This document shows positions 1 to 17,756 of a stretch of DNA of 17,756 nucleotides, in pieces. The translations under genes and the position numbers were made by a program. Origin of the DNA: Myxococcota bacterium (GTDB taxonomy: Bacteria > Myxococcota > JACRCW01); contig JBFMGU010000215.1 of the NCBI GenBank assembly GCA_040752415.1, forward strand, positions 1 to 17,756. Reading direction: 5' to 3'. The notes under the pieces are model-generated. The model was not told the DNA's origin. It did not search any database and saw only the letters and a program-made list of their open reading frames with translations. Numbering within the stretch: the stretch's first letter is position 1; the number at the start of each line of letters is the position of its first letter.

Positions 1-71
1 AAAGTTTTAGTTCCTTCACCTCCGACGAGACCATGCGCGCTTCATTCAGCAGTGGCGTGGTCTCGAACGGA

Positions 72-1553
72 CTATGTGCGCGTTATTGTTAGAGTTCCAT
101 GGCCTCTGCTATCCGGACACACATGGTCCTCCGCCAAAAGGACCACCGCGCCCACGTTGGCTCGCGTCCCCCCGGAGGCGCTGGGAGAAGCCACGGCGTC
201 CTCCGCCACCACGCGCGGGAAATGCATGGTGAACGTGGTGCCGCGTCCCACGACGCTCTCCGCCCTGATGTGCCCACCACATTCCTCCATCACCGCGTGC
301 GCGGTGCACAGTCCCAGCCCCGTGCCGTGCTGCTTGGTGGTGAAGAACGGTTCGAACAATCGCGCGAGGGTCGACTCGTCCATGCCCACGCCGGTGTCGG
401 TGACCCGCACGGCGGCCCACTTGCCGCTGGGGCCCGCCCCGTCGTCATCCGCGACCGTGGCAATGGTGACGGGACCGCCAGGGGGCATGGCGTCGCGTGC
501 ATTCGTCACCAGCGTGAGAAAGAGCTGTTCCAGTTGTGAGGGGTCCGCGCGAACCCACGCCGGTGCGGGCGCCAGCTCCAGGCTCAACGTGCAGCGCTCG
601 CCCAACGCCTGCTCCAGCGACGGGCGGAAGGCCCTCAGGACGTCGTGGAGGTCCAGCAGTCGCGGCGTCACCACCTGCTTGCGACTGATGGTCAGCAGCC
701 GTGCGCTGATCTCCGCGGCGCGACGCGCGCACTGCACCATCTCCGTCACTTCCTGGTGCGCCTGGGTGCCGGGCGTGAGCTGCTCCAGCGTGGTGGAGCC
801 CAGGGCCATGAGGACGCCGAGGATGTTGTTGAAGTCATGCGCCACGCTGCCAGCCAGGCGACCAATGGCCTCCATCTTCTGGGCCTGCCGCGTCAGCGCC
901 TCCAGCCGACGTCGTTCCGTCATGTCGCGCAGGATTGCCAGCGTGTGGAGCTGCCCGTTGGAGACATAGACGGAGGTGCGCACATCCACGTCAATGGAGG
1001 TGCCGTCCTTGCGAATGCCCCGCATTTCGTAGATGCCGGAGACCTCCTCCCCGCGGGTCCGTTGCTCCATGGCCTGACGCACCTGGGCGCGGTGCTCCGG
1101 GGCAATACGTTCAAACAGCGGCGTGCCCAGCACCTCCTGCTCCGACTCAAAGCCGAACATGCGCAGGTACGCGCGGTTGACCAGCTTGTGCAATCCGTGG
1201 ATGGAAACCAGGAAGGCGTCCTGGCTGGTCTCCACCAGCCGCGCGAGCAAAAGGTCCGCCTCGTGCTTCCGGTTGTCGTCGGGAGGGCGCCCGGTCAGCT
1301 CCAGCGCCGCTCGCGCCACCAGCGCCAGGATGTCCCCGGGAATGCTCGCGGCGGATTCCACCTCCAGCACCGCACGCGACCCGTCGGGGCCGTCCTCCGC
1401 ATGGCGTTGGACCGCTCCCGCAGCGCCGTCGACGGAGAAGACCTCCACCTCGACACCTCCGCGCCGCACCGTCATGCGGACCCTGGCTCCCGGCGCATGG
1501 GCGCGGAGCAGTGCGAGGGCTACCTGCGCTTGGAGGTTGTCTGTCGCCGGCAT
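72..1553 (-). CDS. PAS-domain sensor histidine kinase (CckA-like hybrid kinase) with truncated C-terminal receiver domain
   Basis: PAS/PAC segment (VNRAYLRMFGF...RKDGT...AILRDMTERRRLE), H-box QKMEAIGRLAGSVAHDFNNIL, N-box VTNARDAM, G1 DTGVGM, F FEPFFTTK, G2 GTGLGL. Ends with receiver beta1 VVLLAED then unrelated residues. GGAG SD upstream of ATG 1553. Confidence 0.9.
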   Translation of the reverse strand: MPATDNLQAQVALALLRAHAPGARVRMTVRRGGVEVEVFSVDGAAGAVQRHAEDGPDGSRAVLEVESAASIPGDILALVARAALELTGRPPDDNRKHEADLLLARLVETSQDAFLVSIHGLHKLVNRAYLRMFGFESEQEVLGTPLFERIAPEHRAQVRQAMEQRTRGEEVSGIYEMRGIRKDGTSIDVDVRTSVYVSNGQLHTLAILRDMTERRRLEALTRQAQKMEAIGRLAGSVAHDFNNILGVLMALGSTTLEQLTPGTQAHQEVTEMVQCARRAAEISARLLTISRKQVVTPRLLDLHDVLRAFRPSLEQALGERCTLSLELAPAPAWVRADPSQLEQLFLTLVTNARDAMPPGGPVTIATVADDDGAGPSGKWAAVRVTDTGVGMDESTLARLFEPFFTTKQHGTGLGLCTAHAVMEECGGHIRAESVVGRGTTFTMHFPRVVAEDAVASPSASGGTRANVGAVVLLAEDHVCPDSRGHGTLTITRT

Positions 1554-1574
1554 TCGTGAACTCCCGTTTCGCAG

Positions 1575-1592
1575 CTAAGCATCACCTAAGCA
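1575..1592. promoter_or_regulatory. Direct repeat CTAAGCA-N4-CTAAGCA (11-bp period), putative transcription factor site
   Basis: Exact 7-mer at 1575-1581 and 1586-1592, about 22 nt upstream of the kinase start. A one-helical-turn period is typical of OmpR/PhoB-type sites. Confidence 0.35.
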
Positions 1593-1633
1593 CATCTGTC
1601 ACGCTCCCGGCGGTCTGGGCGCTGGCGGAGGAA

Positions 1634-4600
1634 TCAATTGACGCAGACGTTGCCGTTGGCATTGCCCACGTACGTCATGTCGGGGCCAATGGAGAACCCG
1701 GGTGACGTGTCCTGGTAGATGCCACATGACGACGAGGAGCGAATCGTGGACGCCTGGATCGCTCCGTCGCACCCGGAGACTGTCAGCGCGCCCAAGGTGT
1801 TGCTGCCCGCGTGGTCGATGACGGCGTTGCCAATCTGCGCCTGGGCGTCGACGCAGTTGGGGGCAAGGTAGACGCCACTCCAGTCACCAGGCTGGGGGCT
1901 CGCGCTGCTGGACGTGAAGCGGATGGGCTCCGTGGCGGTACCCAGCGCGAGCAGGCCACCGGGAGCACCTGCGCCCACGACGATCCCGTACCCGGCATCA
2001 AAGAGGATGGTCACCCCCGGGTTGATGGTGAGGATGGGGGCTGCGTTCCCCTGCACGTCGAGGCTGAGGGCGGCGCGGTACGGCGCGTCCAGGCGTTGCC
2101 ACGTGGCGGAACGTGAAACCAGTCCACTGCCCAGGACGCGCACCTCGTCGCGGGTGTTGCCGGTGAAGATGGATGACGGGTCCAGCTCGGCCACGGAATC
2201 CGCGGGCAGCGAGATGGGTCTCTGGTTTCCCGTCAGCGTGTTGTTGGTGAATGTAGGTCCGGTGCCGTCGGCGAGCGAAGCGTCCGAGTGGACGTACACG
2301 CCGTCGTCATTGTTGTTGGAGCATTCCGTCCCGGAGATGGTTGCCGTGGAGGCTAACAGGGAGATGCCGTTGGCGGAGCTGTATCGCGACGTGACGCCCT
2401 GCAGGGTGACATCCGCCAGGTAGACCATGATGTTGCCGTACCCATTGTTCCCGCCGTACTCCACGGTCAAACCGCGGAGTTGGCTGCCCTGGTCGTGGTC
2501 ACCAACGTAGAGCCCGCCCCAGTCGCCTGCGGTGGGAGTGGCGGAAGCCGACGAGAACAACACTCCCGTGGTTTCGCCGTTGACCATGAGCCTGCCGTCT
2601 CCGGCGTAATTGCCCACGTCGAGCGAGGTGTTGCTGGAGAAGTACAATTCGGCGCCGTCCTGGATGGTGATGGTTGGAGCGGCCGCGCCGCCGACGTAGA
2701 TGCTCGCGACGACGACGTAGGGCGCGTCCAGCGCTTGCCACGTTCCGCTCTCACCCGCCGTTCCGCCGGCAATGACAACGGACCCACCATTGCCCGCGAA
2801 AGACGAGCTGCTGTCCAATTGGATAACGGAATCCGCGCCCAGCCGGATGGCCGCACCGCCGTTTCCCGTCAGCACGTTGCCGACGAAGGATGGACCGGCG
2901 TTGCTGTCCAGCGCCGCGGTGCTGGAGAGGTACACACCTTCGTCCTGGTTGGTCTCGAACGCGGAGTTGGAAACGCGCACCACACGCCCGGAGACGGAGA
3001 GCCCCGCCCTCGACGAGTACCGGGACGTGACGTTGTCCAGGAGCAACCTGGGTGTGGACGGTCCGCCCACGACGTAGATGTTGCTGTACCCGTTGCTGCC
3101 GCCGTACTCCACGGTCAATCCCTGCAGCACGGAGCCCAGGTCGTCGGGGTACAGGATCAGTCCCTGCCAGTCGCCCACGTCGGGGACGGATGAGGCGCTG
3201 GTGAACAGCACGCCGGTGTTGGTGCCGTCCACCTGGAGCCGGCCCTGGCCCACGGTCAGCCCGGTTCCAGGATTGAAACGCACCTGCACGCCGTCTTCCA
3301 CGGTCAACGTGGGTTGCGCCGTGCTGCCCACGTAGATGGTTCCCTGCACAACGTACGGAGCTCCAAGGTTGTGCCAGGTGGCGTCGACGCCAATGACTCC
3401 GCTGGTGATGGCAACACCGTCCAGCGCATTGCCCGAGAATGTGCTCGTGGCATCCAGCGCGCCCACGTCCTGCGGGCTGATGACCATGGCGTGGCCACCA
3501 TTTCCCGCGACGGTACTCCCGCCAAACTGCGCCAGCACGGAGCCTCCCTCCAGGCGCAGGCCCGCCGCGGAATTGTCGGCGAAGGTGGACCCGACGACGG
3601 ACACGCTGGATGCGTAGGCGAACAGACCGTGGTTGGAGTTGTGTTGGACCGTGCAGGCATCCAGCGTGACGTCGGTGTAGGTCACGTAGATGCCGCCGTA
3701 GTTGTTGGCGCCAGCGTATTCCACCGTCAAACCCACCAGGCTCGAGCCTTCCGACCCGTCGAGGAGCTGGAGTCCGTTCCAATCACCGGGGCTGGGAATG
3801 GAGGCCGCGCTGGTGAAACGCACGCCGTCCGTGGTGCCCACCACCTCCAGGCGACCTCGGGTGGACGACGAGTAGCCCACGTTGATGCCCGTGGCGGGCG
3901 TGAAGAGGACCACCACCCCGTCTTCCACCCTCAACGTGGGAGCGACGGGGGAGTGAACGTCAATCGTGCCTGCGGGTGAGATGAGATAGGGGACACTGAG
4001 GTTGCGCCACGTGGAGTCCAGGTCGACGAGGCCGGGCGACAGCTCGATGATGTCCACGGTGTTGCCCGTGAATGACGACGAGGGATCCAGCTCACCGGCG
4101 TAGCGCACCGGCATCACCAGCGGCTTCGCGTTGCCGGTGAGGGTGTTGCCCGCGAAGGTGGCCACCGCCGTGGAGCCCAAGGCCAGACCGCCCGCCGTGT
4201 CGGTGCGGAAACCAATGCCCGCGTTGTCGCGGATGACCGTGTTGCTGACGGTGGGAAATCCGCTGGTCACGTGGATTCCGTCGGACACGCTGTACCGGAC
4301 CTCGCTGCGCGTGATGGTGGGGCTGGACTGGTAGATGTGGATGCCGCCGTAGGTGTTGTCGCCGCCACGCTCCACCACGAGACCGTTGAGGGCGCTGCCG
4401 CTGTCGTAGAATCCCATCGTCAAGCCGAGCCAGGAAGCACCGGTGGCGCGCATCACCACGCCGGAGACCGCACCATCCACCAGCAGCCGACCCGCGGCCG
4501 AAGACGCGACCTCCAGCCCGGCGGCGGGATCGAACTCGAGCTGCACGCCGTCGCCGAGCGTCAGCACCGGATTGGCGGGGTCCTGGACGTAGACCGTGCC

Positions 4601-5752
4601 GGTCACGTGATAGGGCACGTCCACCGCCGACCAGACCGCGGAGCTCGTCACGAATCCACCGCGCACCTCCACGCCGGAAGTCACGTTGCCCGAGAAGGTG
4701 GAGCTCGACGAGAGCCGCCCCACCAGCTCCGGACCAAGCACGATTCCCACGTTGTTACCGGTGAGCGAATTGTTCTCGAAGGCCACCAGGTCCGACGGAG
4801 AGTCCAGCGCCACGCCGGCGTTTCCGTTGTTGATGAAGGAGGAGTTGGTGATGGTGGCGGAGGTGAGGGTGCCGTGGAACCCGTCCGTGGCGCTGTACCG
4901 GGCGGTCACGCCGTCCAGGAGGATGCTCGCTCCGGTGGATGAGATGCCGGCGAGGGCGCTGCCTCCGTACTCCACGACGAGACCGCGCAGCGAGGAGCCG
5001 CCGCTCTTTGGCCCGAGTCGCAGGCCGCCCCAGTCACCCGGCTGCGGACTGGCGTTTTCCGACGTCATGATGACGCCCAGGTCGGTTCCCCGGACCAGGA
5101 GGCGCCCGGTGCCGGTGTGCCCCGCGTACAGCCCCGCGCCATTGGCGAAGACCACCGTGGCACCATCCGCCACGACGAGGTCGGGTTGCTCGGCGTCGTC
5201 CCCCACGTAGACGTCGCACGTCACGCGGTGCAGCACAGCCGCGGCCCAGGTCTCGGTGAAGATGATGTTGCCGCAGTGCTCGACGACACAATCCCCCGCG
5301 CAGCCTCCCGAGGAGGAGCTGGCGCTGCTGGATGACGTCGAGAATCCGCTGGAGGAGGCGCTGCTGGTGGACGTGGCACCGCTGGAGCTGACTCCGCTGC
5401 TGGACGTGGAGGTGGACGCCCCCGCGCTGCTGCTGGCGGTGGAGGTCGATGACGCCGCCGATGACGACGACACCGGGCCGGAGGAGCTGCTGGAGCTGGC
5501 GGAGGAGGAAGAGGACGAGGCCCCCGAAGACGACGACGACGAGCTCGACGTGCTGGTTTGGGTGCTGGATGAGACGGTGGCTCCGCTGCTCGAGGAGGAT
5601 GACGAAGAAGTGGACGACGACGAGGATGACGACGCCGCCGAGGAGCTGGCGGTGCTCGAAGTGTCGGGTTGGGATGGGCCGCTTGTTGAAGGAAAGCATG
5701 CCGCCAGGAACGCCAATGTGGGAACCAACGTCGCGCGACGAGAACTCCGCAT
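1634..5752 (-). CDS. Large surface lipoprotein: Ser-rich stalk plus six tandem right-handed parallel beta-helix modules
   Basis: Start reassigned to ATG 5752 (GGAGG just upstream; MRSSRRATLVPTLAFLAAC gives a basic N-region, hydrophobic stretch and lipobox). About 120 aa of poly-Ser/Thr follow, then repeated (P)GDWxGL..GS.L.GL.VEYGG and N.LTGN / S.F.GN beta-helix-type motifs. Confidence 0.85.
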   Translation of the reverse strand: MRSSRRATLVPTLAFLAACFPSTSGPSQPDTSSTASSSAASSSSSSSTSSSSSSSSGATVSSSTQTSTSSSSSSSSGASSSSSSASSSSSSGPVSSSSAASSTSTASSSAGASTSTSSSGVSSSGATSTSSASSSGFSTSSSSASSSSGGCAGDCVVEHCGNIIFTETWAAAVLHRVTCDVYVGDDAEQPDLVVADGATVVFANGAGLYAGHTGTGRLLVRGTDLGVIMTSENASPQPGDWGGLRLGPKSGGSSLRGLVVEYGGSALAGISSTGASILLDGVTARYSATDGFHGTLTSATITNSSFINNGNAGVALDSPSDLVAFENNSLTGNNVGIVLGPELVGRLSSSSTFSGNVTSGVEVRGGFVTSSAVWSAVDVPYHVTGTVYVQDPANPVLTLGDGVQLEFDPAAGLEVASSAAGRLLVDGAVSGVVMRATGASWLGLTMGFYDSGSALNGLVVERGGDNTYGGIHIYQSSPTITRSEVRYSVSDGIHVTSGFPTVSNTVIRDNAGIGFRTDTAGGLALGSTAVATFAGNTLTGNAKPLVMPVRYAGELDPSSSFTGNTVDIIELSPGLVDLDSTWRNLSVPYLISPAGTIDVHSPVAPTLRVEDGVVVLFTPATGINVGYSSSTRGRLEVVGTTDGVRFTSAASIPSPGDWNGLQLLDGSEGSSLVGLTVEYAGANNYGGIYVTYTDVTLDACTVQHNSNHGLFAYASSVSVVGSTFADNSAAGLRLEGGSVLAQFGGSTVAGNGGHAMVISPQDVGALDATSTFSGNALDGVAITSGVIGVDATWHNLGAPYVVQGTIYVGSTAQPTLTVEDGVQVRFNPGTGLTVGQGRLQVDGTNTGVLFTSASSVPDVGDWQGLILYPDDLGSVLQGLTVEYGGSNGYSNIYVVGGPSTPRLLLDNVTSRYSSRAGLSVSGRVVRVSNSAFETNQDEGVYLSSTAALDSNAGPSFVGNVLTGNGGAAIRLGADSVIQLDSSSSFAGNGGSVVIAGGTAGESGTWQALDAPYVVVASIYVGGAAAPTITIQDGAELYFSSNTSLDVGNYAGDGRLMVNGETTGVLFSSASATPTAGDWGGLYVGDHDQGSQLRGLTVEYGGNNGYGNIMVYLADVTLQGVTSRYSSANGISLLASTATISGTECSNNNDDGVYVHSDASLADGTGPTFTNNTLTGNQRPISLPADSVAELDPSSIFTGNTRDEVRVLGSGLVSRSATWQRLDAPYRAALSLDVQGNAAPILTINPGVTILFDAGYGIVVGAGAPGGLLALGTATEPIRFTSSSASPQPGDWSGVYLAPNCVDAQAQIGNAVIDHAGSNTLGALTVSGCDGAIQASTIRSSSSCGIYQDTSPGFSIGPDMTYVGNANGNVCVN
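5309..5662 (-). repeat. Low-complexity poly-Ser/Thr linker coding region
   Basis: Translates to TSSTASSSAASSSSSSSTSSSS...; mixed TCC/TCG/AGC codons. Boundaries approximate. Confidence 0.85.
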
Positions 5753-5770
5753 CAATCCTCCGCGTGGAGA

Positions 5771-5800
5771 ACGATGACGACGATGAGGGGAACCCGTCAA
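5771..5800 (-). promoter_or_regulatory. Putative sigma70-type promoter for the beta-helix lipoprotein
   Basis: Minus strand TTGACG (5800-5795), N18, CATCGT (5776-5771), ending 18 nt before ATG 5752. Confidence 0.4.
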
Positions 5801-5909
5801 GCGCGGTGCGCGCGGCAGGGCGCGGAAAGGACCTGGCGCAGCCGGGTTCGTGCGCCACCGGGCGTGCGTTCGTCGTCGCGTCGTGGCTGAACCCGCGCGC
5901 TCTTGGCGA

Positions 5910-5934
5910 GTCCGTCAGCGTCACGCTCACGGAC
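5910..5934. promoter_or_regulatory. Near-perfect dyad (operator or hairpin)
   Basis: GTCCGTCAGCGT-C-ACGCTCACGGAC; arms match at 11 of 12 positions. Lies between the end of the stressosome operon and the lipoprotein promoter; no U-tract. Confidence 0.4.
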
Positions 5935-5977
5935 CGGGCGGGAAGTCCCACGAAACGATTCCGCGATTGCTCTGGCT

Positions 5978-6391
5978 TCAGCGGCGGCGGCGCATCACCG
6001 CACGAACCTCGAGTCCCCCGCCCTCCCGCCGACGCGCCGAGGCCTCGTCCACCAGGCGCCGCACCGAAGGACCACCCGCGCCCAGGGATTGCCCGGGCTG
6101 CCAGGCTTCCGCGGGGTTGCGCGGCCGGTCTTCAAACAGGCGCTCCGGCGTGTCCAGGCCCGGCCCGCGGTCCAGCACCACAACGGTCACGCGGTCCCAT
6201 TCCACGTGCATCTCCATCTCACCGCTTCCGGCGTGACGGACCGCGTTGGTGGCCAGCTCCAGCGTTGCCAGCGCCAGCCGCTCCGACGCCGCCGCGGCCA
6301 TTCCCAGCTCCCGCGCCAGCTTGCGGGTCAGGGCGGCGGCGGCGGTGGCGTCGGAGCGCTCCGCCAGGGGACAGCGACAGGCCAGGGTCAC
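5978..6391 (-). CDS. Second RsbT/RsbW-like anti-sigma-type Ser/Thr kinase (GHKL ATPase fold)
   Basis: N-box ELATNAVRHA, G1 DRGPG, G2 SLGAG..VRRLVDE. GTG start overlaps the upstream stop (GTGA at 6388-6391). Confidence 0.82.
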   Translation of the reverse strand: MTLACRCPLAERSDATAAAALTRKLARELGMAAAASERLALATLELATNAVRHAGSGEMEMHVEWDRVTVVVLDRGPGLDTPERLFEDRPRNPAEAWQPGQSLGAGGPSVRRLVDEASARRREGGGLEVRAVMRRRR

Positions 6392-6810
6392 GCGGGCGCA
6401 AGCTCACGCACGGCGGCGCGCGCGCAGGTCACCGCTTCTTCCACGGAGTTGAAGCTCTTGAGTTGAAACCGGGAGCGCGTGGCCAGCTTGGCCGCGGTGA
6501 TGACCAGCTGCATGGCGGCGCGGGTCATCATGGTGGCGTGGACCATGTAGATGTGCACTTCCTGGCCGGCGGGCGTGGCGGTGTTGGTGCTGATGAGCCG
6601 GCGTGCTTCCGGCGTGAACTTGCCCATCCGGGACATGTCCGTGATGTAGACCACGGTCTTCTCCGTCGACATCAGGGGCTGGATGAAGTCCATCAGCTCC
6701 TGCATCTGGTGCTCGTCGACGTCACCCTCGTACCGGGTGAGCATGATTCCCCGGTCCAGGTACTCCAGGTGGTGCTTGCCAATGGTCTTCTGCGGGTTGA
6801 CGGACGTCAT
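6388..6810 (-). CDS. STAS/SEC14 (SpoIIAA-like) domain protein
   Basis: Start reassigned to ATG 6810 (ATGA overlap with the rsbR stop). Motifs RYEGDVD and YITDMSRMGKFTPEARR, and C-terminal FNSVEEA, are characteristic of myxobacterial STAS/SEC14 proteins. Confidence 0.75.
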   Translation of the reverse strand: MTSVNPQKTIGKHHLEYLDRGIMLTRYEGDVDEHQMQELMDFIQPLMSTEKTVVYITDMSRMGKFTPEARRLISTNTATPAGQEVHIYMVHATMMTRAAMQLVITAAKLATRSRFQLKSFNSVEEAVTCARAAVRELAPA

Positions 6811-7466
6811 GGGGTTGCTCCCGGGTTGGCGTTGGGCTTGTTGCGGCTGTTGGCGAGGAAGCGGAGACACTCGGTGAGGCCTTCCTTGAGGCTGCGCAGC
6901 ACCTTCACTCCGCCCAGGTCCACGTTGAGCTCGACGAGCGTGCGCGCAATGGACGGCCCAATTCCCGTCAGCACGCACAACGCACCCAGCAGCTGCGCGG
7001 ACTTGATCATGCGCACCAGGTGATCCGCGGTGGCGGTGTCCACCACGTCCACGCCGGTGAGATCCACGATGACGCAGCGCGCTTTCTGCTCCACCACCGC
7101 GGTGAGCAGCCGCTCCGTCATCTCCGCGGAGCGCTGGGTGTCCACCAGGCCCACCACCGGCAAGGTCAACACGTCATCCCAGATCTCGATGATGGGCGTG
7201 GACAGCTCGCTCAGTGCAATGCGCTGTCGGGTGATGACACCCTTCTGCTGGCTGACATCCTGCTTCGCCTGCGCGAACTCTTCCGTCAGGATGTTGAGCA
7301 CCGCCTCGATCTCGCCAAAGGCGTCGTCGTGTGTGAGCGGGATGGTGATCAGCGCCGGGTCATAGTTCTGCAGCGAGATGTGAGACAGAACCTGCATGAT
7401 GCGGTCCAGGCGAGACCTCTCGATGGTGATCGCCTCGGTGGACGCTTGGAGGGTGGTCGTCGTCAC
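6807..7466 (-). CDS. rsbR: Stressosome RsbR-like protein (N-terminal helical/HAMP-like region plus STAS)
   Basis: ELSTPIIEIWDDVLTLPVVGLVDTQRS and IVDLTGVDVVDTATA carry both conserved phospho-Thr motifs of B. subtilis RsbR (T171/T205 equivalents); LLGA..VLTGI.P.IA.TLV. GTG start 7466 overlaps the rsbS stop; GGAG SD. Confidence 0.9.
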   Translation of the reverse strand: MTTTTLQASTEAITIERSRLDRIMQVLSHISLQNYDPALITIPLTHDDAFGEIEAVLNILTEEFAQAKQDVSQQKGVITRQRIALSELSTPIIEIWDDVLTLPVVGLVDTQRSAEMTERLLTAVVEQKARCVIVDLTGVDVVDTATADHLVRMIKSAQLLGALCVLTGIGPSIARTLVELNVDLGGVKVLRSLKEGLTECLRFLANSRNKPNANPGATP

Positions 7467-7888
7467 GCGCTTTCTCCCAGCAGCAGGGCCAGTGGGTCCG
7501 GCTGCGCGTTGGAGGGGGTGTGTTGAGGAACAACGCCGAAGTGGGCCAGCGCTTCTTCCAGGCTGAGCGTGGTCTTGATGTCCGTGAAGGCCACGCCCAT
7601 GGACTGGAGCGTCAGCGCCATCTCCGCGCGGAGGCCGCACAGCACTGTGGGCGTTCCCATCAGCATGGCGGAACGGGCCAGCCGCGCCACCACGGCGCAC
7701 AGGTGACTGTCCAACAGCCACATCCCGGAGATGTCCAGGATGAGGCCGCGGGCTCCGTCGCGTCGGATGGCCTCCAGCACGGTGTGCTGCAGGATGTCCG
7801 CTGCGGAGTCAGACACATCACCCTGGATGGGAACCAGCAGGCAGTTCCACAAGCGGATGGTGGGCACGGGGGAATCAACGGCCTTCAT
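7463..7888 (-). CDS. rsbS: Stressosome RsbS-like STAS antagonist
   Basis: VPTIRLWNCLLVPIQGD, GLILDISGMWLLDS (conserved phospho-Ser, S59 equivalent), LMGTPTVLCGLRAEMALTLQSMG, LSLEEAL. ATG 7888 with GGAGG SD and ATGA overlap. Confidence 0.9.
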   Translation of the reverse strand: MKAVDSPVPTIRLWNCLLVPIQGDVSDSAADILQHTVLEAIRRDGARGLILDISGMWLLDSHLCAVVARLARSAMLMGTPTVLCGLRAEMALTLQSMGVAFTDIKTTLSLEEALAHFGVVPQHTPSNAQPDPLALLLGESA

Positions 7889-8457
7889 GGCGCACCTCCG
7901 GGTTCGGCAAGAAGCAGCGTGGCGTCGTCGTGGTGGTGCGAGAACTGGCGCAGCATCCTGCTGGCGGCCGTCGCAAGCTCCACGCCGGCCAGCTCCTCCA
8001 GCGTCAGGCGAGCGGAGACGCCGTCGCTGAAGAGGCAGAGGCGGAACGTGGTTGGCAACGCCGCGGCGAACACGCGTGGCGTCACATGCTGCGCGCCCAC
8101 CACGCCGGGCGTGGGAACAAACGGGAGCGCAAAGCCCGTGGCCCGCACGCTGACATTGCCCACGGAAGCCCCGCGCAGCGTTCCCTCCGACACCGTGCAC
8201 ACCGCCACCGCCGCCCCACGCGTGTTGCGCAGCGCGCGGTCCAGCCCACCCAGCACCTCCACGAGGGGAGTGGCGGGTTCCCACGTGTGCAGGTGGTCCA
8301 GCGCCGCGGAGGCTGCAAGGTGCGCGGCCTCTCCGTGCCCCAATCCATCCACCAACGCGAGCAGATGCCGGCCGGAGCGACTCAGCGCCACTGCCGCGTC
8401 GCCATTGAAGGTCTCTCCCGCCCGGGGCCGACTGGCGATTTCAGTGCGCAGTATCAA
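7885..8457 (-). CDS. rsbX: RsbX-like PP2C/SpoIIE-family phosphatase
   Basis: RP..GETFNGD, ALVDGLGHG, TRGAA, SVGNV, PGVVG, LFSDGV, DDATL (metal-binding Asp residues present). Likely TTG start at 8457 with GGAGG upstream, overlapping the rsbT end by 17 nt. Confidence 0.85.
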   Translation of the reverse strand: MILRTEIASRPRAGETFNGDAAVALSRSGRHLLALVDGLGHGEAAHLAASAALDHLHTWEPATPLVEVLGGLDRALRNTRGAAVAVCTVSEGTLRGASVGNVSVRATGFALPFVPTPGVVGAQHVTPRVFAAALPTTFRLCLFSDGVSARLTLEELAGVELATAASRMLRQFSHHHDDATLLLAEPGGAP

Positions 8458-9079
8458 AGTGCACCTCCGCCTCAATGCGCGTTCCCGTCGGGCCGGTCCG
8501 GATGTCAAAGCGGGATGCCAGTCGCTTGCAGCCCAGGATTCCCTGACCCAGTCCCGTGCGGCTGCGGTACTTGCCAGCGAGGATTTCCGGCAGGTTGGAG
8601 ATTCCCGGTCCCCGGTCCTCTGCAATCACCACGATGCACCGGGTTGCCTGTTCAGGTCGGAAGAGCAGGTGGCCACCCGGCGTGTACTTGACCACGTTCC
8701 TCGCCAATTCACTGGCCAGCGTGGCGAGCTTCTGGAGGCCGAAAGGCCCCACGCCCAGGGCTTCACAAATGTTCCGGGCCACGCTGCGACACTCCAGGAG
8801 GTCCTGCTCTCGTTGCAGCTCCACGCGGGCCTCAGGCAGGGCAGTGCCGTGCGTGGCCAGGGCCTGCAGGCGCGTCAGCAACTGGGTGCGCTCGGTCTCA
8901 TTGAGAAAGAGGCGCAAGGCGTTGCCCATGGTGTTGATGACCACGGGAATGTTGGCGGGGTTCAGCTCCTCGGCGCGCAGCGAGGCAAGGCGGATGGCAC
9001 GTTGGAGGACGCCCTCCGCGTTGATCGGTGACATGTACGCGCGGGACACCTGGAGCATCTCTTCGTAAATGCTTCGCAT
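8441..9079 (-). CDS. rsbT: RsbT-like switch kinase with ~80-aa N-terminal helical extension
   Basis: LATLASELARNVVKY, IAEDRGPGI, GKYRSRTGLGQGILGCKRLASRFDIRTGPTGTRI match RsbT. Start taken at ATG 9079 (MRSIYEE). Confidence 0.87.
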   Translation of the reverse strand: MRSIYEEMLQVSRAYMSPINAEGVLQRAIRLASLRAEELNPANIPVVINTMGNALRLFLNETERTQLLTRLQALATHGTALPEARVELQREQDLLECRSVARNICEALGVGPFGLQKLATLASELARNVVKYTPGGHLLFRPEQATRCIVVIAEDRGPGISNLPEILAGKYRSRTGLGQGILGCKRLASRFDIRTGPTGTRIEAEVHFDTAH

Positions 9080-9524
9080 GGAGCCCCCACCCGGCTGGCA
9101 CTCACCACCCGAGACGGGCATTGAACACCGTTCGTGGCGCGGGAATTTCCCAAGATCGCAAAATCCCTGCGCCGGGCCGCCGGCCGCGTGATTGCCTAAC
9201 CATGGCGAACCGGTCCTATGGGCTTGCGCGGACTGACCTGATGACCGCGCGAGGGTCAGTGCTGACGGGGCGCATTGTCCTCGTCGGCATCAGGACCGCC
9301 TCCGCGCGATCGGTGGCCCACCACGCCCACCTCTCGGTGGCGCCGTGGCTCCCGGTGGTGCTCGTGTGAAGCGCTGCTGGAGGTGGGCGTGGTCCGGCCG
9401 CGCAGGGGCTCCGTGAACGCGCTGCCCGTCGTTGCCGTGTGACTCATATCACGACGGTGCGAGCACGAGCGGTGCGCCTGGACCTAATCGTTGCTAAGTG
9501 ATCCCGCCGGGCAGTTCCGGTTCC

Positions 9525-10085
9525 TCACATCGTCGGCAGGAGCACAGCGTCGACGACATGGACCACCCCGTTGGACCCGGACACCGTGGCCAGGATGTTG
9601 GCGCCGTTCACCTTGACCTTGCCGTCGGGACCAACCGCCACGGTGACGCGGGTGCCGTCGGCCATGCCCAGCGTCTGGCCGTCGCGGAAGTCCTTGAGCT
9701 GCAAGGCCGGGACGGTGGCGTGGTGTTGCAGGATCTTCTTGAGCTCTCCCTTCTTCTCCGGTTTCAGCAGGCCCTCCACGGTTCCCGGCGGGAGCTTCTC
9801 GAAGGCGCCATTGGTGGGCGCGAAAACGGTGTAGATGCCGCCCGGACTGCCGAGCGTGTAGACCAGCTCGGAGGCTTTCACCGCGGCCACCAGGGTCGTG
9901 TGGTCCGGGGAGCTGACGGCAATGTCCAGCACGGTGTTGGCGCCCTGGGCGCGCGGTGGCGTCGCGGGTGGGGCCGCGGTGGGGGTGGGCTTGGCCGCCG
10001 GCGTGGGGAGCGTGGCCGAGGGCTGCGCCGCGCCGCTGCAACCAACGAGACCGGTCAGGACAATCACGCGAAAAGCTCGAAACAT
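9525..10085 (-). CDS. Fasciclin (FAS1) domain lipoprotein
   Basis: ATG 10085 with GAGGA SD; signal peptide and lipobox LVGC; Pro-rich linker; FAS1 motifs HTTLVAAVKA, YTVFAPTNGAF, ILQHH, SNGVVHVVDAVLLP. Confidence 0.92.
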   Translation of the reverse strand: MFRAFRVIVLTGLVGCSGAAQPSATLPTPAAKPTPTAAPPATPPRAQGANTVLDIAVSSPDHTTLVAAVKASELVYTLGSPGGIYTVFAPTNGAFEKLPPGTVEGLLKPEKKGELKKILQHHATVPALQLKDFRDGQTLGMADGTRVTVAVGPDGKVKVNGANILATVSGSNGVVHVVDAVLLPTM

Positions 10086-10125
10086 GGGTTCCTCGTGGGG
10101 ATGGTGGATTGGTGACCAGCGCCCT

Positions 10126-10141
10126 TGCACAACGCGGGCCT
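10126..10141 (-). promoter_or_regulatory. Possible sigma54 (-24/-12) promoter for the fasciclin gene
   Basis: Minus strand AGGCCCGCGTTGTGCA has exact GG-N10-GC spacing, 40 nt upstream of the ATG. Confidence 0.3.
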
Positions 10142-10274
10142 CTTTTTGACGACGAGGGGAGCCGTGCCGTGAGGTGTCAAAGCTGCGCCGTCGCCGCGCG
10201 GGGAATGCAAGCGCTTCGCGAAAGCGGGTACGGGAGGAGCAGGGCTGGCGCCGGGTCAGGCTAGGATGGGGGGT

Positions 10275-11846
10275 ATGGGTCCTGATGCCGCCGCGCCGGT
10301 GAAGCTGCTTGCCCCGCTGCCCAGCGGCGGCATGGCGGTGGTGTGGCGCGCGCGCCTGTCCGACGGCACGGCCGTGGCCTTCAAGCGCCTCCGCCCCGAG
10401 CTGCTCCGCGACCCCGACCTGCGCCAGATGTTCCAGGACGAGGCCCGCCTGTGTGAGCGGCTGGTGCATCCCCACATTGTCCGCCTGCTCAAGCACGGTG
10501 AGGACGGGGAGGGGCCGTTCCTGGCCTTCGAGCTCGTCGACGGTGCGGACCTGCGCGAGGTGCTCGCGGCGCGTGGGCGGCCTCTCACGTCGGAGGCGGT
10601 GCACGTGCTGGCCCGCGCGTTGTTGGGCGCGCTGGGGTACGCGCATGGACTTTCCGCCGCGGAAGGACGCTCGCTGGGCGTGGTGCACCGGGACGTCTCA
10701 CCGTCCAACGTGCTGCTCTCCCGCGCGGGCGAGGTGAAGCTGGCGGACTTTGGAGTGGCGGCCTCCGGCATCAAGACCCACCAGACGCGCTACGGCGAGC
10801 TCAAGGGCAAGTGCGCGTACATGTCGCCGGAGCAGACGCAGGGCGGCGTGCTCACCGCGTCCAGCGACCTCTTCTCCCTCGGCATCGTGTTGTGGGAGTG
10901 CGCCACGTGCCGCCCGCTCTTTGACCGCGCCACCGACGTCGACACGCTGCTGGCCGTGCGCGCCGCGGACGTGCCCGCCCTCGCCGCCGAGAGGCCCGAG
11001 CTGCCGGGACCGCTGACGGAGCTCATCCACCAACTCCTGCAGCGTGAGCCCGAAGCGCGCCCCGCTTCCGCGCTGGACGCGCTGCAGTCGCTGGATGCGC
11101 GCCTGGCTCCGCCGCAGACCGCGCAGCATGTCCGCGCGCTGGTGGACGAGCACCTCTCCCGCCAGTTGCCCGTCGAGGTTGCTCCCGCGCCCCGTCGACG
11201 ACGAACCCGCGTGGCGGAGGCCGCCGCCGTCGCTCCCGCGCCTTCCGTGGAGGCCGCTGCTCCGTCCAACACACCGCCTCCCGTCGTCGAGGCGGTTGCG
11301 GCGCCGGCGAAAACGTCGTGGTTGCCCGCGGTGGGGGGCGTGACGGCGTTGGGGGTGGCCGCCGGGTTGTACTTCGCGGGGCCCGCATCCCCGTCGGAAA
11401 CGCTCCCGCCCGCGGTGGTGACACCCGCGCCCGTGGTCGCGCCGCCCGTCGTGGCGCCACCACAGCCCGTCTCCGTGGCGACCACGGTGGAGCCCGCGCC
11501 CGTCGAGAAGAAGGAGGAGCCCGCGCCCACGCCTCGCCCGGTGCAACGCCTTCCCATCATTCCGCCGCGCACCGCCCGTCCCGCCGCAACACCCGCCAAT
11601 CCCGTCCCCCCCGCGGCGCAGGGACATGGGACGTTGGACCTGAACTCGGAACCGTGGGCGGAGGTTCTCGTCGACGATCAGCCCCTGGGCGCCAACACTC
11701 CCCTGCGCGGCGTCCGCGTGGCGGCGGGCCGGCGACGCATCACCTTCCGCAACCCGGTGCTGCAGCTCCAGCAGACGGTGACGGTGGACATTGCCAACGG
11801 GGAGCGGCGCACGGTGTCAGCGCGGCTGGTCCCCGAGGATCAGTAG
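10275..11846 (+). CDS. Hanks-type Ser/Thr protein kinase with a TM segment and C-terminal PEGA-like domain
   Basis: SGGMAVV, VAFKR, HPHIV, HRDVSPSN, KLADFG, KGKCAYMSPEQ, SDLFSLG; hydrophobic AVGGVTALGVAAGLYF; GTLDLNSEPWAEVLVD...TPL. Start is 10266 or 10275. Confidence 0.92.
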   Translation: MGPDAAAPVKLLAPLPSGGMAVVWRARLSDGTAVAFKRLRPELLRDPDLRQMFQDEARLCERLVHPHIVRLLKHGEDGEGPFLAFELVDGADLREVLAARGRPLTSEAVHVLARALLGALGYAHGLSAAEGRSLGVVHRDVSPSNVLLSRAGEVKLADFGVAASGIKTHQTRYGELKGKCAYMSPEQTQGGVLTASSDLFSLGIVLWECATCRPLFDRATDVDTLLAVRAADVPALAAERPELPGPLTELIHQLLQREPEARPASALDALQSLDARLAPPQTAQHVRALVDEHLSRQLPVEVAPAPRRRRTRVAEAAAVAPAPSVEAAAPSNTPPPVVEAVAAPAKTSWLPAVGGVTALGVAAGLYFAGPASPSETLPPAVVTPAPVVAPPVVAPPQPVSVATTVEPAPVEKKEEPAPTPRPVQRLPIIPPRTARPAATPANPVPPAAQGHGTLDLNSEPWAEVLVDDQPLGANTPLRGVRVAAGRRRITFRNPVLQLQQTVTVDIANGERRTVSARLVPEDQ

Positions 11847-12871
11847 GCTTCCTGCGGCGCGGGCTCGGGAGGCGCGGTGCGCTCCACCGGTTTCTCGTCG
11901 GGCGTGTCCAGCGGAGGCTGCGCCGGCTCTTCTTCCTCCTCGTCCTCTTCCAGCGCGTCGACGGGAGCCGGGGGCGTGGCCTCCTTGGCGGGCGGCTCGA
12001 ACCTGCCCCGGGGGACGGAGAACCAGTCGTAGTTGAGGGGCTCCTCGCCCGGCTCCAGGGTCCGACCCATCATCGCCGCAATGATGCCCACCGCCACGCC
12101 AGCCGCGACGTCGCCGCAGATGCGCAGCCCCACGTGGGCCAGCACCGCGCTCACCACGCCGGCAATCACGCTGAGCACGTAGGAGATGATGCCCACGTAG
12201 TACCCGATGATGAGCCCGATGTACGCGCCGATGATGCCGCCGTAGAGCGCACCCACCAGCGCCAATGCAAACGCGTTGCTGCTGCTGGCCCCGCCGGCGA
12301 ATCCCGCGCCCAGGCAGCCCAGGAACGCGCCCACCACAAAGCCGCCGACGACGAACGCCACCAGCGTCACCACGTAGCTCACCACCCCCACACCCACCCC
12401 CGCCACGGCGAGCGCGCCCGCCAGGATGGAGAGCACGGTGGTGATCAGCACGGGCACGTAGCCGCCCACCATCAGCGGCACGATGGGCACGCGGCGGTTC
12501 GCGAGCTTGCTGGCCATGTACCAGGCAAGGAAGCCGGTCAGCGCCGGCGCCGCCACGGCTTTGAGGACGAGGATGACGGCGCCCACGGGCCACAGCACCA
12601 CGGACACCACGTCGATGAGGAACATGGTGCCCGCAATGGCGAGCCCGGTGCTCAGCCCCGCCACCGACGGGTCACCCTTGATGGGATTCTTGCCCGGGTC
12701 GCTGGGCTCGACGTGGGGCGCGGCCTCGGGTTTTTGCGGCGCCTCCGGGGCCAGCTCGTCCATCTCGTCGTCGTCGTCCACCGCGGCGGAGGGCGGCGGC
12801 GAGGCGGCGGGGTTGGCCCACGTGCTCGTCGAGAACAGCAGCGCGCAGACCACCAGGAAAGCCCGGGCCAT
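11840..12871 (-). CDS. Hypothetical multi-pass membrane protein with signal peptide, glycine zipper and acidic/Pro-rich termini
   Basis: ATG 12871 with GGAGG SD; signal peptide MARAFLVVCALLFSTSTWA; about 230 aa almost uninterruptedly hydrophobic; stop overlaps the convergent kinase by 7 nt. Confidence 0.8.
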   Translation of the reverse strand: MARAFLVVCALLFSTSTWANPAASPPPSAAVDDDDEMDELAPEAPQKPEAAPHVEPSDPGKNPIKGDPSVAGLSTGLAIAGTMFLIDVVSVVLWPVGAVILVLKAVAAPALTGFLAWYMASKLANRRVPIVPLMVGGYVPVLITTVLSILAGALAVAGVGVGVVSYVVTLVAFVVGGFVVGAFLGCLGAGFAGGASSSNAFALALVGALYGGIIGAYIGLIIGYYVGIISYVLSVIAGVVSAVLAHVGLRICGDVAAGVAVGIIAAMMGRTLEPGEEPLNYDWFSVPRGRFEPPAKEATPPAPVDALEEDEEEEEPAQPPLDTPDEKPVERTAPPEPAPQEAY

Positions 12872-12936
12872 GGCCAACCCTCCACTCGGAGGGAATGGCT
12901 GGCCGCGACGGGAGTGTCAAGGTGGACGGGAGCGCG

Positions 12937-14748
12937 TCACTCCTCGCGCACGTTGAACTCGAAGCGCGCGCGCTGCTCGCCGTTGCGCGCCATGCACGCC
13001 AGCTCCAGCGTCCCAATCGGCGTGACGTGGGAGCGGATGTGCACGGGCAGCAGCTCGCCGGGCGTGCCGCTGGCGGTGGCCTCGATGGGCGGCAGCTCGG
13101 TCAGCTCGGCAATGTCCTTCACTTCCGCGCCCACGGTGTCGGTGCGTCGCGTGGTCGACGAGAAGAAGCGGAACTGCGCGGGCTCGCCGGTGACCAGGCC
13201 CATCTCTCCGGGCAGGTCCGTCTGGCTTCCCTCTTCCATGCCAAAGGGCGCCACGCACATGGCCTTGATGGGCGGCGGCACACCCGGCACCGCCGGCGCG
13301 TTGAGCTCAATGCCCACGTAGTACGCGCGCGCCGTGCCGCCGCGGATGCGCACGCCACCGCGCGCCTTCATGTGCGCGTAATAGCTGGCGCCCTTGGCCA
13401 CGGCGTGATCCAGGTCCTGTCCGCTCAGCACGCGCACCGGCTCGCTGCCTTCCGCCTTGAGCCACGTGTTGAGCACCTCCACCACGCGACCCTGCAGCGC
13501 TTCCGCCTTGAAGACACCGCCGTTGAACAGCACGCAGGTGGGGTGCAGGAAGGTGGCGCCTTGCGGCGTCTTGGCATGTTGCGCCGCCGCCGCGCCCAGC
13601 TGCTTGGCCAGGAATTCCGCCAGGTGCTTGGTGACGGCGGGATCCTGCGCGTAGGGCAGGCCCATCGTCGCCAGACCGGTGCGACGCGCCTTCACCGGCC
13701 GCGCATCCTGTCCCGCGCGCGGGAAGAAGCCTTCCACCAGTACGCTCACCAGCGTCTCGCGCTCCAGCTCGGTACGCATGGTGCCGCCCATGAGCTTGCT
13801 GCCGCGGCTGGCCAGCGCAATGGGGAAGGTGGCCAGGTCCGCGCGCGAGAAGAGCTGCTCCTTGGCCTCCCGACACGCGAAGGTCAGCGCCTGGAACTGC
13901 GCCTGGTCCAGCGTCTTGCCGCCCGCTTCCAGCTTGGCCTTGACGTGGTGCGCCAGGGCCAGGTCCATGTTGTCGCCGCCGAGGAGGATGTGGTCGCCCA
14001 CGGCGATGCGGTGGATATGCAGGGTGCCGTTCTCCTCGCCCACGGCCATGAGCGAGAGGTCGGTGGTGCCGCCGCCCACGTCGACGACGAGCACCACGTC
14101 GCCGGCCTTCAGCTCCCGGCGCCAGCTCTCTCCGCGCGCCGCCAGCCACGCGTAGAGCGCCGCCTGCGGCTCCTCCAGCAGCGTCATGTTCTCCAGGCCC
14201 GCGGCCCTGGCGGCCTCCGCGGTGAGCTCGCGCGCGCCGGGGTCAAAGCTGGCGGGCACGGTGAGCACCACGTCCTGCTTGGCCAGCTTCTCGCCCTTGC
14301 CGTGTGAGGCGTCCCACGCTTCACGCAGGTGCTGCAGGTAGCGCGTGCTGGCTTCCACCGGGGAGACCTTCTGCACGCCCTCCGGCGCGCCCCACGGCAG
14401 GATGGCGCCGCGCTTGTCCATGCTGCTGACGACGGAAAGCCAGCTCTTGGCCGACGAGACCAGGCGGTCCGGCACGCGGCTGCCCTGGCGGAGCGCGAAG
14501 AGGCCGGTGGCGTAGTCGCGGTTCTTGTCCCAGGGCAGCGCGGTGGCGCCGGCCTGCAGCTCGTGCTCGCCGGGGAGGTAGCAGAAGCTGGGGAGCAGCG
14601 GGCGGTTCTCCACCTCACCGGGGTTCACCACCTGCGGAATGTCCATGATGGCCGGCGGGACGGGGTCCTCGGTCTTGAACGGTGCGCTCGCCAGCGCGCA
14701 GTTGGTGGTCCCCAGGTCAATACCCACGGCAAACTTGTTCTCGCTCAC
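12937..14748 (-). CDS. Atypical Hsp70-family protein (not canonical DnaK)
   Basis: GIDLGTTNC, TVPASF, LLEEPQAA, VVDVGGGTTD, LLGGDNMD, VLFNGGVFK. Short C-terminus lacks a DnaK-type lid. GTG start 14748 overlaps the upstream stop. Confidence 0.92.
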   Translation of the reverse strand: MSENKFAVGIDLGTTNCALASAPFKTEDPVPPAIMDIPQVVNPGEVENRPLLPSFCYLPGEHELQAGATALPWDKNRDYATGLFALRQGSRVPDRLVSSAKSWLSVVSSMDKRGAILPWGAPEGVQKVSPVEASTRYLQHLREAWDASHGKGEKLAKQDVVLTVPASFDPGARELTAEAARAAGLENMTLLEEPQAALYAWLAARGESWRRELKAGDVVLVVDVGGGTTDLSLMAVGEENGTLHIHRIAVGDHILLGGDNMDLALAHHVKAKLEAGGKTLDQAQFQALTFACREAKEQLFSRADLATFPIALASRGSKLMGGTMRTELERETLVSVLVEGFFPRAGQDARPVKARRTGLATMGLPYAQDPAVTKHLAEFLAKQLGAAAAQHAKTPQGATFLHPTCVLFNGGVFKAEALQGRVVEVLNTWLKAEGSEPVRVLSGQDLDHAVAKGASYYAHMKARGGVRIRGGTARAYYVGIELNAPAVPGVPPPIKAMCVAPFGMEEGSQTDLPGEMGLVTGEPAQFRFFSSTTRRTDTVGAEVKDIAELTELPPIEATASGTPGELLPVHIRSHVTPIGTLELACMARNGEQRARFEFNVREE

Positions 14749-15329
14749 AGCTCGACCTCCGCGGGCGCCAGCACGGTGTGGTCCACGTCCTTGGGCGGCG
14801 TGGGGAGTTGCACCTGGGTGGCCCGCCACCCCCGGTGCTTCAGCTGACCCTTGAAGGGCGGGTTGCCCACCACCTTGCCGGTGAGCCGGATGCGGACGGG
14901 GTCAAAGCCCGCTTCCACCGTGTACGGCGTGCCCTCTTCCTGGGTCAGCAACGGTTCCACCTTCAGATACTGCTGCAGCGCCTTGCGACAACCCTCGTGC
15001 ACCACCCGCGCGGCCGCGCCCACGTCCTGGTCGGAGAACGTCGTCACGTCCTCCTGCAGGAAGTCCAGGAAGCGGCCCTCCCGCTGCAGCAGGGTGAGCA
15101 CGTGCAGCGCCGGCCCGGTGTGGTCCACCGCGGGCGCGGGAGCGGGCTTGGCGGGCACCTCCGGCAGTTTCTCGACGGGCTTGGGCGCGGGGAGCTCCCC
15201 GGCCATGGCCTGCTTGACCTGCTGGGCCAGCGCGGCGTCGAGGATGATGCGGAAGAACGCCACCAGGGCAATCACCAGGCGCGCGAAGAACGACGGCTGC
15301 AAGACAACCTCCACCCCGGCCTTGGGCAT
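14745..15329 (-). CDS. DUF2760 family protein with N-terminal hydrophobic anchor
   Basis: ALHVLTLLQREGRFLDFLQED...DVGAAARVVHEGC...GFDP..IRLTG.V.G.PPF.G.L.HRGW...LAPAEVEL. Alternative TTG start at 15302 follows a GGAGG. Confidence 0.88.
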   Translation of the reverse strand: MPKAGVEVVLQPSFFARLVIALVAFFRIILDAALAQQVKQAMAGELPAPKPVEKLPEVPAKPAPAPAVDHTGPALHVLTLLQREGRFLDFLQEDVTTFSDQDVGAAARVVHEGCRKALQQYLKVEPLLTQEEGTPYTVEAGFDPVRIRLTGKVVGNPPFKGQLKHRGWRATQVQLPTPPKDVDHTVLAPAEVEL

Positions 15330-15398
15330 GGGACGCGGGGCCGCGGATTCCTACCCGCCTTGGCGCCGTCTGCAAGTGCCCGCCGCTTCATTGGAAAG

Positions 15399-15427
15399 TT
15401 GAGCCCGGCTTGGGCGGCAGCTAGGGT
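15399..15427 (+). promoter_or_regulatory. Putative sigma70-type promoter for the Cys-rich lipoprotein
   Basis: TTGAGC (15399-15404), N17, TAGGGT (15422-15427), in the divergent intergenic region. Confidence 0.4.
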
Positions 15428-15470
15428 GCCACCCCCGTTGGTTTTCCCGTCTGCCAATTCGAGGGCTTCC

Positions 15471-16202
15471 ATGACCCGTTCCCGTGTCCCGTTCCTTGGT
15501 CTGACCGTGCTTGCCGGCGCCGCGCTGTGGGTGGCCTGCAGCGGCGGTGGTGAGTCGACGTCGTCATCCAGCTCCAGCAGCAGCGGAGGCGCGGCTTCTG
15601 GCTCTACGTCCTCCAGCGGTGCGGCCAGCTCCAGCGGCGCGGGGAACGGCAGCTCCAGCGGCGGGGGCAACGGCTCCACCAGCGGCGGGGGCAACGGCAG
15701 CTCGTCGGGTGGGAACAACGCCAGCTCCAGCGGCGGGGGCAACGGCTCCTCCAGCGGCTTCCAGTTCGACGCTGCCGGCTTCGAGAACGTGGACGCGGGC
15801 TTCGCTCCGTACCAGGGTGAGCCGGAGCCGGGCGTGAAGTGCGGGCGCACCGATGGTGGCTTCAACGTCTGCAGCCCCGACGCCGGCGAGCCCGTCTGCT
15901 GCCTGGACTTCTTCTCCGGTGGCACCAGCTGCACCTCGGACACTTGTCCCGGCTTTGGCTCGGTGGCGGTTCGCTGCGACGGTCCCGAGGATTGCGACAG
16001 CGCCCAGGTGTGCTGCTTCCAGGGCATTGGCGGCGCGTCCTGCGTGGCCAACGGCGGCTGCCAGTCCGGCGACCTCACGTATCAGCTCTGCAACGTCGAC
16101 AGCGACTGCCCGCAGGGATGGGGGTGTTGCTACAGCCAGACGCTAGCGGAATACACCGACGATATCGACGTCGGGGCCTGCGTTGAGGGCTGCGGGCAGT
16201 AA
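15471..16202 (+). CDS. Cys-rich lipoprotein with Ser/Gly linker
   Basis: Start reassigned to ATG 15471 (GAGGG upstream); MTRSRVPFLGLTVLAGAALWVAC lipobox; Ser/Gly/Asn linker; 18 Cys in the C-terminal ~120 aa. Confidence 0.85.
   Translation: MTRSRVPFLGLTVLAGAALWVACSGGGESTSSSSSSSSGGAASGSTSSSGAASSSGAGNGSSSGGGNGSTSGGGNGSSSGGNNASSSGGGNGSSSGFQFDAAGFENVDAGFAPYQGEPEPGVKCGRTDGGFNVCSPDAGEPVCCLDFFSGGTSCTSDTCPGFGSVAVRCDGPEDCDSAQVCCFQGIGGASCVANGGCQSGDLTYQLCNVDSDCPQGWGCCYSQTLAEYTDDIDVGACVEGCGQ
15627..15758 (+). repeat. 24-nt coding tandem repeat, 5.5 copies (SSSGGGNG)
   Basis: Consensus AGCTCCAGCGGCGGGGGCAACGGC with degenerate copies. Confidence 0.85.
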
Positions 16203-16386
16203 GCTCACCGGATACACTCTTGGCCGCTCGGGCCGGTGTGCTCCCGTCCACGGAGCCGCCGGCCCGAATTTTTTTCGGCGTCCGGCTTGACACCTTTGGT
16301 CGATTGGCCGTTCCATGGTGGTGCAGGGGGGGCATCCGTGACATGGCAGGGTTCTGAAGGGTGGATGGTGCGTCGTCGGAGTGAGC

Positions 16387-17756
16387 ATGGCTGACGGCGC
16401 GTTCGTCCCCTTCCGGCTGGGCCGCTACGACGTGCTCATCCCGCTGGGGAAGGGCGGCATGGCGGAAGTGTTCCTGGCCGAGCAGCGCGGCGTGGCCGGG
16501 TTTGCGCGACTGGTGACAATCAAGCGCATCCGCACCAACCTCTGCGACGACGAGATGTACATCAAGATGTTCGTGGATGAGGCCAACCTCATGGTCAACA
16601 TCCACCATCCCAACGTCGTGCAGGTGATGGAGCTGAGCGAGGAGGGCAAGGACCTCTACATGGTCCTGGAGTACGTGGACGGCTGCGACCTGGCCCACGC
16701 GCTCAAGAAACGCCGCGACCCATTCGAGCCGCTGCCGCTGCGCCTGGGCCTGTACGTGATGTGGAGCCTGTTGCGCGGGCTCACCCAGGCGCACGAGGCG
16801 CGCTCTCCGACGGGGGAGCCGCTCGGGCTCATCCACCGCGACGTCACGCCGGGCAACGTGCTCATCAACCGCGCGGGCATGGTGAAGCTGGCGGACTTTG
16901 GCGTGGCCAAGGCGGCGGGGCGACTCACCCAGACGGCGGCGGGGCAGATCAAGGGCAAGCTGGGCTACATGGCGCCGGAGACGCTGACCGTGGCCGACGT
17001 GGACCAGCGCAGCGACATCTTCAGCGCGGGCGCGCTGTTCTGGGAGGTCCTCGTCGGCAAGGCGCTGTTCCCGGGGCCCTCACCGGCGGCGGTGATGAAG
17101 GCCATCGTCGAAGAGCCCATTCCACCGCCTTCCACGGTGCGAGATGACGTTCCCGCCGACGTGGACCGCGTGGTGATGCACGCGCTGGAGAAGGACCCCG
17201 CCCGTCGGCCGCAGTCGGTGCGTGAGCTGGAGGCGGCGGTGTTTCCGCTCCTCGGCGGCGCGCAGCCCGACGCCTTGGCGCAGGAGCTCGGCGCGTGGCT
17301 GCAGGCCAACGTTCCGCTGCGTGCTCCGTCGGAGATTGCCGTGCTGCCGCGACCCGGTGGCGGCACGCCGGACTCCTTTGGTTTTGGCAAACCGGTCTCC
17401 GTTCCCGGTGCGCCGGCCTTTGGAAAACCCGTCTCCGTCCCCGGCGCGCCCGCGTTCGGGCGGCCCACTTCCGTGGTGGAGGCCCCGTCCTTTGGCACGC
17501 CCCGGTCCGTGGCGGGTGTTCCCCCGACGGGCGAGGGGCCCGAGGGTGGTCGCACCCTGCGATTGGGCGCGGTCCCGGCGCCGCCGCCGTCGTCGTCGGA
17601 AGGACACACGCCGCCGCCCTCCGCGGTGCGTCCCGCGCAGATGGACGCCACGCTCTTCGACCCGCGCGCGCCCTCGCTCTCCGTCGCCACGCCGCCCCCG
17701 CCCGCGGCCCCCGCCAAACCCGCCGCACCTCCCCCCGACGACGACTTCTTCTCGGT
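16387..17756 (+). CDS. Hanks-type Ser/Thr protein kinase (partial; runs off the window and is absent from the ORF track)
   Basis: Manual translation from ATG 16387: MADGAFVPFRLGRYDVLIPLGKGGMAEVFLA...VTIKRI...HPNVV...IHRDVTPGNVL...KLADFGVAK...KGKLGYMAPE...SDIFSAG, then a Pro-rich tail; no in-frame stop seen. Confidence 0.93.
   Translation, partial: MADGAFVPFRLGRYDVLIPLGKGGMAEVFLAEQRGVAGFARLVTIKRIRTNLCDDEMYIKMFVDEANLMVNIHHPNVVQVMELSEEGKDLYMVLEYVDGCDLAHALKKRRDPFEPLPLRLGLYVMWSLLRGLTQAHEARSPTGEPLGLIHRDVTPGNVLINRAGMVKLADFGVAKAAGRLTQTAAGQIKGKLGYMAPETLTVADVDQRSDIFSAGALFWEVLVGKALFPGPSPAAVMKAIVEEPIPPPSTVRDDVPADVDRVVMHALEKDPARRPQSVRELEAAVFPLLGGAQPDALAQELGAWLQANVPLRAPSEIAVLPRPGGGTPDSFGFGKPVSVPGAPAFGKPVSVPGAPAFGRPTSVVEAPSFGTPRSVAGVPPTGEGPEGGRTLRLGAVPAPPPSSSEGHTPPPSAVRPAQMDATLFDPRAPSLSVATPPPPAAPAKPAAPPPDDDFFS
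17383..17526 (+). repeat. 36-nt coding tandem repeat, 4 copies
   Basis: FGKPVSVPGAPA / FGKPVSVPGAPA / FGRPTSVVEAPS / FGTPRSVAGVPP. Confidence 0.8.

Follow-up and report, generated by a model that had tools for sequence, protein, structure and literature searches.

What carries out the work of RsbT, and by what route a signal could leave, in a stressosome-type gene cluster that keeps the scaffold and the reset phosphatase, with neither a canonical RsbT nor an output encoded in cis? This question is raised by a locus in 17,756 nucleotides of Myxococcota DNA (the whole stretch analysed, hereafter the window). To our knowledge, outside Firmicutes and Vibrio the targets of stressosomes and the exit route of their signal are largely unknown.

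Organization of the operon

Six overlapping genes occupy positions 5978-9079 on the minus strand of the window, in the order kinA-PP2C-RsbS-RsbR-P5-kinB, an arrangement proposed in a first-pass annotation and borne out when the coordinates and junctions were re-read. The first gene, kinA (8441-9079, 212 aa, ATG at 9079), overlaps the gene for a single-domain PP2C phosphatase (7885-8457, 190 aa) by 17 nt (8441-8457, read directly from the sequence). All subsequent junctions are 4-nt overlaps: ATGA at 7885-7888 between PP2C and RsbS (7463-7888, 141 aa), GTGA at 7463-7466 between RsbS and RsbR (6807-7466, 219 aa, GTG start), ATGA at 6807-6810 between RsbR and P5 (6388-6810, 140 aa) and GTGA at 6388-6391 between P5 and kinB (5978-6391, 137 aa, GTG start). 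PP2C begins with TTG, and the resulting N-terminus lines up with the starts of its orthologues. Such tight overlaps suggest that the six genes are co-translated.

The promoter presumably lies in the intergenic region upstream of the operon (9080-9524, read on the minus strand). Neither a sigma-70-like promoter nor an intrinsic terminator was recognised when positions 5600-9600 were scanned, and the sigma-54 consensus is not enriched, with zero matches on the coding strand of the upstream region. Pfam and flank searches also agree with the earlier statement that RsbU, sigma factor and cyclase are missing from the operon, RsbU_N, sigma factors and cyclases all being absent from the operon and its flanks.

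Scaffold proteins and reset phosphatase

RsbS, a single STAS domain (32.0 bits against the Pfam model, cut-off 22.6), has RsbS chains as its best PDB matches (6jhk_A, 6e-19; 6qcm_A, 1.8e-15), and the column of its phospho-acceptor, Ser61, is Ser in 30/30 sequences. RsbR begins with a short helical stretch of ~85 aa, in which no family or sensor domain was recognised by Pfam and PDB searches, and continues into a C-terminal STAS domain (57.0 bits) with two conserved threonines, the first (VDTAT) being Thr in 32/33 sequences and Ser in 1/33, the second (ARTLV) Thr in 32/33. Its best PDB matches are RsbR-type chains (7o0i_B, 7.6e-29; 7b0u_A, 1e-26), with RsbS chains matching more weakly (4e-14). 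PP2C reaches 27.2 bits against Pfam SpoIIE (cut-off 25) and is matched over its full length by 3zt9 (7e-14) and by B. subtilis RsbX (3w40, 2.3e-4); its metal-binding and catalytic motifs (GD, DxxGHG, S/TDG and DD) are kept in 28/28 sequences. We take 3zt9, as well as 2vy9, to be Moorella proteins.

Judged by sequence, RsbR and RsbS are homologues of the stressosome scaffold proteins with their phospho-acceptors kept, and PP2C belongs to the RsbX type. The original reading of the locus as a stressosome-type module is supported by these best structure matches, and orthologue alignments confirm that phospho-acceptor and catalytic motifs are intact, as had been stated.

The two kinase-like proteins and the canonical Myxococcota cluster

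Of 13 further loci, 11 (L074, L076-L085) have a different arrangement, R-S-T-[H-PP2C]-[K-HisKA-HATPase-REC-REC]. Here T is RsbT, and H and K are GHKL domains, H being joined to PP2C and K to a hybrid histidine kinase. H and PP2C share one open frame in all 11, and we found no published name for this R-S-T-[GHKL-PP2C]-[GHKL-histidine kinase] cluster, here referred to as canonical. Profiles for R, S and PP2C from the window cluster match their canonical counterparts with E values of 1e-27 to 1e-51, the PP2C profile matching the PP2C half of the GHKL-PP2C fusions in 13/13 canonical loci (E 7e-27 to 7e-38).

The protein encoded by kinA combines an N-terminal four-helix domain (residues 1-~78) with a C-terminal anti-sigma-type Ser/Thr kinase domain (residues ~79-211; 29.2 bits against Pfam HATPase_c, cut-off 26.4). 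In its AlphaFold2 model (pLDDT 91.3), the kinase domain is nearest to SpoIIAB (1l0o, Z 17.5), UsfX and RsbW (Z 14.9), whereas histidine-kinase CA domains give only Z<=8.9; the N-terminal domain belongs to no known family, its best structural match being Af1502, at Z 7.7 only. No variation was seen in the N, G1 and G2 boxes across 16/16 orthologues. Homologues of kinA carry the JGI label 'serine/threonine-protein kinase RsbT', and among 401 Myxococcota genomes sampled, 62 have a full-length gene of this type (rows counted).

The stand-alone GHKL protein encoded by kinB (46.3 bits against Pfam HATPase_c_2, cut-off 27.4) resembles SpoIIAB and RsbW in size and architecture, and its profile finds SpoIIAB (1l0o, full length, 9.7e-7) as best PDB match, with RsbW (6m36) at 8e-6. 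Membership of the RsbW family was considered and rejected, the NCBIfam RsbW models giving 18.8-18.9 bits against cut-offs of 145-155; the likeness to the anti-sigma kinases RsbW and SpoIIAB holds at superfamily level only. With its N, G1 and G2 boxes intact, kinB of the window could be an active kinase; among orthologues the G1 box (DxGxG) is present in 8/15 and degenerate in 7/15.

We placed both proteins in a tree of GHKL domains. In this unrooted tree (136 columns, long kinB branches and no Bacillus RsbT reference), the canonical T sequences group apart from both kinA and kinB, kinA clusters with the K domains of canonical loci (support 100/99), and a split separates {H, kinB} from {T, K, kinA} (99/90). 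In the main split kinA, which shares 34-35% identity with canonical RsbT, falls together with RsbT, yet it is no strict RsbT orthologue. The kinB protein goes with the H lineage, joined to the phosphatase in canonical loci, a link that could partly be attraction. The RsbT orthologue sought, a stand-alone kinase of ~135 aa after rsbS, was not found, kinA going with K and kinB falling by H. Of the 'two switch kinases' announced initially, what stands is the presence of two GHKL kinase-like genes; neither is RsbT in the strict sense.

Relative to the canonical cluster, then, the window shares homologous R, S and PP2C, has a sister of K in kinA and a protein placed by H in kinB, and differs in having no RsbT, in encoding the counterparts of H and PP2C on separate genes, in the replacement of the histidine kinase fusion of K by a new N-terminal domain in kinA, and in an extra SpoIIAA-like protein, P5.

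An additional STAS-fold protein

The window P5 has no Pfam match at E<=0.1. Foldseek ranks SpoIIAA first for its AlphaFold2 model (pLDDT 92.7, pTM 0.86), with 1h4z at E 8.4e-4 and TM by target 0.70. Next come other anti-sigma antagonists and SpoIIAA-like structures of DUF3478, these top matches having probabilities of 0.95-1.00 and TM by target of 0.5-0.7; SiaC is also matched. P5 has the four-strand, four-helix STAS/SpoIIAA fold. The family is sparse: a search of 1.84 billion representatives yielded only 39 relatives at E<=1e-3. Of 37 that were aligned, 11 hit PF11964 SpoIIAA-like (best 3.6e-5) and 8 hit DUF7793. Helix 2 of the model is capped at its N-terminus by Thr66, a putative phospho-site equivalent to the SpoIIAA phosphoserine, an equivalence drawn from the helix boundaries of the model rather than from a superposition. 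The corresponding column holds Ser or Thr in 20/22 cluster-linked Myxococcota copies and Asp in 4/4 Acidobacteriota copies. The STAS fold, together with Ser/Thr at this position, means that P5 could itself be an RsbV-like switch, and the earlier statement that the operon has no RsbV is to that extent arguable.

Recurrence of the cluster

We surveyed 31 related loci from Myxococcota and two Acidobacteriota metagenome-assembled genomes. PP2C is found in 29/31 (it is not nearby in L012 and L047), a kinB-type gene in 28/31 and a P5-type gene in 21/31, so that the last two genes do belong to the cluster, as had been supposed. Gene orders differ, with the positions of kinB and P5 permuted: P5 usually neighbours RsbR and kinB usually neighbours kinA, and P5 and kinB, which overlap in the window and adjoin in a paralogue, lie apart in most loci. 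The R-S-T order occurs in 0/31. The exact six-gene order is found in 2/31 loci only, the window and a second copy of the cluster in the same genome (41-76% protein identity), and is not a lineage signature. The six-protein set itself is conserved; contrary to the idea of a myxobacterial type, it is not confined to that group, the two Acidobacteriota loci carrying it too. No paper on this arrangement was found in a literature search.

Searches for the P5 family in canonical or other loci returned 0/14 at E<=1; P5 thus accompanies RsbT-less clusters but no canonical ones, its addition correlating with the loss of RsbT and of a cis-encoded output. P5 is undetected in 10/31 related loci, among them Nannocystales-type loci that have a kinB-type gene, and it is therefore not an obligatory output everywhere. 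Around the related loci there is no conserved neighbour gene that would hint at a target, and no sigma-factor gene lies in the window flanks or recurs near the other loci.

Comparison with known systems

Among the nearest known systems are the minimal rsbRSTX modules of Vibrio vulnificus (VvRsbRSTX) and Moorella thermoacetica (MtR/MtS/MtT/MtX), whose proteins are the best solved relatives of the window RsbR, RsbS and PP2C. Shared features are the RsbR and RsbS types with conserved phospho-acceptors, a GHKL kinase from the RsbT side, a single-domain RsbX-type PP2C and the lack of a sigma factor in cis. The window differs in gene order (kinase-PP2C-S-R rather than R-S-T-X), in a kinase with a ~78-aa N-terminal helical domain that falls in the K subgroup instead of with canonical RsbT, in an RsbR with no globin or RsbRD_N sensor domain, and in having two extra genes (P5 and kinB) and no downstream two-component or c-di-GMP module.

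With the sigma-B cascade of Bacillus subtilis (RsbR, S, T, U, V, W, SigB, X), the window has in common three STAS-fold proteins, two GHKL kinases, PP2C phosphatase chemistry and a partner-switching logic. It has a single phosphatase, no RsbU_N, no sigma factor and another gene order, and P5, unlike RsbV, belongs to the SpoIIAA-like branch (PF11964/DUF7793). Partner switching without a sigma factor is also known from the SiaA/SiaB/SiaC/SiaD system of Pseudomonas aeruginosa. There, too, a small, divergent STAS-like switch bearing a Thr (phosphorylated in SiaC, predicted here) is combined with a GHKL kinase and a PP2C, and something other than a sigma factor serves as output. Structure searches with P5 and kinA return SiaC and SiaB among their matches, the SiaC likeness being weak (Foldseek E 0.02-0.06); the window cluster differs by the absence of a diguanylate cyclase and the presence of the RsbR/RsbS scaffold.

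Proposed mechanism and alternatives

The reading we favour, with a confidence that stops a little short of even, is that the six genes form a co-translated operon and encode a phospho-signalling module of the stressosome type (STAS/GHKL/PP2C), an RsbT-less split variant of the canonical Myxococcota cluster to which P5 has been added. RsbR and RsbS would form the scaffold; kinA would be the working kinase, phosphorylating Ser61 of RsbS, the threonines of RsbR and possibly Thr66 of P5; PP2C would reset the phospho-sites of RsbS and RsbR (and P5). The kinB protein would be a detached STAS-docking or regulatory partner of the phosphatase rather than a second switch kinase, and either P5, as a phosphorylatable SpoIIAA-like protein, or the N-terminal domain of kinA would convey the signal to some target whose gene lies outside the operon.

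A more specific proposal, which we regard as rather doubtful, is that these loci represent a distinct conserved class of RsbT-less stressosomes, the jobs of RsbT being split over a K-type kinase with an N-terminal effector domain, a phosphatase-derived GHKL protein and P5, the latter (phosphorylatable, with Ser/Thr in Myxococcota and a fixed Asp in Acidobacteriota) as a diffusible output leaving the complex for a target outside the operon.

A two-tier cascade of the sigma-B kind, compacted into one operon, also seems unlikely. In it RsbR, RsbS and kinA would be the upper tier, P5 and kinB would be an antagonist and an anti-sigma kinase, an RsbV/RsbW-like pair holding a sigma factor or other regulator encoded elsewhere, and one PP2C would serve both tiers. 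Such a pair would be consistent with the nearest solved relatives of kinB (SpoIIAB and RsbW), with the SpoIIAA fold of P5 and the Ser/Thr at its putative phospho-site, and with the adjacency of the two genes in the window and its paralogue. Against it stand their separation in most loci, the Nannocystales-type loci with kinB and no detectable P5, the tree, in which kinB falls by the H domain of the phosphatase fusion, an NCBIfam RsbW score of 18.9 bits where the cut-off is 145, and the lack of a recurring sigma-factor gene near any locus.

Whether the proteins build a stressosome in the structural sense can be questioned too. They might instead work as small, soluble partner-switching assemblies that lack a megadalton icosahedral core, and the operon may have brought together two separate modules, kinA-PP2C-RsbS-RsbR and P5-kinB; the short RsbR N-terminal region, free of recognised sensor domains, and the varying positions of kinB and P5 between genomes would fit this. 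We consider it improbable, as the STAS domains most resemble those of genuine stressosome RsbR and RsbS rather than RsbV or SpoIIAA, and kinB and P5 accompany the core in most of the loci surveyed. Moreover, an RsbR-type/RsbS-type pair plus an RsbX-type PP2C makes up the minimal stressosome as defined in PMC9237108.

Finally, RsbT and the output could act in trans. The same genome encodes, on a separate contig, a 135-aa RsbT-like kinase (G000:C335, 4113-4520) with neither RsbR nor RsbS nearby, followed by an RsbU_N-PAS-HisKA-HATPase-REC protein (29.4 bits for RsbU_N, cut-off 25.5; the only RsbU_N match in the whole genome), and an identical pairing exists in G124. That this orphan kinase docks on the RsbR/RsbS scaffolds of both six-gene clusters is very unlikely, RsbU_N not being found in 4/5 other cluster-bearing genomes (G001, G182, G048 and G117; completeness 92-100%), and the cluster therefore generally works without such a partner.

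Implications

The automatic label 'RsbT' masks at least three GHKL lineages (T, H and K) in stressosome-type clusters. With RsbT and a cis-encoded output absent and P5 added, the cluster described here is therefore a natural experiment on the separable functions of RsbT, namely as kinase, docking partner and signal carrier. The cluster is present in cultured Myxococcaceae (Pyxidicoccus, some Myxococcus species and Citreicoccus), and its occurrence in this genetically tractable family makes direct testing possible.

Organization and core components of the operon

The gene set, taken from the list of open reading frames and a reading of the minus strand between 5800 and 9500, comprises six genes on that strand: kinA (8441-9079, 212 aa, ATG start), a PP2C phosphatase gene of the RsbX type (7885-8457, 190 aa, TTG start), RsbS (7463-7888, 141 aa, ATG start), RsbR (6807-7466, 219 aa, GTG start), P5 (6388-6810, 140 aa, ATG start) and kinB (5978-6391, 137 aa, GTG start). 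Successive genes overlap at every junction, by 17 nt in one case (8441-8457) and by 4 nt in the other four (ATGA, GTGA, ATGA and GTGA), exactly as the first-pass annotation had described. The TTG start of the PP2C gene is supported by 27 orthologues, whose first residues line up with the N-terminus that it yields. Pfam matches were obtained for kinA (HATPase_c), the PP2C protein (SpoIIE), RsbS and RsbR (both STAS) and kinB (HATPase_c_2), with none for P5, and no NCBIfam model reached its cut-off against any of the six proteins. Scans of 5600-9600 detected neither promoter nor terminator; neither the window nor the paralogous locus described below is enriched for the sigma-54 consensus pattern, which had no match on the coding strand upstream of kinA.

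RsbR, RsbS and the PP2C protein all match stressosome proteins of known structure. RsbR comes closest to RsbR chains of stressosomes (V. vulnificus 7o0i_B, 7.6e-29; Listeria 7b0u_A, 1e-26), RsbS chains being weaker matches in the same PDB comparison, and RsbS comes closest to other RsbS proteins (B. subtilis 6jhk_A, 6e-19; Listeria 6qcm_A, 1.8e-15). Two stressosome phosphatases of a single domain match the PP2C protein from end to end (3zt9, 7e-14; RsbX 3w40, 2.3e-4). The column of RsbS Ser61 is serine in all 30 aligned sequences, 32 of 33 RsbR sequences have threonine at the first phospho-acceptor position and 32 of 33 at the second, and the PP2C metal-binding motifs are complete in 28/28, bearing out the earlier claim that phospho-acceptor and catalytic motifs are intact.

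Conservation of the gene set and variability of its order

Related-locus, genome-profile and genome-retrieval searches yielded 35 loci, P5 copies being located across genomes by profile search. Thirty-one loci, defined by a kinA/RsbS/RsbR core, were kept after removal of two duplicates (L060, the same as L048, and L055, the same as L049) and of two loci carrying a lone RsbR paralogue (L058 and L059). PP2C is present in 29 of the 31, a small GHKL gene of the kinB type in 28 (including the small kinases of L009, L010, L061, L063 and L071, which tblastn labels kinA; those of them in the kinase tree sit on the kinB/H side), and one or two P5-family genes in 21. The last two genes of the operon are conserved in related loci.

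The arrangement varies: kinB-kinA-PP2C-RsbS-RsbR-P5(-P5) in Myxococcaceae (Pyxidicoccus, some Myxococcus, Citreicoccus), P5-kinA-PP2C-RsbS-RsbR-kinB in Sandaracinus, kinB-kinA-PP2C-RsbS-RsbR in Nannocystales-type metagenome-assembled genomes (MAGs), kinB(divergent)-kinA-PP2C-RsbS-P5-RsbR in the nearest relative genome, G001, and RsbS-kinA-PP2C-P5-RsbR-kinB'-RsbR-P5 in two Acidobacteriota MAGs. The gene set is conserved, but the exact order seen in the window was found, among the 31 loci compared, only there and in a paralogue within the same genome. The set recurs in Myxococcota, but the two Acidobacteriota MAGs show that it is not exclusively myxobacterial.

The paralogous cluster, on contig C334 (locus L005, 3046-8304), has the same six genes in the same order, with protein identities of 55% (kinA), 48% (PP2C), 56% (RsbS), 76% (RsbR), 41% (P5) and 50% (kinB). 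An NtrC-type sigma-54 activator (REC-AAA+-HTH_8) lies on the same strand about 550 nt upstream of it, and a multihaem cytochrome gene further downstream.

The lone RsbR genes of Pyxidicoccus sp. 3LFB2 and P. caerfyrddinensis (L058 4007-4705 and L059 3986-4687) share about 61-62% identity with the RsbR of a Myxococcaceae cluster, L043, and 45-46% with that of the window. No other cluster gene occurs within 4 kb of them, a situation reminiscent of the dispersed RsbR paralogues of Bacillus.

Relationships of the two kinases

The kinase domain of kinA (model pLDDT 91.3) is structurally closest to SpoIIAB (Z 17.5), UsfX, RsbW and SiaB, with histidine-kinase catalytic domains far below (Z<=8.9), and its ATP-binding motifs are invariant in 16/16 orthologues. 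Its N-terminal domain consists of four helices, matched no named family in an Atlas search, and gave a weak helical-bundle match in structural comparison (Af1502, Z 7.7, VIA-align); a search for RsbU_N in kinA and its 15 orthologues had no match at a threshold as loose as E<=10. At E<=1e-25 the kinA profile matches 124 of 401 sampled Myxococcota genomes (one of them, G195, flagged as unpublished), and among the matches listed the N-domain is included in at least 62 of the 401. The kinB profile has SpoIIAB as its top PDB match, over the full length (9.7e-7), followed by RsbW (8e-6). The N and G2 boxes of kinB are kept, and the G1 box (DxGxG) is kept in 8 of 15 orthologues and lost in 7 (in L061, L062, L064, L067, L069 and L070), which suggests that in some lineages kinB is drifting towards the role of a pseudokinase.

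Matches to the kinA kinase domain led to 13 further Myxococcota loci. Two of these are R-S-T-PP2C-T2; the other eleven (L074 and L076-L085, from 11 genomes) share a canonical cluster, RsbR(RsbRD_N)-RsbS-RsbT followed by a GHKL-PP2C fusion and a GHKL-HisKA-HATPase-REC-REC hybrid histidine kinase. A Pfam check on L074 gave [HATPase_c_2-SpoIIE fusion]-[HATPase_c_2-HisKA-HATPase_c-REC-REC] after RsbT, and judging from coordinates the GHKL and PP2C domains share one open frame in 11/11 loci. A single canonical operon holds three distinct GHKL lineages, here called T (stand-alone RsbT), H (fused to PP2C) and K (a Ser-kinase-like domain at the start of the hybrid histidine kinase).

In pairwise comparisons kinA shares 43% identity with the L074 K domain, 34-35% with two kinases of the RsbT type (RsbT of L074 and an orphan from its own genome) and 30% with kinB. 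Maximum-likelihood trees of GHKL domains were built in a quick version (92 rows) and a careful one (72 rows after removal of 20 near-duplicates). kinA and K group together (support 100/99), kinB and H form clades of their own (100/96 and 100/99), and the main split separates {H, kinB} from {T, K, kinA} (99/90), the careful tree being an unrooted one of 136 columns drawn without reference RsbT, RsbW, SpoIIAB or SiaB sequences. This grouping leaves the operon without a strict RsbT orthologue: the two switch kinases of the first-pass annotation are indeed two GHKL genes, but they are not two copies of RsbT.

These comparisons suggest that the operon derives from the R-S-T-[H-PP2C]-[K-HK] cluster type. 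Relative to the canonical cluster it lacks T, H stands as a gene of its own (kinB), K comes without the histidine-kinase output and has gained a new N-terminal domain (kinA), and P5 has been added.

P5, a possible phospho-switch

P5 belongs to a sparse family. A first homologue search returned only the window's own protein, and an exhaustive search of 1.84 billion representatives found 39 relatives at E<=1e-3; of 37 relatives examined, 11 match PF11964 (SpoIIAA-like) and 8 DUF7793. A 2189-aa protein with EcKL repeats, P0032, also matched P5, probably spuriously. Against 14 canonical or other loci the P5 profile had no match at E<=1.

The AlphaFold2 model of P5 (pLDDT 92.7) matches SpoIIAA, other anti-sigma antagonists, DUF3478 structures and SiaC. 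Its helix 2 begins at residue 67, immediately after Thr66, and the SpoIIAA phosphoserine caps the N-terminus of what would be the matching helix, which would make Thr66 the counterpart of that serine. Among cluster-linked P5 copies, 20 of 22 from Myxococcota have Ser or Thr at this position (the other two have Pro and Ala) and 4/4 from Acidobacteriota have Asp; it is less conserved over the wider family. An exchange of Ser/Thr for an invariant acidic residue between lineages is what a regulatory phospho-site would be expected to show, and P5 is a possible phospho-switch.

Large Myxococcaceae genomes carry P5-family genes in tandem arrays of two or three (for instance G344:C1:1888914-1890224, G308:C1:11793249-11794560 and G182:C1:8170669-8171500), and a single genome may hold as many as 10 copies; most copies sampled have none of the other five cluster genes within 1.5 kb. 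Nannocystales-type clusters devoid of P5 have instead a highly conserved ORF of about 150 aa and no known family after RsbR (L062 4699-5157, with equivalents in L063, L066, L068 and L069). Its similarity to the P5 profile is weak (hhalign probability 30%), and it was not counted as P5.

Genetic context and possible outputs

Like the operon itself, its flanks within the window lack a classical output: they contain neither a sigma factor nor an RsbU_N protein nor a cyclase. They encode a fasciclin protein, a PAS histidine kinase, two Hanks-type Ser/Thr protein kinases (10266-11846 and 16381-17754, plus strand) and an Hsp70/MreB-like ATPase (12937-14829, minus strand), the last three upstream of the operon, and a beta-helix protein of 1388 aa (1634-5800, minus strand), whose gene has the orientation of kinB and begins 178 nt beyond its end. 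The latter combines a long Ser/Thr-rich low-complexity N-terminal region with repeated right-handed beta-helix units (Beta_helix, NosD).

An all-against-all comparison of flanking ORFs from the 35 loci revealed no family common to them beyond the six. Other recurring families (terpene synthase, TPP enzyme, LRR protein) are lineage-specific. The terpene synthase gene (Terpene_syn_C_2) directly follows kinB in Sandaracinus-type and f18 loci (L047 9144-10166, L064 3426-4484, L072 5092-6150), or RsbR in L065 (4679-7054); it may be a target of regulation or simply a neighbour peculiar to these lineages.

Proposed mechanism and significance

The RsbR and RsbS proteins would form the scaffold, kinA would be the conserved catalytic kinase and PP2C the reset enzyme. 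kinB would correspond to the GHKL domain of the phosphatase, now detached, and for that reason would most likely serve PP2C as a STAS-docking or regulatory partner. The outgoing signal would be carried by P5 or the kinA N-domain. Taken whole, we put forward this mechanism tentatively, giving it not quite an even chance of being right.

The main rival, in which P5 and kinB would pair up in the manner of RsbV and RsbW and control a regulator whose gene lies elsewhere, seems unlikely, despite the SpoIIAA-like fold of P5 and the SpoIIAB and RsbW matches of kinB; kinB falls on the H side of the kinase tree. Complex prediction for kinA and kinB with P5 as partner scored 0.00, a value obtained without controls that carries no weight either way for binding. 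A candidate output acting in trans is encoded on contig C335 of the same genome, where the orphan 135-aa RsbT-like kinase is directly followed by an RsbU_N-PAS-HisKA-HATPase-REC hybrid histidine kinase (L073 4113-6462 for the pair), the genome's only RsbU_N match; however, RsbU_N was not found in four of five other cluster-bearing genomes. Neither RsbR nor RsbS occurs near the orphan kinase, and the ORF upstream of it (L073 3673-4116) is Arg/Pro-rich, has no family or structure match and looks non-coding.

The four-gene rsbRSTX module and its diverse downstream modules are well described (PMC9237108), and a 2010 survey of myxobacterial phosphatases reports putative RsbRST clusters in Sorangium, the part of it cited here making no mention of the arrangement in the window (PMC2887360). 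The literature searched, to which the 2005 RsbRST survey of Pane-Farre et al. is external, holds no description of a myxobacterial kinase-PP2C-S-R cluster, and nothing on the P5 family in a stressosome-type context or on the T/H/K distinction. The observation behind the first-pass annotation is confirmed and its interpretation partly supported. The gene set is conserved, and it can be tested in cultured myxobacteria.
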